Below, one piece after another: positions 1-64,000 of a stretch of DNA of 64,000 nt (positions are counted from its first letter, which is position 1; every line of letters begins with the position of its first letter). A program made the position numbers and the translations under genes. The stretch comes from Minisyncoccota bacterium. GTDB taxonomy: Bacteria; Patescibacteriota; Minisyncoccia; Phycocordibacterales; JAACPR01. The stretch lies in NCBI GenBank assembly GCA_041674225.1, contig JBAYWG010000001.1, positions 169,401 through 233,400 of the forward strand. Reading direction: 5' to 3'. The notes below the pieces were generated by a model that ran no database searches, had not been told where the DNA came from, and saw only the letters and a list, made by a program, of their open reading frames with translations.

Positions 1-695
1 GTTGAAGGTAGCTTATTTCTGTCGATCTGATATCCGTTCTCATGAACTCGATCAAAGACTTCCTCTCCAAACACTCGAATGAGTGTTTCAGAACTGAGCC
101 GTGAACGACCCGGCGCATCCGTCACCGTAAAGTGATAGGACTTGAGACCAGTTTTCACGATACTTGCAGCCGTAAGGTAAGCAGCAGCGAAAAGACCGTA
201 TTGAGGATCTTCATCAGTGTCTCCACCTTCTGATTCAGGCACCATCATGCGAAGTTCTTCCGCAATTTTGATATCCATCTCAGCCTGACTCCTTTGAAGA
301 ACGTAGTTATCCACCACATCTCCAAAAATAGAACTGATGATCTGCAAATCGTAACGAGCCAAAGGTGCACCAACAGCCTCCATCAAAAGATGGTAAGCTC
401 GAGGCAATGAATCGAACGCAAGTTGAACATTGTGTCCCATGGACCCTGTAGTATCAAACAGAGTTTCAAGCAACATCGCTTGCGCGACATTGAGCCGAAA
501 CCACTTTTCCAACACATGCTCAAAACGATTCCTTGAGAACCTAATTCCGCCAAATCCTTTCGGATCGACTAGTTCATGCAGACCTTTGCCTTCCCGGTGA
601 CGCTGTTTACCGATTAAGGTTGCATCGCCACCACTTCTCTTTACTTCTTCAAAAACTTCAGCAAATGCAGCCTTAGTTGGTTTATTTTCTCCCAT
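1..695 (-). CDS. vWA (von Willebrand factor A) domain protein, N-terminal 231 codons only; the C-terminus lies outside the window
   Basis: Hand translation from ATG 695..693 stays open to nt 1. It is absent from the ORF track because there is no stop in the window. Sequence: MGENKPTKAAF...LFDTTGSMGHN...SIFGD...GGDTDEDPQYG. A DxTxS MIDAS-type motif followed by GGxT fits a vWA fold. Confidence 0.55.
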   Translation of the reverse strand, partial: MGENKPTKAAFAEVFEEVKRSGGDATLIGKQRHREGKGLHELVDPKGFGGIRFSRNRFEHVLEKWFRLNVAQAMLLETLFDTTGSMGHNVQLAFDSLPRAYHLLMEAVGAPLARYDLQIISSIFGDVVDNYVLQRSQAEMDIKIAEELRMMVPESEGGDTDEDPQYGLFAAAYLTAASIVKTGLKSYHFTVTDAPGRSRLSSETLIRVFGEEVFDRVHENGYQIDRNKLPS

Positions 696-731
696 AATTT
701 TATTTTTGGTTTTTGGTTTGTTTTTGTATAT

Positions 732-1556
732 TCACGGCAGGATAGAATAAGCCGTAAAATTATGAAATCCAGAAGGCCAGAGTTCAAGTACTGTTGTGTA
801 AAATTGCGTATGCGCTTTTCCAGCATCAGACTCGACACCCTTAGTAAACTTCATGAGAAGTTTTTCATAGACATCACTGCCACCGTATTGATCATCAGCT
901 GGAAGTTTTCCAGTTTTCAAATCTCCACCTAGTGCAGTGATTGTAAGTTGTGCAGCTCGTGCAATCTGTTCAGAAACCCTTTTAGGTTCCAAAACCATGT
1001 TTGAAACAATTGAATTGCTCCAATCAAAAACAACAACACGATGGTTGTCTCGATTGATTAGAACATTGTCTCCACTGAACTGAACACTCACACCAATGTT
1101 GCATGCAAAATCAAGAAGCTTAAGTTGCTTCCCCATAATCCATACACTTGTTTTGGGATCTACACGAATTTTCTCACGAGCAGAAAGATGACCGAGTGGC
1201 ACAAGGTCACTCAGACTTTTCGCTACTCTTGATAAATCCAAGATAAGAACGTTTCTGTCTCCCTGCTCCTTCGAAATAAAACTTTCGAGAAGAAAAGGGA
1301 AAGACTTGTCGTACTGAAACGTATTTTCTGGATCAATTCTTTCGACACCATCCTGCAGAGTTTGCAGAACAAATGCCTCTAGATCAAGTTTTCCATTGTG
1401 CGTCTTTTCACGAGCAATCTTCAGGATTCCGGGTTTACAATCTTCCAGAATACACTCGTAAAGGGTAAAACTTTCTGTTTGACCCAAACGCTCACCAACT
1501 TCGTACTGAGCCGTGGGGCTTTGTATAAACTGAGCCGTAAAAGGTTTAGTTTTCAT
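732..1556 (-). CDS. atypical protein-kinase-like fold protein
   Basis: 274-aa ORF ending 36 nt upstream of the vWA gene start. The motif order is kinase-like: YEVGERLGQTESFTLYE (Gly-loop-like), GILKIARE (VAIK-like Lys), LEAFVLQ (helix-C Glu), SGDNVLIN (catalytic D-x4-N), VVFDWSNS (DFG-like). There is no HRD His. Confidence 0.5.
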   Translation of the reverse strand: MKTKPFTAQFIQSPTAQYEVGERLGQTESFTLYECILEDCKPGILKIAREKTHNGKLDLEAFVLQTLQDGVERIDPENTFQYDKSFPFLLESFISKEQGDRNVLILDLSRVAKSLSDLVPLGHLSAREKIRVDPKTSVWIMGKQLKLLDFACNIGVSVQFSGDNVLINRDNHRVVVFDWSNSIVSNMVLEPKRVSEQIARAAQLTITALGGDLKTGKLPADDQYGGSDVYEKLLMKFTKGVESDAGKAHTQFYTTVLELWPSGFHNFTAYSILP

Positions 1557-1645
1557 TGAGTTTTTGATTCTTTGGTTGATTATTAAAGATCTATTTTTAG
1601 GTTAAATTTTAGCTCTTTATATATATAAAATGGTGTTTTGTCAAT

Positions 1646-2929
1646 ATGAGCCATATCACAAAAAATAAACAATATGCTACGATACCAGCAATGAGCGCGG
1701 ATGTATGGGATGTAATAGTAATAGGTGGCGGACCAGCCGGAATGATGGCGGCGGGTCGTGCTGCAGAGCGAGGAAAAAAAGTCCTACTAATAGAGAAAAA
1801 TGATTCGCTTGGAAAAAAACTACTTATCACAGGAGGTGGTCGTTGTAATGTGACAAATGCAGAGCTCGACACCAGAAAATTATTATCAAAATTCAAAGAC
1901 GGAGGAAAATTTCTTTTTTCATCTTTTGCAGAATGGAATGTGCAAAATACTTTGGATTTTTTTCATACTAGAAATATGCCAACTAAAATTGAAAAAGAAT
2001 TGCGCGTCTTCCCTGTTTCCGACAAAGCACAATCAGTTTGGAATGTTTTAGTTGATTATATTAAAAAAAATAAAGTCACAATTCTTTCTGATTCCCCTGT
2101 TTCAGATTTTGTTTTAGAAGACGGAAAAATAGTTGGGGTGAAAGTGAAAAAAGATATTATCAAAGGTAAAAGTTTTATCCTGGCCACAGGAGGAACATCT
2201 AGACCGGAAACAGGTTCTACAGGTGACGGTTTCAAATGGCTTAAAAAAATTGGTCACACTGTAATAGAACCGGTTCCTTCTCTTGTGCCAATCGCCGCAA
2301 AAGATATTTGGATAAAAAGATTGTCTGGTGTGAGTCTGAATGACATAAAATTAACAGTCACACAAAACGGCGAGAAACAAAGTGTTCAAAAAGGAAGAAT
2401 TCTTTTTACTCATGTCGGCATTAGTGGACCAACAATTTTAAATATGTCCAAAGATATCGGTGAACTTCTGAAATATGGAGAGGTAAAAATTCTTTTGGAT
2501 CTTTTGCCAAATCATGATCACGCCAAATTAAATTCTACTCTTCAAGAAATTTTTAAAGAGAACGACAAAAAGAATTTCAAAAATTCCCTTTCAGGATTAA
2601 TTCCTTCTGCAATGATTCCAATAATTACTGAACTTTCAAAAATAGATCCGGATATCAAATGCAACAGCATCACTCGAGAATCACGAATGAAATTGATTGA
2701 ACTTCTAAAAAATATTCCACTAAATGTGCATAAATTACTTGGGGTTGATAAAGCAATTATTTCAAGCGGTGGAGTTTTACTCGACGAAGTAGATTTCAAA
2801 ACAATGTCATCGAGAATTTACCCGAATCTATTTTTAATTGGAGACATTCTAAACATCGACAGACCGAGTGGTGGCTATAGTTTGCAGTTGTGTTGGACAA
2901 CGGGTTTTGTCGCTGGGAATTCTATTTAA
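1646..2929 (+). CDS. HI0933/BaiN-family NAD(P)/FAD-dependent oxidoreductase
   Basis: The dinucleotide fold DVIVIGGGPAGMMAAGRAAERGKKVLLIEK is followed by ITGGGRCNVTN, the hallmark of HI0933-like flavoproteins. An alternative start is ATG 1691. Confidence 0.85.
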   Translation: MSHITKNKQYATIPAMSADVWDVIVIGGGPAGMMAAGRAAERGKKVLLIEKNDSLGKKLLITGGGRCNVTNAELDTRKLLSKFKDGGKFLFSSFAEWNVQNTLDFFHTRNMPTKIEKELRVFPVSDKAQSVWNVLVDYIKKNKVTILSDSPVSDFVLEDGKIVGVKVKKDIIKGKSFILATGGTSRPETGSTGDGFKWLKKIGHTVIEPVPSLVPIAAKDIWIKRLSGVSLNDIKLTVTQNGEKQSVQKGRILFTHVGISGPTILNMSKDIGELLKYGEVKILLDLLPNHDHAKLNSTLQEIFKENDKKNFKNSLSGLIPSAMIPIITELSKIDPDIKCNSITRESRMKLIELLKNIPLNVHKLLGVDKAIISSGGVLLDEVDFKTMSSRIYPNLFLIGDILNIDRPSGGYSLQLCWTTGFVAGNSI

Positions 2930-2961
2930 TAAAGAAAACTCACACGAATGTGAGGGTGACT

Positions 2962-3213
2962 TTAGCGCAAAAAATCTTGCACTAAAACCAAAAGATCTGA
3001 TTCGACTTTTTCAGGATTACTTGCGCAACGCAAAATTTCCCCAAGTGAAACGATAGCGACAGCCTGACCTTCCGACCAGACTTTCATAACTGCCTTGCCT
3101 TTCGAATCAAGGATATTGTATCCGCCGCCTTCTCCACCTTTCCACGAATGGTCGGTGGCAGACAGAATGCATTCCACCAACTCTAAATGTTCCAATTGAT
3201 TTTTAGTTCTCAT
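2962..3213 (-). CDS. hypothetical small protein
   Basis: 83-aa ORF filling the gap downstream of the hydrolase gene on the same strand. No recognisable motif; it may be non-coding. Confidence 0.3.
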   Translation of the reverse strand: MRTKNQLEHLELVECILSATDHSWKGGEGGGYNILDSKGKAVMKVWSEGQAVAIVSLGEILRCASNPEKVESDLLVLVQDFLR

Positions 3214-3253
3214 TTAAAACCAACCTACAACAAAATTTACAGAAAGTGAATAG

Positions 3254-3811
3254 CTATATATTTTTCACAAACATTTTTTCTAACTCCTCCAAAACTTCAG
3301 GAAGTTTTTTCCAACCAGCAGATCCATTCAAGTGAACTCCGTTCGGGATAATAATAGGTTCTTTGTCTAATTTGTCTCCAAGTTTATAAGCATTTTCTAC
3401 AACAACCAAAGTGTCATTATCTCCATGAATTATCGACACGTCTTTTAGATTTGATTTTATAATTTCAAAATCAAAGTCTTTATAAAAATTTTCAGTAAGC
3501 GGGTTATTTGATTTTTCAAATCTACCTGCAACCAGAACTGCTCCCGGAAAACTTTTATCAGAATTTTGCAGATAATTTAAAATAGCAGCAACACCTAAAC
3601 TATGCCCAACAAAATATATTTCATCATTTTTATTTAAACCCACATGTCTAGAAATTTCATTAACCCACTCTGAACATATCGGAGCCTCTGGATTTGGCAT
3701 AGCCAAAGAACAGGCGTATACATCTTTTAATTTTAATTCCCCCATAAGCCAAGGAATCCAACTACTGTTTGGGCAACTATTAAAACCATGAATTATAAAT
3801 ACTTTTTTCAT
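3254..3811 (-). CDS. small alpha/beta serine hydrolase (YdeN/RBBP9-like)
   Basis: 185 aa with KVFIIHGF at the N-terminus, the nucleophile elbow GHSLG and IHGDNDTLV. The size and motif order match the small Ser-hydrolase family. Confidence 0.75.
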   Translation of the reverse strand: MKKVFIIHGFNSCPNSSWIPWLMGELKLKDVYACSLAMPNPEAPICSEWVNEISRHVGLNKNDEIYFVGHSLGVAAILNYLQNSDKSFPGAVLVAGRFEKSNNPLTENFYKDFDFEIIKSNLKDVSIIHGDNDTLVVVENAYKLGDKLDKEPIIIPNGVHLNGSAGWKKLPEVLEELEKMFVKNI

Positions 3812-3872
3812 AAAAATAGTTTAACACAAACAAAAAAAGCCTTGAAACAAGACCCCTTTTGTTTTTTATAAA

Positions 3873-4013
3873 TTACTTTCCGTTAAGAGCCTTTTTTCGA
3901 GCTGCTGGTTTTAATGCTTTGATTCTTAGCATTTCCTTCTTTTTTGCAATTCGTGTTGGGCCTCTCTTAATAAAGCTTGTCTTTGCTTTGATTGATCCTG
4001 ATCTTTTTGCCAT
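3873..4013 (-). CDS. small highly basic protein (46 aa), family unassigned
   Basis: Below the ORF-track size cutoff. ATG 4013..4011 to TAA 3875..3873 gives MAKRSGSIKAKTSFIKRGPTRIAKKKEMLRIKALKPAARKKALNGK. The composition is ribosomal-protein-like, but I cannot match it to a named family. Confidence 0.35.
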   Translation of the reverse strand: MAKRSGSIKAKTSFIKRGPTRIAKKKEMLRIKALKPAARKKALNGK

Positions 4014-4059
4014 AGGTAAATGAGTATATATTAAATTTAATTAAAATGCCACAGCGGGT

Positions 4060-4605
4060 TTAATTACGAACTTTTTCAGGAGACAAGAAAGTGAGTGCCA
4101 TTTCAATCCCTCTCATTTCACCCTTTAAACCTAGAGCAGTTTTTTGAGTCTCTTCGAATGTGTCTAAAGAACCTCCCGCTGGCACATTTTCTTTACCACC
4201 ATAACTTTCAATTTGAGCTTCTCTGTTGTAACGAACATCCGGTGCAGCAATAAGTCTTTCCTGCATTTTTATAATAGAAGCATACAAATTATTCAAACCA
4301 GCACCGCCTCCTGTTTGCTCAAACAATTCAAAAATTGATTTTACATTCACTTCAAATGCAGATAATTTTTTAAGCAATTCCGCAAACGCTTTTCTATGTA
4401 TCATATCGCTATAGACATTTCCATCAGTATAATTATGCGGACTCGTCATCTCAAACTGATGCAAAGCCGGCGCCACTTCTTTTTCAAATTCTTTTGTTAT
4501 TCCTTCCAAAACTTCAATTCTTTCGTTCAAGCTCTCAAATGACTCAGCCTTTGCTGGCTCTAATTCTTGTGGTAATTGATCTCTGCCAAATTTAAAGTTT
4601 TCCAT
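4060..4605 (-). CDS. hypothetical protein
   Basis: 181-aa ORF in the co-directional gene string. No recognised motif. Confidence 0.5.
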   Translation of the reverse strand: MENFKFGRDQLPQELEPAKAESFESLNERIEVLEGITKEFEKEVAPALHQFEMTSPHNYTDGNVYSDMIHRKAFAELLKKLSAFEVNVKSIFELFEQTGGGAGLNNLYASIIKMQERLIAAPDVRYNREAQIESYGGKENVPAGGSLDTFEETQKTALGLKGEMRGIEMALTFLSPEKVRN

Positions 4606-4624
4606 AATCGAATTATATTATGTT

Positions 4625-5170
4625 TTACTTATTCCACAACGGCTTTTTCTTTAAAGTTTTAGCGTAAATTGGGCAGTCTTTTGTATGTGCTCTAGGCAAA
4701 ATTCCGATACTCATCAAAAATTCATTCACTATTTCCCCGCCGGTAAATTTAAAAGTTTTCTTAAACAATTTCACCCATTCATCTTTTGTTTTGGGGTGAT
4801 TTATTTTTAACCAATTCTCAAAACTTTCAAAATCTTTTTGAATTTGAATAATTGTTTTTGCGTTTTCAATTGCTGCATTTATTTTTAGTCTATTGCGAAT
4901 AATTCCAGCATCATTCATAAGTCGCATTCTATCTTTCTCTGTATATTTCGCAATTTTTTTAATATCAAAATTACTATACGCTTTTCGAAAGGTTTCTTCT
5001 TTTTTCAAAATAGTTTCCCAACTCAAACCAGCTTGATTGATTTCTAAAATTAATCGACAAAATAATTCATTATCATCATGAATTGGAAAACCATACTGAG
5101 TATCGTGATATTTTTTGTGAATATTTTTCTTCGCTTCTGGAGCGGTGAGTATAAATTGACAGTATGACAT
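4625..5170 (-). CDS. tag: DNA-3-methyladenine glycosylase I
   Basis: YHDTQYGFP...ELFCRLILEINQAGLSWETILKK...GIIRNRLKINA matches the Tag family. The start is moved to ATG 5170 (MSYCQF). The GTG extension to 5242 crosses a terminator hairpin and overlaps the upstream gene. Confidence 0.85.
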   Translation of the reverse strand: MSYCQFILTAPEAKKNIHKKYHDTQYGFPIHDDNELFCRLILEINQAGLSWETILKKEETFRKAYSNFDIKKIAKYTEKDRMRLMNDAGIIRNRLKINAAIENAKTIIQIQKDFESFENWLKINHPKTKDEWVKLFKKTFKFTGGEIVNEFLMSIGILPRAHTKDCPIYAKTLKKKPLWNK

Positions 5171-5191
5171 TACTAGATTGTAACAAAAAAT

Positions 5192-5224
5192 AAAAAAGAC
5201 CCCATCCAAAATTGGACGGGTCTT
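5192..5224 (-). terminator. rho-independent terminator after the PilC-like gene
   Basis: Minus strand reads AAGACCCGTCCAA-TT-TTGGATGGGGTCTT followed by TTTTATTTTTT. Confidence 0.6.
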
Positions 5225-5238
5225 ATTATAGAACAATA

Positions 5239-6066
5239 TCACACGGGGAGACCGGACTTTTGATACCCCTTGAGTATCAATTCCCTACATCGATTGAATG
5301 ATTTTTCAAAATCACCACTCAATTCTCCATCTTTCATAATTGAGATAAAGTGAGGTGGAAAATATTGAGTCCTGGTAGAAATTATTTCAGAGAAACTCTT
5401 CGTTTTAGTCTCTTCAGACATTCCCCAAAAAACCTCCGCGGCTTCAAAATTTTGTTTTGATTCAAACCAATAACCAAGATAGGAAAAAATTCTTTTAGGG
5501 TTGACGCGTTGATGAACCAGCATTCCGCCTATTTCAGTAAAAACATAAGCAAAATCGTCTTGAAGGTTTTTGTTTGGTTGAAATTTACCCAACACAGACA
5601 AAACTTCAACCAGATTTCCCATTTCTTCGCCAACGGTCAACGCCAATAATTCATAGGCCGGAACTTTTTCATTAAAAGCAATTGAGAATGAATCTCCTGC
5701 CCTGATTTTGTCATAGACTTCGATTAGAAGGGCTTTATGTTCTTCGAAAGAAACCTTTTCACTAATGAGCTTCAGGTTGGTCAGGATTGGTACATCCGAC
5801 CTAATTCCTTCGGCAATCAGGTTATACATTTTCCTCCGATCTTGATCCAGATCTTTTTCTCTAACCAGTTTTTGAAGATGATAGCTGATAAGAGGTCCTT
5901 GTGAATGATCTTCCAAACCTTCTTGGGAGATCTCGGTAACCGATGTCGGGTAAATAGACTTAGACCTCAAAGCTTCACAGACCTTGTCCATATCCTCCGC
6001 ATCCATTATTCCTTCCACCAAACCACCTCCATCGGATTTAAATCCAGTATATTTGAATCTTTTCAT
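5239..6066 (-). CDS. soluble PilC/GspF-like protein (T2SS-F domain, no transmembrane helices)
   Basis: The N-terminus FKYTGFKSDGGGLVEGIMDAEDMDKVCEALRSKSIYPTSVTEI matches the GspF/PilC N-terminal pattern. The stretches IRSDVPILTNL...IRAGDSFSIAF...VGEEMGNLVEVL and FPPHFISIMKDGELSGDFEKSF resemble T2SSF cytoplasmic domains. I saw no 20-aa hydrophobic stretch. Confidence 0.5.
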   Translation of the reverse strand: MKRFKYTGFKSDGGGLVEGIMDAEDMDKVCEALRSKSIYPTSVTEISQEGLEDHSQGPLISYHLQKLVREKDLDQDRRKMYNLIAEGIRSDVPILTNLKLISEKVSFEEHKALLIEVYDKIRAGDSFSIAFNEKVPAYELLALTVGEEMGNLVEVLSVLGKFQPNKNLQDDFAYVFTEIGGMLVHQRVNPKRIFSYLGYWFESKQNFEAAEVFWGMSEETKTKSFSEIISTRTQYFPPHFISIMKDGELSGDFEKSFNRCRELILKGYQKSGLPV

Positions 6067-6257
6067 CTGTTTTCTCTATATTTGATTATTTCTTTACTTA
6101 AAGGTAGCCACTTGGAAACCTATTTCAATTTTGAGGTTAAACCTTTTGTAAGTGGTCGTCAAGGATTGAAATCAAATCCACTGAACCATTAAAGCAACTG
6201 GTCTTTGGCTTCAAAATATGTAATATAGTGCCAGAACAGAACTTCGCATAATAAAAA

Positions 6258-6938
6258 ATGATAAACCTAGAAGAATTAAACTCCGAATTGGAGGTTTTAC
6301 CACCGACAGACATTGTCCGTCACGCATTCAAAAACTTATTTGGAGACAGGCTTGTAGTAGCGTCTTCTTTTGGTGCTGACTCTGCTGTCATGCTTCACAT
6401 GGCAACACAAATCAATCCTCGGATACGAGTAATAATGATCGATACTGGATATCTTTTTCCGGAGACTCACGAGTATGTAATTACGCTTAAAGAAAGATTA
6501 AAGCTCAATCTGCACGTGTTTTATGGAAAAGAAACTCCCGAGGAGATGGAACGCAACCATGGGCAGCTTTGGGAATATGGTGAGGAAGGATTAAGCCTCT
6601 ACCACTCAATTCGAAAAGTTGAACCACTCAGGAGAGCGATTCAACAATTGAAAGTGAAAGGTATCCTCCATGGAGTCAGAAGAGATCAGACGGAACATCG
6701 TTCAAATTTGAACGTTATTGAAAGAGGATATGATGGAACATTCAAAATTCATCCGATTCTGAAATGGACTTCGCGAGATATTCGCAGCTACAATAAGACT
6801 CACAACCTACCGGAACATCCACTGTTTCTTCAAGGTTACGAATCAATTGGTGACATTCATAGCACAAAACCAGGTGAACGCCGCAGTGATCGAGATCTCG
6901 GAGAGAGTGATGAATGTGGGATAAATTATCAGATTTGA
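6258..6938 (+). CDS. cysH: phosphoadenosine phosphosulfate (PAPS) reductase
   Basis: PP-loop-type VVASSFGADSAVMLHM, then IDTGYLFPETHEY, and a C-terminal SDECGINYQI that matches the ECG(L/I)H-type redox Cys tail of CysH. Confidence 0.8.
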   Translation: MINLEELNSELEVLPPTDIVRHAFKNLFGDRLVVASSFGADSAVMLHMATQINPRIRVIMIDTGYLFPETHEYVITLKERLKLNLHVFYGKETPEEMERNHGQLWEYGEEGLSLYHSIRKVEPLRRAIQQLKVKGILHGVRRDQTEHRSNLNVIERGYDGTFKIHPILKWTSRDIRSYNKTHNLPEHPLFLQGYESIGDIHSTKPGERRSDRDLGESDECGINYQI

Positions 6939-6961
6939 TTTGTGATTCAATTTCACAAATC

Positions 6962-6992
6962 AAAAAGCGCACGACTTCGTCGTGCGCTTTTT
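6962..6992. terminator. bidirectional terminator between convergent cysH and the yvlD-like gene
   Basis: AAAAAGCGCACGAC-TTC-GTCGTGCGCTTTTT, with A- and T-runs on both sides. Confidence 0.7.
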
Positions 6993-7005
6993 TTCTTTTT
7001 AATTT

Positions 7006-7341
7006 TTATTTATCCCCTTTCCCAAACACCATCGAAATCAGAGCAAGCAAAACTCCAAAGAATAAAGCTGACCAAAATCCTGCAACTTCAAATCCAGACA
7101 CAACGTAATCAGTTAGCATCACCATTAATGCAGTGATCACCAATGAGAAAAGTCCCAAGGTCACAATGTTTATCGGCAAAGTTAAAATTGTAATTATAGG
7201 TCTTACAAAAGTGTTAACGATTGCTAAAACTACAGCTACAATAAGTGCGGTAAAGAAACCACCAACAAAAACTCCTGGTAACAAATATGCGGCAATTATC
7301 ACAGCAAGTGCGGACAAAATAAGATTAATTATTATTTTCAT
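7006..7341 (-). CDS. YvlD/phage-holin-4-2 family small membrane protein
   Basis: 111 aa with about four hydrophobic helices. FVRPIITILTLPINIVTLGLF is typical of the DUF360/YvlD family. Confidence 0.7.
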   Translation of the reverse strand: MKIIINLILSALAVIIAAYLLPGVFVGGFFTALIVAVVLAIVNTFVRPIITILTLPINIVTLGLFSLVITALMVMLTDYVVSGFEVAGFWSALFFGVLLALISMVFGKGDK

Positions 7342-7433
7342 ATTGTTTATATTATTGATTAATTAGTTATATATCCATTATAGCAAATTTAAACCATATA
7401 ACTTTTATCTCCAAAATATAATAGAATACAACT

Positions 7434-8294
7434 ATGCAAATAAAACGCCTTCTAAAAATAAGCCGACCGAGATTTTGGATTTATGAAATAGGTCCTTATA
7501 TTGTAGGAATTGCAGCAGCAGCGGGTATAACACTGAACGCGTGGCTTTTAATCCCCGCGATCATATTTTTCTTTTTTTTCACATATCCAGCAAATATTTT
7601 TATCTACGGAATTAATGACATTTTTGATTACGAAACAGATAAATTAAATCCAAAAAAAATATCCTACGAATCTCTTGTAATGCCGGAAGAGTGGCCAAAG
7701 CTTTGGAAAAATATTATTTTGTTTTGTGCGCCTTTTTTAGTCTATGGATTTTTTGTTTTAAATATTCAAAGCTTCATCGCGCTTCTGGCTTTCTTTTTCT
7801 TTGCGGGATTTTATTCATCTACACCGATCCGTGCAAAAGCTCGTCCTTTTTTAGACAGTATTTTTAGTGCAGGACATTATGTTGCTACAGCCGTGTTTTC
7901 ATATTTGATGATTAATTATTTTTTAAATCAAGAAATTACTTGGGTTAATCTCGCGATTGGCACACTTGCAGGAATGTTTTGGGCTATAGCTATGCATGCA
8001 TATTCCGCAGTTCCGGATATTCAAGCAGACAGAGATGCAAAACTAGAAACCATTGCTACAAAGTTAGAAAAAAATAAAACAATAATTTTATGCTCAGTTC
8101 TTTATGCACTTTCTGGAATTCTTGCTTTCAAATTTTTAGGGATAGTCAGCATTATCCTTTCACTTGTTTATGTTGTATTTATGATCAAATCAATCAAAAC
8201 AACAGACGAACAACTTTTCAAAATTTATACTTATTTCCCAAAAATAAATTCTCTTTCAGGAATGATTATTTTCTTTTCAGTTTTACTTAATTAG
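7434..8294 (+). CDS. UbiA-family prenyltransferase, lycopene-elongase-like (CrtEb/LyeJ type)
   Basis: The N-terminal SRPRFWIYEIGPY and the Asp-rich NDIFDYETDKLNPKK are UbiA motifs. The protein is polytopic and its gene converges on crtI with a 4-nt overlap. Confidence 0.6.
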   Translation: MQIKRLLKISRPRFWIYEIGPYIVGIAAAAGITLNAWLLIPAIIFFFFFTYPANIFIYGINDIFDYETDKLNPKKISYESLVMPEEWPKLWKNIILFCAPFLVYGFFVLNIQSFIALLAFFFFAGFYSSTPIRAKARPFLDSIFSAGHYVATAVFSYLMINYFLNQEITWVNLAIGTLAGMFWAIAMHAYSAVPDIQADRDAKLETIATKLEKNKTIILCSVLYALSGILAFKFLGIVSIILSLVYVVFMIKSIKTTDEQLFKIYTYFPKINSLSGMIIFFSVLLN

Positions 8295-9796
8295 ATTTCT
8301 TTTAGTGGTTCTGCGTCTTGTATATTTTCTAATCTTTTATAAACCAACTCTGCAGAAATTAAACAAATAGGCATACCGATTCCTGGATTTGTACCGGCAC
8401 CCACATAATAAAGATTCTTAACCTTCTTGCTAACATTATTCGGTCGAAAAATTGCAGTCTGACTCAATGAGTGTGCAAAACCTAGTGCAGTACCTTTAAA
8501 TGCATTGTAGTCCTTGATGAAGTCTTTTACAGAATAAAGCTTTTTATACACAATTCTATTTTTGAAATCTGGAATATCCATATTTTCTGCCATTTGATTT
8601 ATTACAAACTCAGAATATTCTTCTAGTGATTCATCAGTGTGATCTAAACCAGAAGCAATTGGCACAAGTACAAACAAATTTTCTTTATCAGCTGGCGCTA
8701 CATTTGCATCAGTTTTTGATGGACAACAAACATACAGAGAAGGATCTGTTGGCCATGTAGGTTTTTTAAATATTTGTGAAAAGTTTTCTTCCCAATTTTC
8801 AGCAAACAAAAGATTGTGGTGTTGCAGAGACGGAATTTTTCCTTCTACTCCCATGTACATAATAAATGCAGATGGTGCAAGCAATCGTGATTCCCAATAT
8901 TTTTTACTTTTCTCCCGGTGTGGCTCATCCAAAAGATGCATATCTGTGTGAGCAGTATCTGCATTTGAAATCACAATATCAGCTCGAAATTCTTGTCCGT
9001 TTTCCAATCTCACTCCCACAGCAGTTTTATTTTCAACAATAATTTTATTTACAGGACTGTTTAACAAAATCTCAACTCCGTGTTTTTTGGCAATAGTTTC
9101 CAACGCTTCTATGATTTTATAAATACCTCCTTCTGGATACCAAATTCCCTCCACAAAATCTACATAATTCATCATGCTATAAATCCCCGGCGCATCTCCA
9201 GGAGAAGTTCCAAGCAAAACAGTTTGATATTGCATTACTTTTCTCAGAATTTCGCTTTTGAATTTTTTCTCGATGATAGACTTCACACTTGAGAAGAGCG
9301 GGAGTTTTCTTCCTTCTTTCATTACTCTTTTGTTGAAGAAGTCAAAAATAGTATCGTAGTTTTTAAACATGAATTCATTTTTTGCGATTTCATATTGATA
9401 CTTTGTACTATCCATATATTTTCTCAAAACATCACCAGAACCCGGCTCCAAACTTTCAAAAGTTTCGATTGTTTTTTCTAAATCAGAATAAAAATCATAA
9501 TGTTTCTTTTCGCTTTTTAGAAAAATCCGGTACGAAGGAGAAAGTCTTTTTAATTTTAAATATTGAGTAATATCTTCACCCATCAATTTAAAAAAGTGCT
9601 CAAAAATATCTGGCATCATGTACCAAGACGGCCCCATATCAAAAACAAAACCATCTTCGGAATAGATTCTGGCTCTACCGCCGACTTGATCATTTTTTTC
9701 AATCATCTTCACCTTGTATCCCTTTTTAGCCAACATACAAGCCGTAGAAAGGCCTCCGATACCTGTTCCTATTATGATTACTTCTTTTTGACTCAT
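8291..9796 (-). CDS. crtI: phytoene desaturase
   Basis: EVIIIGTGIGGLSTACMLAKKGYKVKMIEKNDQVGGRA FAD fold, 501 aa, C-terminal YYVGAGTNPGIGMP. Located in the crt cluster. Confidence 0.85.
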   Translation of the reverse strand: MSQKEVIIIGTGIGGLSTACMLAKKGYKVKMIEKNDQVGGRARIYSEDGFVFDMGPSWYMMPDIFEHFFKLMGEDITQYLKLKRLSPSYRIFLKSEKKHYDFYSDLEKTIETFESLEPGSGDVLRKYMDSTKYQYEIAKNEFMFKNYDTIFDFFNKRVMKEGRKLPLFSSVKSIIEKKFKSEILRKVMQYQTVLLGTSPGDAPGIYSMMNYVDFVEGIWYPEGGIYKIIEALETIAKKHGVEILLNSPVNKIIVENKTAVGVRLENGQEFRADIVISNADTAHTDMHLLDEPHREKSKKYWESRLLAPSAFIMYMGVEGKIPSLQHHNLLFAENWEENFSQIFKKPTWPTDPSLYVCCPSKTDANVAPADKENLFVLVPIASGLDHTDESLEEYSEFVINQMAENMDIPDFKNRIVYKKLYSVKDFIKDYNAFKGTALGFAHSLSQTAIFRPNNVSKKVKNLYYVGAGTNPGIGMPICLISAELVYKRLENIQDAEPLKEI

Positions 9797-10701
9797 GATT
9801 TTTTAATTAATGTTAAAAACGCTAACTTAAGTTTTTCTCCAAAACTTAAATGAACTCTGCCAGCGAAAATGTCGTATTTTACAACCTCTATCTTAACAAT
9901 AATTTTTGAATATAAAACTCGTGCTACTTTTATCGCTTTCGCCTCTCTTTTAGGCAACATTTGCAATCCGATATCAGCTTTTTTATAAAGATCTTCAGTT
10001 CTAGCAATTTCAAATTTCATCAAATCAATAAAATTTTGATTTATATTTTTATTAACTAAATCATCTTTTGTCACCCCAAACTTTTGCATTTCATCTTGTG
10101 GAAGATAAACTCTATCTCTTTGTATTACATCTTCATAAATATCGCGCAAAAAATTTGTCATTTGAAATGCTTCGCCAAGCGCTTTTGCATGATCTAGAAT
10201 TTTATTTCTATAATCTAAATCTGTAACAAATCTTTTATCTTTTGAACAAACTATATAAACCATCATATAACCCACTACTACAGCCGAACCATACATATAG
10301 TCTTCCAATTCTTTATAATTTTGATACTCAGTTTTTGAAGTATCTTGAATCATAGCCGAAATAAAATCTTCACTATATTCAAAAGAAATTTTGTATGTGT
10401 CAAAAACATATTTTGTGGCACGTAAAACTTTTAATTCATCTCCTTCGGCAAAATATTCTTCACCGCGATAACACTTACCCCACACCTCCTTCCACTCATT
10501 TAATTTTTCTAAAGCTAAATCTTTTTGATCTTTATATGTAGTATCTATATATTCATCTGGTAAACGAAAAAATGCATACAAAACACAGATCGCATCACGA
10601 TACTCCGCACCCATTAACAAAGTTCCAAAATAAAAACTCTTCCCATATTCTCGATGAACTCCTCTGCAAAACTCTAAATCTAAATTATATTCTGGGTACA
10701 T
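9793..10701 (-). CDS. crtB: phytoene synthase
   Basis: YAFFRLPDEYIDT and LGEAFQMTNFLRDIYEDVIQRDRVYLPQDE are the squalene/phytoene synthase signatures. The gene overlaps crtI by 4 nt. Confidence 0.85.
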   Translation of the reverse strand: MYPEYNLDLEFCRGVHREYGKSFYFGTLLMGAEYRDAICVLYAFFRLPDEYIDTTYKDQKDLALEKLNEWKEVWGKCYRGEEYFAEGDELKVLRATKYVFDTYKISFEYSEDFISAMIQDTSKTEYQNYKELEDYMYGSAVVVGYMMVYIVCSKDKRFVTDLDYRNKILDHAKALGEAFQMTNFLRDIYEDVIQRDRVYLPQDEMQKFGVTKDDLVNKNINQNFIDLMKFEIARTEDLYKKADIGLQMLPKREAKAIKVARVLYSKIIVKIEVVKYDIFAGRVHLSFGEKLKLAFLTLIKKS

Positions 10702-11804
10702 TAAGATTTTCTCTTATCAAGCAATATCACAAAATCAAACCACACGTCTTTGATCATTGGTTTAAGATTTGATTTCAAAATTATTTTGTTGGCTTTATCT
10801 AATTGAGAATGAATTTCCTTTTCAGCATAATCAATTGCGCCTGTTTCTTGAAAAAGTTTTTGCAATACAAGTACTGAATATTCATCAATTTCTTTTCCAA
10901 AAAGTGCTAAGAATATATTTCTATCATTTTCTTTGGCGTTTTCAAAAATATATTGCGTCAAAATTGTGTGTTGACCGTCTTGCACATCCAGCAACCTTTT
11001 CTTTCCTGTTTTTTTAGGATCTCCCACAATATCCAAAAGGTCGTCTTGTATTTGAAAAGCCTGACCCAAGCACAACCCCAATTCCTTATAAAAATCTTTG
11101 TTAATATTTTTTCCAGTCAAATTTGCACCGATCAACATTGGATTAACAAAAGAATAAAAGGCTGTTTTGTATTCATTTTTAAGAAAAATATCTTTCATCT
11201 CTACTTCGTACTGAAGCATAAAAGATACATCTAGTATTTGTCCTGCGACCACTTCCTCAATCATTCTAAAAAATATTTGCTGTACTTTTTTATTATTCAA
11301 ACTAGAAATAACTTCATGCGACCAACTAAAAATTAAATCTCCCGCCAAAATAGCAATGGATTCTGCAATGTGTTTTTTATCGCCTCGAGGATACGATGAA
11401 ATAAATTTTTCTAAATAAACATGCGTCGTGTCTTTGGAATGTCTTTCTACACCTTTATCAATAATATCATCATGAATCAAAGCAAACGCATGAAATAATT
11501 CTAAAGCAATTCCAGCTCGCAAAACTTCTTCTTGGTTCACACCACCTTCTGTAGAGTACGCCAAAAAAGCCATATATGGACGAACTCTTTTTCCACCTTC
11601 ACGTACCAAAGACACAGCATAGTCCACTGCTTCCAAACTTAATTTATTATCAGAAAAGTTTTTATAGTTTAAAACTTTGTCATCCAAATACTCATTTAAA
11701 CGAATATTAAAAATATCTTGAAAAGATTTCAGATCATACGCTTTTACAACAGGAATAAAGTTGATTTTTTCTAAGTGAAGGAAAGAAAGAATGTTTTTAA
11801 TCAT
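10701..11804 (-). CDS. crtE: polyprenyl (geranylgeranyl) diphosphate synthase
   Basis: First Asp-rich motif LIHDDIIDKG and second motif FQIQDDLLDIVGDPKKTGK. The stop and start abut crtB. Confidence 0.8.
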   Translation of the reverse strand: MIKNILSFLHLEKINFIPVVKAYDLKSFQDIFNIRLNEYLDDKVLNYKNFSDNKLSLEAVDYAVSLVREGGKRVRPYMAFLAYSTEGGVNQEEVLRAGIALELFHAFALIHDDIIDKGVERHSKDTTHVYLEKFISSYPRGDKKHIAESIAILAGDLIFSWSHEVISSLNNKKVQQIFFRMIEEVVAGQILDVSFMLQYEVEMKDIFLKNEYKTAFYSFVNPMLIGANLTGKNINKDFYKELGLCLGQAFQIQDDLLDIVGDPKKTGKKRLLDVQDGQHTILTQYIFENAKENDRNIFLALFGKEIDEYSVLVLQKLFQETGAIDYAEKEIHSQLDKANKIILKSNLKPMIKDVWFDFVILLDKRKS

Positions 11805-11824
11805 GGTAGTGATTATAGCATTTT

Positions 11825-12460
11825 TTATTTATTCCCCGCTAAAGCAACTTTAATTCCAAGCGCGATAAGCACAGCGCCAGTAACTCTTTCTACGTAGTGT
11901 TGTACTTTTCCAATTTTGGTTCGTATAAGTGAGTTTGAGAAAAAGAGAGCAACTAAAACAAACCAAACAAAGGTAATCAGCATCATTTCTATTCCATAAG
12001 CGAACTGAATTATTTTAGGAGTTGAGAGATCAATTATTTGAGTGAACAATGCTAAAAAGAAAAGTGTAGCTTTTGGATTGAGTGCGTTTGTAAGAAATCC
12101 AATTTTAAATGATGACCAAAGACTTATATCTTGCTTTGCGACATTATCTTTTGTTTCAGTGTGCACCGCAGGCTTTGCTCTCAGAGATTTGTACCCGATG
12201 TAAATCAAATATCCCGCACCGATAAATTTAACAATATTAAAAATGATAACTGATTTAGAAATAACAAATCCAATTCCCAAAAGTGAATACGCCACATGCA
12301 CCAAAATTCCCACAGCAATTCCAATCGCTGTGTAAATTCCAGTCTTTCGAGAATAAATAATACTGTTACGAGCAACCATCGCAAAATCTGGACCTGGACT
12401 TACAACAGCCAAAAGATGCACTATTGCTACGGTTATAAACTGCGCAAGAAATATTGTCAT
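11825..12460 (-). CDS. LysE/RhtB-family amino-acid exporter
   Basis: 211 aa with six hydrophobic segments. The N-terminal VSPGPDFAMV motif is typical of the LysE family. Confidence 0.75.
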   Translation of the reverse strand: MTIFLAQFITVAIVHLLAVVSPGPDFAMVARNSIIYSRKTGIYTAIGIAVGILVHVAYSLLGIGFVISKSVIIFNIVKFIGAGYLIYIGYKSLRAKPAVHTETKDNVAKQDISLWSSFKIGFLTNALNPKATLFFLALFTQIIDLSTPKIIQFAYGIEMMLITFVWFVLVALFFSNSLIRTKIGKVQHYVERVTGAVLIALGIKVALAGNK

Positions 12461-12481
12461 TTTTTGATTATAACAGAAATT

Positions 12482-14371
12482 TTACTCCTCCAAACCAAAA
12501 TATCTTGGAAACAATACCGGTGTACTATCCGCCGTTATACCATCTCTTGTAATAGGAAGTTGTTGAGAAGTCGCGGGCCATGGCAGGGGAAGTTTTCCAA
12601 CAAAAGGTTTATCTCCAAAAAGCACATCCGCCACACCTTGCCCTTCACTACCAGGAAGCCACGCCGCCACAAGCGCATCCCAAGAAGAAATTTCGTTCGC
12701 AATAAGCAAAGGTCGTCCTGAAATTATTACTACCAAAACTTTTTCAGAAACTGCTTGAAGTTTTTTGATCGCCATCAAATCTTCAGAATATAAAATTGGA
12801 TATTCTCTATCGCCCACTCCTTCTGCATAAGGTTGCTCACCTACAAATGCAATTCCTAAATCAGCTTTCGTACCATCATCCACAAAATTACCTAGTGTTC
12901 GATAATCCACTCTGGTATTTTCGCTTACAGCATTTTTTATTCCATCTATTATAGAAGTCGCTCCTGGCAAATCATTTCCATTTATTCCTTGCCAATTTAC
13001 AGTCCAGGCTCCTGATTGATTTCCAATATTATTTGCAGCACTTCCAACAATACGAATATGTTTTATATTTTTATCAATTGGTAAAACTGAATTATCATTT
13101 TTTAACAGAACCAAAGATTGCGACACGGCATCTCTTGCAAGCGCACGATGTTCTACTGAACCAACAACTTCAGTTGAAATTTTATTTTCATTTTTATCAA
13201 AAAGACCTAGCTCAAATTTTGCATATAAAATTCTCCGCACAGCATCATCTATTCTGTCTTCGGAAACTTCTCCAACACGCACAGCTTTGGAAACATTTTT
13301 AACAAAAGGTTTGTAATCAAAAGGCAACATCACCATATCTACTCCAGCATTAATAGCCGTAATCACAGATCTATAATCACTCCCAGGAATTTCATAAACA
13401 CCATACCAATCAGAAACAACAAAACCTTTAAATCCAAGTTCTTTTTTTAGGACATCAGTAATCAAATATTCACTCGCAGACAATTTAGTTTCACCCCAAG
13501 TATTCAATCCAATCATTACACTTTTCACACCAGCATCTACAACGGCTCTAAATGGAACTAGATATTCTTCTCTAAGTAATTCTTCGTCAGCCAAAGTAGC
13601 ACCTTGATCTATTTTGTAATTTTCATTTGAAGAAGTGTCCCAAAGCATTCCACCAAGTCCAACAAAATGTTTTGCTGTACCTATCACAGAATTTCCCTGT
13701 AATCCTTTTATATATGCAACACCTAAATCAGATACGAGAGCAGGATCATCAGAAAAAGTTTCGTAAACTCTTCCCCAACGAATGTCGCGAGGCATATCAA
13801 GTGTTGGTGAAAAACTCCAATGCACATTTGTTGCTAAAAGTTCTTTTGCAGTAGCAGATGCAATATCTTCGACAAGCTTTGGATCCCTAGTCGCGCCAAG
13901 TCCAATAGAGTGCGGAAAAACTGTAGCTCCAGGAATATTTGAATGCCCATGAATGGCATCAACTCCATAAATTATCGGAATACCGAGACGACTATTTTTG
14001 GATTCATTTATAAAATCTGAAACCATTTTGTTCCAACCTTCAGGGGTATTATTTTCTGGATTCGCTCCAGCGCCACTTAGAAGTGCACCGAGTCCGTACA
14101 AAGAAACATCTTTCATTTCTTCAACACTTTTATTTTCAACAAGAGCCATCTGTCCAATTTTTTCTTCAAGTGTCATATAAGACAAAAGATCTTCAACACG
14201 TTCTTCTACAGAATTATTTGGATTTAAATACAAAGATTCTTTTGTTGGATTTCGTACAATCTTTGTTTCTTCATTCCGAAATAAAAATGATAAAAAATAA
14301 AAAATTCCCACCAAAATAATTAAAAATAAAAATAAGTACACAAGTTTAGCGTTCACTTTAAAATCATCCAT
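12482..14371 (-). CDS. glycoside hydrolase family 3 (beta-glucosidase / beta-hexosaminidase-like), membrane-anchored
   Basis: N-terminal TM segment, then GIPIIYGVDAIHGH, KHFVGLGG and the GFVVSDW nucleophile motif, plus a C-terminal GH3 domain. Confidence 0.85.
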   Translation of the reverse strand: MDDFKVNAKLVYLFLFLIILVGIFYFLSFLFRNEETKIVRNPTKESLYLNPNNSVEERVEDLLSYMTLEEKIGQMALVENKSVEEMKDVSLYGLGALLSGAGANPENNTPEGWNKMVSDFINESKNSRLGIPIIYGVDAIHGHSNIPGATVFPHSIGLGATRDPKLVEDIASATAKELLATNVHWSFSPTLDMPRDIRWGRVYETFSDDPALVSDLGVAYIKGLQGNSVIGTAKHFVGLGGMLWDTSSNENYKIDQGATLADEELLREEYLVPFRAVVDAGVKSVMIGLNTWGETKLSASEYLITDVLKKELGFKGFVVSDWYGVYEIPGSDYRSVITAINAGVDMVMLPFDYKPFVKNVSKAVRVGEVSEDRIDDAVRRILYAKFELGLFDKNENKISTEVVGSVEHRALARDAVSQSLVLLKNDNSVLPIDKNIKHIRIVGSAANNIGNQSGAWTVNWQGINGNDLPGATSIIDGIKNAVSENTRVDYRTLGNFVDDGTKADLGIAFVGEQPYAEGVGDREYPILYSEDLMAIKKLQAVSEKVLVVIISGRPLLIANEISSWDALVAAWLPGSEGQGVADVLFGDKPFVGKLPLPWPATSQQLPITRDGITADSTPVLFPRYFGLEE

Positions 14372-14514
14372 AACATCTATTATACCTTGTGAATCAATTA
14401 ATGACTGCCGAACTTCAACGATTTAATTATCGATGAATACAAGAAAGATAAAAATATCATCGTGGGATGAGTAAGTTGAAGGTGTTGTATAGGAAGTAAA
14501 GAAATCTTAATCTA

Positions 14515-14542
14515 TTTACAAAAAATTATAGTGTTGTATAAT
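14515..14542 (+). promoter_or_regulatory. sigma70-type promoter candidate
   Basis: TTTACA (14515-14520), a 16-nt spacer, then TATAAT (14537-14542), about 60 nt upstream of ATG 14602. Confidence 0.4.
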
Positions 14543-14601
14543 ATAAAAAGACATGCCCCAACTAAATTCAAACAAATCAGGCATGAAAACCTAGTACACT
14601 G

Positions 14602-15114
14602 ATGAAAAATATAGTTATCATTCTGTTAACTCTCACCATATTGATTCCAACTTTAACATTGGCCGATCGCGACCCAGTTGCGAGAGAAAAAATTGAAGAA
14701 ATCGAGAGAGTAATTCGAATCAATGGCTCTGAGAAATTTCTGAACGTCAACAATAACAAATCACTCGCAATCCAATTCTACGAGAACACCGAGCTCATGC
14801 TAATTGATCTCGATAAAGACGGCATCGCGGAATTTGTGAGGTTTAGGAATGAACGGGATATGTCTTCAAGAGACTTCTCTCGTAGAATCTGCACCTGGTT
14901 TATAACGGCCTGCACACCAACAGGTAATCCTGTCGGTGAGTGGGAAATCCGATACGACAACCAAGAACAAGGGCAGATTATTGCACTACTCTTCTTTTGC
15001 GAAAATGCCGAGTCTGCAGGTGTGAAGTCACTCCTATCGCCGATGCTTGTAACGAGTACCGGTATAATCAAAAAGGAACCTCTGGCTTTTCAGCTGAGTA
15101 AAGTCGATTGGTAA
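14602..15114 (+). CDS. hypothetical secreted protein
   Basis: 170 aa with a signal-peptide-like N-terminus MKNIVIILLTLTILIPTLTLA. GC-rich relative to its neighbours. Confidence 0.45.
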   Translation: MKNIVIILLTLTILIPTLTLADRDPVAREKIEEIERVIRINGSEKFLNVNNNKSLAIQFYENTELMLIDLDKDGIAEFVRFRNERDMSSRDFSRRICTWFITACTPTGNPVGEWEIRYDNQEQGQIIALLFFCENAESAGVKSLLSPMLVTSTGIIKKEPLAFQLSKVDW

Positions 15115-15220
15115 GTCTCAAACAAAAGTTAGTACGGACCTGTCAGGAAGTAAAATTTCTGACAGGTTTTTTGTTTTCATAAAACCAACCAAAGCAAGCT
15201 AAATTTGATATTATTGATTC

Positions 15221-16078
15221 ATGAAAATCGCCATCATCACAGGAGGAGAAACAGGTGAACGAGAGGTCTCAATTAGATCAGCGAACAATGTTCGCAAAAT
15301 TGTAGATTTTGCAGAAACAACTATTTTCACATTTCCTGAAGACACAAAAAATTTTATTGAATCAGCGAAAGAATTTGATTTAGCAATACCAGTCATTCAC
15401 GGTATCGGAGGTGAAGACGGGAGTGTTCAAGGCTTATTCAAAAATTTACATATTCCTTTTATTTTTTCCGACATAAGCACGCATGCAATTGCGATAGATA
15501 AAAAATTTACAAAGGAAATTGCAGCATCACTTGGTATTACCTCTCCGAAAGAAACAAATGACTTCCCTCTCTTTGCAAAACCACGACACGGAGGTTCTTC
15601 TGTCTCTTCAAAATTTTGTGAATCTCAAAAAGATTTAGATGAACTTTTAAATACAAGTCCGGAAACAGATTTTCTTAAAGAAGAACCTATACGAGGAAGA
15701 GAATTTACAGTGGGTATCATCGATAATGGAGATGAGACAATTCCCTTGCCTGTTGTTGAAATAATAACCAACGGAGAATTTTTTGATTTTGAAAATAAAT
15801 ATAATCCCGAAAAACTAGCAACGGAAGTTTGTCCTGCAGAAATTGATATTTCACTTTCACAAGAATTACAAAGACAAGCGTTGTTAATTCACACTCATTT
15901 AAATACAAAATATTTATCTCGCTCTGACTTCATCGTAACTCCAGATAACAAAATATACTTTCTAGAAATAAATACTATTCCAGGAATGACCAACACCTCA
16001 CTGATTCCTAAAATGACGTCTGCCGCAAATCTTGATTTAAAAGAGATTTTTAAGTCTTGGTGTAGCAAACTGATCTAA
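15221..16078 (+). CDS. ddl: D-alanine--D-alanine ligase
   Basis: MKIAIITGGETGEREVSIRSA N-terminus, ATP-grasp core, and C-terminal EINTIPGMT. Confidence 0.85.
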   Translation: MKIAIITGGETGEREVSIRSANNVRKIVDFAETTIFTFPEDTKNFIESAKEFDLAIPVIHGIGGEDGSVQGLFKNLHIPFIFSDISTHAIAIDKKFTKEIAASLGITSPKETNDFPLFAKPRHGGSSVSSKFCESQKDLDELLNTSPETDFLKEEPIRGREFTVGIIDNGDETIPLPVVEIITNGEFFDFENKYNPEKLATEVCPAEIDISLSQELQRQALLIHTHLNTKYLSRSDFIVTPDNKIYFLEINTIPGMTNTSLIPKMTSAANLDLKEIFKSWCSKLI

Positions 16079-16093
16079 ACTAATAAAAGAAAA

Positions 16094-16121
16094 AGCCGGT
16101 TCGAGATGAGTCGAACCGGCT
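16094..16121. terminator. bidirectional terminator between ddl and the Ubl gene
   Basis: AGCCGGTTCGA-GATGAG-TCGAACCGGCT, preceded by an A-run. Confidence 0.65.
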
Positions 16122-16151
16122 AAGTAAGTTAAGCCTGTTTGTTGGTAAGGC

Positions 16152-16457
16152 TTAGTTACCGCGAATCTTTGAAAAGATCAACACCTGTGCTCCTTCTTCG
16201 AGCACCTCCTCAAAATTGGAGATTGTCTGTCCGTTCAAACGAACCTCTCCTTCAATTTTGTCTCGATAACCGGCAATTACCAGCGCCTGTCTGATTGTGG
16301 TTCCAGAGTCCACCTCGAAAGGTTTGATCTGTCCACCGGGGAAAGCACCGACTTTCACGTTGATTTTCTCAACTTGTGCCGGAGTCTCCTTTTTGGAAGT
16401 TGCTTTCTTTGCAGCGGGTTTCTTGGTGGTTGCTTTCTTTGTGGTTCCTTTTTTCAT
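16152..16457 (-). CDS. ubiquitin-like beta-grasp (ThiS/MoaD-like) protein with a Lys-rich N-terminal tail; C-terminus ...KIRGN
   Basis: The start is the first ATG (16457). The tail is MKKGTTKKATTKKPAAKKATSKK. The core is INVKVGAFPGG..FEVDSGTTIRQAL...VRLNGQTISNFEEVLEEGAQVLIFSKIRGN, which follows the ThiS/MoaD pattern (v.vNG..v....l.eGd.v.i....G). It lies directly downstream of the E1 gene. Confidence 0.6.
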   Translation of the reverse strand: MKKGTTKKATTKKPAAKKATSKKETPAQVEKINVKVGAFPGGQIKPFEVDSGTTIRQALVIAGYRDKIEGEVRLNGQTISNFEEVLEEGAQVLIFSKIRGN

Positions 16458-16497
16458 GGTTCTTTTCTTTTGGTTTGTTTGTTGTTTACAGATTTTT

Positions 16498-17205
16498 TTA
16501 ACTGAACGACGAACCCACAATCATCATGGGTTGAAGTGAGAATATCAATTCATGCTCGAACTCATCGGTCGGTTCTTTACCTTCCTTAAGTTTCTGCATT
16601 TTCTGATACCATCGGATGAATTGCCACACAGCAAATCCCGAGACCATTTCTGCCGTCGGACCTACTGTGATAGTTGCTCCGCAAGCGGAGACTTCAGCAA
16701 CGTCATCACCATACAGAGTTTTTTCCCATCCCGAAACTTCTACGGGACTTGATGGATTCACTGTATAGATACGACCACTATTGGAACCCATACGAGTCTC
16801 AATAATAACCTCAACGTGAGGTCTGTAACGAAGTGATCCTTTCCAGATTTCTTGTCGTGAAGACATTGTATCTGTCAGCAGGAAAACAATCTGACCGAGA
16901 CGTTGTGTTCCATCAACTCGTTCATTGTGCACCGAAACTTCGGTACCTGTCTGCACGAGAATAATATCTTTCAACGCCTCAACCTTGAGTTGTCCATTGT
17001 GATTGTTACCGAATATTTGGTTTGGGACGTTGTGGGGTTCCACTACATCCGGATCCCAAATGTGAATGTTACGGATACCGAGCTTCGCCAACGAAAGGGC
17101 GATTCTAGATCCTGTAGCACCCACACCTATGATATCGATACGTCTATCACCAAATTCTTGCGGTGAAAACACATCAAGGTGTCTTATTACGTCTAGTTCT
17201 GGCAT
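16498..17205 (-). CDS. ThiF/MoeB-type E1-like adenylyltransferase (minimal, 235 aa)
   Basis: IDIIGVGATGSRIALSLAKLGIRNIHIWDPDVVEPHNVPNQ is the nucleotide-binding motif. EVSACGATITVGPTAEMV is the Cys-bearing segment. A good SD (AAGGAG) lies 5 nt upstream of the ATG. Confidence 0.8.
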   Translation of the reverse strand: MPELDVIRHLDVFSPQEFGDRRIDIIGVGATGSRIALSLAKLGIRNIHIWDPDVVEPHNVPNQIFGNNHNGQLKVEALKDIILVQTGTEVSVHNERVDGTQRLGQIVFLLTDTMSSRQEIWKGSLRYRPHVEVIIETRMGSNSGRIYTVNPSSPVEVSGWEKTLYGDDVAEVSACGATITVGPTAEMVSGFAVWQFIRWYQKMQKLKEGKEPTDEFEHELIFSLQPMMIVGSSFS

Positions 17206-17237
17206 TCTCTCTCCTTCTAGTTTTTATTGGTTATATC

Positions 17238-18023
17238 TTAACGAAACCTTTTCCGGAAAAACCGGGGTTTATATTTTCCTCCAAAACCCTTGAAAAAGGG
17301 TGGTGAATACGGAGCGAACCGCAAAGCAGTAACTTTCCGTTTCATTTCCTCCCGAAGATCATTACGAATTTCATCCAGTTTGTCCCAGTCATCTATGTCT
17401 TCTTCTGTCCATTTCCATGGAACAGAATGAAAAGCGAAACCCTTCTCCCAGTCATAAATTCCGAAATTGATATCTCCTTGACGATTTAAGATACCGCGCA
17501 AGAAAAAATCAGTACCGAAACTTTGAAAGATTTTCATCTGATCATTATCTTGACCAGATGGGTAAGTTCCACCATTTCCATGTGAATGTCCCCAGAAGCG
17601 TATGTTGTTGAAGATTTCGTCACCACCTTCTTTCGAAAGGATTTCCATGACAAATTCTTGAAGAGCTTCTGGAAGAATTTCAGTATGGCCACCGCTCACA
17701 GTCTGAGGAAAGAGGAACACGTCATCGATGATGAAGTCTTCTCCTAGTCGCCGAGCAGTTCCAAGCCACCCCACTTCAATATTGATTGCACCTACAATAA
17801 CGTACATCTTGAAGAGGGCCAATGGACTGACAAATACAGTCGGAATATGGTGTTTCAACGTCAGAACTTCCAGAGTTGTATGGAAAACATCCGACGGAGC
17901 AAAAAATTGTCCGTCTGTCTCTGCGAATTCCCATTGGTAAGGCTGCGGAGGGGTTGGAGTATATGGGCGAGGAGCACCAACAATTTTTGCTGGCAGAGGG
18001 AGTTTAGTATTGTTTTTTTTCAT
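17238..18023 (-). CDS. JAB/MPN (JAMM) metalloprotease
   Basis: E83 lies in NIEVGWLGT, and H146-S-H148-GNGGTYP-S156-GQ-D159 gives a complete E...HxH-x7-S-xx-D JAMM motif (nt 17547-17588). There is a Pro-rich N-terminal extension and a basic C-terminal tail. Confidence 0.85.
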   Translation of the reverse strand: MKKNNTKLPLPAKIVGAPRPYTPTPPQPYQWEFAETDGQFFAPSDVFHTTLEVLTLKHHIPTVFVSPLALFKMYVIVGAINIEVGWLGTARRLGEDFIIDDVFLFPQTVSGGHTEILPEALQEFVMEILSKEGGDEIFNNIRFWGHSHGNGGTYPSGQDNDQMKIFQSFGTDFFLRGILNRQGDINFGIYDWEKGFAFHSVPWKWTEEDIDDWDKLDEIRNDLREEMKRKVTALRFAPYSPPFFKGFGGKYKPRFFRKRFR

Positions 18024-18124
18024 TTAGATTCGATTGTGAAGGTTCTTTTTATACTACTTCTGTAATTCTTTTATTATATTTTAAGGGTTTTGTCAATACC
18101 CCACCCCTTTTTATCTAATATAAA

Positions 18125-18155
18125 AAACCGCTCTCAGAAACTCTGAGAGCGGTTT
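18125..18155 (-). terminator. rho-independent terminator after the E2-like gene
   Basis: Minus strand reads AAACCGCTCTCAG-AGTTT-CTGAGAGCGGTTT followed by TTTTATATT. It separates the E2-like gene from the JAB-E1-Ubl unit. Confidence 0.7.
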
Positions 18156-18167
18156 GACTTAAAGCCA

Positions 18168-19799
18168 TTATTTGATAGCAAGACTGCCATCAAATTCCTT
18201 CAAGAATTCCAGGACCAGCTCGATTACTGTTTCCAGATCGAGTTCTCCAAGAAGTTCCGGCAATGTCGCATGAAGAGGACCTATGGGTAGCCCTCCATCC
18301 CACATTGGGTGCAAATGAGGAATATTAATATCCGGCTCCATTTCGTTACCGATCGGAGAAATACTAACTAATCCTTTCAACACGTTGCACAAAATACGAA
18401 ACGATCCGATGTTGTGAATTTTTTCGGTTGAAATGTCCCTGCTTTTGATAGATCTAGTATCAACAACGAAGACATCATCTCCCTTGAAAAAGACACCCGA
18501 GACTTCCGGCCAGGCACTCACCCTTTGGATACGTTCATTGAACAAATCAGTGGTCACAGCAGCAGGAACCTTTACAAGGTTTTGGATAAAAACGTTTTGC
18601 GCTATCATCATCTGATTGCGACGAATATTATTCATCAACTTTTTCAGTTCATTTTCCTTATCCTGCTTCTGTGCTGCTCGTTCATCTACGAACAGATTAC
18701 GGAAAGCCGAGATCACGACAGGATCTTTAAGCGGTGGCTTTTTTGGATAATCGATACTTTTATCAACAACAGGAAACTTCCTCAAAACAGTGAGGTAATC
18801 TCCGTAATGAATTTCGTTTATCGTTCCAATTGCTTTAATGGCAACAAGGATGGACGCTTCGAACTCATAATCCTTGAGTAAAGGAAGAATAACCTTTCCT
18901 TCCCCCATACAAAATTGATTCGTGTACCGATCCACATGAGGATGACCAAAAGTGTGTCTTTCATACTCAACTCGACGAGTGAGGTTTTTAAACACAGCAG
19001 GTGTTTCTTCACCACCTCCAAAGAGAAGCTTGATCTCAAATTGTCCAAATTCATGAAGAATTTTAGTTCCGGGATCAACAGCATACATGGTCTGTGTGGT
19101 GAAAATGATTCTTCTACCATCCACTCTAATGTTCTGAATCTCAGGAATATTCCAAAGAGTTTGAAGCACCTTATCAGCTTCTTCGTAAGCTTGCTGGTTG
19201 TCATCATTCTTTGATACCAAAGAAGAAGTCAAAACAATATCGTTTTGAATCAGCCGACGATTTTCTGTAAGCTGTTTTTGAAGATCAACATCTTTCTTGG
19301 ACTTAGGAATTTTGAATTTCCCATTCTTGATTTGAACAAGACTAGGCAAATCTCCCCTGATGAGATTCATTGCTTCTGTAAGAATGTGTTTATACACATC
19401 CACGTTCGGCTTATTACAGCAATTGTTAGAAGCATCGTAAAGCAAATACAGATTATTTTTTCCAACGAGTTCTGCAACAGCATAATTGCTTTCAGGATCC
19501 ACAATAACAATCCCTCTACCAGAAGGTTGATATAGAGTACGATTACATGTACGAACTCTTTGTTTCCACAACTCGTCTGGAAGCGTCAATTCGACCTTAT
19601 CACCATCAGCAGTACCGAAGACGTTAAGAAAAAATGTAGTTGAAAAACGACGTACATCTCTTTGTCTTCCTTGACAGTTGTACAGTTGAATTTCATTGAA
19701 CCCCAATATTTCCAATGCATCACCCAAAACATCTCGGGTAGCTGATTCAAAAGAATCCGCAACACGAAAATCCCAATTTGTTTTTTCTATTCTTATCAT
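18168..19799 (-). CDS. large tandem E2/UBC-like protein (HPH...Cys297 module plus a Cys-less UEV-like module, with coiled-coil linkers)
   Basis: Residues ~205-335: WNIPEIQNIRVDGRRIIFTT...FGQFEIKLLF...FGHPHVDRYTNQFCMGEG...ILVAIKAIG. This parallels the UBC order GxFxLxLxF...HPNVxxxGxIC...VLLSIQALL. Residues ~425-540 repeat the module (WPEVSGVFFKGDDVFVVDT...IGSFRIL...IPHLHPMWDGG...VIELVLEFL) but have no Cys. Confidence 0.55.
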   Translation of the reverse strand: MIRIEKTNWDFRVADSFESATRDVLGDALEILGFNEIQLYNCQGRQRDVRRFSTTFFLNVFGTADGDKVELTLPDELWKQRVRTCNRTLYQPSGRGIVIVDPESNYAVAELVGKNNLYLLYDASNNCCNKPNVDVYKHILTEAMNLIRGDLPSLVQIKNGKFKIPKSKKDVDLQKQLTENRRLIQNDIVLTSSLVSKNDDNQQAYEEADKVLQTLWNIPEIQNIRVDGRRIIFTTQTMYAVDPGTKILHEFGQFEIKLLFGGGEETPAVFKNLTRRVEYERHTFGHPHVDRYTNQFCMGEGKVILPLLKDYEFEASILVAIKAIGTINEIHYGDYLTVLRKFPVVDKSIDYPKKPPLKDPVVISAFRNLFVDERAAQKQDKENELKKLMNNIRRNQMMIAQNVFIQNLVKVPAAVTTDLFNERIQRVSAWPEVSGVFFKGDDVFVVDTRSIKSRDISTEKIHNIGSFRILCNVLKGLVSISPIGNEMEPDINIPHLHPMWDGGLPIGPLHATLPELLGELDLETVIELVLEFLKEFDGSLAIK

Positions 19800-19839
19800 T
19801 TTGTACTAGGTATAATTTTAAAACAACTTCTGGCAGAAG

Positions 19840-19866
19840 AATATAACACAAATCAAGACATGTCAA
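19840..19866 (-). promoter_or_regulatory. promoter candidate for the E2-like gene
   Basis: Minus strand reads TTGACA (19866-19861), a 15-nt spacer, then TGT-TATATT (extended -10, hexamer 19845-19840). Confidence 0.45.
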
Positions 19867-19876
19867 TTATTAAAAT

Positions 19877-19906
19877 AAAAAGCCGCCACCCAACCAGGGT
19901 GGCGGC
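19877..19906 (-). terminator. rho-independent terminator after the flavoprotein gene
   Basis: Minus strand reads GCCGCCACCC-TGGTT-GGGTGGCGGC followed by TTTTTATTTT. Confidence 0.75.
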
Positions 19907-19913
19907 ATACACA

Positions 19914-21467
19914 TCAGCGAGCGAGCTGATATTCCGCGCTTCTCATAACAACACCAAACAAAACATCTCCAATCCGATGAAGCATGCCAGGAATGACGAT
20001 GGCATTCGGGTTGTGAGGAGTTTCCAACACAGACCCAAAGCCGTAATAACCAGACAAAATCCGCTTCTTAGGATCAGGACTGTGTTTGACGATAAACTCT
20101 CCATCGTAATCAAACAAAGGACACTTATCTACAGGATCGTAGGTGCAGCCCATGCTTTTCATAACTTCCGGCGAATTACCATACCCAATGAGTGTCATGA
20201 TCTTCCCAAAGGGAATTTTTTCAACCTCAGAGTGCTCTTTACGAAAGACGTAGACTTCCTTTCCAGCAACTTCCCAACGATTGACTCCATAAAGAATTTT
20301 TCCATTGTGAAGCGCACGGTAGTAATCACTACGACTTCTCGCAAGATCTCCCTGAAAATCAACCAGATTAGGAAGGGATACATCCCGAAATAATCTGCGT
20401 GCAACTCCATCAACGACAACAGTCGTGTTTGGATTATAAACACATTCTTCAGGGTAGTGAGTAAGAACACGATAGTCCACAGCCGCACCTCGATCAATCA
20501 GATTATGAATCTGAAAAAGCATCTCTGCCGTTGAATTACCGAGTCCGACGAGGATAATTCTCTTACCCTCAACTTCATCGCGATCAATAACCTTCTGCCA
20601 ACGTGAACCGGCTTGGGCAGTGGTCGCTTCAGTAGTCATGCGACTTGGATCAGAAAGCGGTTTTGGTTTACCGAGACCAATCGTATTAATAACGATTGGA
20701 AAAGTTTCTTTTTTTCCATTAGCGAAATGAAGCACGTGCTTCAACTTACCAGGAACAATCTTGACCACCGTCTCCTTTTTAGAACGGTAAGCTAGATTAT
20801 CTAGGAACCGGCGAACTTCTTCACCATCTCCAGGTGCAGGCCGCAAGATTCTATCAAAGAATTGTAGCTGACGTGGATTATTCCTAGACAGTCCAAAGAC
20901 ATTGTTCTGACTCCAGATACCCAGCGGCTTAGACTTCTCATATATGGTAATGTTATTAAAACCAAGTTGTCTGAGCGCGTAAGTGATAAGAATCCCCGCA
21001 GCCCCATAACCGACAACGGCAATTGGAACTCGAGACAAGGAATTTGGAATAGTAGATTGGCTGACAAAAAAAGTTGCCGCACCCTCTCCTAAAAACTGTT
21101 CCGGACTCCGAAGACCGCTATTGGCAAGAGCCAAATCGATACGACGATTCTGCAAATGTTCACCTCGATATTCAGGAAGATTATCTTCACTGTCGATAAA
21201 AGGAAGTGCTTGGGCATAACCATTAAGAACTCCTCCAACATCACCGACTCGAAGAACCAATTCAGAAAAAAGGTTACCCCAACGTCCTGTGTTTGACATT
21301 TCTTGGACAGCATCAAGACTGAATCCTTTCTCGTCAATCCATCTTCTCAGAACACCCAGCGAAACCTTTTTCATAAAAGAATCTCCTAGGGTCTTGAGCT
21401 TTTCACAAGCAGTCACTAAGTCACGAGGAGTTCTTTTTGAACTCATTCTTTTTGAAGCGGTATTCAT
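19914..21467 (-). CDS. flavoprotein with two dinucleotide-binding folds (class-B monooxygenase / pyridine-nucleotide oxidoreductase-like) and a ~150-aa N-terminal extension
   Basis: IAVVGYGAAGILITYAL is FAD-type GxGxxG and IILVGLGNSTAEML is the second GxGxxA fold. TLIGYGNS is ATG-like. No CxxC redox pair is present. Confidence 0.6.
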   Translation of the reverse strand: MNTASKRMSSKRTPRDLVTACEKLKTLGDSFMKKVSLGVLRRWIDEKGFSLDAVQEMSNTGRWGNLFSELVLRVGDVGGVLNGYAQALPFIDSEDNLPEYRGEHLQNRRIDLALANSGLRSPEQFLGEGAATFFVSQSTIPNSLSRVPIAVVGYGAAGILITYALRQLGFNNITIYEKSKPLGIWSQNNVFGLSRNNPRQLQFFDRILRPAPGDGEEVRRFLDNLAYRSKKETVVKIVPGKLKHVLHFANGKKETFPIVINTIGLGKPKPLSDPSRMTTEATTAQAGSRWQKVIDRDEVEGKRIILVGLGNSTAEMLFQIHNLIDRGAAVDYRVLTHYPEECVYNPNTTVVVDGVARRLFRDVSLPNLVDFQGDLARSRSDYYRALHNGKILYGVNRWEVAGKEVYVFRKEHSEVEKIPFGKIMTLIGYGNSPEVMKSMGCTYDPVDKCPLFDYDGEFIVKHSPDPKKRILSGYYGFGSVLETPHNPNAIVIPGMLHRIGDVLFGVVMRSAEYQLAR

Positions 21468-21535
21468 TTGTATGTAATATGGGTTTAAAATTGAACAGTA
21501 TTCGTTTTCGAAATTAACATTATTTTATGCTATTG

Positions 21536-22462
21536 TCAATTTTTTTGGAATTTAATAGTTTGTTCTGTCCAATCAAAATATGGCCAGCTCACAATATTAT
21601 TTCTAGCAAGAATTCTAGGACCCCAATATGATAAGAAGAAAGTTCCAGAGACAATAAGAAGTACAGCAGTAAGGATTACCACACGATTAGTTTTAGCATT
21701 AAGCCATTTTTCAAATCTACCTCCAGTTCCATAGAAAAGAATCAAAAACAATACTGCCATTACAATAATATTTCCAATCCCCTGAAGAACAAAAGCGAGG
21801 CTACCATAAAATGGATTATGAGTTGAGGCCGCGTATTCAAACATTTTTCTAAAAAGTGGAAAGGGACGACCAATTAAAAATGCACCTATAGTTGCACCCA
21901 TGATAAAAGGAGCGGCCCACACATGTTTTGCAAAAAACTTCGAGAATGGATTAGGAATTACTTTAATAGTTCCCAATCCCCAAATAATATAAGTGATTCC
22001 AATCAAGCAGAATACAACAACCGACTGCAAGAGTCGCACTGGCATTCCATTTGAAAGTTGCTCGGTTGAAAGCTGAGGAAGGTTCGAGCCAATCAAAGCA
22101 CCTATCCCGCCATAAAGCGCAGCTACAACAATTAGACCAAGTGACAAAAATCCTAAAGGCTTCAAGACACTTCCAGTTGATCTCTTTCCACTTGAAAGTG
22201 GAGCGATCGCACTAAAAGCACAAATGTTGCAAGCAGTGAAAGTTCCTGCCAAACCTGAAACAAAGGCAAATAATGCACCCATAATTATTCCAGTAATTGG
22301 AGTAGTCTTAGCATCATATCCAAGAAGATTATTAGCTATAGGATCTCCAAGATCACTATCCACAAATGAAGCTGACCAAAATACACTTATAAGAAAACCC
22401 AACAAAACGCTACCTACCACTATTAAAGTTTTTTGTTTTCGGCTTATATTAATTTGTTCCAT
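21536..22462 (-). CDS. polytopic membrane protein, CcdA/DsbD-like, with an intramembrane CxxC
   Basis: 308 aa with about 8 hydrophobic helices. FVSGLAGTFTACNICAFSAIAPL resembles the CcdA first-helix motif (GLLSFLSPCVLPL). Confidence 0.4.
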   Translation of the reverse strand: MEQINISRKQKTLIVVGSVLLGFLISVFWSASFVDSDLGDPIANNLLGYDAKTTPITGIIMGALFAFVSGLAGTFTACNICAFSAIAPLSSGKRSTGSVLKPLGFLSLGLIVVAALYGGIGALIGSNLPQLSTEQLSNGMPVRLLQSVVVFCLIGITYIIWGLGTIKVIPNPFSKFFAKHVWAAPFIMGATIGAFLIGRPFPLFRKMFEYAASTHNPFYGSLAFVLQGIGNIIVMAVLFLILFYGTGGRFEKWLNAKTNRVVILTAVLLIVSGTFFLSYWGPRILARNNIVSWPYFDWTEQTIKFQKN

Positions 22463-22504
22463 ATTTCTAAACTACAATTTTAATATGAACATGTCAATTT
22501 TAGG

Positions 22505-22575
22505 TTGCCCGACAGGGATTCGAACCCCGATTAATGGCTCCAGAAACCACTGTCCTACCATTAGACGATCAGGCA
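22505..22575 (-). tRNA. tRNA-Gln (CTG)
   Basis: Hand fold: TGCCTGA TC GTCT AATGGTA GGAC A GTGGT TTCTGGA GCCAT TAAT CGGGG TTCGAAT CCCTG TCGGGCA A. It has a U1:A72 pair. CCA is not encoded. Confidence 0.85.
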
Positions 22576-22613
22576 ATGTGTGAATATTATCAGTAAACTA
22601 GTTCGTTTCCAAC

Positions 22614-23522
22614 CTATTGAGTTTCCAACGGCTCATTCGTAAAAGGATCTCTAGGACCAGTGTATTCTGGTGGAGCTGGTTCTGCAGGCGCTTCATCTTC
22701 TACTTTTATTAGTTGATCTAAAATTTCAGATGATTGTTCATCTGTTTTATTTAAAAAGAAAAACCAAAAGAAAAATAATCCAATCAAACCTAACAAAACT
22801 ATTAGAACAAAAATCATAGGCCATGGACTTTTTTCAATTTTCTTTTGCTGTTCTTCCGCTAAAACTTTTTCCATTTCTGGCATTCCTGCAAAACCAACAT
22901 TTATATATTGTTGTGCCTGCACTTTTGTTGGCATGAATGGAACACTTGAAACTGGAGCTTCACCTTCTACTGATCCAGTTTCATTTAGAACTTTTGGAGT
23001 CGAGTTCTCTTTTTGATTTGCAATTTCATTTGGCAGAAGTGTCGTTCCGGGAGCTGGCAATCTTTGCCCACCACTTGCCATCAAATGTGCAGCGGTCTGC
23101 GTATTCGTTCCAACATTCATAAAAGTCTGTGCTGAATCTTTTACAGCAGATTGTGCAGAACCTTCTTTTTCAAAACCTACAGGGACGAAACCTTTTTTAA
23201 TTTCCGGATGAACAAAATCATGTTTAAACAATTTTTCTTTTGCTTTTAAATTTTCTTCTGCAGGAGCAACGACAGACGGTGCAACATTTGTCTGACTTTT
23301 TATTAATCCTAAATCTGTATCGACTTCAGGTGATGTTGTTGTTCCAATTGTGGGTACAGGGTTTTTCACTGCCGGTTCACTCCCACGATACTGAGAAAAC
23401 AATTCACTAATGTCTGCATCTTGAAAACCTTGTTTCATCAAAACATCACGAATATCTTCATAATCGCGCCCCTCGGCCAAACTACTCTCAATCAATACTT
23501 GTAATTGTTTTGTTAAAATCAT
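22614..23522 (-). CDS. hypothetical protein with a C-proximal TM segment
   Basis: 302 aa, low-complexity middle region, TM segment PWPMIFVLIVLLGLIGLFFFWFFF. Confidence 0.5.
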   Translation of the reverse strand: MILTKQLQVLIESSLAEGRDYEDIRDVLMKQGFQDADISELFSQYRGSEPAVKNPVPTIGTTTSPEVDTDLGLIKSQTNVAPSVVAPAEENLKAKEKLFKHDFVHPEIKKGFVPVGFEKEGSAQSAVKDSAQTFMNVGTNTQTAAHLMASGGQRLPAPGTTLLPNEIANQKENSTPKVLNETGSVEGEAPVSSVPFMPTKVQAQQYINVGFAGMPEMEKVLAEEQQKKIEKSPWPMIFVLIVLLGLIGLFFFWFFFLNKTDEQSSEILDQLIKVEDEAPAEPAPPEYTGPRDPFTNEPLETQ

Positions 23523-23540
23523 TATTTATTATTCTACTAT

Positions 23541-25172
23541 CTATTTCTTTTTTGCCACTCTCACAAACTCTGTAAAAAGTGGATGAGGAGAAAGAGGTCG
23601 TGCCTTAAACTCTGGATGAAATTGTGTTCCTAGCATAAACGGATGAGATTTTTTTGAAAGTTCTGCAATTTCCATCAATCTTTTATCTTTTGAAGTTCCA
23701 GAAAAAATCAATCCAGAATCTTCGAGTTGAGCAATATATTCTGGATTCACTTCATATCGATGACGATGTCTTTCTGAAATTAACGATTTCCCATACGCTT
23801 TTTCTGCAATTGTTCCCTTTCTCAAAAAACACGGATATTCACCAAGTCTCATTGTGCCACCAAATTCCCCTCTCGCAATTTTTTCTTTTTGATCTGGCAT
23901 CATATCTATCACACAATTTTTTCCATCAGGATTTATTTCTGCAGTCTGAGCATCTTTGATTCCCAAGACATTTCGCGCGTATTCAATTGTCATCAATTGC
24001 ATTCCATAACAAAGTCCTAGATACGGAATTTTATTTTCTCGCACAAATTTTATCGCAGCCATTTTCCCTTCGATACCAGTTTCTCCAAAACCTCCAGGCA
24101 CAATCACTCCATCAAAATCAGCCAGTTCTTTTACAAGCTTCGGATTGTCATCGTATTTTTTAGAATTTATCCAAGTCAATTCCGCTTTTACACCTTCATA
24201 ATATGAAGAATATTTTATCGCTTCAATCACTGACAAATACGAATCCGACAAAACAAAATCCCCAGTATCAAAATATTTTCCAACCACAGCAATCTTCAAA
24301 GCTTTCTTTGTATTTTTTGTTTTTGAAACAAACTTTTTCCAATCAGTTAAATTCGCTTTCGGATTTTTCAAATTCAACTCTTCCGCAATCATTTCTCCAA
24401 TTTTGTCTTTTTCAAAATTAATTGGAACATCATAAATACTTTCAATATCGGGCGCTGAGATTACATTTTCTTTTTGCACATTACACTGAATTGCTAGCTT
24501 TTCTTTTCTTCTTGCATCAAGCGGAACAGAGCTTCTGGCGATAATAAAATCTGCTTGAATCCCGTAAGAGTTCAATTGTCGAATCGCATTTTGAGTTGGC
24601 TTTGTTTTCATTTCTCCCAAAGTTTGTGGAATCGGCAGATAACTCACCATAATAAATAAAACATCTTTCGGATTTTTTAATTTCAAAACACGCGCCGCTT
24701 CCATGAACATAATGTTTTGATAATCCCCAATCGTCCCTCCAATTTCTACAATAGTTACATCTGATTTATTTAATACTCCAGACTTTTCATATCGCCGTAG
24801 TATTTCATCTCTAATATGCGGAATCGCCTCTACACAATTTCCTCCATACTTTCCTTGTCGTTCACGATCGATAACATGTTTATAAACCATTCCAGAAGTT
24901 AGATAATCCGCTGTCGACAAATCGCGATTTAAAAATCTTTCATAATTCCCCATGTCCTGATCTGTTTCTAAACCAGAGTTCATCACAAAAGTTTCTCCGT
25001 GCTCTTTTGGATTCATCGTACCTGCGTCCACATTCAAATAAGGATCAACTTTCATCAAGTTGACCTTATTTCCCATAGATTGAAGTATAGTACCAATAGA
25101 GGCGGTGCTTATACCTTTGCCGACTCCTGACATCACTCCTCCTACGACAAAAATATATTTGTGGCCTTTCAT
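23541..25172 (-). CDS. pyrG: CTP synthase
   Basis: KYIFVVGGVMSGVGKGI N-terminus and a glutamine amidotransferase domain with GLCYGMQ and HRHRYEVN. Confidence 0.95.
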   Translation of the reverse strand: MKGHKYIFVVGGVMSGVGKGISTASIGTILQSMGNKVNLMKVDPYLNVDAGTMNPKEHGETFVMNSGLETDQDMGNYERFLNRDLSTADYLTSGMVYKHVIDRERQGKYGGNCVEAIPHIRDEILRRYEKSGVLNKSDVTIVEIGGTIGDYQNIMFMEAARVLKLKNPKDVLFIMVSYLPIPQTLGEMKTKPTQNAIRQLNSYGIQADFIIARSSVPLDARRKEKLAIQCNVQKENVISAPDIESIYDVPINFEKDKIGEMIAEELNLKNPKANLTDWKKFVSKTKNTKKALKIAVVGKYFDTGDFVLSDSYLSVIEAIKYSSYYEGVKAELTWINSKKYDDNPKLVKELADFDGVIVPGGFGETGIEGKMAAIKFVRENKIPYLGLCYGMQLMTIEYARNVLGIKDAQTAEINPDGKNCVIDMMPDQKEKIARGEFGGTMRLGEYPCFLRKGTIAEKAYGKSLISERHRHRYEVNPEYIAQLEDSGLIFSGTSKDKRLMEIAELSKKSHPFMLGTQFHPEFKARPLSPHPLFTEFVRVAKKK

Positions 25173-25174
25173 AA

Positions 25175-26101
25175 TTATCTGATGCGCAAGTATCTTTTAA
25201 TTGCTAAGAAGCTTGAAACTGAACCAATGAATATTCCTGAACCAACTATTATCAAGAACATTTCCCCAAAAGAGCTAATGTAGTATTCAAAAATATTTGT
25301 CTCTACAAAAAATCTTTCTGTGATTGGACCAAGCCAAAATGTTACCGGCCAGAATATTATCAGTGTAATAACAGAAGAAACGATTCCGTACATTGCACCT
25401 GTTACCAAGAATGGCCCTGTGATAAAGTTGCTCGAAGCTCCAACTAGTTTCATTACATTAATTTCATCTTTTGAAATAAACATCGCAAGACGAATTGTGT
25501 TTAGCGTAATCAAAATTGAAATGATTATGAATATTATTGTAACAATCGCACCAAGTTTTTCTCCTGCATCAATAATCTGACCAAGCTGATCAATAGCTTG
25601 CTTGTTTTGGAAATAATTTACTTTCTCCACAATACTCACTCCATCTCCAATTGGATAATTTTGTTCCAAGAAATTTGCTACACCCTCGTACTGAGAAGGT
25701 TCTTTAGCTTTAATATTTAGCACTGCCCCAAGAGGGTTTGCGTCAAGCTCGTCTAGAGCTTCTAGAGTTTTTTGATCATTCTTGTGTCTTTCTCGGAAAT
25801 TTTCTAGCGCAACATCTTTTGAAACATAAGAAACAAAATCAACTTCTGGCAATTCTTCGATAGAAGATTTAACACTCAAAATATCCATCTCTACAGCATC
25901 TGGTACAAAATAAACATTGATATCAACTTTGTCTTCAATAGAAACTAAAGATTTTTTCAAAAGAGCTGAAGAAAAAATCACACTTCCGATAACAAACAAA
26001 GTAATAATCATCACCAACACCGCAGAAAGTGAAACCACACCGTTACGCCAAAACTGCACAAAACCTGTTCTAAATATTCTTCTTAAATTAAGCATTAACA
26101 T
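25175..26101 (-). CDS. ftsX: cell division permease-like protein FtsX
   Basis: 308 aa with TM1, a large extracytoplasmic loop and three C-terminal TMs. It lies directly downstream of ftsE. Confidence 0.8.
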   Translation of the reverse strand: MLMLNLRRIFRTGFVQFWRNGVVSLSAVLVMIITLFVIGSVIFSSALLKKSLVSIEDKVDINVYFVPDAVEMDILSVKSSIEELPEVDFVSYVSKDVALENFRERHKNDQKTLEALDELDANPLGAVLNIKAKEPSQYEGVANFLEQNYPIGDGVSIVEKVNYFQNKQAIDQLGQIIDAGEKLGAIVTIIFIIISILITLNTIRLAMFISKDEINVMKLVGASSNFITGPFLVTGAMYGIVSSVITLIIFWPVTFWLGPITERFFVETNIFEYYISSFGEMFLIIVGSGIFIGSVSSFLAIKRYLRIR

Positions 26102-26104
26102 AAA

Positions 26105-26785
26105 TTACAAAATATATTTTCCTGAAAATTCGTCACGAATAATTTTACCATTATCGACAGTGATAACGCGACGCTGTAGTTGATCGATAATATGTTTATT
26201 GTGAGTTGTCAAAATCACAGTTGTACCAAGGTCGTTAATTTTCTTTAGAATTTGAATAATATCGTGAGTGTTTAGAGGATCTAGATTTCCTGTTGGCTCA
26301 TCAGCCACTAAAATATCTGGTTGATTCACAATAGCTCGTGCGATAGCAACACGCTGTTGTTCTCCTCCTGAAAGTTCATGAGGAAAATTCCATGCCTTTT
26401 TTGTAAGACCAACAAGTTCAAGCGCATGCGGAACATCTTCTCGAATCTCTTCTTCTGTTCGTCCTGCGACTTCCATAGCAAAAGCAATATTTTCGAAAAT
26501 AGTTTTATTAGAAATCAATCTGAAATCTTGAAAAATTGTTCCGATGTTTCTTCTCAATCGACAAACTTCATTTCCTTTCAAACAATGAATATCTACAGAT
26601 TCAAAAAACACACGACCATCAGTCGGAGTTTCTTCTGCCAAAAGCAATTTAATTAATGTTGTTTTCCCAGCACCAGAGTGACCAACTATAGAGACAAATT
26701 CACCTGGTTCGATTTTTAAATCAACATTTTCTAATGCAATCGTGTCGTCAGAATATATTTTTGTAACATTATCAAAGTAAATCAT
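26105..26785 (-). CDS. ftsE: cell division ATP-binding protein FtsE
   Basis: Walker A GHSGAGKTT, signature LSGGEQQRV, Walker B ILVADEPTG. Confidence 0.9.
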   Translation of the reverse strand: MIYFDNVTKIYSDDTIALENVDLKIEPGEFVSIVGHSGAGKTTLIKLLLAEETPTDGRVFFESVDIHCLKGNEVCRLRRNIGTIFQDFRLISNKTIFENIAFAMEVAGRTEEEIREDVPHALELVGLTKKAWNFPHELSGGEQQRVAIARAIVNQPDILVADEPTGNLDPLNTHDIIQILKKINDLGTTVILTTHNKHIIDQLQRRVITVDNGKIIRDEFSGKYIL

Positions 26786-27656
26786 TTTGTTTTGCTGATT
26801 CTATAAATCCATCAATATCTCCTCCTAAAACTTTTTCAATATCTCGTACTTCGTAATCTGTTCTGTGATCTTTTACCATTTGATATGGATGTAATACATA
26901 AGAACGAATTTGATTACCCCACTTGGCATCAGTTGTTTTTGAAATCTGCATACCGCGTTCTTTTTCTAATCGTTCTTGTTCTCTAAGATTATACACTTTT
27001 CCTCGGATGAGTTCCAATGCTTTTTCCTTGTTTTGTAATTGGCTTCTCTCTGTATCGATAAAAGCCGATAATTTACTAGGTTTATGCACCACTCGCACTG
27101 CTGTTTCTCTTTTATTTACGTTTTGTCCTCCTGGACCACTAGATTTTGTGAAATCAATTTCAAGTTCGTCTTCTGGAATTTCATAGTCTGTAACTTTTTC
27201 TAATTTAGGAATTACCTCCACCATTATAAAAGAAGTGTGTCTTTGCGATGCTGAATTAAAAGGTGAAATTCGTACGAGCCGATGAACACCGGATTCAAAT
27301 TTCAAATTGCCGTAAACATTTTTTCCATCTATTTCATAAGTGATATTTCTGTATCCGCCGACTGTGTTTTTATTTTCATGGAGCACGTGTATCAACCAAT
27401 TTTTTGATTGAGAGTAAGACACATACATTTCTGCAATCATTCTCGCAAAATCTTCTGCATCATCTCCGCCCGCTCCCGCGAAAATTGTTAAGTGAGCTCC
27501 ACCTCTGTCGTATTTTCCAAAACCTTGCAACTCGTCTTTTAATTCTTGAAGTTCACGAATCATTTGTTGTGCTTTGTCTTTATCAGACCAAAAATCTCCT
27601 TGCGTCATCGCAGTCTCAATTTCTTTTATTCGTACTTCGACGTCGGCTTTTTGCAT
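26772..27656 (-). CDS. prfB: peptide chain release factor 2 (short form, single ORF)
   Basis: SPF tripeptide (RISPFNS, residues 131-133) and GGQ (residues 176-178). Only 294 aa. Confidence 0.85.
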   Translation of the reverse strand: MQKADVEVRIKEIETAMTQGDFWSDKDKAQQMIRELQELKDELQGFGKYDRGGAHLTIFAGAGGDDAEDFARMIAEMYVSYSQSKNWLIHVLHENKNTVGGYRNITYEIDGKNVYGNLKFESGVHRLVRISPFNSASQRHTSFIMVEVIPKLEKVTDYEIPEDELEIDFTKSSGPGGQNVNKRETAVRVVHKPSKLSAFIDTERSQLQNKEKALELIRGKVYNLREQERLEKERGMQISKTTDAKWGNQIRSYVLHPYQMVKDHRTDYEVRDIEKVLGGDIDGFIESAKQNDLL

Positions 27657-27665
27657 TGTAAAAAA

Positions 27666-28340
27666 CTACTGATTAGAATTTAATCTAGACCTTATTTCAG
27701 ATAATTCTTTTTCTTTATCAAGATCTGATTGATTTAATTCTTCTAAATCTTTTTTATATTCCTCAATATTAGCTTCGTCAGAATCTGAAAGTTTGTCTCC
27801 ATACTTTTCAGGAGCACTTGCAACTTCAAGTTGTTTTTCAAGTGATTCTCTCGGACCCCAATCTATTTGTGGTTTTGAAAAATGCAGGGGTTGAATAAAA
27901 GCAAGATTTTCATTTTCATCTTTAATAAAAACAGTTGCATAACCTACCTTTTCATACCCCAAAGTTTCAGCTACATTTGTATGAGCATTTTCATGAGCTA
28001 AATATTTTCCAACCCAATCTCGATACTTGCCAAATCTGTCTCCTAATTGATCTAGCATTTCTTTAAATTCTACAATTGTGTCAGCAATGGCACTGGAAGC
28101 AAATATCTCTTTCTCTATACTATCTTCATCATCAATTTCAGGACTTTCCCTATAACCTTTTTTCAAAAAATTTTCTTTTAAATTCTGTAATTGTAATTCC
28201 AACTCAGAGAATCTTTCTTCAGAAATAGGATTATTAATAGCTCTATCCAATCTTCCAGAAATCTCCTCCTTCATCTCCTGAATAATTCTCTCGTTTGAAT
28301 TAATAGGTGGTGGTGATTCCTGCGACTTAGAAAAATTCAT
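27666..28340 (-). CDS. hypothetical protein with an HExxH motif
   Basis: The start is moved to ATG 28340 (MNFSKSQE) because the GTG extension overlaps tRNA-Thr. Contains YLAHENAHTNV (HExxH). Confidence 0.5.
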   Translation of the reverse strand: MNFSKSQESPPPINSNERIIQEMKEEISGRLDRAINNPISEERFSELELQLQNLKENFLKKGYRESPEIDDEDSIEKEIFASSAIADTIVEFKEMLDQLGDRFGKYRDWVGKYLAHENAHTNVAETLGYEKVGYATVFIKDENENLAFIQPLHFSKPQIDWGPRESLEKQLEVASAPEKYGDKLSDSDEANIEEYKKDLEELNQSDLDKEKELSEIRSRLNSNQ

Positions 28341-28363
28341 GTGTGCATTATAACAAAATATTG

Positions 28364-28435
28364 AGCCGTTATCGAGGATTGAACTCGAGGCCTCCCCATT
28401 ACCAATGGAGTGCTCTACCACTGAGCTATAACGGC
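28364..28435 (-). tRNA. tRNA-Thr (GGT)
   Basis: Hand fold: GCCGTTA TA GCTC AGTGGTA GAGC A CTCCA TTGGTAA TGGGG AGGCC TCGAG TTCAATC CTCGA TAACGGC T. Confidence 0.9.
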
Positions 28436-28519
28436 ATAGTACAGAGCATATAGTATATAAAATTTTGATAAAAGAAAATTAAAATAATAGTGTTATTTAT
28501 ATTTAAGCCTTTGTTTAGG

Positions 28520-29404
28520 CTATATGATGTCTTTCAGAGCTTCTTCGATATTTTTATACTTAAAATCAAACCCATCAATTTCAGTCTTTATTTTCTGACT
28601 CACAGCGATCTCGTTGGCGAACCCTCCATACAACACCTTCAAAGCGAATATTGGTATAAATAAAAAGTGCGGTCTGTGTAAAATCTTTGCAAAAGTTTTT
28701 GAAAATAATTTATTCTGAATTTTTTCTGGCGCAACTGCATTAATAACACCTTGATTCAATTCTCCGACAGACGCTTTAATATAAAGTTCTGCACAATCTT
28801 CTACATGAATCCAAGGCATCCATTGTTTTCCGTTTCCAATCGGTCCACCAATTCCCCATTCATAATACGGTCTCAAAACTTTTATTAATCCGGATTTTCC
28901 TAAAATTAATCCATTTCGAATAATTGTAGTTTTTATATTGAAATTTTTCGCTTGCAAAACTTCCTTCTCCCAATCCAAACAAACGTCCGACAAAAATCCG
29001 CTACCTTTTTCTGTGTTGATTGTAATTTCTTTTTCACCTTGTTCTCCATAAAAACCAACAGCCGAAGCGGATACAAAAACTTCAGGACGAAATTCTGTAT
29101 CCTCAAACAAAGAAACTAAATTTCTTGTTCCCAAAATTCTCGAATCATAAATTAATTTCTTTTTTTCTTTATTCCATTTTCCAAAAATTGGAGTGCCAGC
29201 CAGATTGATAACTGATTTTGGATTTTTTAGCAATTCATCTTTTGGAATTGATTCCGATAAATTTGCTTTTACAAAATTTAAAGTTGAATCTCGAGGCGGG
29301 ATGATGTCTAGGATTACGACGAAATAGCCGCGCGCCTTTAGGCGCGCGGCTATTTCACTCCCTAAAAAACCAGATCCTCCTGTGATAATAATTTTTTTAG
29401 ACAT
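28520..29404 (-). CDS. TIGR01777/YfcH-family SDR epimerase-like protein
   Basis: KIIITGGSGFLGSEIAARL Rossmann fold and GNGKQWMPWIHVED, typical of the YfcH (DUF1731) family. Confidence 0.8.
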   Translation of the reverse strand: MSKKIIITGGSGFLGSEIAARLKARGYFVVILDIIPPRDSTLNFVKANLSESIPKDELLKNPKSVINLAGTPIFGKWNKEKKKLIYDSRILGTRNLVSLFEDTEFRPEVFVSASAVGFYGEQGEKEITINTEKGSGFLSDVCLDWEKEVLQAKNFNIKTTIIRNGLILGKSGLIKVLRPYYEWGIGGPIGNGKQWMPWIHVEDCAELYIKASVGELNQGVINAVAPEKIQNKLFSKTFAKILHRPHFLFIPIFALKVLYGGFANEIAVSQKIKTEIDGFDFKYKNIEEALKDII

Positions 29405-29425
29405 AAAATATTATCAGCTAAAAAA

Positions 29426-30382
29426 TTATTGTTCTCGGATGTCAGGGTTCACTAGACATCGAACAGGTCCTCCTGTCACAGAAAATTCTGTTTCTGGATT
29501 TTCACAACGAATTGTATAAGTACCTGGCTCCACGTCCATATCTACAGATGTAGTATTTTCTAATTCCAAACTTTCCAAATCCATAGGTACACTGTTTCTG
29601 TAAAGAATACATGAATCGGCACTATCAACTACCCAACTCAATCCACAAGTTCCACCTTCATTTGCAACACCAGTAGTCAAAGTTAGAGGAGAAGTAAATA
29701 CCGGTGGTGGCAATTCACAAGTGAAACTACTCTGACTACAGAATAATCCTTCAGCGCATTCATCATCCACCATACATTCTCTTATAAAAATCGAACAATA
29801 ACCTGTAGAAACATTGCTAGTGTCTGGATCGGTTATTCTCACACTTGCTGTTTTTGATTCGCCTTTTACAGCATAGTCAACAGGTCCAACATTTTGGTTA
29901 TTTTCTACACCAGTAATCGCAGTTCCTCCCCACAAATAATCAAATGGACCTTCTCCATTTGCTGCACTTGATTTCCAGTAGACATCTTCACCAACATTAA
30001 AAAATGTTTTTGGGACAGTAGCACTTAAAGAAGAATAAGCTGCACATGAAGCTTTGAACTCATCGACTTCTTGTATATGTGAACAAGACGCCATATTTGA
30101 AACCACTTCGCCAGTTCCAACAATCCTTGCTTCTACATTAACCAAATATTCTGTTGTTTCTTCAGGGTCATCATAAACAATATCGTATGCCCCACCATCA
30201 ACAGATCCGGAAGTAACTACTTCATTATCATTATTTTGAGCAAGTACGGTTGAGAAAACATTATTGGCAATTACATAAATTATTATTACAGCAACCACAA
30301 AAAATAATTGTTTAAATTCTTTACTTTCGATTTGCCATTTTTTTAATTTATTTTTTGTCATTTTTTTAAATTGTCTCATCAA
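29426..30382 (-). CDS. secreted/anchored Cys-containing surface protein
   Basis: 318 aa with the N-terminal anchor LFFVVAVIIIYVIANNVFSTVLA. It overlaps the upstream giant gene by 4 nt. Confidence 0.55.
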   Translation of the reverse strand: MMRQFKKMTKNKLKKWQIESKEFKQLFFVVAVIIIYVIANNVFSTVLAQNNDNEVVTSGSVDGGAYDIVYDDPEETTEYLVNVEARIVGTGEVVSNMASCSHIQEVDEFKASCAAYSSLSATVPKTFFNVGEDVYWKSSAANGEGPFDYLWGGTAITGVENNQNVGPVDYAVKGESKTASVRITDPDTSNVSTGYCSIFIRECMVDDECAEGLFCSQSSFTCELPPPVFTSPLTLTTGVANEGGTCGLSWVVDSADSCILYRNSVPMDLESLELENTTSVDMDVEPGTYTIRCENPETEFSVTGGPVRCLVNPDIREQ

Positions 30383-33300
30383 TTATTAGATGGGTAATAA
30401 TGCTCAGGACCATAACAAGGGTACTCCTCACCGTCGTAACTCTCACCAGGAGCGTCATAGGTACAAACACAACTTCCATCATCATAATTATATTTGGGAC
30501 CTGCAATTGAATCAAAATTGTCAGCCCAAGACACACGACATCCTCCACCATAATCACATCCATCGTATGCGCCTGTGTAAGGATTAACATAAGTAGGGTG
30601 TGTAGCCTGGGAGTTATAACTAGGATGAAGTGGGTCTCTACATCCAAAAATAACAGTTGTAGTAGGAGGATAAAATTGACACGCTTCATTCTTTCCATAA
30701 TTAGAAGATGGCCAACCTTGAGCGTTAAACTCTTCTTCACAAGCCGTACAAGGACACATCTCCAAAGAAACCGATTCTGAATCGTAAACAGTTCTAGTTA
30801 CTCCTTGATTAATACGGCTGCTACGTGTCCAACCATCAACAGTAACCGTATCTGAATCTTCAGCATCACTCAAATAACCAGATCTATTAATTGGAGCATC
30901 CCAACTATCACCATGTTTTCTTGTATCAGTTCTGATTCGACTCCCATTAAAATTTGTATTTATAAACCAAAGTTCTCCAGTGTTACAAGGATCCCTTAAA
31001 GATAAGGTTGCACCGATAACTGTGTAGCTTTTTCCATAATATAATCCTCCACACATATCTTTTTCATGTTCATAACAAGCTTGCAAGGTGGTAGCAACAT
31101 TCGTGATAGTAACTGAGGCTGGGGTTGTACATTTTGGTGTTTCAGCTGGCGGTTCAGTTGGAGGAGTATAAATTACACCACCAGAACTAGGACTTCCAGA
31201 TTCAGGCTCAACATCACCAGTCCAAACATATTCTAGTTCTTCTTGTGTATGGTCATCTGAATAGAAATTATCAATATACCAACCCACTCCTGGATTAGCC
31301 GCACAAGAAAGAGTCACAGGATACAAATTTTTTATTCCCACTCTAGATTTTAGAATTTCTCCAGCAGCAACAGGGAAATAACTGTTCCCCGGACTATATT
31401 CTGTATACCAAGCATCATTAAAGAAGTACTCTACACCAGTCTGAATCCAACCAAAACTGTTTGATGGATCTAACTTTGCAATATAATTCCCAAAATCAAC
31501 TGTTTTGAAAAAATAAGGAATATCATCAGGAGAATTACAATCCTGTGGAATCAGACCACCTAAAATACTTTCAGAAAATTGTTTTTGCACAGCACCCAAT
31601 GGAAGTCCTTCAACTCCTATACAATAAGAAGTCGCGTTGTTTGATTTTATATACGGCTCATCACTGTCTTTAAGACCGTCCTCACTGTAATCCAAATAAA
31701 AGCTCGATTGTATTTCAGAATCCAAAGCACACATCATTTGTCTATCGCTTCGACTTACATCTGTAAATTCTAAATTTTGTCTTGAATCTCCTTGTTCAAA
31801 ATCAACTCGACAATAGTCTCCCCCAAAGTCTGCTCTAGCCTCCAAACGATATGTTTGACTCAAGACTCCATTAGTTTCTACTCTTTGTGGATGATCAACA
31901 TCAAAACAAAATTCCTCCACAAATGGGCCAAAGATCCACTCGTTAACGCTAGTACTAGAGGTTGTATTCATATTCCAAGTTTTTGTTTTTGCAGGATCAA
32001 CAGTATCATTATAAAAATCAACAGTTACATCTACAGGTAAATTACCGCACGCTTTACAACTAACCTTCACATAAAATTCAACATCAGAACAACTGTTTTC
32101 ACCAGAACAAAGACCTTGATATCCTTCAGGTTCACCATCTGGAACAGACCAAATATCTATAAGATCTCCATATAGTATTGGTTTTGTTTGATTGCTATTA
32201 CCATCATTACTATCACCAGCGTCTTGGTAATATAGACATGTTCCATCGTTCACATTAGCTTGGTAGTTATAATTAGAAGCACTAGGATCAGTACAACCCC
32301 AATAAGTAATATATTCCTGGGCAGAAGCTAAATTATTTTTTGAATCAATTATAGTTCCTCCAACAAAAAGGAGTGCAATCGCAATACTTACAAGTGTAAA
32401 ATTAGTTTTCTTTTTTAAGAAAGCAAGCAATCCCACAACTACAACCAAGGCAAGCAGACTCCATAAAAGATTTCTAAGTAGATTAGATTTTGGGTATTCA
32501 AATATTTTATTTGGATCCATTGTTACAACTTGAGTATCTAAAATATTTCCATTCTCATCAGATAAAATCAATTCTATTTCATCAATCAAAGTTTTAGATT
32601 TTATTTTTTTGTCACTAAAGTCGACGTCAACGTCTGTTCCTTGAAAAGTCCCATTTAAATCAATCTCTTTTTCAACTTCTTGTATTACTTCACTTTTACT
32701 TTTAAATATTGCTTTTAGTGTAGCTTTTTTTGCCATCGGATCACCTGCCACAATTGTATTCACAATCAAACTAATAGGTTCACCTTTTCTGTACGAATTT
32801 ATATTTGTTTGAGTTTCATAAATTCTTCCAATCAATCCTCTATATAAAAGGCGAACTGATATATTTTCTGAAATTTGTTCCCCTCTAGCATTTTTAAAAG
32901 AAATAAAAGCAGTGTGTGAACCAGATAAAATATTTTCCCAAGGATCTATTTTGAACTCCAAAGCTTCACCGTCTTCTCTTATTAAATCTTCTAAGAGAAT
33001 ATTATTTTCTTCATAAACTATTTTAGCGTTATCCGATATGTGGGAAATTTTTATATCAGAATAAATATCTTCTCTAGCGATAGCATCAAACAATTCTTGA
33101 TTGGTGCTCTCTGGAAACGAAACAATATAGGATTTATCTTTTTCCAAAGTTGGACCCTCCATCAATTGATAAGAATTCTTAGTTTCCACATCCACGAGGG
33201 ACGCTTGTTTGTTAGAAATAAAAGTTCCTCTACCTGTCAGACGTAGAGGTTCTTTTGTATATGTAATTCCGTAATAAGAAAGTTCTTCATTAAAAACAGT

Positions 33301-33711
33301 TCCTCTTATAAAATAACTCCCCCCAGGGATGGTAGGCGGTAATTCATATTGAATAGTTTGTCTTCCGGATTCTCCAGGAGCCAATCTTGGAAAAGTATCA
33401 GACGTAGAAACTATATAGTCCAAATTTCTGAATAATAAACCTGTGGTTTCTAATTTTTCTCCATTATAAAATTCAAAACTATATTTCAAATTGTCGACAA
33501 AAGTTGTGGAGTTGTTTTGTACACTAAAATCTATACTTACCAATCTCTTATCAGATGAATACGCCGTGTTGTGTATTTCTACGACCAAAGGAATAGTCTC
33601 TTGTCTTACAACTTCTGAGGTTTGTGCAAAAATTTCTGCAGGAAATACAGAAGATAGAATTAAAGATAAAGATAGAATAGTAAAAAATTTACTACAAACT
33701 TTTTTAAACAT
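30379..33711 (-). CDS. giant (1110 aa) surface protein with a central TM hairpin and a Cys-rich C-terminal half
   Basis: Signal peptide, TM segments at ~412-432 and ~438-455, and three copies of a GC[TR]DP..NYN..DDGSC-like motif. Confidence 0.6.
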   Translation of the reverse strand: MFKKVCSKFFTILSLSLILSSVFPAEIFAQTSEVVRQETIPLVVEIHNTAYSSDKRLVSIDFSVQNNSTTFVDNLKYSFEFYNGEKLETTGLLFRNLDYIVSTSDTFPRLAPGESGRQTIQYELPPTIPGGSYFIRGTVFNEELSYYGITYTKEPLRLTGRGTFISNKQASLVDVETKNSYQLMEGPTLEKDKSYIVSFPESTNQELFDAIAREDIYSDIKISHISDNAKIVYEENNILLEDLIREDGEALEFKIDPWENILSGSHTAFISFKNARGEQISENISVRLLYRGLIGRIYETQTNINSYRKGEPISLIVNTIVAGDPMAKKATLKAIFKSKSEVIQEVEKEIDLNGTFQGTDVDVDFSDKKIKSKTLIDEIELILSDENGNILDTQVVTMDPNKIFEYPKSNLLRNLLWSLLALVVVVGLLAFLKKKTNFTLVSIAIALLFVGGTIIDSKNNLASAQEYITYWGCTDPSASNYNYQANVNDGTCLYYQDAGDSNDGNSNQTKPILYGDLIDIWSVPDGEPEGYQGLCSGENSCSDVEFYVKVSCKACGNLPVDVTVDFYNDTVDPAKTKTWNMNTTSSTSVNEWIFGPFVEEFCFDVDHPQRVETNGVLSQTYRLEARADFGGDYCRVDFEQGDSRQNLEFTDVSRSDRQMMCALDSEIQSSFYLDYSEDGLKDSDEPYIKSNNATSYCIGVEGLPLGAVQKQFSESILGGLIPQDCNSPDDIPYFFKTVDFGNYIAKLDPSNSFGWIQTGVEYFFNDAWYTEYSPGNSYFPVAAGEILKSRVGIKNLYPVTLSCAANPGVGWYIDNFYSDDHTQEELEYVWTGDVEPESGSPSSGGVIYTPPTEPPAETPKCTTPASVTITNVATTLQACYEHEKDMCGGLYYGKSYTVIGATLSLRDPCNTGELWFINTNFNGSRIRTDTRKHGDSWDAPINRSGYLSDAEDSDTVTVDGWTRSSRINQGVTRTVYDSESVSLEMCPCTACEEEFNAQGWPSSNYGKNEACQFYPPTTTVIFGCRDPLHPSYNSQATHPTYVNPYTGAYDGCDYGGGCRVSWADNFDSIAGPKYNYDDGSCVCTYDAPGESYDGEEYPCYGPEHYYPSNN

Positions 33712-33746
33712 ACAAAAATTGTATCATACAAAAAGTTCAGTTTTTT

Positions 33747-35525
33747 TTATTCGCTTTGGATATCCACAAGTGTCTTGTATGGCAAGCATTCTTTATATAG
33801 AGTCTCGTGATCTCCAATACCTGCAATCTTTCCTCCATCAAGGCAGATTATTTTATCTGCATGACGAACAGTTGAAAGTCTGTGAGCAATCACAATCACA
33901 GTTCTATTCTTAAACGCTTCTTTCATAGCATCGTGAATTGCTTTTTCATTTTCACCATCCAGAGAGCTTGTAGCTTCATCGAAAATTAAAATCTCAGGAT
34001 TTACAGAAAGAGCACGGGCGATACCCACTCTTTGTCTTTGACCTCCTGAAAGTTTTATACCTCTTTCACCCACCACTGCTTCAAAAGGTTTTTCACCAAG
34101 CCTTTCAAAAAATTGATCAATTCGTGTGATTTTTGCTAGTTCAACTAATTTCTCATCTGTCCATTTTTCTTTTTCTTCATCAGAAAGTCCAAACAAAATA
34201 TTTTCGCGCAGAGTTGTGTTTTGCAGGATTACTTCTTGTTCAACAATTCCGATATTTTTTCGGTGAGCTTCTAGTGAAAGTTTTTTCAACTCAACATCCT
34301 CAATTTTTATTTTTCCATTATCTGGATCAAATGCTCGCAGAAGGAGATTTATAATTGTAGTTTTCCCAGCACCAGAGCGACCAACAATTGCACACACTTC
34401 TCCAGAATTAATTTCAAAAGAAACATCATCGAGTGCTTTCAAAATTTTCTTTTCCTCACCTTCATCGTTGGCATGTGAGAAATTTACATTTTCAAATTTG
34501 ATTGAATACCCACCTTCTTTTGATTCTAAAATTTTTGGATTTTTTACTTCTTTAATATCATTTTCAATTTCTAGAATTTCAAAGAATTTTTCAACTCTAG
34601 GCCATAAAAATGCTAACCTTCTAAATCTTCCAAAAACATGATCAACCATTACAATTTGCCTCATTCCATAAGTAAGTAAAGTAACGAAAGCTCCCACAGT
34701 CAATGTATTCCAGTTTGTAATAGATAAAACAGAGAGAAAAATCAAAACAATTAAGTTCACGTCTCCCATTAAATTTATTGCAGCGGTTTTTACTTCATAA
34801 GGAGTCCAAGTCTTTTGATAGTGTTTTTTCAAATCTTCTAATTTGTCATTTTGTTCTCCAACAACATTTTTAGTTGCACCTCTAAAAATAATAGTTGTTA
34901 TGATTCTAATTATTTCACCATTCCATCTATCAACTTCCACTCGATGATCTCTGAATTCTCTGAATCTTTTCATGAACACCTTATTGCAGTATTGATAAAG
35001 TGAAAAATGAATCAAACTTATTCCAAAAGTTACTAACCCTATCAACGGAGAAACAAAAATCATCGCAACAAGAATAAAAAGATACCTCAAAACATTTGGA
35101 AAAATATCATAATTCATCATGAAGAAAATCTCTGAAACGGAATTCTTTCCTTGATCAAGAACACTTTGCTTAAAACCACTATCAGATCTAATATGTTGAC
35201 CAACCGACAAGTCAGACATCTTTTTTAAAGAGACTTGATTTAAAAGATTTTCGGATTGAAGCTGAATATTTTGAGTTTCATTATATCCACGAATAAAATT
35301 AATCAGAGAATTCAATAATAGTGAACCTGCTAATATAAAAATATAATTTTGTATTTCAAAAAAAGATTGACCCTGTGTGATACCATCAATAATCTTTCCG
35401 AAATAATAAGGCCAAATCAACGAAGAAATCGAGAATAAAACTATAAGTAGCAACTGTACAACAATAACCACTCTAAGTGGTTTAAAGAATTTAAATATTT
35501 TAATTAGGTTTGATGTTAGATTCAT
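33747..35525 (-). CDS. ABC exporter, fused permease/ATPase (MsbA-like)
   Basis: Six-TM N-terminal domain, Walker A GRSGAGKTT, signature LSGGQRQRV, Walker B ILIFDEATS. Confidence 0.85.
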   Translation of the reverse strand: MNLTSNLIKIFKFFKPLRVVIVVQLLLIVLFSISSLIWPYYFGKIIDGITQGQSFFEIQNYIFILAGSLLLNSLINFIRGYNETQNIQLQSENLLNQVSLKKMSDLSVGQHIRSDSGFKQSVLDQGKNSVSEIFFMMNYDIFPNVLRYLFILVAMIFVSPLIGLVTFGISLIHFSLYQYCNKVFMKRFREFRDHRVEVDRWNGEIIRIITTIIFRGATKNVVGEQNDKLEDLKKHYQKTWTPYEVKTAAINLMGDVNLIVLIFLSVLSITNWNTLTVGAFVTLLTYGMRQIVMVDHVFGRFRRLAFLWPRVEKFFEILEIENDIKEVKNPKILESKEGGYSIKFENVNFSHANDEGEEKKILKALDDVSFEINSGEVCAIVGRSGAGKTTIINLLLRAFDPDNGKIKIEDVELKKLSLEAHRKNIGIVEQEVILQNTTLRENILFGLSDEEKEKWTDEKLVELAKITRIDQFFERLGEKPFEAVVGERGIKLSGGQRQRVGIARALSVNPEILIFDEATSSLDGENEKAIHDAMKEAFKNRTVIVIAHRLSTVRHADKIICLDGGKIAGIGDHETLYKECLPYKTLVDIQSE

Positions 35526-35604
35526 ATCATTGATATTAATACTAAAAAATAAAAAACACCAATTAAAGTCTTCAGGGCCTAATCTAGCTCGACCCTATTG
35601 GTCG

Positions 35605-36858
35605 CTAGGAATATATTTTAGGTATATCTTCCCAAGAAGTTGTAAACTCGCCGGAAATAAATTTAGTGTTTGGTGCCCATTTTTTATCAACACCTTCAGA
35701 CGCTAGCCTCACTGTACCCTTTCCATAAATCAAATTCAGCGAATCAATTGATTTCATCAGTTTCTCAGTATCAAAAGTTTTTTGTCCAAATAAATCTTCG
35801 CTCTGACATGAATCTATTGGAACAAAATCTCCAAGCATGACGCCCGTCTTTTTATATTCAAAACCATCTTGATACATTGATTTCAAAATTTTATTTGCAA
35901 TTTTTGTTAGTTCAATCGTGTCCGACACAGGTTTGTCTAAAACAATTGATTCCGTTTGATAATACTGGGCAGTGTTAGTAAAACGATTTGTCGAAATTGT
36001 GATACTCAAAAATTTTGTTGCACTTCCTTCTTCTCTCATTTGTTGAGCACAGTTTGAGACATGATGTGACACCGACTGAAATAAAGTTTTAAAGTCTGAT
36101 ACATTTTTCCCGAAAGAACGCGAACTAATAATCGATTTTCGAGATTCTTTTTGAGCATCCATTAAAAGGCACGACTCACCTTTTAATTCTCTAGAAATCC
36201 GCAATAAACCAATTCCAAAGTTTTTTTGAATCCACTGATCATTTTGTTTAGTTAAATCAAGTGCCGAGTTGATCCCAAATTTTGATAGCGACAAAGAAAT
36301 CCTCGAACCAATTCCCCAAATCTTTCCAACAGAAACATCTTCCAAAATTTTATTGAGATTATTATCTTTTTCGATTTGATATACGACAGTTTTGTTATCC
36401 TTTGAAATTCTATTTGCGAGTTTAGCTAAAGTTTTTGTTGGAGCTATTCCAATTGAAACTGGTATTCCTGTGTATTGTCTTATTTTTGCGTGCAACTCCT
36501 CACAAAATTTTTTAGGATCACTCACGTCAGTCAAATCAATAAAAGCCTCATCGATAGAATATACTTCCATTTCATTTGAAAATTCTTGAATAATATTCAT
36601 TACCCGGTCTGACATATCTCTATATAATTTAAAATTGGTTGAGAAGATAGCGATTTTTGACATGTCATAATTATTTTTCATTTTAAAATGAGGAATACCC
36701 ATCGGGATCCCCATGTCTTTTACTTCTTGTGAACGAGAAATCACACAACCATCATTACTCGAAAGAATTAGTGTGGGCTTATTTTGTATTGAAGGATTAA
36801 AAACCCTCTCACACGATACAAAGAAATTATTACAATCAACAAGCGCGTAGGTTTTCAT
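35605..36858 (-). CDS. umuC: Y-family translesion DNA polymerase, UmuC-like
   Basis: YALVDCNNFFVSCERVFNPSIQNKPTLILSSNDGCVISRSQEVKDMGIPMG closely parallels the UmuC N-terminus. Confidence 0.85.
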   Translation of the reverse strand: MKTYALVDCNNFFVSCERVFNPSIQNKPTLILSSNDGCVISRSQEVKDMGIPMGIPHFKMKNNYDMSKIAIFSTNFKLYRDMSDRVMNIIQEFSNEMEVYSIDEAFIDLTDVSDPKKFCEELHAKIRQYTGIPVSIGIAPTKTLAKLANRISKDNKTVVYQIEKDNNLNKILEDVSVGKIWGIGSRISLSLSKFGINSALDLTKQNDQWIQKNFGIGLLRISRELKGESCLLMDAQKESRKSIISSRSFGKNVSDFKTLFQSVSHHVSNCAQQMREEGSATKFLSITISTNRFTNTAQYYQTESIVLDKPVSDTIELTKIANKILKSMYQDGFEYKKTGVMLGDFVPIDSCQSEDLFGQKTFDTEKLMKSIDSLNLIYGKGTVRLASEGVDKKWAPNTKFISGEFTTSWEDIPKIYS

Positions 36859-36859
36859 T

Positions 36860-37153
36860 TTAAATTAGTTTATGCACGACATGACAAACAACACCCCAAA
36901 CTTCTTGATCTTCTTGCTGTGAAAATTTTTGAATTACAAATTCTCCGTCTAGATTTACTAAAACAATACTTCCAATTTTTGGCGACACCGAACGATCTAT
37001 CACCAGTACATCATTTTTTGCAATAAGAAGTTCTGGCAAATCAAAACCTTCATATCTAAAATAAAAAGTTGCGTGTGGATGAAGTGTAACAAGATTATAT
37101 AAATCCAACCTATCGTGACTAACATTTTCTGCAGATTGAAATAACGGTGTCAT
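36860..37153 (-). CDS. UmuD'-like S24-fold protein lacking the N-terminal arm and the Ser nucleophile
   Basis: SAENVSHDRLDLYNLVTLHPHATFYFRYEGFDL aligns with UmuD [34 protein letters not shown]. GDSM is replaced by GFDL. The Lys is retained in VIQKF. Confidence 0.65.
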   Translation of the reverse strand: MTPLFQSAENVSHDRLDLYNLVTLHPHATFYFRYEGFDLPELLIAKNDVLVIDRSVSPKIGSIVLVNLDGEFVIQKFSQQEDQEVWGVVCHVVHKLI

Positions 37154-37199
37154 CCGTATATTGTATCTTTTATTTTTCTAGTCTGTCAACTTTTCTAGT
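37154..37199 (-). promoter_or_regulatory. strong promoter positioned for a leaderless umuD'-umuC mRNA, with flanking direct repeats
   Basis: Minus strand reads ACTAGAAAAG-TTGACA-G-ACTAGAAAAATAAAAGA-TACAAT-ATACGG-ATG. The -35 is at 37189-37184 and the -10 at 37165-37160, 6 nt before the start codon. ACTAGAAAA occurs twice. Confidence 0.55.
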
Positions 37200-37207
37200 T
37201 TTAAGTT

Positions 37208-37618
37208 TTAAACGACCTTACTCAAATCTCCCTCTATTAAAGTCGGATTAAAGCCAATAATCTCATCTTTTAGAATTCCTTCTGGAATATTAGCAAACAA
37301 AAATATTTTTTTATTTAATTTAAACGCATCATACATTTCCAAAAAAGTTGCGCCTCCAATGTAGTTTTGAATTCCATGTTTTTCAAAATTCAAAACAAGC
37401 ACTGCATCCTGATTATTTATCACACTCTCACTGTGTTTAATCATCGAAGATTTCCATTTTGAGTGTTCATCAAATCCAAGATCTCTGTATCTAGCCTCTG
37501 TCCCTGGATCATCAAAGCAATTCGGAAGTGTTACAACATGACCAGCGTCTTCTAGTTCATTTTTTATTTCAGGTATTTTATCGTAAAAGACCTTGCTGCA
37601 AATTAAAAATAATTTCAT
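37208..37618 (-). CDS. nucleoside 2-deoxyribosyltransferase-like Rossmann protein
   Basis: The start is moved to ATG 37618 (MKLFLICSKVFY). GGATFLEMYDAFKLNKKIFLF resembles the NDT-family sGt.fE.G.A motif. The longer ORF overlaps the upstream gene by 143 nt. Confidence 0.5.
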   Translation of the reverse strand: MKLFLICSKVFYDKIPEIKNELEDAGHVVTLPNCFDDPGTEARYRDLGFDEHSKWKSSMIKHSESVINNQDAVLVLNFEKHGIQNYIGGATFLEMYDAFKLNKKIFLFANIPEGILKDEIIGFNPTLIEGDLSKVV

Positions 37619-37625
37619 ACTAGAA

Positions 37626-38132
37626 TTATAACCCCCTACTATCATATGCCCAATGTAACACAGCTTGCCTTTGCCTAGCACGACAACTCTCGTCACCTTT
37701 CCTGCAATTTTTAACGATTTGCGCAATGTGTCGACTAATCGCCTTCCATCTCTTGATTTGTCTTGCATCCTCTTTTGGAATCCGACGTCCTAAATAATAT
37801 CTACAATACCATTGAAACCAACCTCGCGGATCTTCGTTATAAATCCAACCTTTCTTTTGCCATTCTTCCAAAGACTGCGATGCTTTTATACCAAAATAAT
37901 TTTTATCTTTCTCGTATTTTCCAGATACAGACAGGCTCGCTCCCTTAAACCAATCTTTCGGAAATTCATCATGCTCTCCATCAAAATATTTTCCTCCAAA
38001 TATTCCCAGTTTCAACATTTGCTTCGGTGTCAGATCCGGTTTGAATTCAGGATCAAAATTCTTCCCCTCTTTTTCAGTGAGTGTGTATTTGTAGTTTTTT
38101 TGATATCTATCGTTTACTTTTACTTCTTTCAC
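37626..38132 (-). CDS. conserved hypothetical protein
   Basis: 168 aa with a GTG start. The motifs FGGKYF and PRGWFQWYCRYYLGRR...DARQIKRWK look like a conserved family that I cannot name. Confidence 0.5.
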   Translation of the reverse strand: MKEVKVNDRYQKNYKYTLTEKEGKNFDPEFKPDLTPKQMLKLGIFGGKYFDGEHDEFPKDWFKGASLSVSGKYEKDKNYFGIKASQSLEEWQKKGWIYNEDPRGWFQWYCRYYLGRRIPKEDARQIKRWKAISRHIAQIVKNCRKGDESCRARQRQAVLHWAYDSRGL

Positions 38133-38135
38133 ACT

Positions 38136-38186
38136 AAAAATATACCACCTCCCAAAACAAAAAACACCTCAATATTGAGGTGTTTT
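38136..38186 (-). repeat. repeated terminator + extended -10 promoter module, copy A
   Basis: Plus strand: AAAAATATACCACCTCCCAAAACAAAAAACACCTCAATATTGAGGTGTTTT. On the minus strand the hairpin is followed by a T-run and then TGGTATATT 6 nt before the GTG. Confidence 0.7.
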
Positions 38187-38198
38187 GGGAACTAATCC

Positions 38199-39095
38199 TT
38201 ATAAAGATTCAATCATTTTCCCATAAGCATCAAAAGACTTTTCCGCATTAACACGATCTTTACCTCCCTTTTTATAGTCCTCAACATTATCAATCAATCC
38301 TGATAAAAATGAATTTGTGATCAATCTAGCCAATGAAAGTTTGTTATTACTCTCCTCTTCATAAGAGTCAATAATATGTTGGAAGTGATTTGGAAAATCT
38401 CTAATATATCTAGAAAACTCTCTTGCAGTTTCACCATATTCGGAATTACCAAAATCGATAAAACCAGATATTTTTTTATCTTTTATTAAAACATTTTCGT
38501 GATGAGCATCGTTGTGAATAAATTGAAAAACAGACTGATCCAAAGTTGTGTCAAAAATACTTTTTGCTTTCTGAGCTAAATCTATCATATTTTTTGGCAA
38601 AGACTCATCAGAAATAATTAAATGATAATCTGCTAACACTTCTAAATGAAGTCCTGTAGAGTCGTCAACCAAGACACCCATTTCATTTGCGTTTTGTTTA
38701 CTAATTATTTTACCGATTTGGGCATGAAAATATCCAAGATTTCGCAAAATATCAATTCTTTCTTCTTCTGATAAATCTTTCCAAACATTACGCAGAGTAT
38801 CACCCTCAATAAATGAATATCCATACATGTCTGGATCTTGGGAAACAAAAATAACTTCAGGAACAGGAATTGTTAAATTTGATTCATATAATTTCTGTGC
38901 AACTTTTGCTTCAATAACTAAACTGTTTTGAGGAGTAAATTCTTGAATTTCTTTTTCCACTTTTACAATACATTTTTTACCAGTCTTAGTTTCCAAATAA
39001 TATGCGTTGTTAACAAACCCTGACGCTTTTAATTCAAATTTAGTAATTTTCTCTTTTATTATTTTTTCAATATCACCCCTTAAGTCTTCTGACAT
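38199..39095 (-). CDS. aminoglycoside/choline-kinase-type phosphotransferase (APH family)
   Basis: Brenner motif FIHNDAHHENVLI and IDFGNSEYG. Confidence 0.75.
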   Translation of the reverse strand: MSEDLRGDIEKIIKEKITKFELKASGFVNNAYYLETKTGKKCIVKVEKEIQEFTPQNSLVIEAKVAQKLYESNLTIPVPEVIFVSQDPDMYGYSFIEGDTLRNVWKDLSEEERIDILRNLGYFHAQIGKIISKQNANEMGVLVDDSTGLHLEVLADYHLIISDESLPKNMIDLAQKAKSIFDTTLDQSVFQFIHNDAHHENVLIKDKKISGFIDFGNSEYGETAREFSRYIRDFPNHFQHIIDSYEEESNNKLSLARLITNSFLSGLIDNVEDYKKGGKDRVNAEKSFDAYGKMIESL

Positions 39096-39098
39096 ACA

Positions 39099-39146
39099 AA
39101 AAATATAGCACTTCCCAAAACAAAAAACACCTCAATCTTGAGGTGT
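39099..39146 (-). repeat. repeated terminator + extended -10 promoter module, copy B
   Basis: Plus strand: AAAAATATAGCACTTCCCAAAACAAAAAACACCTCAATCTTGAGGTGT. The minus strand gives TGCTATATT 6 nt before the ATG at 39095. Confidence 0.7.
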
Positions 39147-39170
39147 CGATAAGTTAAGTTGTTGTATATA

Positions 39171-39950
39171 TTAAATTTTCTTTTTCCAAAACACTCTACT
39201 ATTCACAGGCTCACCTTCTTCTCTTGATAATGAAATTTCATTTGTTTCAACTCTTTCAAAATCAATACTTTCTGGAACCGTCTCATACAAAAGCTTGGCT
39301 TTTGTATCCTTCATTAAACCCGCATATTGTTCTAAAATTGTTTCAGAAGTCGGCATAAGAAACACATCAACGCCAATTTCTTTTGCAGCTGACTTAACAT
39401 CTTCCAACAATTCCTTTTGATAATTTGGAATACTACCGGCACCAAAGCACTTATTACATTTTACATATTCTGTTTTAGTAACATTCACACCCCCTTTTCC
39501 ATTGCACATCTCACACTTATCACGACTTACTTCTTTAAGTTTCTTATTCTTGGTTTTTTGTAATAGATCAGATTGAATCTCCTCGATAAGCCAAGCCTTT
39601 TCAAATACACCTAAATCGCTTACAACATTTCTTTGACTTATTTTCATCCAAGAGTAAACCTCCAGAGGTTTATCTGTTCTGAAATGTGAACTCGTATGCA
39701 TATAATCTAACTCGGCGTCACCTAATTCATAAACATTAATCATTTCTTCTAACGAAGCTTCTTTGATTATTATTATTCTATCTCCTTCACCTCTTTTAAC
39801 ATAAGGCAAAATATCCGAAGAAAATGCTTTTAATCCATCTTTCAAAATACCATTATTTAATCTTTTTACAGTCTCATTAATATCTTCTATACTTTCAATA
39901 TCATTCTCTATTTCATCATCAAAAATAGTTTGAGGAAATTTTTCTTTCAT
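39171..39950 (-). CDS. hypothetical protein with a DnaJ-type CxxCxGxG zinc-finger pair
   Basis: The start is taken at ATG 39950 (MKEKFPQ). CEMCNGKGG...CNKCFGAGS is the zinc-finger pair. Confidence 0.5.
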   Translation of the reverse strand: MKEKFPQTIFDDEIENDIESIEDINETVKRLNNGILKDGLKAFSSDILPYVKRGEGDRIIIIKEASLEEMINVYELGDAELDYMHTSSHFRTDKPLEVYSWMKISQRNVVSDLGVFEKAWLIEEIQSDLLQKTKNKKLKEVSRDKCEMCNGKGGVNVTKTEYVKCNKCFGAGSIPNYQKELLEDVKSAAKEIGVDVFLMPTSETILEQYAGLMKDTKAKLLYETVPESIDFERVETNEISLSREEGEPVNSRVFWKKKI

Positions 39951-39954
39951 ATAC

Positions 39955-40009
39955 AAAAATTCTACCACTCTCCTAAAACAAAAAACACCTCAATCTTGAG
40001 GTGTTTTTT
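39955..40009 (-). repeat. repeated terminator + extended -10 promoter module, copy C
   Basis: Plus strand: AAAAATTCTACCACTCTCCTAAAACAAAAAACACCTCAATCTTGAGGTGTTTTTT. The hairpin starts 6 nt after the tRNA-Asp 3' end. The minus strand gives TGGTAGAAT 8 nt before the ATG at 39950. Confidence 0.7.
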
Positions 40010-40015
40010 GAACTG

Positions 40016-40089
40016 CGCGAGTGATGGGACTCGAACCCACGACCTTCCGCGTGACAGGCGGACGCTCTAACCAGCTGAGCTACACCCGC
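40016..40089 (-). tRNA. tRNA-Asp (GTC)
   Basis: Hand fold: GCGGGTG TA GCTC AGCTGGTTA GAGC G TCCGC CTGTCAC GCGGA AGGTC GTGGG TTCGAGT CCCAT CACTCGC G. Confidence 0.9.
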
Positions 40090-40170
40090 AAATGTGTAAG
40101 CAAATTACATAACAAATGCGTTTCGCTACTTTACCAAATAAAGCTCTGTTTATCAAATACCCCTAACGTG

Positions 40171-40244
40171 TCCCGAGGGACGGAATTGAACCGTCGACCT
40201 TAGCTTTATGAGTGCTACGCTCTAACCAACTGAGCTACCCCGGG
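40171..40244 (-). tRNA. tRNA with CAT anticodon (elongator Met, or Ile2 if lysidine-modified)
   Basis: Hand fold: CCCGGGG TA GCTC AGTTGGTTA GAGC G TAGCA CTCATAA AGCTA AGGTC GACGG TTCAATT CCGTC CCTCGGG A. The 1:72 pair is Watson-Crick, so it is not an initiator. Confidence 0.85.
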
Positions 40245-40292
40245 ATTCTACAAAACCTTTGCAGAACACACTATAATAGTATCAGTCAATTT

Positions 40293-41264
40293 TTACAAGT
40301 CGGAGTCCAATTCCACACTTTCATTAACCAAAAACTCAACCTCTTGCTCTAGTCTTATTCTCACAGAACTATCTAAAGTTGTTGAAGCATTAGTGAAATC
40401 AGATCCCAATATCTCCTCTTTTGCTTCCAGCACGATATCGTCTACAAGAGACTCGACCTCTTCAACTCGAGTATTTGAAATATCTTCCACATGTTTAGAT
40501 AGAGCATCTAGCGCAACATTTCTTAATGAACGAAATTTTTCTCGCATTTCTTTTTTATCGTTTTCTTTTTCTGTTTCTTCTTTTAGCTCAACTAATTCAA
40601 CTTGTTCATCTTCGGCTTTTTTTTCATCAATATCTTTATCATCAACTTCTTCTTTTGTTTCAATTTCAGATATGATAGAGAAAGATACAGAAGCATCTAG
40701 TTCTCCGGTTTCTTCAGACAACCCCAAGACATCTTCACTAATATCTAGAGCAGCGACAACCACTTGATGATCTTCCAATGTATCTTCTTCCGAATCTTCA
40801 GAAACTTCCAAAGCCAAAATTACATCAGAAACATTTTCTTCCAAAGCCTCTTCAAAATCTACAAGTGCATCCTTTTTTATTTCACCCTCCCTAGCAAGAA
40901 TTTTTATTTCACTCACTCTTTTTGTTAAAAGAGATTGATAGTATTCGTTCTTCTCTTCTTTAGGAACAAATGCAGCTTTTACTTCTTCATTTATATTTGT
41001 TTTTACTTTATACAAAACATCCCCGGGCAAACTTCTTTCAGCAGCAAAAGAAACAGGCGCTCCAATAATTGCAAACATTATCAAAGCCGCTGGTACTGCG
41101 CGTAAATAAAAAGACCAAGCAAAGAAAGGTGACGGTTGTGCAACTGGTGTAATTCTCCCAAAAATATTTGATTTTAGATTTTCTTTTTCAGAAACACTCA
41201 AAGACACTTGCTTGTACGCATTTTCAAAATTTTCAATATCTTTTTGTAATTTTGGGTTATTCAT
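40293..41264 (-). CDS. putative anti-sigma factor (single TM, acidic extracytoplasmic domain)
   Basis: 323 aa overlapping the sigma gene by 8 nt (ATGAATAA coupling). TM segment AVPAALIMFAIIGAPVSFA and a highly acidic C-terminal half. Confidence 0.45.
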   Translation of the reverse strand: MNNPKLQKDIENFENAYKQVSLSVSEKENLKSNIFGRITPVAQPSPFFAWSFYLRAVPAALIMFAIIGAPVSFAAERSLPGDVLYKVKTNINEEVKAAFVPKEEKNEYYQSLLTKRVSEIKILAREGEIKKDALVDFEEALEENVSDVILALEVSEDSEEDTLEDHQVVVAALDISEDVLGLSEETGELDASVSFSIISEIETKEEVDDKDIDEKKAEDEQVELVELKEETEKENDKKEMREKFRSLRNVALDALSKHVEDISNTRVEEVESLVDDIVLEAKEEILGSDFTNASTTLDSSVRIRLEQEVEFLVNESVELDSDL

Positions 41265-41808
41265 TTTTTTCTTTTTTATTATATAAATCTTCTAACTGTG
41301 CGAGTGCTCTATGCAATCTCACAGAAATAACATTTTCACTTACACCATGTATATCAGCAATTTCTTTTACAGAAAAGCCTTCAATGTGTCTCAATAAAAT
41401 CAGATCGGAATCTTTCTTTTCTATAAGACCGAGCATCTGATTTAGATCTGAAGCAATTATTGTTTTTGAAATATCTTGGCTATTATCCGCGATATCAAAA
41501 CCTGCTTCAGACAGCGTATCCAATGAAGAATGATGCACATCTCTCTCGTAGCTATTCACCAAAAGATTATGAGCGATTCTATATAAAAGAGCTTTTGGGA
41601 ATTCCACATCTTTCCCTTTTCCAAGATACGATTGCCACATCCGAACAAACACCTCTTGAGTCAAATCAAGTGCTTTTTCTTTGTCTCGAATACGAAACAT
41701 CAAATATCTGAAAATGTCATCAACATAAGCGTCGTACAACATTTCCATATTTTTTCGGCTTTTATTATTCATTGAATATGTACGTATTCGCAACTGGTAA
41801 CCCTGCAA
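41257..41808 (-). CDS. ECF-type RNA polymerase sigma factor
   Basis: Region 2 DLTQEVFVRMWQ and region 4 ILLRHIEGFSVKEIADIHGVSENVISVRLHRA. The start is more likely ATG 41772 (MNNKSRK). Confidence 0.8.
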   Translation of the reverse strand: MQGYQLRIRTYSMNNKSRKNMEMLYDAYVDDIFRYLMFRIRDKEKALDLTQEVFVRMWQSYLGKGKDVEFPKALLYRIAHNLLVNSYERDVHHSSLDTLSEAGFDIADNSQDISKTIIASDLNQMLGLIEKKDSDLILLRHIEGFSVKEIADIHGVSENVISVRLHRALAQLEDLYNKKEKNE

Positions 41809-41956
41809 ATACTGATTTCTTACATTCTATGTAAGATTTTAGCTCCTGCGGTGTCATTAATAGTGGAACCCCATGTACTCTGACAATTAAATATTACTCA
41901 GAAAAGCATGGAGTTATTATAGTTAACAACACACTTATAAGTATAACAATATTACT

Positions 41957-43981
41957 ATGAATCAATCTAATCAAAAATTTGATGTGGTTTGGCACTCAAG
42001 AATCAGCCGCACATTAAAGAAACTAAAGAAAAGTACTGCCCAAATGACAGTAGCTTTAGTGATGGCAGCAATTATTGCTGTTCCATCAGTAAGCGCACTA
42101 ACATCAAGCGATGTAGAATTATTAATCGCACTTGGAATCATTCCAGCTGATAAAGCCGCTGTAGCACGAGCTGCTGTTTCAGGAAATTCAAACACAGTAT
42201 CATGTGGTGTTTTCATGAGAGATTTAACTCTTGGATCAACAGGATCTGATGTAGTCTCTCTACAAACATTTCTTGAATCAAAAGGAAAACTAACAATGCC
42301 AGTTGGAGTTTCAAAAGGATATTTTGGACAACTAACAAGACAAGCTCTTGCGAGTTACCAAGCTTCAGTTGGAATTGCTCCAGCTGTAGGATATTTTGGA
42401 CCAATCACTAGATCAAATGTTGCTCTAGCATGTGCTCCAGGAAATCCAAATCCAGGTACACCTAACAATCCAAACCCAGAACTTTCAAATAAGGAAGCAA
42501 GACTTTCTGATTACGACCGAGAGAACTCATATTCAAATGAAACTCTTGAGGAAGGAGAAACAGCAAAAGTTTTTGCTGCTGAATTTTCTGTGGAAGATGG
42601 AGATGTAAAAATAGACCGTGTAGATATTGCTCTTGAAGCAGTGTCAGAAACTAACGAGGATGAACCTTGGAAACAAATTGAATCTATTACTTTGTTCATC
42701 AACGGTGACGAAGTTGATTCAATGGATGTAGATAGCGAAGATGATTGGTCACGAGAATCAAGTACAGAAACTCCTACAACTAGCCGAGCCTACGAAGTAA
42801 GATTCGCTGGATTGGATACTGTAGTTGAAGAAGGTGATGACGCTCTAATCGAAATTGAAATCAAAACATCAGACCGAATTGATGACAACGATCTAACACA
42901 ATCATGGAAAATTTGGATCCCAACAGATGGAATCCGAGCCGTGGATGGAAAAGGAATTGATCATTATGAAGGTTCAAACTCAGAATCAACAGAATTCGAA
43001 ATCGAAACTGCTGATGATGGTGATGTATCAATTCGTTCAAGTGATGATGATCTAGATGCATCTATCTTGGTTGTAGATACTGACACTAAATCTTCATCAT
43101 ACGAAGTGTTTAGATTTGAAGTTGAAGCAGATGATGCTGATATTTTCCTAAACACTCTTACAATCGTAGCTTCAACTTCTGATAACAACATTAATGATGT
43201 TGTATCAGAACTTACAGTTGAAATTGACGGAGACGAATTTGATTTCGACTCAGTATCAACTACAGCTAACGTAGGAGAATACCTATTCGACTTTGAAGAT
43301 AACAACGATGACGTTGGTGTGGACAAAGACGATACTGTTGAAGTAGTTGTATTTGTAAGATTCCACAAAAATACAGGAAACTATGCAGATGGTACTACTG
43401 TACAATTTGGAATCGGAAAAATTGATGGTTCTGACTACGGTGATATTGGAATCACAGCAGAAGGACAATCAACTGGAGACAATGCTGATGTAACAGGACG
43501 ACAAGAAGGTTCTCTACACACATTGAGAACAGAAGGAATTTCAACTACCTCAACTGGTAATACATTCACTTACCGAGACAACCTAACAGGTACATTGTCA
43601 GACGATGAAGGAATTTACAAATTCCAAATAAGAGTTACAGCTCTAGAAGAGGATGCTTGGATCGACAACAGTGTTGCGACAACATCATCAACAACAGCTG
43701 GATTTGTAGCGACTGTCACAGGAGATACATTCAATGGTGAATCATCAGCGAGAATTGCTGACACAACAGCAGATGTATTAACTAATAATCGATACAAAAT
43801 TTCAGAAGGAACTTCAGAGACATTCGAGATTGTAGTAGAACTTGATCCAGCTACTGCAGGAGCATATGGTTTGACACTTTCAAACATCAACTTCGCAATC
43901 AGCTCAAATGGAACACAAGTAGAATACGTTGTACCGAATGAAACTCAATACAGAATTTCAAGTAAAACAATCAAAAATTAA
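41957..43981 (+). CDS. secreted acidic protein with a peptidoglycan-binding (PG_binding_1-like) domain
   Basis: Signal/anchor MTVALVMAAIIAVPSVSA, then LTLGSTGSDVVSLQTFL...GYFGQLTRQALASYQ...GYFGPITR, then a ~480-aa Asp/Glu/Thr-rich region. Confidence 0.65.
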   Translation: MNQSNQKFDVVWHSRISRTLKKLKKSTAQMTVALVMAAIIAVPSVSALTSSDVELLIALGIIPADKAAVARAAVSGNSNTVSCGVFMRDLTLGSTGSDVVSLQTFLESKGKLTMPVGVSKGYFGQLTRQALASYQASVGIAPAVGYFGPITRSNVALACAPGNPNPGTPNNPNPELSNKEARLSDYDRENSYSNETLEEGETAKVFAAEFSVEDGDVKIDRVDIALEAVSETNEDEPWKQIESITLFINGDEVDSMDVDSEDDWSRESSTETPTTSRAYEVRFAGLDTVVEEGDDALIEIEIKTSDRIDDNDLTQSWKIWIPTDGIRAVDGKGIDHYEGSNSESTEFEIETADDGDVSIRSSDDDLDASILVVDTDTKSSSYEVFRFEVEADDADIFLNTLTIVASTSDNNINDVVSELTVEIDGDEFDFDSVSTTANVGEYLFDFEDNNDDVGVDKDDTVEVVVFVRFHKNTGNYADGTTVQFGIGKIDGSDYGDIGITAEGQSTGDNADVTGRQEGSLHTLRTEGISTTSTGNTFTYRDNLTGTLSDDEGIYKFQIRVTALEEDAWIDNSVATTSSTTAGFVATVTGDTFNGESSARIADTTADVLTNNRYKISEGTSETFEIVVELDPATAGAYGLTLSNINFAISSNGTQVEYVVPNETQYRISSKTIKN

Positions 43982-44005
43982 TAATTTCTGATTAGTTGAA
44001 AGAAA

Positions 44006-44037
44006 GCAAAAGGCCGCCCGTAAGGGCGGCCTTTTGC
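44006..44037. terminator. strong bidirectional terminator
   Basis: GCAAAAGGCCGCCC-GTAA-GGGCGGCCTTTTGC, a perfect 14-bp stem. Confidence 0.85.
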
Positions 44038-44069
44038 TTTGTCTGTTTTATTAGCTTCAATCTAACTTG

Positions 44070-44140
44070 TTGCGGGGCCCGGAATTGCACCGGGGTCTAG
44101 AGGTTATGAGCCTCTCGAGGTACTACTCCTCTACCCCGCG
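44070..44140 (-). tRNA. initiator-type tRNA-fMet (CAT) with atypical D- and T-loops
   Basis: Hand fold: CGCGGGG TA GAGG AGTAGTA CCTC G AGAGG CTCATAA CCTCT AGAC CCCGG TGCAATT CCGGG CCCCGCA A. It shows a C1xA72 mismatch and A11:U24. The D-loop lacks GG and T-loop position 55 is G. Confidence 0.65.
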
Positions 44141-44207
44141 ATATATTTACCAACTTTTTGGATGCCCAAAATACTACACGAAAAAACCTGTTTAGTCAAT
44201 TTCAATC

Positions 44208-45215
44208 CTAAATATAATAAAACTCTTCAAAAACTTGTCGATACAAATTAATCACTCTTTCAGCTTCAGATTTTGAGAAAGTAAAATCACCTCCTCTGTG
44301 AGCAATATGATTTCTAATCTTATGAGCCTCCCATGCTTTATTCAAAGTAATAAAATCTGACTCCTCAATTTGTTTTAATTTGTCACCAATAGAATCTCCG
44401 TCGTAATTCATTCGAGAAAGCATTTCATCTAAAATAATATCCGCCTCAATAATAGCTTGTCTCCAATCACTTGAACTATGAGATTGAATTAAATTTTCAA
44501 CTCTAATCCATCTTTCATTTTTGGGACCAGTTGGAGTTTGTTCTTCTACTTCAAAAGAAAATCCCAACGCGCTAGCATCTCCGGTCGGCAAGTTTGAAGG
44601 CAATCCGAAACTTGCCAAACTAACTGGTTCAGAAAATTCTTCATTCTGTTTAATTTTTCTTTGCAAAGATTGGAATTCTAAACTTTTTTTATTCTGAGAA
44701 AGAATAGTGGCTTTCTTTTGTTTTTTAGAAATATTAAAAATCAAAAATAAAAACACAATCGCTAAAATTAATCCAATTGGTCTAAATATATCTAGAAAAA
44801 TTGGTACAATATTTAAAGCTCTGAAGAAACCTATTTCACTTGTTAGATCTTTTGCAGAAACCCAACCGTCAGGAGTTTCTTGATAATCAACTCTAAACCA
44901 TTTCTGTCCGTACAAATCTACAGGGCCCTCTAAAATTTTTCCAATAGCACCTTTTATTTGTTCACCAATAATCGCACCAGCTGGGGTTTGTCTTACCTTT
45001 GTATCCCAAATATTTGCAACTTTTTTTCCTACAGATAAATCTCCTACAGGAACAATTCTCAAATCCCCTTCAGTGATTCCCACTTCCAAATTTTGTTCTT
45101 CTACTTTGTTTGTAAATTTATTTACAAAACTTCCAAAAATAAAAACTATCGCAATCATTGCGACAACTGTCCAAAGTAATCCTGAGTCAGTGCTTTCAAC
45201 TGGTTTATCTGCCAT
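44208..45215 (-). CDS. hypothetical membrane protein with an SH3b-like segment
   Basis: Two TM segments. WFRVDYQETPDGWVSAKDL is SH3b-like. The C-terminal helical domain ends ...AHKIRNHIAHRGG. Confidence 0.5.
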   Translation of the reverse strand: MADKPVESTDSGLLWTVVAMIAIVFIFGSFVNKFTNKVEEQNLEVGITEGDLRIVPVGDLSVGKKVANIWDTKVRQTPAGAIIGEQIKGAIGKILEGPVDLYGQKWFRVDYQETPDGWVSAKDLTSEIGFFRALNIVPIFLDIFRPIGLILAIVFLFLIFNISKKQKKATILSQNKKSLEFQSLQRKIKQNEEFSEPVSLASFGLPSNLPTGDASALGFSFEVEEQTPTGPKNERWIRVENLIQSHSSSDWRQAIIEADIILDEMLSRMNYDGDSIGDKLKQIEESDFITLNKAWEAHKIRNHIAHRGGDFTFSKSEAERVINLYRQVFEEFYYI

Positions 45216-46631
45216 CTATTTTATTTTCTCAAATTTTTTACCAATCTCAAAGAGTTTTTTTTCATTATACTGCGCAGAAATAAATTGCATTCCAACTGGA
45301 AGATTTTTTCCATCACGATTTACTTCATTTCCAGGTACAGAAATAGCGGGAACGCCAGCAACATTAGCAAGAACCGTAAAAATATCATTCAAATACATCT
45401 TCAAAGGATCACTAGATTTTTCACCAATTTTAAAAGCAGGAGTTGGAGCAACAGGCATTGCAATCACATCAACTTCTTTAAAAACGTTTTCGACTTTTTT
45501 TCTAATCATATTTCGCACTTGCCAAGCTTTTCTATAAAATTGATCAGCATAACCAGCAGACAAAACATAAGTCCCTAGCATGATTCTTCTTTTCACCTCA
45601 GAACCCAAGAGTTGTCCCCGAGTTTTCATATAAGTATCCAACAAGTCTTTTCCTTCAATTCTTTCACCAAACTTTACTCCGTCATATCTAGACATATTTG
45701 AAGAAACTTCAGCTGGCACCAAAACATAATAAACAGCTAGAGAATGTTCAATCCCAGGAATTTTAATATCTTTTATTTCATACCCTTCAGATTTCAATTT
45801 TTCAATTCCATCATTAAAAGATTTCAATACATCTTCATCAATTCCTTCTTTCAAAAAATCATAAGGGACTCCGATTGTTTTCACACTTGAATCTTCGTTT
45901 AAAATTGAGTGACTTGTTGAGTCCATTTCATCTTTTCCTCGCACAGCATCAAAAAGGATTTCTACATCATCGACATTTTTTGCAGTTGGACTAATCACGT
46001 CAAATGAACTCGCCATCGCAATCAATCCATATCTAGAAACACTTCCGTATGTTGGTTTCAATCCAACCACTCCACAAAAACTCGCAGGCTCTCGAATCGA
46101 ACCACCTGTATCAGAACCGAATCCTCCAGCCGCCATTTCCGCAGCTACAGAAGCAGTCGCACCTCCAGAAGAACCTCCTGCAACTCTTTCAGTATCATGA
46201 GGATTTTTTGTCACACCATATGCACTGTTTTCAGTTGAAGCACCTTGAGCAAATTCGTCAGTGTTTGTTTTTCCTAAATACACAGGACAATGTTCATCCA
46301 ATTTTAAAATAGCTGTAGCAGAATATGGAGCAACATAATTTTCTAAAATTTTTGAACCAGCAGTAGTGCGTCGATCTTTCATACACATATTGTCTTTCAT
46401 TGAAATCGGAATACCTGTCAGAAGTGTTGCAGTACCAGCATCAATTTTTTCTTGAGCTTTTTTTGCTTGCTCCATCACATCATCAAAAATAGTTAAATAC
46501 ACATTCAATTCAGGATTTTTTTCTTGAATATTTTTTAAATATGCATTCGCCAAATCTACAGCCGTAATTTCTTTTGCGACTAATTTTTTGTGAGCTTCTT
46601 TAATTGTTAGTTTAGTTAGATCCATTGTCAT
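45216..46631 (-). CDS. gatA: Asp/Glu-tRNA amidotransferase subunit A
   Basis: Amidase signature GGSSGGATASVAAEMAAGGFGSDTGGSIR. Confidence 0.95.
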   Translation of the reverse strand: MTMDLTKLTIKEAHKKLVAKEITAVDLANAYLKNIQEKNPELNVYLTIFDDVMEQAKKAQEKIDAGTATLLTGIPISMKDNMCMKDRRTTAGSKILENYVAPYSATAILKLDEHCPVYLGKTNTDEFAQGASTENSAYGVTKNPHDTERVAGGSSGGATASVAAEMAAGGFGSDTGGSIREPASFCGVVGLKPTYGSVSRYGLIAMASSFDVISPTAKNVDDVEILFDAVRGKDEMDSTSHSILNEDSSVKTIGVPYDFLKEGIDEDVLKSFNDGIEKLKSEGYEIKDIKIPGIEHSLAVYYVLVPAEVSSNMSRYDGVKFGERIEGKDLLDTYMKTRGQLLGSEVKRRIMLGTYVLSAGYADQFYRKAWQVRNMIRKKVENVFKEVDVIAMPVAPTPAFKIGEKSSDPLKMYLNDIFTVLANVAGVPAISVPGNEVNRDGKNLPVGMQFISAQYNEKKLFEIGKKFEKIK

Positions 46632-46929
46632 TGTTTAAAATTTTCTGCACTTGGATAAAATCATCTTTCGTTTTTGGAGCGCATTTCAAAAGTGAATCTT
46701 TATAAGTTTCTGGTTCATCGGCATTTGTGTCTTCTCGAAAAACGTTTCTATCTCCAGAATTTTCAATCAAATTGAAGTCTCCTTCTGATTCTCCGATAGC
46801 AGAGTTAATTTGTTCAATATAGCCCAAAATAGAGCCTATTTCTTGGCTATATTTATCCACTTCATTTTCAGTTAGTTCTAGGCGAGCTAGTTTCGCCAAG
46901 TTGATTATGTCTTCTTTATTCATAGGCAT
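46612..46929 (-). CDS. gatC: Asp/Glu-tRNA amidotransferase subunit C
   Basis: INLAKLARLELTENEVDKYSQEIGSILGYIEQI. The gene overlaps gatA. Confidence 0.85.
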   Translation of the reverse strand: MPMNKEDIINLAKLARLELTENEVDKYSQEIGSILGYIEQINSAIGESEGDFNLIENSGDRNVFREDTNADEPETYKDSLLKCAPKTKDDFIQVQKILNNDNGSN

Positions 46930-46937
46930 ATCCTAGC

Positions 46938-48953
<2,016 letters not shown>

Positions 48954-49559
48954 TTATGAACGATACTGTAACACAAGTCCTCTTTGTACTGCACGTTCGT
49001 CTCCTTCAGGGTCACAGGTGTTTAAACCTTGAGAAGTGATAATTGTATACGACTCATTTTCTTCACCCTCTGTAGCAACAGTTTTCTCTACTGTAACTTC
49101 TGCACAAGACAAAATATTTCTTGTATTATCTCCATTATTTGAGATAGCAATTCTGAAAACAGTTGAGCTTTCTGCAGTATCCCATCCACCTTGTGTGTAT
49201 GATTGCTCATAAACCGAGACCCCTGTCGCTATATTTGTTCCAGAACATTCAAAAGCATTTGTGTCAGTTCTTCTCAAACCTTCTTCACCTCCGGGAGGAA
49301 ATACATACTGAGCTACACCAGTGTTAGGATCTACAATAGTTCCATTTAAATCCCAATACAATGCACATTCCATTCCTGTGTTTGCAGCATAAAAAGCAAA
49401 CTGCGACTCTCTTCCTGCACCAGAAAGAATAACTTGTTTCAAAGCAATATTAATAATTGAAGCGCCCACAGCAAGCACCATCACCGAAACCAAAACTGCG
49501 AAAAGCAAAGCAAATCCTTTTTCTTTATTATCTATTTTTTTAAACGTAAATTTTTTCAT
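48954..49559 (-). CDS. pilus minor component, PilX-N-like
   Basis: KGFALLFAVLVSVMVLAVGASIINIAL hydrophobic N-terminus with no Glu5. Last gene of the pilin block. Confidence 0.4.
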   Translation of the reverse strand: MKKFTFKKIDNKEKGFALLFAVLVSVMVLAVGASIINIALKQVILSGAGRESQFAFYAANTGMECALYWDLNGTIVDPNTGVAQYVFPPGGEEGLRRTDTNAFECSGTNIATGVSVYEQSYTQGGWDTAESSTVFRIAISNNGDNTRNILSCAEVTVEKTVATEGEENESYTIITSQGLNTCDPEGDERAVQRGLVLQYRS

Positions 49560-49562
49560 ATC

Positions 49563-50156
49563 TTATGGTGTTGTTGGTGCTATGTTTGGAATCCAATTAA
49601 AAATATTTTCTTGCACCACAATTCTTGAATCTCCGACACGAACATTTGAAGTCCAAGTCATCTCAACAACTATTTGCAACTCTGCTCCCGGGACCACTTC
49701 AGTAAGATAAATATTTCTTGTAAATCTAGAATCAGAAGAATCGTTTATAGAAAAGTTATAACCAAACCTTCCGCTTGCATCAGTTTTTAAAGGAGGACAG
49801 GTTCCTGAAGTACAAATATCAATTTCAGGAGTGGTCGTACTCATTGTGGTATCAATAGAAATCAAACAAGTTGGATTCAAGTTTTGATCACAAGCAAAAA
49901 TACCGTCTAGCCAATTGTTTGCACCATTTAAAGCATTATTGTCTCTCATGTTTTTAATTGTCTCAACTGCATCTTGAGCTAAAAAGAAAGATGTGATTTG
50001 ATCTCTAGCCAAAAAAGCTGTTCTCAACCCTGATTGAGCAAAAACCATCGGACCTGTAATAGAAAGAACTAAAATAAAAATTGCGACAAGAGTTTCTAAA
50101 ATTGTAAAACCTCTATCTCTTTTTTCGTTTATTATTTTTTTAATAAAATTTTTCAT
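49563..50156 (-). CDS. prepilin-type minor pilin
   Basis: RDRGFTILETLVAIFILVLSITG class III signal (G/FTxxE). Confidence 0.7.
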   Translation of the reverse strand: MKNFIKKIINEKRDRGFTILETLVAIFILVLSITGPMVFAQSGLRTAFLARDQITSFFLAQDAVETIKNMRDNNALNGANNWLDGIFACDQNLNPTCLISIDTTMSTTTPEIDICTSGTCPPLKTDASGRFGYNFSINDSSDSRFTRNIYLTEVVPGAELQIVVEMTWTSNVRVGDSRIVVQENIFNWIPNIAPTTP

Positions 50157-50159
50157 ATT

Positions 50160-50777
50160 TTATGGTGCTATATCAAGCTCACTACCAGTAATGTTCAATC
50201 TTCTTTGAGAAACAGATGTCTGCAAAGAAAACGAAGATGATATTTTTTCGTTAACCTGAACTGTTCCAGAAATAACAATTTGGGTTCTGGGTTGAGTTAA
50301 GTCATTATTTACACCACCACCCACAACTAAAACTTCAAAACTTTCAATATCAACTAAATCTGATGTGATAGGAACCCACTGATTAGCATCACACAATTCA
50401 TCATCGTAATCAGTATCTACACATTGTACAATGTATCCTCTTTGTCGACCCGCAACAGTGTCGTCTGTCACTAGTCGATATCTAGTTTTTTCTCTTTGAA
50501 AACCTGCCTCATCTAAAACAATTGCACTCACATGCAAAATTCTATTTGAAGATTCGTAGTTTGGCTCAACTCCTGTTTTCAAAGATCTTGTAATCATTTC
50601 AACAGAAAAGTTTAGATTGTTCATCACTTCTGTCAGAGTACGAGCTTTTCTATTTGCATCTAAAATTGTAAGAATTGCACCCAACGCAATCATCACCACA
50701 ATAGAAAAAATTGCAACGGACACCATCATCTCCACCAGAGTAAAACCTTTATTATTCTGTAATTTGTTTTTATTCAT
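50160..50777 (-). CDS. prepilin-type minor pilin
   Basis: The start is moved to ATG 50777 (MNKNKLQNNKGFTLVEMMVSVAIFSIV). The ATGAATAA overlap with the upstream stop suggests coupling. Confidence 0.7.
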   Translation of the reverse strand: MNKNKLQNNKGFTLVEMMVSVAIFSIVVMIALGAILTILDANRKARTLTEVMNNLNFSVEMITRSLKTGVEPNYESSNRILHVSAIVLDEAGFQREKTRYRLVTDDTVAGRQRGYIVQCVDTDYDDELCDANQWVPITSDLVDIESFEVLVVGGGVNNDLTQPRTQIVISGTVQVNEKISSSFSLQTSVSQRRLNITGSELDIAP

Positions 50778-51510
50778 TTGAATTACCAGAGTCACCACCT
50801 GAGCTTGGGCTTGGACTAGAACTTGAACTTGAACCACAAATATCATTTCCAGAAACTGAAATCTGACCATTTTTTCTTATTAAGACATAACTAGGATTTG
50901 TCTCTGTGGCTGGGGCTTCAACCTTTAATTGCAAAAATCCAAAACCATCAACAAAATTATCTTGTCTTCTAATTCGAGCTTCCGGACTAGGTCTTTTAAA
51001 TGTCACAGCAGCAGCAGTTACATGAGTTACACTTCCAACCACCTCATTTACACAACTATCGTTTCCGACTTCGATTTCAGTAATTCTAATATTTCTTTGT
51101 AATGTAAGTCGATTGATACACTCATCTCCAGCCGCACAAACACAACTTGAAAAACCTGAGCTCTCGGTACCAGTACCACAACGCTTATCATCGTTTCTAT
51201 CTACAAAAAATACAAAGTCTCTAGATGGTCCATCATTTAAATAAAAATAAACTCCATAAGGATAACCAAAACCCCTGTCACCATCTAATTCAAAACCACG
51301 AACTCCAACTCCAAAAGCTTGTGCCTGTCTTGTTGTAAGAGCTATCTCATAAGCCATGTTTGTTACCAGAAGGTTTGAAGTAAAGTCTCCATATTTTACC
51401 ACCACAATCACAGTTAGAATCGCAAAGATTGCTGCAACAATTGTCATTTCAACCAAAGTAAAACCTCGAGAGGTATTTTCTTTTATTTTTTTATTAAAAA
51501 GTTTAAACAT
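50770..51510 (-). CDS. prepilin-type minor pilin with a Ser/Pro/Gly-rich tail
   Basis: SRGFTLVEMTIVAAIFAILTV, with the C-terminus CGSSSSSSPSPSSGGDSGNSNE. Confidence 0.7.
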   Translation of the reverse strand: MFKLFNKKIKENTSRGFTLVEMTIVAAIFAILTVIVVVKYGDFTSNLLVTNMAYEIALTTRQAQAFGVGVRGFELDGDRGFGYPYGVYFYLNDGPSRDFVFFVDRNDDKRCGTGTESSGFSSCVCAAGDECINRLTLQRNIRITEIEVGNDSCVNEVVGSVTHVTAAAVTFKRPSPEARIRRQDNFVDGFGFLQLKVEAPATETNPSYVLIRKNGQISVSGNDICGSSSSSSPSPSSGGDSGNSNE

Positions 51511-52330
51511 TTAAGTTGAAAAACAATGTTAGCCCTAAAATATCTATTGGAACAAAAAACAAAATCAGGGTTCCAATAATTAAAAACGGAGCAAAAGGAA
51601 TTTCAGACTTAATTGTAATATTTTGGCCGCGTATATTCAATCGAGAAAGCAACATAATTAAGATTCCAAAAATTGCACCAATCCAAAAAGATAAAATAAT
51701 AGCCGATATTCCCGAAATAAATCCTAGCAAAAATCCAATTCCCAAAGCCAGCTTCCCATCACCAAGTCCAATCCACCTTCCAGAAGAAAAAAACCACAGA
51801 CAAAAGAAAGGTACGAAGAAAATGAATCCGGAAACAATATCTAAAGCAAATGGAAACTGAAACCATAAATCATAAGGTGTACTTATCACAGCGTATAAAA
51901 AAGAAATTCCAGCAAAAGTATATACAAGCGAGTTTGGAATAATAGTATGTTTGATGTCATAAACAAAAATTACAATCAGAAGACTCCAAATAATAAAATA
52001 TGCAATCATCCCAATAATTGCGAGAAGTGGTGCGTAAGTAAAAACGGAAAGTTGTTTCAGAAAAATTCCAAGAAACATTAGCCCAGTAGAAATTTCTACC
52101 AAGCAGTACTGCCAAGAAATTTTCGAAAGACAACCTGAACATCTTTTCTTTAAAAGAAAAAAAGAGACTACGGGAATTAATTCATGCCAGTGCAATTTTT
52201 TATTACAACTCAAGCATCCAGATCTACCATTTAAACCTTTTCCTGTATTAAATCTTAAAATTACAACATTCAAAAAACTTCCAATGATAATTCCTAGTAT
52301 TAAAAATATAATTGAGAAAAATAAAGTCAT
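51503..52330 (-). CDS. pilD: prepilin peptidase (A24 family)
   Basis: GRSGCLSCNKKLHWHELIPVVSF Cys-box, polytopic, with conserved Asp contexts VYDIKHTIIPN and GLGDGKL. Confidence 0.85.
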   Translation of the reverse strand: MTLFFSIIFLILGIIIGSFLNVVILRFNTGKGLNGRSGCLSCNKKLHWHELIPVVSFFLLKKRCSGCLSKISWQYCLVEISTGLMFLGIFLKQLSVFTYAPLLAIIGMIAYFIIWSLLIVIFVYDIKHTIIPNSLVYTFAGISFLYAVISTPYDLWFQFPFALDIVSGFIFFVPFFCLWFFSSGRWIGLGDGKLALGIGFLLGFISGISAIILSFWIGAIFGILIMLLSRLNIRGQNITIKSEIPFAPFLIIGTLILFFVPIDILGLTLFFNLNV

Positions 52331-52741
52331 TTAATTACAAGATGTGTCATCTTCTCCGAGTGTATCACCAATACTGTCGTACTCTTTTGCGACACCGTCG
52401 GCATCTACACAAAAAGCTCCGTCTGGTATAACAGAAGAAATAGCCCAACTAGATCTACCGTCATAACACAGGGGAGCAGTTCCGCCATTTAGTCTTTGAG
52501 CTTCTGACATTGCCCGAACAATTATAGAATCCGAACAAACCCCCTCAAAACTATACCCGCTCGCAAAAACTAATTCCGCCTGAGTACGCACATTAACGAG
52601 TGTCGACTTGATCGCTGCAGTGTTTCCCTTTCCTTTTGCATCAGACAAAGAGGCTAACACAATAGAGCCAAGTAAACCTATTATAGAAATCACAACAAGC
52701 AACTCAATCAATGTAAAACCTCTTTTTCCGACTAATTTCAT
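52331..52741 (-). CDS. type IV pilin (paralog 2)
   Basis: KRGFTLIELLVVISIIGLLGSIVLASL, with C-terminal Cys pairs. Confidence 0.8.
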   Translation of the reverse strand: MKLVGKRGFTLIELLVVISIIGLLGSIVLASLSDAKGKGNTAAIKSTLVNVRTQAELVFASGYSFEGVCSDSIIVRAMSEAQRLNGGTAPLCYDGRSSWAISSVIPDGAFCVDADGVAKEYDSIGDTLGEDDTSCN

Positions 52742-52790
52742 TAATAAAATTGTACCATATTAAATATTATTGAATAAGATTGGTAAAACA

Positions 52791-52814
52791 AAAAACCGAC
52801 TTGCGCCGGTTTTT
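52791..52814 (-). terminator. weak terminator after pilin paralog 1
   Basis: Minus strand reads AAAAACCG-GCGCAAGT-CGGTTTTT followed by TGTTTT. Only 3 GC pairs. Confidence 0.4.
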
Positions 52815-52842
52815 TGTTGATTATAACTTAGGAAGTTAAACC

Positions 52843-53247
52843 TTATGAACAAGCATCTGCTAGTTCCCAATCTGTACCATTAGCAACAGGTGTTGTAGTT
52901 GTTGCAGAAGCACCAGTACTATCTACACAGAAGTAAGTTCCTGCTGTATCTAATTCTGCAGTAGCTGTCCATCCATCTTCTGAATCAAGACAAGTTGCTC
53001 CTGCTGCTTCAACAGCAGACGCGATACCTGCAGCTGAAACACAAACTCCAGCATATGATGTTGGGGCATTATCATAAAATAGTTCCGCTTGAGCTCTTGC
53101 GTTTGCAAGGTTTGCTTTGATAGCTGCATCTTGTCCCTTTCCTCGAGCTGTGTTTAGCGAAGCCAAAACAACTGAAGATAGAATTCCGATGATTGCAATC
53201 ACAACCAACAACTCAATCAATGTAAAACCTCTATTTGTATTCTTCAT
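52843..53247 (-). CDS. type IV pilin (paralog 1, likely the major pilin)
   Basis: NRGFTLIELLVVIAIIGILSSVVLASL. It has its own terminator. Four Cys in the C-terminal half. Confidence 0.8.
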   Translation of the reverse strand: MKNTNRGFTLIELLVVIAIIGILSSVVLASLNTARGKGQDAAIKANLANARAQAELFYDNAPTSYAGVCVSAAGIASAVEAAGATCLDSEDGWTATAELDTAGTYFCVDSTGASATTTTPVANGTDWELADACS

Positions 53248-53356
53248 AAATTTTATTTATTTATAATTAGTTAACTAATAATAGATTTGAGTAAATCAAA
53301 ATCTACTGGTTTTAATTATAGACCTGTTATATATTACAATCTATTCTTTTCCACAC

Positions 53357-54262
53357 TTAATTTTCTAAAGATTTTCTAGCCAGACTTATAGCGCCCTCCA
53401 AACTTTTTGCAATTGCTAAAAATATTCCTCTGTGGCAAAAAACAGCATCACCCACTCCTGAAACTTTTTGTAATTCTAAATCAGACAATCCCGCCCATTC
53501 TTTTGGAAAAGGTTTTCTTGAAGGGAAATCATCTGGTTTTATTCTCATCGCTTTTACACTCCATTGATCATGCTCTTCACGATATTTCAAAAAATATAAA
53601 ACTTCCGGCTTTGAAAATAAAGCTCTCGAAATATCTTCGTCAGAAAAACTGTATCTTTTATCTAGAACAACAATTCTTTTATCTTCTGATTTTTCATAAT
53701 CTCTTAAAATAATTTCTTCAGATTCAAAAGAGTGTTCTGCTCGAACGATTTCTCTTTGTAATATTTTTTTAACCATTTCCACTGCTTCAAAAAAACCTTC
53801 ATCAAAAGTAAATTTTTCTTTCCAACTAGGCATCAAAGAATAAAGCATGTTTGGAACAATATAAGGAAAAACTCCAAAATCTTGATTAACAGAAAATGTA
53901 GTCAGACCATTATCTCCAGCATCGATTGGTTGCACGATTTTCTCTTCAATATGTTTACAGACCTTTTCGTTACAAATTCTTGAACCAAAATGCTTCCAAA
54001 TTAATCCAAAACTGGCATAAGGAATGCCATTTTCCCTTATTCCTGCACCTTCTTTTTGATGATGATCAAATCTGTTTTTTTCAGCATCATAAACGCCTCC
54101 AATATCCAAGACGATGTCTGCCTCATTAATCAACTTTTCATCTCTAGTTCTAGTAACCTTTATTTTTCCTTTAAAAACTATATCCAAGACAGCTACAGAA
54201 AAAATATCATCAGCATGAAATCTAGAATCATGAGTTACAATTTTTATTTTTTTACCAAACAT
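53357..54262 (-). CDS. MYG1/UPF0160-family metal-dependent hydrolase
   Basis: KIVTHDSRFHADDIFSVAVL N-terminus and FDHHQ, typical of the MYG1 family. Confidence 0.75.
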   Translation of the reverse strand: MFGKKIKIVTHDSRFHADDIFSVAVLDIVFKGKIKVTRTRDEKLINEADIVLDIGGVYDAEKNRFDHHQKEGAGIRENGIPYASFGLIWKHFGSRICNEKVCKHIEEKIVQPIDAGDNGLTTFSVNQDFGVFPYIVPNMLYSLMPSWKEKFTFDEGFFEAVEMVKKILQREIVRAEHSFESEEIILRDYEKSEDKRIVVLDKRYSFSDEDISRALFSKPEVLYFLKYREEHDQWSVKAMRIKPDDFPSRKPFPKEWAGLSDLELQKVSGVGDAVFCHRGIFLAIAKSLEGAISLARKSLEN

Positions 54263-54275
54263 TTTTATTTATTAG

Positions 54276-55442
54276 TTATTTATTTACAACACTCCCCCAA
54301 CGTACTTTTTCATACAAATAAAACCAAACCGAACCAAAGGCAGCTAAAATAAATACAAATCTTGTAATATCTCCAAGTACTGGAACAAATTGCAGAAGAG
54401 TTAGTACAATCACACCAAGAGTAGCTGTCTGGAATGAAACTTCAAGATTTTTATTTTTAGAGAAAGTTTTTTTCATGATCGCACCCAAGGTTATTCCCGC
54501 GATTGAAGTAGAAATTATAAATACACCCACATAAACCATTCCTAATAAAATTGCGATTGGGAACAAAATCAAACTAGCTAAAAATATCACCACCGCAACA
54601 GGAATAAATATAAATGAAACTAAACCAATCAATAAACTTTTCCAAAAAGATTGAAGGCTTCTTAATGCAGTTTTTTGAGAGAAGATTTTAAATACATAAA
54701 CGAGAACAAAAGTTAAAATAAGAGTAGTAACAAATCTAAATAACATCCAGAAATTCAAGAAGCTCACAATTGTGTGCTGAACCAAACCATTTTCTCGAAG
54801 AGAATCTACTTTATTAAAACTCACCGAACCAGAAATTTTAGAACCCTCTTCCAAAATAGCTTGCCTAGGAGAAAAATAACTTATATCACCAGACACTTCT
54901 GCATCTTTTAAGATATCTATTTTTTCAGAAGTTATATTTGCTGTGCCTGCAAGTTTACCTGAAATCAATGTCATACCTGAAATTATTCGAACGTGGGTAT
55001 TCGTTTCATTTTCTAAACTCACACTCGCACCAATCAAAATCAAATCCCCACCCACCACAGCACCTGGTAGAATTTTTATTTCAGAACCAATCACAACAAG
55101 ATCTCCTGAAATACTTTTCTCAACCACAACAATACCACCCACAACTCTCACATCTCCGTTCACATCTCCTTTAATATTTAAATTTCCACCAGCAGAAAAA
55201 ACATCTCCGTTCACATCTCCGGCGATTTCGATATTATTCCCCACAACCACCACATCTCCTTCAATGTTTCCTAAAAACTTTGGTTCGGCACCAGCTAAAT
55301 AAATATTTCCTAAAATAGACTCACCTTGAGCCACACTAGCCGCTTTATCAGTTCGTATTGTAGCGGCCGACAAATCAAAAGGTGCAGTAAATATGGTAAA
55401 AACAAAAAGGATTAAAGCTATTTTTATATAAGCTTTTTTCAT
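54276..55442 (-). CDS. membrane protein with a bactofilin-like beta-helical repeat ectodomain
   Basis: Signal peptide, repeated GDVxGDV/GG(N/I)(L/V)xI(K/A)G units, and about 5 C-terminal TM helices. Confidence 0.5.
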   Translation of the reverse strand: MKKAYIKIALILFVFTIFTAPFDLSAATIRTDKAASVAQGESILGNIYLAGAEPKFLGNIEGDVVVVGNNIEIAGDVNGDVFSAGGNLNIKGDVNGDVRVVGGIVVVEKSISGDLVVIGSEIKILPGAVVGGDLILIGASVSLENETNTHVRIISGMTLISGKLAGTANITSEKIDILKDAEVSGDISYFSPRQAILEEGSKISGSVSFNKVDSLRENGLVQHTIVSFLNFWMLFRFVTTLILTFVLVYVFKIFSQKTALRSLQSFWKSLLIGLVSFIFIPVAVVIFLASLILFPIAILLGMVYVGVFIISTSIAGITLGAIMKKTFSKNKNLEVSFQTATLGVIVLTLLQFVPVLGDITRFVFILAAFGSVWFYLYEKVRWGSVVNK

Positions 55443-55474
55443 AGCCTAATGCTAACATTATTCGACTTAGATTT

Positions 55475-57982
55475 CTAGCTTTTTAGAGTCCACCCATCAT
55501 TCAACATTTCTTCTGCTTTTTTCCATTTTACCTCTTTTTCTTCACCGTCTTTTTCAATTTTTACAATATCATTCCTACCAAATTTTGGAGATGTGCTTTG
55601 ATTATTTTCAGAAGTTTGATCTTGGTTAGAAATCATTTGAGCTTTTTTCATTGTCTCTTTCAATTTTTCTTCTTCTTTTTGAAAAGCTCCAGCTCCAATG
55701 TGAGGTAAAAGATTAATTATATTCTCATCAATACCAGCAAGCATTTCATTAAACACTCGCAAACCTTCTTTTTTATACTCAATTAAAGGGTCTCTTTGAC
55801 CATAGGCTCTCAGACCTACACTTGAACGCAAATAACTCATCAGTTCCAAATGATCTATCCAAAAATTATCAATAGATTGCAACATCAATCTTCTCAATGC
55901 AGCGATTAATTCTTCCTCATTTAAAATTGCCTTTTTTTCTTCAACAATTTTTGAAACTTTTTCATCCAAACTAGCAAGTCTTTTCAATTCTGACTCTATA
56001 TAAGGAACATCTCCCAGAAGTAGTTTTCTTCTTCTTTCATAAATAGACTTTCTTTGTGTATTTAAAACGTTATCGAATTCTAAAATATGTTTTCGTGAAT
56101 CAAAGTTAAAACCTTCAATTTTTGTTTGAGCAGATTCTAGAGATTTTGTGATAATTTTATTTTCAATAGGTTGATCTTCTGGCAGGCCTAGTTTACTCAT
56201 CAAAGTTTTTACACCTGAAGAAGCAAAAATTCTCATTAAGGAATCATCCAAAGAAACAAAGAATTGTGTCTCTCCTGGATCTCCCTGACGTCCAGAACGA
56301 CCTCGTAACTGATTATCGATTCTGCGAGCGTCGTGTCTTTCTGTACCAACTACAAATAATCCCCCCAAAGATTTTATCTCTTTATAAGCATCTTCTTCAT
56401 ATGGTGCACCTCCCAAAATAATATCTACTCCACGACCAGCCATGTTTGTGGCAATAGTCACAGAACCCTTTCGTCCAGCTTGTGCGATTATTTGACCTTC
56501 TTGTTCGTGATTTTTTGCATTCAAAACTTGATGAGGAATTCCTTCTGAAGCAAGAAAAGTTGAGAGTAGTTCGTTTGTTTCAATAGAAACAGTACCAATC
56601 AAAACCGGTTGACCTGTTGAGTGGATTTCTTTTACTTTTTTTGCAATCGCTTTAAACTTTCCTATTTGAGTTTGAAAAATTAAATCATCTCTATCCAAAC
56701 GAATAGTTGGCGAGTTTGGAGGAACTGTTACAACATCCAGATTGTAAACTTTCAAAAACTCCTCTCCGTTAGTTTTTGCTGTACCAGACATACCAGAAAG
56801 TTTTTCATACATTCTAAAATAATTTTGATATGTGATAGAAGCGTAAGTTCTAGACTCTTGTTGAATCTTTACACCCTCCTTCGCCTCGATAGCTTGATGA
56901 AGTCCTTCAGACCATCTTCGTCCTGGTTGCATTCTTCCAGTAAATTCATCCACAATAACAATTTCATTATCTTTCACCACATATTGTTTATCTTTTTTGA
57001 AAAGAGATTTAGCTCGAACAGCAGTTTCCAAATGATGCACATATTTAACACCTTTTTCTGTATAGATATTTTCAACTCCAAGTGCTTTCTCTGCTTTATC
57101 AATTCCAGAATCATTTATCGAAACGGCTTTTAATTTTTCATCAACTGTAAAATCCTCATCTTCTTTTAACTGTTCTGCAATCTGTGAAAAAATACCATAA
57201 AGGTCTTGTGAATCCGCCGCCGGAGCAGAAATAATAAGCGGAGTTCTGGCTTCATCAATAAGAATTGAATCTATTTCATCAATAATTGCGAAGTTATGGC
57301 CTCTTTGTCTTAAAGAATTTTCATTATATTCGATGTTGTCTCTCAAATAATCAAAACCAAATTCACTGTTTGTTCCATATGTAATGTCCGCGGCATAAGC
57401 TTCTTTTCTTGTAACTGGTCGCAAAAATTCGTGAACTATTTTAAATGAACCTTCCTCATCTCTTTCTTCATCCAAATTTTGATGTGCTGAGTCATAAATA
57501 AAAGAACCAGCTTGAGCAATCACACCCACACTCAATCCAAGGAAGTCATGAATTTGTCCCATCCAAACAGCATCTCTTTGTGAAAGATAATCGTTTACCG
57601 TCACAACATGAACTCCTTTTCCACTAAGTGCATTTAAATAAGAAGGCAGAGTCGCCATCAAAGTTTTTCCTTCACCAGTACGCATTTCTGCTAAGTTACC
57701 ATCATTCAAAATCATTCCTCCAATAAGTTGAACATCGAAGTGTCTTTTTTCTGAAACTCTTTTCGAAGCTTCGCGCACAACAGCAAAAGCTTCTGGCAAA
57801 ATATCATCTAAAGTTGAACCTGATTGCAATCTGTTTTTAAATTCTTCAGTTTTAGATCTTAATTCTGCGTCGCTTAGTTTTTGAAGGTTTTCTTCAAAAG
57901 AATTAATAAGAGGAACACGCGCTTCGTAGCGTTTTAGCATCTTTTCGTTTTCGTCTTTAAACAGACCCGATAAAAATCCCAT
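55475..57982 (-). CDS. secA: preprotein translocase ATPase SecA
   Basis: Walker A MRTGEGKTL, DEAD-like IIDEIDSILIDEARTPLIIS, 835 aa. Confidence 0.95.
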   Translation of the reverse strand: MGFLSGLFKDENEKMLKRYEARVPLINSFEENLQKLSDAELRSKTEEFKNRLQSGSTLDDILPEAFAVVREASKRVSEKRHFDVQLIGGMILNDGNLAEMRTGEGKTLMATLPSYLNALSGKGVHVVTVNDYLSQRDAVWMGQIHDFLGLSVGVIAQAGSFIYDSAHQNLDEERDEEGSFKIVHEFLRPVTRKEAYAADITYGTNSEFGFDYLRDNIEYNENSLRQRGHNFAIIDEIDSILIDEARTPLIISAPAADSQDLYGIFSQIAEQLKEDEDFTVDEKLKAVSINDSGIDKAEKALGVENIYTEKGVKYVHHLETAVRAKSLFKKDKQYVVKDNEIVIVDEFTGRMQPGRRWSEGLHQAIEAKEGVKIQQESRTYASITYQNYFRMYEKLSGMSGTAKTNGEEFLKVYNLDVVTVPPNSPTIRLDRDDLIFQTQIGKFKAIAKKVKEIHSTGQPVLIGTVSIETNELLSTFLASEGIPHQVLNAKNHEQEGQIIAQAGRKGSVTIATNMAGRGVDIILGGAPYEEDAYKEIKSLGGLFVVGTERHDARRIDNQLRGRSGRQGDPGETQFFVSLDDSLMRIFASSGVKTLMSKLGLPEDQPIENKIITKSLESAQTKIEGFNFDSRKHILEFDNVLNTQRKSIYERRRKLLLGDVPYIESELKRLASLDEKVSKIVEEKKAILNEEELIAALRRLMLQSIDNFWIDHLELMSYLRSSVGLRAYGQRDPLIEYKKEGLRVFNEMLAGIDENIINLLPHIGAGAFQKEEEKLKETMKKAQMISNQDQTSENNQSTSPKFGRNDIVKIEKDGEEKEVKWKKAEEMLNDGWTLKS

Positions 57983-58000
57983 AGGAGAGCATCATAACAT

Positions 58001-58034
58001 AAAACACCTGCCACGGCGACATGTCAGGTGTTTT
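58001..58034 (-). terminator. hairpin after the H1-like gene, upstream of secA
   Basis: AAAACACCTG-14 nt-CAGGTGTTTT. On the minus strand it is followed by TGT-TATGAT 8 nt before the secA ATG. Confidence 0.45.
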
Positions 58035-58059
58035 ATGTATTTGAGATTGAAAGAATCGA

Positions 58060-58215
58060 TTATCGTTTCTTTGTTGTCTTCTTTTTAGCAGCTGGTCGTT
58101 TTGTTGCTTTTTTAGCTGTCTTTTTTACTGTCTTCTTAACAGCTTTTTTTACAACTTTTTTAACAGCCTTTTTCTTTGGAGCTGCTTTTTTTGTTGCTTT
58201 TTTCTTTGTTGCCAT
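58060..58215 (-). CDS. histone-H1-like lysine/alanine-rich small protein (51 aa)
   Basis: Below the ORF-track cutoff. ATG 58215..58213 to TAA 58062..58060 gives MATKKKATKKAAPKKKAVKKVVKKAVKKTVKKTAKKATKRPAAKKKTTKKR. Confidence 0.6.
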   Translation of the reverse strand: MATKKKATKKAAPKKKAVKKVVKKAVKKTVKKTAKKATKRPAAKKKTTKKR

Positions 58216-58469
58216 TTGTCTTGATTAATTATTGTATTTAAATAATACTCGACCTCTATGTATTAATTATCGGACACATGAAAACTACTTACAATATTTT
58301 TTTTACAAAATGTGTGGATAAACTTTTTTAAAAAAATAAAAAAATATTTTTTTATTTTTGTTTTTTAAATTAAAAAACTTTTTTATTTTTGTTTTTGTGA
58401 AAATTTTATTTTTATTTCGAAGAAAATTTAATTTTATTTTTTTAAAAAAACTACGGTAAAATTAAGTAG

Positions 58470-58597
58470 ATAAAATAAAAAACTCTCAGCAAGCTGAGAG
58501 TTTTTTATTTCACAATCCGAAACGGCCGGCAGGTACGAGCTCCAAAATGAATATCTAATGTGAGTGTAGCTGTCGGCCATTTCGAATAACGAATCTA
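58470..58597 (-). ncRNA. candidate small structured RNA (unknown family)
   Basis: Minus strand reads TTGTGG (58631-58626), a 16-nt spacer, then TATAAT (58609-58604). Downstream is a 17-bp stem with one mismatch (58516-58532 pairing with 58570-58586) enclosing ~37 nt, followed by the 58477-58506 terminator. Confidence 0.3.
58477..58506. terminator. bidirectional terminator hairpin
   Basis: AAAAAACTCTCAG-CAAG-CTGAGAGTTTTTT. Confidence 0.65.
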
Positions 58598-58680
58598 GGA
58601 CAAATTATAGCGGATAGAAATAAATCCACAACAGCCAATTTAGTGTTTATTTAAAAAATATTTATTCAAATTTTAAAATG

Positions 58681-58706
58681 AAAAGACCCACTTTCGTGGG
58701 TCTTTT
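58681..58706. terminator. terminator after the O-antigen-ligase-like gene
   Basis: AAAAGACCCAC-TTTC-GTGGGTCTTTT. Confidence 0.65.
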
Positions 58707-58786
58707 CACAGATATTCATTTTTGGCGCTGCGTACTGCAACACTCACAATTACTAATATAGCATATAAATCAGATAATGCAATAGC

Positions 58787-60922
58787 TTAAAATACTTCTT
58801 CGCCTGCTTTTATTTTTTCGATGATTAATTCAGATTGAGTTTTTGATTGTGGAAATTTCAAAATAATATCATTTAAAATTTCAATGGCTCTTTCAGGATT
58901 ACCCGCTCGATAATGCGCTACTGCCAAAGATGCGTGTGCTTGTGCGCTCTCCGGGTTTCTTTCCAAATTATATTCTGATAGATAAATCACACGATCCCCT
59001 CTTCCTGTTGCAAAAGCTTCTTCAATCAAAGAATTGTATAAAGCTTCATCACCACTTCTAATAGCAGATCTAACATAAGTTCCCCATACCAAAGTATTGT
59101 CTGTATTGATCTCGTAAACTCTTTTTATCAATTCAAGTGCTTCGGTATTTTTACCTTGTTGAAATAATATTTCTACAACAGGTTGATACATAAATTGTTT
59201 CTGTGGAGATATGTTTATAGCAGAATCAAAAAACTTTAAGGAAGTTTCTAGATTACCTGTCTGTGCTAAAAATTGTCCGGCAATCAACATTGTCCTAGAA
59301 TCTGTAGGATTTTCATTAATATATTTTTGTATTTCTACCGCAGACAAGTCCACAAAAGACTGCTTCACCTCCATACTTACGTTATCTGTTCTAATTATCC
59401 GACTTGTGAAATCAATCAACTGCATCAAAACTTCTTGATTACCATAAGTATTACGAGCTAAAGATTTTTCAAATAAATCTCTGCTGACACTAACTTCTTC
59501 CACAGTAGCAGGACGAATAGCTTTCATCATTTCTGTATTTTGGAAATATCCATTTGAATTTATTGCCCAAGCTACAAATGGTGTTGATATTAAAACCAAA
59601 CTCGCAATCGCAATCGTAACATTTCGAGGAAAACTAATTTTTTCTAGAGACGGAATTGGTTTTGCAACTTGTGAATGTATGAAAGCAAATATAAAGAATA
59701 AAATTAAATAACTTGTAAGACTGTCGAATACAAACATCACATGCACAAAATATGCAGCAAACAATGCAGTGAAAGAAGCTTTCGTTGCATTAGAAAAATT
59801 ACTTGAAGACTTCCATAAATAATAAAGAGTTGAACCAATTATAGACAAGTAAGAAAGTAGTCCTAAAAATCCAGCAGCAATTAACCAATCAAAGAATAAA
59901 TTGTGAACACGATCAAACCATTGTTCTTGATTCCACATTCGAGAATCGTAATTATTATCAAAAATAATTCCGTAATTTCCCTGACCATATCCCAAAAGAG
60001 GTTTTTCTTTTATTGCACTCCAAGATATTCCCCAGTTGATAACTCTAGCAAGAACTGTACCACTATCTAAAGAAATTTCTGAAAGTCTTTGTAAAGGAAC
60101 AGTTTGTTGAACGAGATTAGATTCTTTAAAACCAAAAACTAAACTTACAAAAAGAACAATCGCAATCAACGCCCCGCCAACACTCCATCTAAGAAACTTT
60201 TTCTTTGGTTCTAAAATAGCTAGAATTAAAATGGCTAGAAACAATCCCCCAATCACCGCAATAAAAGTACCTCTAGTAGCTGTAAAAAAAACTGTAACTA
60301 CTTGCAATACAATCGCTGATATATAGAAGTATTTTGCCTTTGCATAAGAGCTTCCCTTTGTTAATAGATAGAAGGCCACAAATACACCAAACATCATGTA
60401 TGCCGCAAGATAAGTTGCGTTTCCAAAAGTTCCATCGATACGATCAGCAGAAAGACCGACTTTTAAAACTCCAGTAATTTGCAAGATAGAGTAAAAAGAT
60501 TGAACAACAGTTATTCCAACAAAAGAATTCAAGAAAATATCCCAAATCTTTTTTGTGTTAAACACAGAAGATATTACCAAGAAGTATCCAAACAAGTGTG
60601 CAAGTGTCACATAACCTTCCATTCTTTCGTAATTACTCCAAAAACTGTAATCCGGATTTGTTCCCTGCAGATTAGCAATTAAAACAATCACCATGAAAGA
60701 AATCGAGCTCCATAGTATGCAAGATTTCTTAGGACGAGCAGATGGATCAAAAAGAGTCAGAGCAATCCAAACGATAAACATTACTTCTGTTAAGATTCTA
60801 AATGTAAAAGCTTTACCTGTAATAAATGGGAAATATAAACTAGAATCTACGATAAAAGGGATTAGTAATGTTGCAAAAATACCGACTATTAAAATTCTTC
60901 TCAAAATTGTTTGAATTGTCAT
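58787..60922 (-). CDS. O-antigen-ligase/oligosaccharyltransferase-like polytopic membrane protein with a C-terminal TPR domain
   Basis: About 12 TM helices with a Wzy_C-like loop (TRGTFIAVIGG; NLFFDWLIAAGFLG). The C-terminal ~250 aa look like TPR repeats. Confidence 0.55.
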   Translation of the reverse strand: MTIQTILRRILIVGIFATLLIPFIVDSSLYFPFITGKAFTFRILTEVMFIVWIALTLFDPSARPKKSCILWSSISFMVIVLIANLQGTNPDYSFWSNYERMEGYVTLAHLFGYFLVISSVFNTKKIWDIFLNSFVGITVVQSFYSILQITGVLKVGLSADRIDGTFGNATYLAAYMMFGVFVAFYLLTKGSSYAKAKYFYISAIVLQVVTVFFTATRGTFIAVIGGLFLAILILAILEPKKKFLRWSVGGALIAIVLFVSLVFGFKESNLVQQTVPLQRLSEISLDSGTVLARVINWGISWSAIKEKPLLGYGQGNYGIIFDNNYDSRMWNQEQWFDRVHNLFFDWLIAAGFLGLLSYLSIIGSTLYYLWKSSSNFSNATKASFTALFAAYFVHVMFVFDSLTSYLILFFIFAFIHSQVAKPIPSLEKISFPRNVTIAIASLVLISTPFVAWAINSNGYFQNTEMMKAIRPATVEEVSVSRDLFEKSLARNTYGNQEVLMQLIDFTSRIIRTDNVSMEVKQSFVDLSAVEIQKYINENPTDSRTMLIAGQFLAQTGNLETSLKFFDSAINISPQKQFMYQPVVEILFQQGKNTEALELIKRVYEINTDNTLVWGTYVRSAIRSGDEALYNSLIEEAFATGRGDRVIYLSEYNLERNPESAQAHASLAVAHYRAGNPERAIEILNDIILKFPQSKTQSELIIEKIKAGEEVF

Positions 60923-60968
60923 ATGGAAAAGACTATATCAAAAAACTAGGCATAAAAATAGCAAAGAC

Positions 60969-62018
60969 CTAACGTGAGTTAATATACTCCATCTTTTTTT
61001 TGAAAAAATCTGCTTCAATCAAATCAAAATCAACCATCATCTTTACAAGCTCATCGATTCCTACTTTTGGTTTCCACCCCAACACTTTTTGAGCCTTAGA
61101 TGAATCCCCACACAAGTCACTTGTCTCTACCGGTCTATATAGATTTTTATCTACCTTAATTATTATGTTTCCCTCTGAATCTTTTCCGATTTCATCTACA
61201 CCTTCGCCTTCCCATGTGATAGGCATATCTAAATAATCAGCTACCTTATTTACAAACTCTCTCACAGAATACATTTCTCCAGTAGCAATAACATAATCAT
61301 CAGGAACTTCCTGTTGAAGCATAGTCCACATAAGATTCACATAATCTCCAGCAAATCCCCAATCTCTTTTTGCATCAAGATTTCCAAGTTCTAAATGTTT
61401 TTGTAGTCCTAATTTTATTTTTGATAAACCAAAAGTAATTTTTCTAGTCACAAAAAGCTTACCTCTTTTCGGCGACTCATGATTGAACAAAATTCCAGAA
61501 CAAATGAAAACATTGTTTTCTTTTCTATATTTCAAAACTACAGACTGATGAGCCTTCAACTTAGCCTCCGCATAAGGACTAACGGGATCAAATTTTGTAT
61601 TCTCATTTTGAGGAGGTTGAGACGCACCAAACATTTCACTTGTTGAAGCTTGATAAATTTTTACATTAGGATTTTTTAAAACAGCATGTCTCACTAATCT
61701 TTCCAAACCATTGTAATTTACATCCCAAGTCTCTTCTGGACACACAAAGGAAGTGTCGACATGTGACTGCGCAGCTAGATTATAAATTTCATCAGGAACG
61801 AAATTTTGAAATAATCTCTCTATTGTTCCTTCGTCTCTCAAATTACCGTACACTAGCTTAATTTTGCTCGATATATTTGGATCATCAAAATTACTAAAAG
61901 GATCAGAGCTTTTTCTTCTTAAGAAACCACATATCTCGTAACCTTTATCTAATAAAAATTCAACCAAATAAGATCCATCTTGTCCGGTGAAACCTGTTAC
62001 TAAAGCTTTTTTTGACAT
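60969..62018 (-). CDS. gmd: GDP-mannose 4,6-dehydratase
   Basis: KALVTGFTGQDGSYLVEFLLDKGYEI, the catalytic SPYAEAKL, and NHESPKRG. Confidence 0.9.
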   Translation of the reverse strand: MSKKALVTGFTGQDGSYLVEFLLDKGYEICGFLRRKSSDPFSNFDDPNISSKIKLVYGNLRDEGTIERLFQNFVPDEIYNLAAQSHVDTSFVCPEETWDVNYNGLERLVRHAVLKNPNVKIYQASTSEMFGASQPPQNENTKFDPVSPYAEAKLKAHQSVVLKYRKENNVFICSGILFNHESPKRGKLFVTRKITFGLSKIKLGLQKHLELGNLDAKRDWGFAGDYVNLMWTMLQQEVPDDYVIATGEMYSVREFVNKVADYLDMPITWEGEGVDEIGKDSEGNIIIKVDKNLYRPVETSDLCGDSSKAQKVLGWKPKVGIDELVKMMVDFDLIEADFFKKKMEYINSR

Positions 62019-62090
62019 AATTAATTAATGTAATACTTAAAATATAATCTCACCATTCATGATAATTAGAGGCAATCTTAGCACAATCAT

Positions 62091-63932
62091 TTAAGACTTT
62101 ACATCCAGTATTTCTTTCAGTTCATCTGATGAAATTTCGTTTGATTTTGCTTGAGGAGTTGAGGCTAGAGCTTGGGCTTGAGTTTCATTTTTAGCCTTAT
62201 TTTCAGGCATATTTGCGAGCACAGCAGCCAAAGCATTTTTTAAGCTATTTTTGTTTTCACTACTAATCTGTTTTGGATCTTGAAATACTCTTTTTTTACT
62301 TTCCAAAGACTTCAAAGATAGAGATTCTTCCTCCAAAGAAATTTCCGGCTCTGGTGGCAATTCTTCCATTTGTTTTTTCATCATTTGTCTGTGTGCAGAT
62401 TCTTCCAGTTCTCGACGAGTTTTTTCATCAATCATTGGGCGAGGTGAAGTAGGTTGAGGACGAGGTTGTGATTGTTGCTGTGGTTGTGAAGAATTATTAT
62501 TTTGAGGATAATTTTTCGGAGCAGATTGATTTTGAGGTTTGTTTTCGCGAGGCTTGTTGTCGTAATTACTTTTTGGTTTATCAAAACTGTTCTTTTTATT
62601 GAAATCAGGTTTTTTATCTTCAGTTTTCTTAGGTGCATCACGACCTTCTTCCAAAAGTTCTTTTACTCTAGCTTCCACAGAGTCTCGAGGTTGAGCATAT
62701 TGTTTTCTAGACGCCTCAATAATCTCTTTTACATAATTAGTGTCTTCTTTTGCAATTGGAGGAAGAGTTCTAGCAGAAAAAGGTTGAGAACCAATTCCAT
62801 CAATCATCAATCTCAAATATGTTTGAGTAAAACCAAGGTTCACAATATCCTGTGCCAAGAAAACTGGAGCGAATTCTTTTTCCAAATATTCGGCGTCAGT
62901 CGCACCTACACGGAAAGTAATAAAAGTACCAACGTTTCCGAAAACGGCAGCACGAACCTCTTCTGGCATCTGTTCAATGTATTGGTGAGCAATCGTTAAG
63001 TTCAATTTATATTTTCGAGCTTCAGACAAAATGTCCGCAAAGGATTCATTGGCAAAAGATTGAAACTCATCCACAAATAAATAAAAGTTCGGAAGCTTTT
63101 TTAAATCTTCTTCGTTTGTATCAGCGCGACTCATCGCAGCAAGATAAATTTTTGTCACAATCATACTTCCCAAAAGCTGTGCGTTAATTTCACCTATTCG
63201 CCCTTTAGATAAGTTGATGATTACGATTTTTCTTTGATCCATCAATTCACGAATATCGAAACTCGAATTTGGTTGACCAACAATATTTCTAATCAAAGGA
63301 TTCGATGTAAACTGACCAATTTTGTTTTGAATCGCAGGAGTAGCTTCGGCAGCAAATCTTTCTGTATATTTTGCAAACTCATCCACCCAAAAAGATTTAA
63401 CAGACGCATCGGTAATATTGTCCACCACTTTCTGACGGAAATTTTTATCTGACAACATTTTGTTTACAGAAAGCAAAGTAGAATCTGGATATTCCAAAAG
63501 CGCCAAAAGCGTATTCGAAAGAATGTATTCCATTCTCGCAGACCAAGCATCTTGCCAAATCTTTTTGAAAGTAGACATCAAACCAGAAACAACAAGGTGC
63601 CGCTTATCGTATCCCACATCTTCCATTACGTTAAAAGAAATTGGGAAATCAGTATCAAAAGGAGCGAAATAAACCACATCATTGATTCTTTCTTTTGGAA
63701 TATATTCTAAAAGTAGGTCTGCAGTCTTTCCGTGAGGGTCCATAAAACAAACCCCATTTCCGTTTCTCAAATCCTGCACGGCAAGATTTTCTAGCAGAGT
63801 AGATTTACCCATACCAGTTTTCCCAATCACATACATGTGACGTGAACGATCTTTTGCTTTTATACCAAACGGAATGCGTTTATTTCTCGCATCTGTTTCT
63901 GCAAAATATGTAATTTGCTCAGGGTTCTCCAT
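62091..63932 (-). CDS. FtsK/HerA-superfamily ATPase, TraD/VirD4 coupling-protein-like, with a Q/P-rich tail
   Basis: Walker A VIGKTGMGKST and Walker B FYLFVDEFQSF. The C-terminal ~190 aa are low complexity (NNNSSQPQQQSQPRPQPTSP). Confidence 0.65.
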   Translation of the reverse strand: MENPEQITYFAETDARNKRIPFGIKAKDRSRHMYVIGKTGMGKSTLLENLAVQDLRNGNGVCFMDPHGKTADLLLEYIPKERINDVVYFAPFDTDFPISFNVMEDVGYDKRHLVVSGLMSTFKKIWQDAWSARMEYILSNTLLALLEYPDSTLLSVNKMLSDKNFRQKVVDNITDASVKSFWVDEFAKYTERFAAEATPAIQNKIGQFTSNPLIRNIVGQPNSSFDIRELMDQRKIVIINLSKGRIGEINAQLLGSMIVTKIYLAAMSRADTNEEDLKKLPNFYLFVDEFQSFANESFADILSEARKYKLNLTIAHQYIEQMPEEVRAAVFGNVGTFITFRVGATDAEYLEKEFAPVFLAQDIVNLGFTQTYLRLMIDGIGSQPFSARTLPPIAKEDTNYVKEIIEASRKQYAQPRDSVEARVKELLEEGRDAPKKTEDKKPDFNKKNSFDKPKSNYDNKPRENKPQNQSAPKNYPQNNNSSQPQQQSQPRPQPTSPRPMIDEKTRRELEESAHRQMMKKQMEELPPEPEISLEEESLSLKSLESKKRVFQDPKQISSENKNSLKNALAAVLANMPENKAKNETQAQALASTPQAKSNEISSDELKEILDVKS

Positions 63933-64000
63933 TACTCTTTATTGTATCAAACAACTTTAAAATATTGGAGTTGAAAACTTTTACAAAATAAAAAACCGAT

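Follow-up and report, generated by a model that had tools for sequence, protein, structure and literature searches.

The gene at 16152–16457 (minus strand) of the window, that is, of the whole stretch of 64,000 nucleotides that was analysed, encodes a small ubiquitin-like protein (Ubl) with a family-wide Gly-Asn end and a lysine-rich N-terminal tail, and it stands last in a conserved row of genes for an E2-like protein, a JAB metallopeptidase and an E1-like enzyme. Judging from sequence, we consider it a little better than an even guess that this Ubl serves as modifier in a protein-conjugation cassette of the ubiquitin type in Candidatus Paceibacterota of the Candidate Phyla Radiation (CPR), with the cycle proposed below and a tail that would act electrostatically. 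Bacterial ubiquitination-like pathways such as CBASS Cap2/3, Bil and Bub are a young field in which every new family has brought unexpected chemistry. The cassette described here unites a modifier of the SAMP2 kind, a minimal E1 with a single Cys, a predicted E2 and UEV-like double module in one large protein and an Rpn11-like peptidase. If confirmed, it would be a further lineage among the prokaryotic roots of ubiquitin signalling and a simple system for studying the possible activation of a C-terminus other than Gly. The larger result lies in the family signature and the row of genes. By itself the tail is of modest interest, a curiosity of particular lineages, and it may offer a test case for the targeting of a Ubl by its own putative nucleic-acid-binding appendage.

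Reading frame and start codon of the Ubl gene

The longest form of the open reading frame spans 16152–16520 on the minus strand (TTG start, 122 aa) and contains an internal ATG at 16457, from which 101 aa and the stop codon are read (MKKGTTKKATTKKPAAKKATSKKETPAQVEKINVKVGAFPGG...LIFSKIRGN). The statements on this frame in the first-pass annotation, which had been made from the sequence alone, agreed throughout with the ORF list and the translation, and of the two starts that it had named, ATG 16457 was upheld over TTG 16520 by public annotation and orthologue comparison. From the TTG, the protein would be longer by 21 residues (MWVRRSVKKICKQQTNQKKRT), and the frame would overlap the E1 gene, the stop codon of which is at 16498–16500. 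The start was placed at ATG 16457 because public annotations carry the 101-aa form (an identical protein is recorded as a Candidatus Paceibacterota hypothetical protein), because the annotated Ubl genes of single-domain orthologues start 11–42 nt past the E1 stop with a tail of ~30 aa or none, because SD-like purine tracts are found at the matching position in orthologues, and because no orthologue has anything that corresponds to the 21 residues read from the TTG. When the Ubl family HMM was run across the window, this ORF was the single match (E = 2e-28).

It is highly improbable that the tail is untranslated, with the true start at a GTG at Val34 or with the tail as an annotation artefact. 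No canonical GGAGG is found ahead of ATG 16457, and P0034, a protein of the same clade, starts directly at the first strand, as such a reading would have it; but the frame is open from an ATG 40 nt past the E1 stop, the start positions and SD-like tracts of the single-domain orthologues agree with that ATG, the window tail aligns with the tail at locus L017 (tblastn, residues 5–101), and a GTG start would leave strand b1 truncated.

Fold of the Ubl core

The core (residues 32–99; 16161–16364, minus strand) was delimited by an AF2 single-sequence model, Foldseek and the family profile. The elements of the model (b1 31–38, b2 45–50, a1 55–61, b3 72–74, b4 77–79, a short helix 83–88 and b5 92–94) follow in the order bbabb(a)b with a pLDDT of 68–78, and its top Foldseek matches in the PDB were SUMO-2/3, ISG15 and Ub-like domains (probability 1.0). 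When the Ubl family profile was compared with the PDB, SAMP2 came first over the full length (positions 4–68; E = 1.4e-5), followed by MoaD, ThiS and TtuB. The window Ubl alone gave no Pfam match to a known Ubl family; the relatives P0003 and P0018 were above the Pfam SAMP2 gathering score. These results together define the core as a ubiquitin-like domain of the SAMP2/ThiS type, in agreement with the beta-grasp claimed for it in the first-pass annotation. The counter-evidence that the annotation had named, namely homologues lacking both a tail and a penultimate Gly, or a predicted structure other than a beta-grasp, did not turn up.

The Gly-Asn end is a family signature

Relatives of the Ubl were collected by a HMMER scan of 1.84 billion proteins, in which 267 were found, and the family statistics are from 148 of the 150 best-scoring among these 267. 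With the complete Ubl as query, a word-indexed search for homologues returned only the protein itself and one relative. Among the 148, proteins with 1, 2, 3 and 4 domains numbered 49, 69, 24 and 6, respectively. Many relatives are two- to four-fold tandem Ubl arrays, each repeat of which ends in K/R-Gly-Asn like a unit of polyubiquitin, and the family also includes Ubl fusions.

The Gly100-Asn101 codons of the window protein (16155–16160, minus strand) represent the C-terminal signature of the family and the predicted site of processing and activation. The Gly at −2 was invariant in an alignment of 42 domains, as would be expected from the conserved penultimate Gly that had been proposed. The first-pass annotation had also pointed to an end in RGN in place of GG; the end is as described, but it is not an odd single Gly with a stray residue behind it, as the domains of the family end in G-N in 227 of 283 cases (80%), in G-A in 22 and in G-G in 12, the +1 position being N, A or G in 92%. 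Among 142 protein ends, 64 were exactly ...GN and 7 ...GA, and 0 were at the conserved G. In the family profile alignment, the Asn lines up with the second Gly of the SAMP2 GG. Because Gly-Asn is family-wide and the Asn stands at the position of that second Gly, removal of Asn101 by the JAB is likely rather than certain. For the trimming of one residue behind a lone Gly by the JAB of the same operon, type II Bil supplies a direct precedent. The Ubls of that system carry a single conserved Gly with up to 9 residues behind it; BilA of E. aridi, with Gly-Ala at its end, is processed beforehand by its JAB, the extra residue blocking ATP binding (10.1101/2023.09.26.559546).

The Asn could also be retained. 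Gly-Asn would then be the equivalent of Gly-Gly, and the E1 would adenylate the alpha-carboxylate of Asn101, possibly with a succinimide as in microcin C7/MccB; the role of the JAB would be limited to cutting poly-Ubl precursors or extensions after the Asn and to deconjugation. We regard Asn retention, and this narrower role of the JAB with it, as possible but unlikely. The register with the SAMP2 terminal GG, the distribution of the protein ends and the narrow choice at the +1 position speak for it, and the best solved sequence relatives of the E1 profile are PaaA and MccB, of which MccB adenylates a C-terminal Asn. However, the invariant residue is the Gly and the Asn is only 80% conserved, and the matches of the E1 to MccB and PaaA are weak and fall in the generic Rossmann part only (residues 16–92). 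Characterised Ubl conjugation always proceeds via a C-terminal Gly, occasionally Ala, and eukaryotic Ubl precursors such as those of SUMO, NEDD8, Atg8 and UFM1 are not known to end at the reactive Gly either, which we also count against retention. The single extra residue of E. aridi BilA, which must come off, argues in the same direction.

The Ubl gene is the last of a conserved row

The conserved row consists of the genes for the 543-aa E2-like protein, the JAB and the E1, and then the Ubl, all on the minus strand. The four were found together in the related loci L002, L012, L016, L017, L019, L021, L025, L026 and L028, and parts of the row were present on the truncated contigs L001, L022 and L035. 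The adjacency of the E1 and JAB genes was confirmed, and the JAB is kept beside the E1 in related loci. An intrinsic-terminator-like hairpin (16094–16121, minus strand; 11-bp stem followed by TTTTTCTTTT) closes the JAB-E1-Ubl unit.

The E1-like adenylating enzyme of the ThiF family (16498–17205, 235 aa) contains the motifs GVGATGS (27–33) and DTMSSR (112–117), and its sole Cys, Cys175 in SACG (16681–16683), is conserved in orthologues. Pfam ThiF was matched at 2.9e-17, and the PDB sequence matches were PaaA, MccB, MoeB, ThiF and UBA5, with PaaA and MccB as the best by profile. The identity of the E1 across all related loci was 47–78%, and a scan of the genome contigs with E1 patterns found nothing. 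The JAB/MPN+ metallopeptidase (17238–18023, 261 aa) has Glu84 in IEVGW and the motif HSHx7SxxD at residues 146–159 (17547–17588); its best PDB sequence matches were Rpn11 and CSN5 (E = 1.7e-5 to 1e-3).

The 543-aa protein (18168–19799) was matched twice by the module HMM. The first module (residues 206–347; 18759–19184) contains FKNLTR...HPHVDRYTNQFC297 (18909–18944), with HPH and Cys conserved in orthologues, and the second (residues 421–534; 18198–18539) is Cys-less and UEV/RWD-like. When the module profile was searched against the PDB, 22 of 23 matches were eukaryotic E2s, at marginal E values from 0.03 up; in these alignments, HPH fell on the HPN column and Cys297 on that of the catalytic Cys in UBE2A, Rad6 and UbcH7. 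In the E2/UBC fold, an HPN-like motif stands 7–8 residues ahead of the catalytic Cys and behind a meander of four strands. The comparison of the module with four canonical E2s by hhalign was likewise marginal (probability 55%, E = 1.2e-4). The AF2 model of this protein was poor (pLDDT 45) and the assignment rests on sequence profiles; on these marginal statistics we call the protein E2-like.

None of the row proteins fitted curated NCBIfam families or the Bil, Bub and CBASS systems, and a literature search of limited reach returned nothing specific on a CPR Ubl system or on phage polyubiquitin-like proteins. By sequence comparison, this gene set with its own predicted E1, E2 and JAB is previously uncatalogued.

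Upstream of the row lies the gene of a two-dinucleotide-binding flavoprotein (19914–21467, minus strand, 517 aa; weak Pfam NAD_binding_8 and Pyr_redox_2), counterparts of which are neighbours of the cassette at 50–56% identity in L017/L025, L019, L026 and L028 and at 38% in L035. It has its own terminator at 19882–19906, followed by a promoter-like site at 19838–19866. In part of the clade it is conserved beside the cassette, probably as a transcription unit of its own. Action of the flavoprotein on the K-rich tail was rejected, as the tails are short and neutral in L026 and L028, where the cassette does include the flavoprotein. An apparent ThiF-flavoprotein fusion (P0258) was also dismissed, the ThiF annotation being a Rossmann cross-hit.

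A proposed conjugation cycle for the cassette

The Ubl that would enter the proposed cycle has three parts, namely a disordered polycationic extension of ~30 residues, the SAMP2/ThiS-type core and a flexible ...SKIRG-N end. The Rpn11-like JAB would cut after the invariant Gly and release Asn101; in relatives, tandem poly-Ubl precursors and extensions at the C-terminus would be cut in the same way. The E1, a minimal enzyme in the style of MoeB and UBA5, is predicted to adenylate Gly100 and to take the Ubl onto Cys175. In the 543-aa protein, Cys297 of the predicted HPH...C E2 module would receive the Ubl next, while the Cys-less E2-like module and the N-terminal region of that protein may hold the Ubl or the substrate. 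In the last step, the Ubl would be transferred to a target lysine, and the JAB could also reverse the conjugation.

The same genes might instead serve a sulfur carrier of the ThiS/MoaD/TtuB/CysO type, thiocarboxylated by the E1 after JAB maturation and not a protein modifier. We find this very unlikely. A ThiS/SAMP2-like core and a minimal MoeB/ThiF-type E1 would suit such a carrier, and JAB-matured sulfur carriers are known (Iyer et al. 2006, PMC1779556), as in the pairs CysO-Mec+ and QbsE-QbsD. However, the row has no rhodanese, sulfurtransferase, thiamine, Moco or tRNA-thiolation gene, the conserved HPH...Cys E2-like protein is always present, the relatives include tandem arrays in the manner of polyubiquitin as well as Ubl fusions, and the end is GN, not GG.

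The lysine-rich tail is a variable extension

The N-terminal extension (residues 1–31; 16365–16457, minus strand) has a net charge of +9 and no secondary structure in the AF2 model (pLDDT about 50–57); it was defined by this disorder, by composition and by the extension statistics of the relatives. Its K-rich part (residues 1–23; 16389–16457, minus strand; KKGTTKKATTKKPAAKKATSKK) contains 10 Lys. Tandem Repeats Finder placed a 15-nt tandem repeat of 3.4 copies with 80% matches at 16419–16469, which encodes a KKxTT pentapeptide repeat. Stretches with at least 10 Lys per 22 aa occur in 2 of about 62 window genes, the Ubl ORF and a 51-aa H1-like ORF at 58060–58215, where about 0.02 were expected; the composition of the tail is beyond chance within the window.

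Conservation of the tail, which the first-pass annotation had proposed to check by alignment, was not borne out, as its sequence, length and charge vary among close orthologues. The extension measures 0–33 aa among close relatives, and strongly basic N-tails were found in 4 of the 14 closest representatives. They are present in 7 of 49 single-domain but in 1 of 99 multi-domain members, with a Fisher p of 0.002 that ignores phylogenetic non-independence and possible start mis-annotation. The close orthologues P0028, P0034, L026 and L028 lack the basic tail, and in many single-domain orthologues the tail is missing, neutral or acidic. Basic tails of ~30 aa are also found in lineages of GC 0.45–0.56 (L017, L002 and L019), as against 0.355 in the window, and they recur in other subclades, in one case (P0146) as an Arg-rich version with 8 Arg and 1 Lys. 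By these comparisons, the tail is an extension of low complexity that is specific to certain lineages, being seen again in some relatives and missing from others. As orthologues without it exist, the K-rich tail would not be needed for the conjugation chemistry.

The most likely effect of the tail would be electrostatic, through non-specific attraction to polyanions, nucleic acid among them; it may concentrate the free Ubl on polyanionic surfaces, or load about +9 of charge onto a modified target. A rather unlikely alternative is that the tail is a near-neutral low-complexity expansion, produced by replication slippage of the 15-nt unit and tolerated as a disordered leader. It would explain the tandem-repeat origin, the lack of conservation among close orthologues and the existence of tail-less orthologous cassettes, and an AT-rich genome favours the Lys codons AAA and AAG. 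It is at odds with the similar tails at higher GC, with their recurrence in other subclades including the Arg-rich version, with the significant enrichment in single-domain members (kinship ignored), and with the comparable Lys density in just one other gene of the window.

It is still less probable that the tail mainly supplies acceptor lysines, like the N-tail of SUMO-2/3, so that single-domain Ubls would be polymerised post-translationally and mimic the tandem arrays. Ten Lys do lie in the 22 residues ahead of the core, the basic tails are concentrated in single-domain members where other members are 2–4-fold arrays, and the best Foldseek matches, SUMO-2/3, also have a disordered N-tail. 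Yet the tail of P0146, with its Arg, cannot take isopeptide bonds, many single-domain orthologues do without a basic tail, and 4 Lys are already present in the core. The charge role was favoured over the acceptor role because of this Arg-rich tail.

The first-pass annotation had likened the tail to the stand-alone H1-like protein. The 51-aa ORF at 58060–58215 was confirmed and the likeness holds for composition and Lys density, but not for homology (BLASTP E = 12), and derivation of the tail from this gene was rejected since the similarity is not alignable. Pfam HC2 matched the tail weakly and below its cut-off (E = 0.13; 12.8 bits against 40), so that neither this search nor the alignment with the window ORF gave homology to a described histone H1-like/HC2 family. 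The tail shares short-period K/A/T/P-rich repeats with bacterial H1-like Lys-rich proteins (Hc2/HC2 and the 51-aa ORF), but it is a 23–31-aa appendage on a folded modifier and not a free-standing DNA-binding protein.

A bolder combination, which we consider doubtful, is that Gly-Asn itself is activated, through MccB-like adenylation of the Asn (possibly with a succinimide) or through precursor processing aided by Asn cyclisation, in a modifier that in some lineages carries a DNA-binding H1-like tail. If the DNA-binding part of it were true, conjugation would deposit a polycation on targets, or would occur on the nucleoid or on phage DNA, as a bacterial analogue of chromatin-linked ubiquitylation.

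Comparison with known ubiquitin-like systems

The row resembles type II Bil (BilABCD; 10.1101/2023.09.26.559546) in its separate Ubl, E2, JAB and E1 genes and in a single conserved Gly with an extra residue beside an adjacent JAB; the +1 residue is a conserved Asn here and variable in Bil. Some Bil Ubls also have disordered N-terminal tails or extra domains (PMC11601603). The E1s differ, as the enzyme of the row is a single adenylation domain of 235 aa with a core Cys, whereas BilD has 535 aa with IAD, AAD and a mobile CYS domain, and a BLASTP comparison with E. aridi BilD matched the Rossmann motif only (E = 0.019). In addition, the E2-like module shares one protein of 543 aa with a Cys-less copy of itself, and the tandem members repeat Gly-Asn at every domain end. 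By hhalign, the probability was 0.1% for the E2 module against BilB (CEHH) and about 1% (1.2%) for the Ubl profile against BilA. Type I Bil, with a two-domain ISG15-like Ubl ending in Gly and a large E1 with Cys385, was set aside in view of the one-domain Ubl, the Gly-Asn and the 235-aa E1.

Sampylation by SAMP2/UbaA/HvJAMM1 is similar in the Ubl, for which the closest solved structures over the full length are the SAMP2 proteins of P. furiosus and H. volcanii (E = 1.4e-5 to 1.8e-4), in the small MoeB-type E1 and in a JAMM protease predicted here to act on the Ubl. Sampylation is not known to use an E2. The cassette differs from it by the conserved E2-like protein, by GN in place of GG, by the bacterial (CPR) host and the tandem poly-Ubl forms, and by a JAB that is closer to Rpn11/CSN5 than to any other solved JAMM.

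The head-to-tail arrays of the relatives, in which every unit closes with the predicted reactive motif, are like polyubiquitin, and the disordered N-tail before the beta-grasp and the best Foldseek match are like SUMO-2/3. Identity to these proteins is about 20%, and the Gly-Asn motif and the minimal bacterial-type E1 set the family apart from both; the tail is far more basic than that of SUMO, with an H1-like composition.

Bub (6E/DUF6527) and type II CBASS Cap2/Cap3 are likewise bacterial E1/E2/peptidase cassettes with a Ubl or a Ubl-like C-terminus. Bub Ubls have 1–3 beta-grasp domains, and in our own reading the Ubl3 proteins have the reactive end on the last domain only. Bub uses oxyester chemistry without a catalytic Cys and the serine protease BubE, whereas Cys175 and Cys297 are conserved here; an assignment to Bub was rejected, as the row has no DUF6527 or other fitting Pfam/NCBIfam match, the catalytic Cys is conserved and the genes are separate, with no JAB-E1 or E2-E1 fusion. 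The Rossmann part of the E1 had its best PADLOC score with CBASS E1-E2 models, but over residues 16–107 only. Type II CBASS was rejected because it has an E2-E1 fusion that conjugates a CD-NTase and the row is without a nucleotidyltransferase.

Among the types 6a–6e of Iyer, Burroughs and Aravind, the partners are an MBL in 6a, an NTase in 6b and a CEHH protein in 6c, 6d combines JAB-N with a helical protein and an E2 lacking the canonical His, and 6e combines a JAB-E1 fusion with polyUbl, RWD and a Zn finger (PMC1779556). The row, made up of the flavoprotein, the 543-aa double E2-like protein with canonical HPH...C, a separate JAB, a separate 235-aa E1 and the Ubl, is set apart from all five by these descriptions.

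A phage origin of the tandem Ubl forms was not demonstrated by the scans made, as tblastn of a 3-repeat relative against 50,697 GenBank phages and a scan of viral contigs with a 4-repeat relative gave no match. A phage-like context was seen at one locus only (L003). The closest relatives with a named source organism are from reduced genomes of the CPR.

Start codon and gene boundaries of Ubl

The ORF of the ubiquitin-like protein (Ubl) lies on the minus strand, and its long form (16152–16520) starts at a TTG and encodes 122 aa, while the short form starts at the ATG at 16457 and encodes 101 aa (MKKGTTKKATTKKPAAKKATSKKETPAQVEKINVKVGAFPGGQIKPFEVDSGTTIRQALVIAGYRDKIEGEVRLNGQTISNFEEVLEEGAQVLIFSKIRGN). 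The first-pass annotation had drawn attention to the choice between these starts, and the ATG was favoured on four grounds. Public annotations start there; in single-domain orthologues the Ubl gene begins 11–42 nt past the stop codon of the gene for the activating enzyme (E1), and this spacing is the same with a tail of ~30 aa or without one; the orthologues carry SD-like purine tracts at the position that corresponds to AAAAGAAAAGAACC of the window; and a start at the TTG would extend the gene over the conserved C-terminus of E1 and add residues that have no parallel elsewhere. An identical 101-aa hypothetical protein is on public record from a Candidatus Paceibacterota MAG (476-kb contig). 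A clean hairpin with a T-tract is located 3′ of the Ubl gene at 16094–16121.

Ubl belongs to a beta-grasp family with a Gly-Asn signature

The single-sequence AF2 model of Ubl showed a b-b-a-b-b-(a)-b core with pLDDT 68–78, and Foldseek of this model against the PDB returned SUMO-2/3, the ISG15 C-terminal domain, ubiquitin and UBL domains with probability 1.0, which agreed with the beta-grasp fold claimed earlier. By sequence, the nearest solved protein was archaeal SAMP2 (full length, E = 1.4e-5 to 1.8e-4), followed by SUMO2, MoaD, ThiS, and TtuB. A word-indexed search with Ubl found a single relative, P0002, from a GC-rich contig on which the JAB-E1-Ubl order is kept and E1 is 78% identical, JAB being the predicted trimming peptidase. 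When 1.84 billion representative proteins were scanned in full with the core profile (HMMER), 267 relatives emerged, two of which passed the Pfam SAMP2 threshold. Among the best 148 of the 267, one domain per protein was found in 49, two in 69, three in 24, and four in 6, and their 283 domain ends were Gly-Asn in 227, Gly-Ala in 22, and Gly-Gly in 12. The C-terminal Gly was the sole invariant column in a 42-domain alignment and was the last residue in none of 142 proteins; 64 of the 142 ended exactly at ...GN and the others carried 1–4 or many more residues beyond. The sequence observation made on Ubl was confirmed and the Gly is invariant, but the “single-Gly” end is no one-off oddity. The family thus looks like polyubiquitin and its monomeric relatives, from which its Gly-Asn signature sets it apart. 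In five of the relatives (P0101, P0102, P0120, P0123, and P0129), a single Ubl domain terminates in KGN or TGN and is followed by a C-terminal region of ~130–145 aa, several of these regions being acidic or Cys-rich; the five may be Ubl-fusion precursors.

Partner genes and the conserved row

The E1 (ThiF family, 235 aa, 16498–17205; Pfam 2.9e-17) contains the motifs GVGATGS and DTMSSR and a lone cysteine, Cys175 within SACG, which was conserved between two aligned E1s and was visible in other loci. Its solved sequence relatives were PaaA, MccB, MoeB, ThiF, TcdA, Uba4, and UBA5, all over the Rossmann part only, and Bil and Cap2 were absent among them. Judged from the offsets when ThiF is aligned (query 14–188 against ThiF 22–197), Cys175 corresponds approximately to ThiF residue 184, the cysteine forming the acyl-disulfide with ThiS. 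The JAB (17238–18023) has Glu84 in IEVGW and an HSHx7SxxD motif, and its only significant solved relatives were Rpn11 and CSN5.

The neighbouring 543-aa protein (18168–19799) as a whole had no match in Pfam, NCBIfam or the PDB and its AF2 model was poor; its orthologues share an invariant GHPHV...C.GEG motif. It contains two modules resembling those of conjugating enzymes (E2), the first with a cysteine (residues 206–347) and the second without (residues 421–534, 18198–18539, minus strand; IPHLHPMWDGGLPIG...). When a profile of ten such modules was searched against the PDB, eukaryotic E2s made up 22 of 23 matches (E from 0.03), with PH aligned on HPN and Cys297 on the catalytic Cys. The hhalign comparison with four canonical E2s paired the same columns (probability 55%, E = 1.2e-4). 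By sequence, the two modules resemble an E2/UEV pair. At L008 and L009, the Cys-bearing module and the second module are split between two proteins.

Genes for the E2-like protein, JAB, E1, and Ubl form a row at L002, L012, L016 (Ubl with three domains), L017/L025, L019, L021, L026, and L028; the contigs L001, L022, and L035, which are truncated, hold parts of it, and at L008 and L009 the gene order is altered. Where sources were named, they included MAGs with the labels Saccharibacteria, Kaiserbacteria, Parcubacteria, and Patescibacteria. The accessory genes are not constant, some cassettes having a flavoprotein and others AAA+ ATPases. The window flavoprotein (517 aa, 19914–21467, minus strand) has two dinucleotide-binding motifs, VVGYGAAG and LVGLGNSTAE, and adjoins the Ubl cassette also at L017/L025, L019, L026, and L028 (50–56% identity) and L035 (38%). 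Its 118 homologues, where the source was named, were mostly from Patescibacteria or DPANN archaea, and the more distant ones had no adjoining Ubl genes. Classic AAA+ (PF00004) genes were observed at L021 (1640–3418) and L022 (2987–4684), beside cassettes whose Ubl has a short tail or none, and on the phage-like contig L003 (6761–8374), beside a four-repeat poly-Ubl. These adjoining genes together with the Rpn11-like JAB hint at an unfoldase link. On L002, a second, unrelated row (749–4189, minus strand) stands back-to-back with the first and encodes a 520-aa protein with a faint Prok-E2_D match, a JAB, a 255-aa ThiF, and a 120-aa ORF ending ...SGTKG.

On the minus strand of the window, a 10-bp GC hairpin (19882–19906) forms the predicted terminator of the flavoprotein gene, between it and the E2-like gene, with a promoter-like site (10/12) beyond it within 19838–19906, and a strong hairpin with a T-tract (18125–18155) separates the E2-like and JAB genes. 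Because terminator-like hairpins follow both the flavoprotein and E2-like genes, JAB-E1-Ubl is the predicted tight unit, and the hairpins with the promoter-like site indicate that the “operon” may be three transcription units. Horizontal movement of the cassette is suggested by a large serine recombinase gene (L017, 1–573), which in a Saccharibacteria-labelled MAG precedes the five-gene row by ~1.5 kb on the upstream side, and by the 78% identity of E1s from a genome of 35% GC and a contig of 68% GC (L001).

Proposed conjugation cascade

A Ubl conjugation cascade is the best-supported reading of the mechanism. JAB would mature the Ubl precursor, the exposed C-terminus would be adenylated by E1 and then form a thioester on Cys175, Ubl would be handed to Cys297 in the E2 module, then on to target lysines, and JAB would reverse the modification. 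The Ubls of type II Bil share a single, universally conserved Gly with up to nine residues after it, and E. aridi BilA ends in Gly-Ala, whose extra residue blocks ATP binding and is removed by the JAB BilC (10.1101/2023.09.26.559546). On this precedent, JAB is somewhat more likely than not to cleave after Gly100. The mature end could instead be Gly-Asn with Asn itself activated, as Asn is conserved in the family, half of which ends exactly there, and the GN of the family profile aligns with the GG at the end of H. volcanii SAMP2, so that Asn pairs with the second Gly; on balance we hold this to be the somewhat less likely reading. A role as sulfur carrier is unlikely because the E2-like partner is conserved, relatives occur as tandem arrays, and sulfur-transfer genes are absent.

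Comparison with known systems

The cassette would resemble Bil in its way of working, but E1 architecture and sequence ruled out Bil membership: hhalign gave probabilities of 1.2% against BilA and 0.1% against BilB, and BilD aligned with the window E1 at the Rossmann motif alone. The Ubl of type I Bil has two domains and ends in Gly, and its E1 has Cys385; Bub is marked by oxyesters and a DUF6527 protease; and in CBASS the E2 is fused to E1 beside a CD-NTase. Compared by description, operon types 6a–6e (Iyer et al.) do not fit the cassette. NCBIfam (June 2026) held no family for Ubl, JAB, the E2-like protein or the flavoprotein and gave a sub-threshold ThiF match only for E1; the PADLOC match was limited to the E1 Rossmann part; and no account of this Ubl family was found within a limited body of literature. 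The Ubl gene is part of an apparently uncatalogued E1/E2/JAB/Ubl cassette, seen mainly in MAGs labelled as Candidate Phyla Radiation.

The lysine tail is real and varies among relatives

At least 10 Lys per 22 residues were found only in the Ubl ORF and the H1-like ORF at 58060–58215 among ~62 window genes, as against ~0.02 such stretches expected, so the tail is not due to chance. Its coding DNA is a 15-nt tandem repeat (3.4 copies) that is translated as a KKxTT pentapeptide, and residues 1–30 had no structure in the single-sequence AF2 model. The likeness to the H1-like ORF held for composition but not for alignable similarity (BLASTP E = 12). The known N-terminal appendages listed for bacterial Ubls are N/G-rich tails, coiled coils, and DUF1508 (PMC11601603), and that list contains no Lys-rich H1-like tail.

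In the closest clade (motif GAFPGG; 14 representatives at 50% clustering), the N-terminal extension had a median of 20.5 aa and was at least 15 aa in 8 of 14. These tails vary in sequence and charge, being strongly basic in four (window, P0008, P0029, and P0031) and Gly-rich, neutral, acidic or absent in the rest. With kinship ignored, strongly basic tails were found in 7/49 single-domain versus 1/99 multi-domain members (Fisher p = 0.002) and long extensions in 16/49 versus 11/99 (p = 0.003). Because basic tails recur in the family but vary or are absent, the tail is a recurrent, dispensable, lineage-specific add-on and no conserved part of Ubl; the first-pass interpretation was accordingly supported in part, its “single Gly” being the family-wide Gly-Asn signature. 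An electrostatic role, in which the tail would bind nucleic acid or other polyanions non-specifically, is the favoured reading, given its net charge of +9, its composition like that of H1 and the Arg-rich basic tail of P0146; the rival readings are that it supplies acceptor lysines or is a neutral expansion.

In P0097 (106 aa), the Ubl domain ends in KGN and is followed by a K-rich peptide, TKPKAKCCGCGCKATAKKVVAKKTVKAKKPAKKSAKK, so that an H1-like basic peptide lies past the predicted cleavage site, as in fusions of ubiquitin with a basic ribosomal protein. The H1-like ORF at 58060–58215 (minus strand; Lys-rich, MATKKKATKKAAPKKKAVKK...), which had no Pfam match, is a stand-alone 51-aa ORF upstream of secA with its own hairpin and T-tract at ~58003–58030.

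What the first reader, a model, noticed from the sequence alone, without database searches (positions are those of the whole stretch)
37626..40016. Three tandem single-gene cassettes separated by a repeated ~50-nt terminator-plus-promoter module next to tRNA genes
Nearly identical elements sit at 38136-38186, 39099-39146 and 39955-40009. The core is CCCAAAACAAAAAACACCTCAAT(A/C)TTGAGGTGT. Read on the coding (minus) strand, each element is a terminator hairpin and T-run followed by an extended -10 box (TGGTATATT, TGCTATATT, TGGTAGAAT). That box lies only 6-8 nt before the next start codon. The modules bracket three unrelated small genes: an unknown family with PRGWFQWYCRYYLGRR, an APH-type kinase, and a CxxCxGxG zinc-finger protein. 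They lie immediately downstream of tRNA-Asp and tRNA(CAT), and an NDT-like gene follows. The pattern suggests modular cassette duplication or shuffling at a tRNA-adjacent accessory hotspot.
Basis: seen in the sequence. Interest (0 to 1): 0.5.

Follow-up and report, generated by a model that had tools for sequence, protein, structure and literature searches.

The report
Terminator-promoter repeats framing swappable genes
Next to a tRNA-Asp gene in an uncultured CPR (Paceibacterota) bacterium, a 60-nt "stop-then-start transcription" module is repeated three times around single genes, and related genomes carry the same module at the same spot around entirely different genes, so it marks a small gene-cassette exchange site.

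Summary
Three copies of one module lie at 38133-38193, 39096-39146 and 39951-40014 on the minus strand. Nothing similar occurs elsewhere in the 64 kb. Each copy is a hairpin (ACACCTCAA-NN-TTGAGGTGT), a T-run (TTTTTTGTTTT) and an extended -10 box, followed 6-8 nt later by a start codon.

The hairpin sequence is not the genome's generic terminator. The architecture is generic: 27 of 56 window genes have a -10 box 5-9 nt before the start codon, so leaderless transcription is the norm here.

The source is a Paceibacterota (CPR) metagenome-assembled genome (MAG). Five related lineages keep the backbone: sigma/anti-sigma, tRNA-Met, tRNA-Asp, then gene A, umuD, dinB and an ABC transporter. All carry the module after tRNA-Asp, in 1-3 copies. 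The genes between copies are unrelated in every genome. One relative has no cassette at all. In two relatives the internal copies also carry a pseudo 3' end of tRNA-Asp.

My reading is a tRNA-Asp-derived terminator/promoter module that insulates and expresses single-gene cassettes and serves as their recombination point. It works like the PeSL repeats of T4-type phages and has an integron-like layout, but no integrase was found. Terminator and promoter activity and the recombination mechanism are inferred, not shown.

The parts
40170..40244 (-). tRNA-Met(CAT), first gene of the tRNA pair upstream of the array
   Evidence: ARAGORN; Rfam tRNA 66.7 bits. Conserved at this position in L020, L023 and L032.
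40015..40089 (-). tRNA-Asp(GTC). Its 3' flank is the founding copy of the module.
   Evidence: ARAGORN; Rfam 71.4 bits. The same tRNA is followed by the orthologous hairpin in L020, L023, L026 and L032.
39951..40014 (-). Module M3 (tRNA-Asp to gene C). Trailer AGTTCAAAAA 40014-40005; hairpin 40004-39985; T-run 39984-39975; extended -10 TGGTAGAAT 39967-39959; 8 nt; ATG at 39950.
   Evidence: Fold -22.2 kcal/mol, z = -4.05. nhmmer E=2.5e-17.
39171..39950 (-). Cassette gene C: 259 aa with two CxxCxGxG motifs, function unknown, very rare.
   Evidence: Only 8 proteins in 5.8e9, the others 39-42% identical and about 390 aa. Singleton 90% cluster. Absent from L020, L023, L026, L028 and L032. No phage hit.
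39096..39146 (-). Module M2 (gene C to APH). Hairpin 39146-39127; T-run 39126-39117; extended -10 TGCTATATT 39110-39102; 6 nt; ATG at 39095. Upstream, 39170-39147 keeps a CAACAAC remnant of the left arm seen in relatives.
   Evidence: nhmmer E=8e-17.
38199..39095 (-). Cassette gene APH-family kinase, 298 aa, divergent subfamily.
   Evidence: PF01636 E=1e-17. Singleton 90% cluster. Only 168 representative clusters at E<=1e-3 among 1.84e9, best 49% identity. Absent from all relatives' loci.
38133..38193 (-). Module M1 (APH to gene A). AGTTCCCAAA 38193-38184; hairpin 38183-38164; T-run 38163-38154; extended -10 TGGTATATT 38147-38139; 6 nt; GTG at 38132.
   Evidence: Fold -23.4 kcal/mol, z = -3.96. 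nhmmer E=3.5e-17.
37626..38132 (-). Gene A: 168 aa, motif PRGWFQWYCRYYLGRR. A conserved backbone gene, not a cassette.
   Evidence: At least 8000 homologues at 65-75% identity across CPR. 89-90% aa identity and the same position before umuD in L018, L020, L026, L028 and L032.
37208..37618 (-). 136-aa gene ('NDT-like', label unverified). A variable insertion without the module; its own TATAAT sits 6 nt before the ATG, inside the last codons of gene A.
   Evidence: Present in L020 (82% aa). Absent in L018 and L019, where gene A abuts umuD. No Pfam hit.
35605..37153 (-). umuD-like S24 peptidase (36860-37153) and Y-family polymerase (35605-36858). This is the conserved distal anchor of the variable zone.
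   Evidence: Pfam. Syntenic in all relatives.

Best explanation
The repeat is a composite regulatory module that originated as the 3' flank of tRNA-Asp. It has three parts. The first is an intrinsic terminator: a 7-9-bp stem (ACACCTC(AA)/(TT)GAGGTGT) followed by a U-run. This ends the tRNA operon or the preceding cassette gene. The second is an extended -10 promoter (TGnTAnnnT) with no -35 box. The third is a fixed 6-8-nt spacing to the start codon, so the next gene would be transcribed as a leaderless mRNA.

In the window, three copies make the zinc-finger gene, the APH kinase and gene A three insulated monocistronic units.

Across the clade the module is a constant scaffold and the open reading frames (ORFs) between copies are interchangeable. 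Homology between genomes breaks within a few nucleotides of the cassette's start codon and just after its stop codon. I infer that cassettes are gained, lost and replaced by recombination within the 60-95-nt module. The most likely route is homologous recombination of incoming DNA or excised circles carrying a module copy. New cassettes would enter next to the tRNA and older module copies would decay.

Shown: the repeat, its anatomy, its locus specificity, its conservation in six lineages, and the unrelated gene content between copies.
Inferred: termination, promoter activity, leaderless starts, and the recombination route.
For: Anatomy.

Genome-wide leaderless pattern: TANNNT ends 5-9 nt before the start in 27 of 56 genes, against 9 in a control window. 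Thirteen genes have the TGn extension and only 1 of 56 has an SD-like motif.

Other terminators in the window share the TTTTTTGTTTT tail but have different stems. Compact terminator-plus-promoter junctions with other hairpins also occur (3254-3811 and 55475-57982 upstream regions).

Locus specificity: only 3 copies in 64 kb. In about 170 kb of related loci, copies occur only after tRNA-Asp.

Orthology: tRNA-Asp is followed by the same hairpin and T-run in L020, L023, L026 and L032.

Arrays with other genes:
- L026: tRNA-Asp | 118 aa | SAM-MTase 207 aa | YdjM, with three copies at 97% and 74% identity.
- L032: tRNA-Asp | Ser-hydrolase fragments | degenerate copy | sulfatase.
- L023: tRNA-Asp | NUDIX | degenerate promoter part | 284 aa.
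- L020: one copy and no cassette.

Cassette proteins are unrelated between genomes and are singletons or rare.

Homology breakpoints coincide with the cassette edges.

Internal copies in L026 (b, c) and L032 (b) carry TTAGTTC.AACAAC-GTCCACGAGCTCGCGC-AGTTCAAAAAAC, a pseudo 3' end of tRNA-Asp.

Module copies are conserved at 85-93% nt between genomes, against 80-86% for backbone genes.

The promoter subtypes GGAGAGTGGTA and GGAAGTG[AC]TATATT do not follow position or genome. That fits shuffling.

The loop varies from 3 to 6 nt while the stem is fixed. This fits an RNA hairpin better than a dimer operator.
Against: There are no transcript data.

The stem shows no compensatory changes. There are 0 double changes and only two C-G to U-G changes, and shuffles do equally well. 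The structure therefore rests on thermodynamics and position only.

The three window copies are no more alike (84%) than copies from different genomes, so recent local duplication is not shown.

Gene gain cannot be separated from differential loss out of a larger ancestral array.

Other junctions in the same backbone vary without any module, so the module is not required for plasticity.

Only about 64 kb of a genome of at least 476 kb was examined, so dispersed copies elsewhere are not excluded.

Exact-pattern scans of public collections missed real relatives, so the family's true range is unknown.

Gene A would be a leaderless mRNA starting with GTG, which is less favourable than ATG.
Confidence: 0.7

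Rival explanations
1. Site-specific integration at tRNA-Asp. The module, together with the pseudo tRNA 3' end, is an att site. A tyrosine or serine recombinase encoded elsewhere in the genome, or on a helper element, inserts integrase-less single-gene circles. This builds a tandem array, as in tRNA-adjacent islands.
For: Internal copies in L026 and L032 keep CTCGCGCAGTT. This is the acceptor-stem 3' strand plus trailer of tRNA-Asp, preceded by a shared non-tRNA arm. Arrays start exactly at the tRNA 3' end. Partial tRNA repeats between successive integrations are the described signature of tycheposon islands.
Against: No integrase, recombinase or transposase domain was found in the window genes tested or in the gene tables of the relatives' loci. 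The window's own internal copies lack the pseudo-tRNA segment. The shared identity extends about 75 nt through terminator and promoter, more than a typical core site needs.
Confidence: 0.25
2. No mobility. An ancestor had a long tandem array made by local duplication of the tRNA-Asp flank. Present genomes differ only by deletions between direct repeats and by sequence decay.
For: Direct repeats of 60-95 nt readily delete the DNA between them. Degenerate copies exist (L032b, L023b, L028 remnant). The window copies are old, at 84% identity.
Against: Six lineages share no cassette gene. The ancestor would therefore have needed at least 10 cassettes, all lost differentially. Cassette genes are singletons or nearly unique in 5.8e9 proteins. 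L026a and L026b are 98% identical, which indicates a recent event. Promoter subtypes are incongruent with position.
Confidence: 0.2
3. The palindrome is an operator for a dimeric DNA-binding regulator that co-regulates the three genes. The T-run and position are incidental.
For: It is a perfect 9+9 palindrome centred about 40 nt upstream of the presumed start, and the stem sequence is conserved across genomes without covariation.
Against: The spacing of the half-sites varies from 3 to 6 nt between copies. The element always follows a stop codon or a tRNA end and is always followed by a U-run. The two stem changes are C to U opposite G, which pair only in the sense-strand RNA. The downstream genes are unrelated in every genome, so there is no regulon logic.
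Confidence: 0.07
4. Generic terminator of this genome, or a genome-wide small repeat (REP/MITE-like), with no link to gene content.
For: The T-run TTTTTTGTTTT and compact terminator-promoter junctions recur elsewhere in the window. Look-alike hairpins occur by convergence in unrelated bacteria.
Against: No other copy was found in 64 kb, either with up to 3 mismatches or by profile. All copies in relatives are at one locus. Content between copies differs in every genome.
Confidence: 0.03

Closest known systems
PeSL (promoter-early stem-loop) regulatory cassettes of T4-type phages (Arbiol et al. 2010, PMC2839356; Comeau et al. 2014, PMC4122927)
   Same: Both are short intergenic repeats that combine a stem-loop terminator with a promoter. 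They run from the stop codon of one gene to the start codon of the next. They are concentrated in hyperplastic regions in front of ORFans. Indels and replacements between related genomes end in the repeats.
   Different: This case is in a cellular CPR chromosome, not a phage. There is a single locus anchored on a tRNA gene rather than about 50 dispersed copies. The promoter is an extended -10 without a -35 box and without a Shine-Dalgarno site (leaderless). Some copies carry a pseudo tRNA 3' end. There is no sequence homology to PeSLs. Mini-circles, promoter activity and terminator activity were shown for PeSLs but not here.
Integron gene-cassette arrays (attC-bounded cassettes)
   Same: Both are tandem, co-oriented, mostly single-gene cassettes separated by a repeated element containing an imperfect palindrome. 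Gene content differs between relatives. The arrangement fits insertion at the proximal end, with older copies decaying.
   Different: No IntI integrase or attI was found. The repeat lacks the attC R/L boxes and the GTTRRRY core. Each cassette has its own promoter and terminator instead of depending on Pc.
tRNA-adjacent genomic islands built by repeated integration, e.g. Prochlorococcus tycheposons (bioRxiv 10.1101/2020.12.28.424599)
   Same: The variable DNA starts at the 3' end of a tRNA gene. In relatives, partial copies of the tRNA 3' end separate successive inserts. The genome is small and streamlined, with few classical mobile elements.
   Different: The inserts here are single genes of 0.4-0.9 kb with no integrase or replication module. 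The repeated unit extends through a terminator and a promoter. The window's own internal copies have lost the tRNA-like segment.

Membership tests
PeSL-type composite terminator/promoter cassettes | One short intergenic repeat holds both a stem-loop terminator and a promoter, spanning stop codon to next start codon | tested here: met
   Hairpin, U-run and TGnTAnnnT within 51-64 nt between stop (or tRNA end) and start codon. Based on sequence only.
PeSL-type composite terminator/promoter cassettes | Copies cluster in a hyperplastic region next to variable/ORFan genes, and indel endpoints between relatives lie in the repeats | tested here: met
PeSL-type composite terminator/promoter cassettes | T4-type phage genome; sigma-70 -35/-10 early promoter plus Shine-Dalgarno site | tested here: not met
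   Paceibacterota chromosome contig. No -35 box and no SD; -10 box 6-8 nt from the start codon. It is an analogue, not a member.
PeSL-type composite terminator/promoter cassettes | Recombination between copies yields mini-circles; promoter and terminator activity demonstrated | not testable with these tools
   Needs reads, PCR or reporter assays.
Integron cassette array | Adjacent IntI tyrosine recombinase with attI and Pc | tested here: not met
   No integrase domain in the window genes tested or in the neighbours' tables.
Integron cassette array | attC sites with R''-L''/L'-R' boxes and GTTRRRY core; promoterless cassettes | tested here: not met
   The repeat is a 20-nt palindrome plus T-run without these boxes, and each cassette is preceded by its own -10 box.
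tRNA-targeting integrative island (tycheposon-like) | Variable DNA begins at the 3' end of a tRNA gene | tested here: met
tRNA-targeting integrative island (tycheposon-like) | Partial tRNA 3'-end direct repeats bound the inserts | tested here: inconclusive
   Met in L026 (b, c) and L032 (b): CTCGCGCAGTT plus a diverged T-arm. Not met in the window, where there is no second copy within 3 mismatches and only AGTTC and CAACAAC remnants remain.
tRNA-targeting integrative island (tycheposon-like) | Element-encoded integrase | tested here: not met
   None found in the cassettes or within the sampled flanks.
REP/MITE-like dispersed intergenic repeat | Many copies dispersed around the genome | tested here: not met
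   Three adjacent copies only in 64 kb; copies in relatives occur only at the tRNA-Asp locus. The rest of the genome was not available.
Intrinsic (Rho-independent) terminator | G+C-rich stem-loop directly followed by a U-tract at the end of a transcription unit | tested here: met
   Each copy follows a tRNA end or a stop codon by 10-51 nt.
Intrinsic (Rho-independent) terminator | Structure supported by covariation, and termination measured | tested here: inconclusive
   91.8% of cells paired, 0 compensatory changes, not above shuffles. Termination activity is not testable here.
Leaderless extended -10 promoter | TGnTAnnnT with the start codon at the expected transcription start (5-9 nt downstream) | tested here: met
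   All three copies. Genome-wide peak at 6 nt. The transcription start site is not mapped.

The most novel reading that the evidence does not exclude
CPR (Paceibacterota) bacteria may have a dedicated single-gene cassette platform without an integrase. A tRNA-Asp-derived module would be terminator, leaderless promoter and recombination site at once. Any ORF dropped between two copies would then be insulated and expressed immediately, and cassettes with one module copy would circulate among related strains. This would be functionally like an integron but built from ordinary transcription signals.
Probability: 0.3. Interest if true: 0.8.

Novelty: new variant of a known kind. Interest (0 to 1): 0.6.

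Why it matters
CPR/Patescibacteria have tiny genomes and few recognised mobile elements, and how they acquire strain-specific genes is poorly understood. This locus offers a concrete, testable route. A conserved terminator/promoter scaffold next to a tRNA gene frames exactly one ORF per slot and differs in content in every related genome examined.

If the module proves to be the recombination site, it extends the PeSL principle from T4-type phages to cellular chromosomes. In that principle, regulatory repeats act as points of gene exchange. It would also link the principle to leaderless expression, in which promoter-to-ATG spacing forces ORF-precise cassette boundaries.

The module could also be useful as a compact, portable insulation-and-expression unit for organisms that use leaderless mRNAs.

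Tried and rejected
**Exact-pattern scans of public collections.** I scanned IMG/VR, one genome per GTDB species and JGI metagenomes. They returned only single look-alike terminators in unrelated taxa: Polaribacter, Macrococcus, Clostridium and a 51% GC viral contig. None carried the promoter part. These scans also missed true relatives whose loops differ, so they say little about the family's range. The informative relatives came from protein anchors instead.

**Rfam.** Only the tRNAs matched. Sub-threshold hits over the module (rimP leader, SpF41) are far below their gathering scores.

**Integron attC, dimer operator, generic terminator, REP/MITE.** All were considered and rejected; see the rival explanations and membership tests.

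**Covariation support for the hairpin.** None was found. My first attempt used a mis-registered structure string and should be ignored.

**Shine-Dalgarno reading of GGGAGG in the module.** Rejected. It lies about 15 nt from the start codon, and only 1 of 56 genes has an SD-like motif.

**Shared first codons (M-K-E) as part of the repeat.** Not significant. ATGAAA starts are common in this genome.

**'NDT-like' label.** There is no Pfam hit and no PDB hit. The single-sequence AlphaFold model had pLDDT 35, so no fold search was possible.

**AFDB50 fold search.** Unavailable.

**Correction.** I first took the L023 167-aa gene for gene A. BLASTP showed it is a different protein.
Full report
**1. 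What is in the sequence**

All genes in the region lie on the minus strand, in this order:
- tRNA-Met(CAT), 40244-40170
- tRNA-Asp(GTC), 40089-40015
- module M3
- gene C, 39950-39171 (259 aa, two CxxCxGxG motifs)
- module M2
- APH-family kinase, 39095-38199
- module M1
- gene A, 38132-37626 (168 aa, PRGWFQWYCRYYLGRR)
- a 136-aa gene, 37618-37208
- umuD-like, 37153-36860
- Y-family polymerase, 36858-35605
- an ABC transporter

It has no mismatch, none were expected by chance, and no fourth site appears with up to three mismatches. The repeat finder extends the family to 61 nt.

Aligned on the coding strand, each copy reads:
- ACACCTCAA-(GA/TA)-TTGAGGTGT
- TTTTTTGTTTT
- (G/A)GGA(G)(A/G)G
- TG(G/C)TA(T/G)A(T/A)T
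- 6-8 nt
- ATG or GTG

The hairpins fold at -17 to -23 kcal/mol. Two of the three have z about -4 against shuffles. The terminator scan picks up M1 and M2 among only 11 candidates in 18 kb.

An independent assembly from another sequencing run (L002) is 100% identical over 4377 nt. The triplication is not an assembly artefact.

**2. Generic or special?**

Both, in different respects.

The architecture is generic for this genome. Of 56 window genes, 27 have a TANNNT box ending 5-9 nt before the start codon, with a sharp peak at 6 nt. A control window gave 9. Thirteen genes have the TGn extension, and only one has a Shine-Dalgarno-like motif. Leaderless transcription from extended -10 promoters is therefore the rule here.

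Other terminators in the window also end in TTTTTTGTTTT. Some are directly fused to a -10 box and an ATG, for example upstream of 3254-3811 and 55475-57982.

The stems of those other terminators are all different, however. A profile HMM built from eight module copies finds only M1-M3 in the window (E about 1e-17; the next independent hit has E > 0.1). The sequence is therefore not the generic terminator.

**3. Organism and relatives**

The window is part of a 242-kb ENA contig and a 476-kb NCBI contig, annotated as Candidatus Paceibacterota.

Exact-pattern scans of IMG/VR, GTDB species genomes and JGI metagenomes returned only convergent look-alike terminators in unrelated taxa.

Relatives were found through protein anchors instead. 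Homologues of the Y-family polymerase and of gene A led to contigs from five related lineages. Their backbone nucleotide identity to the window is 75-91%.

The conserved backbone is: ligase, gatCA, sigma/anti-sigma, tRNA-Met, tRNA-Asp, ... gene A, ... umuD, dinB, ... ABC transporter, then a giant protein.

**4. The comparative result**

In every relative that includes tRNA-Asp, the tRNA is followed by the orthologous hairpin and T-run (alignment).

| Locus | dinB aa identity | Arrangement after tRNA-Asp |
|---|---|---|
| L020/L021 | 81% | One copy, then gene A directly. No gene C, no APH. |
| L026 | 80% | Three copies (97% and 74% identity to the first) framing a 118-aa protein, a 207-aa SAM-methyltransferase-like protein, and YdjM |
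| L032 | not measured (found through gene A, 86% nt identity) | One intact copy before a split Ser-hydrolase, then a degenerate copy before a sulfatase |
| L023 | 79% | One copy, CACCTC-AAC-GAGGTGTTTTTTGTTGGAGTGGGTGATAATATTTTTGT-ATG, driving a NUDIX gene; then a copy reduced to the T-run and promoter before a 284-aa gene |
| L028 | 76% | One copy after a protein gene, and a remnant on the other side of an inverted 156-aa gene |

For L020, a BLASTN map shows homology with the window ending at 39972 and resuming at 38143. Gene C, APH and two module copies are therefore a 1.8-kb insertion relative to L020.

All-against-all BLASTP shows no cassette protein shared between genomes, while gene A, umuD and dinB are shared.

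The cassette proteins are rare:
- Gene C has 8 relatives in 5.8 billion proteins, all at 42% identity or less.
- APH's closest representative cluster is 49% identical.
- Almost all are singleton clusters at 90% identity.

The module is thus a constant scaffold, and the ORFs between copies are lineage-specific. The variable DNA begins at the start codon and ends a few nucleotides after the stop codon.

**5. Origin of the module**

The tRNA-proximal copy begins with the tRNA trailer AGTTCAAAAAAC.

Internal copies in L026 (b, c) and L032 (b) begin right after the cassette stop codon with TTAGTTC.AACAAC-GTCCACGAGCTCGCGC-AGTTCAAAAAAC. The middle segment matches the tRNA-Asp 3' end (GTCCCATCACTCGCGC) in 11 contiguous nucleotides, plus GTCC.

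The repeated unit was therefore copied from, or recombined with, the end of the tRNA gene. The same diverged arm is shared by internal copies in different genomes.

In the window this segment is gone; no second match exists within 3 mismatches. M2 retains CAACAACTT and M1 retains TTAGTTCC.AAAAC.

**6. Mechanism: what is supported and what is not**

*Terminator.* The position (after a tRNA or a stop codon), the U-run and the stability all fit. The loop varies from 3 to 6 nt while the 7-bp stem core is fixed. The only two stem substitutions are C to U opposite G, which keep pairing only in the sense transcript. There is no compensatory change, and the pair counts do not exceed shuffles. The structure has no covariation support.

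*Promoter and leaderless start.* These are inferred from the genome-wide pattern.

*Recombination.* Three points are relevant.
- Module copies are conserved between genomes at least as well as coding DNA: 85-93% against 80-86%.
- The window's three copies are no closer to each other (84%) than to copies elsewhere (83-89%), whereas L026a and L026b are 98% identical.
- Two promoter subtypes, GGAGAGTGGTA and GGAAGTG[AC]TATATTTTTTGT, are distributed without regard to genome or slot.

This is what exchange between copies and genomes would produce, but the number of informative sites is small.

No integrase, recombinase or transposase domain was found in the window genes tested or in the neighbours' gene tables (26-28, 33-35, 45, 46, 57). 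I therefore favour homologous recombination on the 60-95-nt module, as proposed for PeSLs. A trans-acting site-specific recombinase using the tRNA-end segment is the main rival. Pure differential loss is a second rival.

The window does encode type IV pilins and a prepilin peptidase. Whether these serve DNA uptake is unknown.

**7. Comparison with known systems**

The closest functional analogue is the PeSL of T4-type phages. PeSLs are composite promoter/stem-loop repeats that run from stop codon to start codon. They sit in hyperplastic regions before ORFans and mediate indels, replacements and mini-circles.

The differences here are:
- a cellular CPR chromosome
- a single tRNA-anchored locus
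- no -35 box and no SD (leaderless)
- a pseudo-tRNA arm
- no experimental support

The tandem single-gene layout recalls integron arrays, but IntI and attC features are absent. The partial tRNA repeats recall islands built by repeated integration, such as tycheposons, but no integrase or replication module accompanies the inserts. I found no description of such arrays in CPR in the literature searches I ran. That is not proof of absence.

**8. Limits**

- Only 64 kb of the genome and about 170 kb from relatives were examined.
- Gain and loss cannot be told apart.
- All functional statements about transcription are inferences from sequence.

**9. Verdict**

- Gene A is backbone, not cassette.
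- The -10-to-ATG spacing is genome-wide.
- The plastic zone extends beyond the module array.
- The 'NDT-like' label is unverified.

Novelty: a new variant of a known kind, namely PeSL-like or integron-like cassette scaffolding in a CPR chromosome. Interest 0.6.

Noticed in passing
[not shown]
   Followed up: partly
whole window (56 gene starts): The genome appears to run mainly on leaderless mRNAs. TANNNT ends 5-9 nt before the start codon in 27 of 56 genes, with a peak at 6 nt. Thirteen of those have the TGn extension, and only 1 of 56 genes has an SD-like motif.
   Followed up: partly
window 37160-37207 (-), upstream of umuD: The umuD promoter region AACTTAAAACTAGAAAAGTTGACAGACTAGAAAAATAAAAGATACAAT is conserved almost base for base in all relatives. 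It contains a direct repeat, ACTAGAAAA, on both sides of the TTGACA box. This may be an operator of the SOS-type umuDC operon.
   Followed up: no
window 37208-37655 (-); L018, L019, L020: The 136-aa gene after gene A is present in the window and in L020 (82% aa). It is absent in the closer relatives L019 (dinB 93%) and L018 (86%), where gene A abuts umuD. Its own TATAAT box lies inside the last codons of gene A. This insertion has no hairpin module.
   Followed up: partly
window 35526-35604 and the same junction in L019, L020, L026, L028, L033: The dinB/ABC-transporter junction is a second variable slot. It is empty in the window. It holds a 154/155-aa membrane protein in L019 and L028 (67% identical), RelB/ParE in L020, an Lnb_N protein in L026 and L033, and two proteins of about 485 aa in L028.
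   Followed up: no
L008 11897-11912 and 12696-12711; also L004, L007, L013: Low-GC Polaribacter-like contigs carry a convergent terminator, CACCTCA(A)TTTTGAGGTGTTTTTTGTTT, with similar flanks. It is present twice, 800 nt apart, in L008. It may be a repeated element of its own in that unrelated lineage.
   Followed up: no
window 57983-58786 (-): An 804-nt gap between called genes holds several strong hairpin/T-run terminators, very AT-rich repeats, and a small ORF for a Lys/Ala-rich basic protein (MATKKKATKKAAPKKKAVKK...). A second small basic ORF lies in the 3812-4059 gap.
   Followed up: no
L032 7968-8536: The tRNA-proximal cassette in L032 is a Ser_hydrolase split into ORFs of 132 and 55 aa, a probable pseudogene. 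An intact Ser_hydrolase gene in the window (3254-3811) is preceded by a compact terminator-plus-promoter junction with a different hairpin.
   Followed up: no
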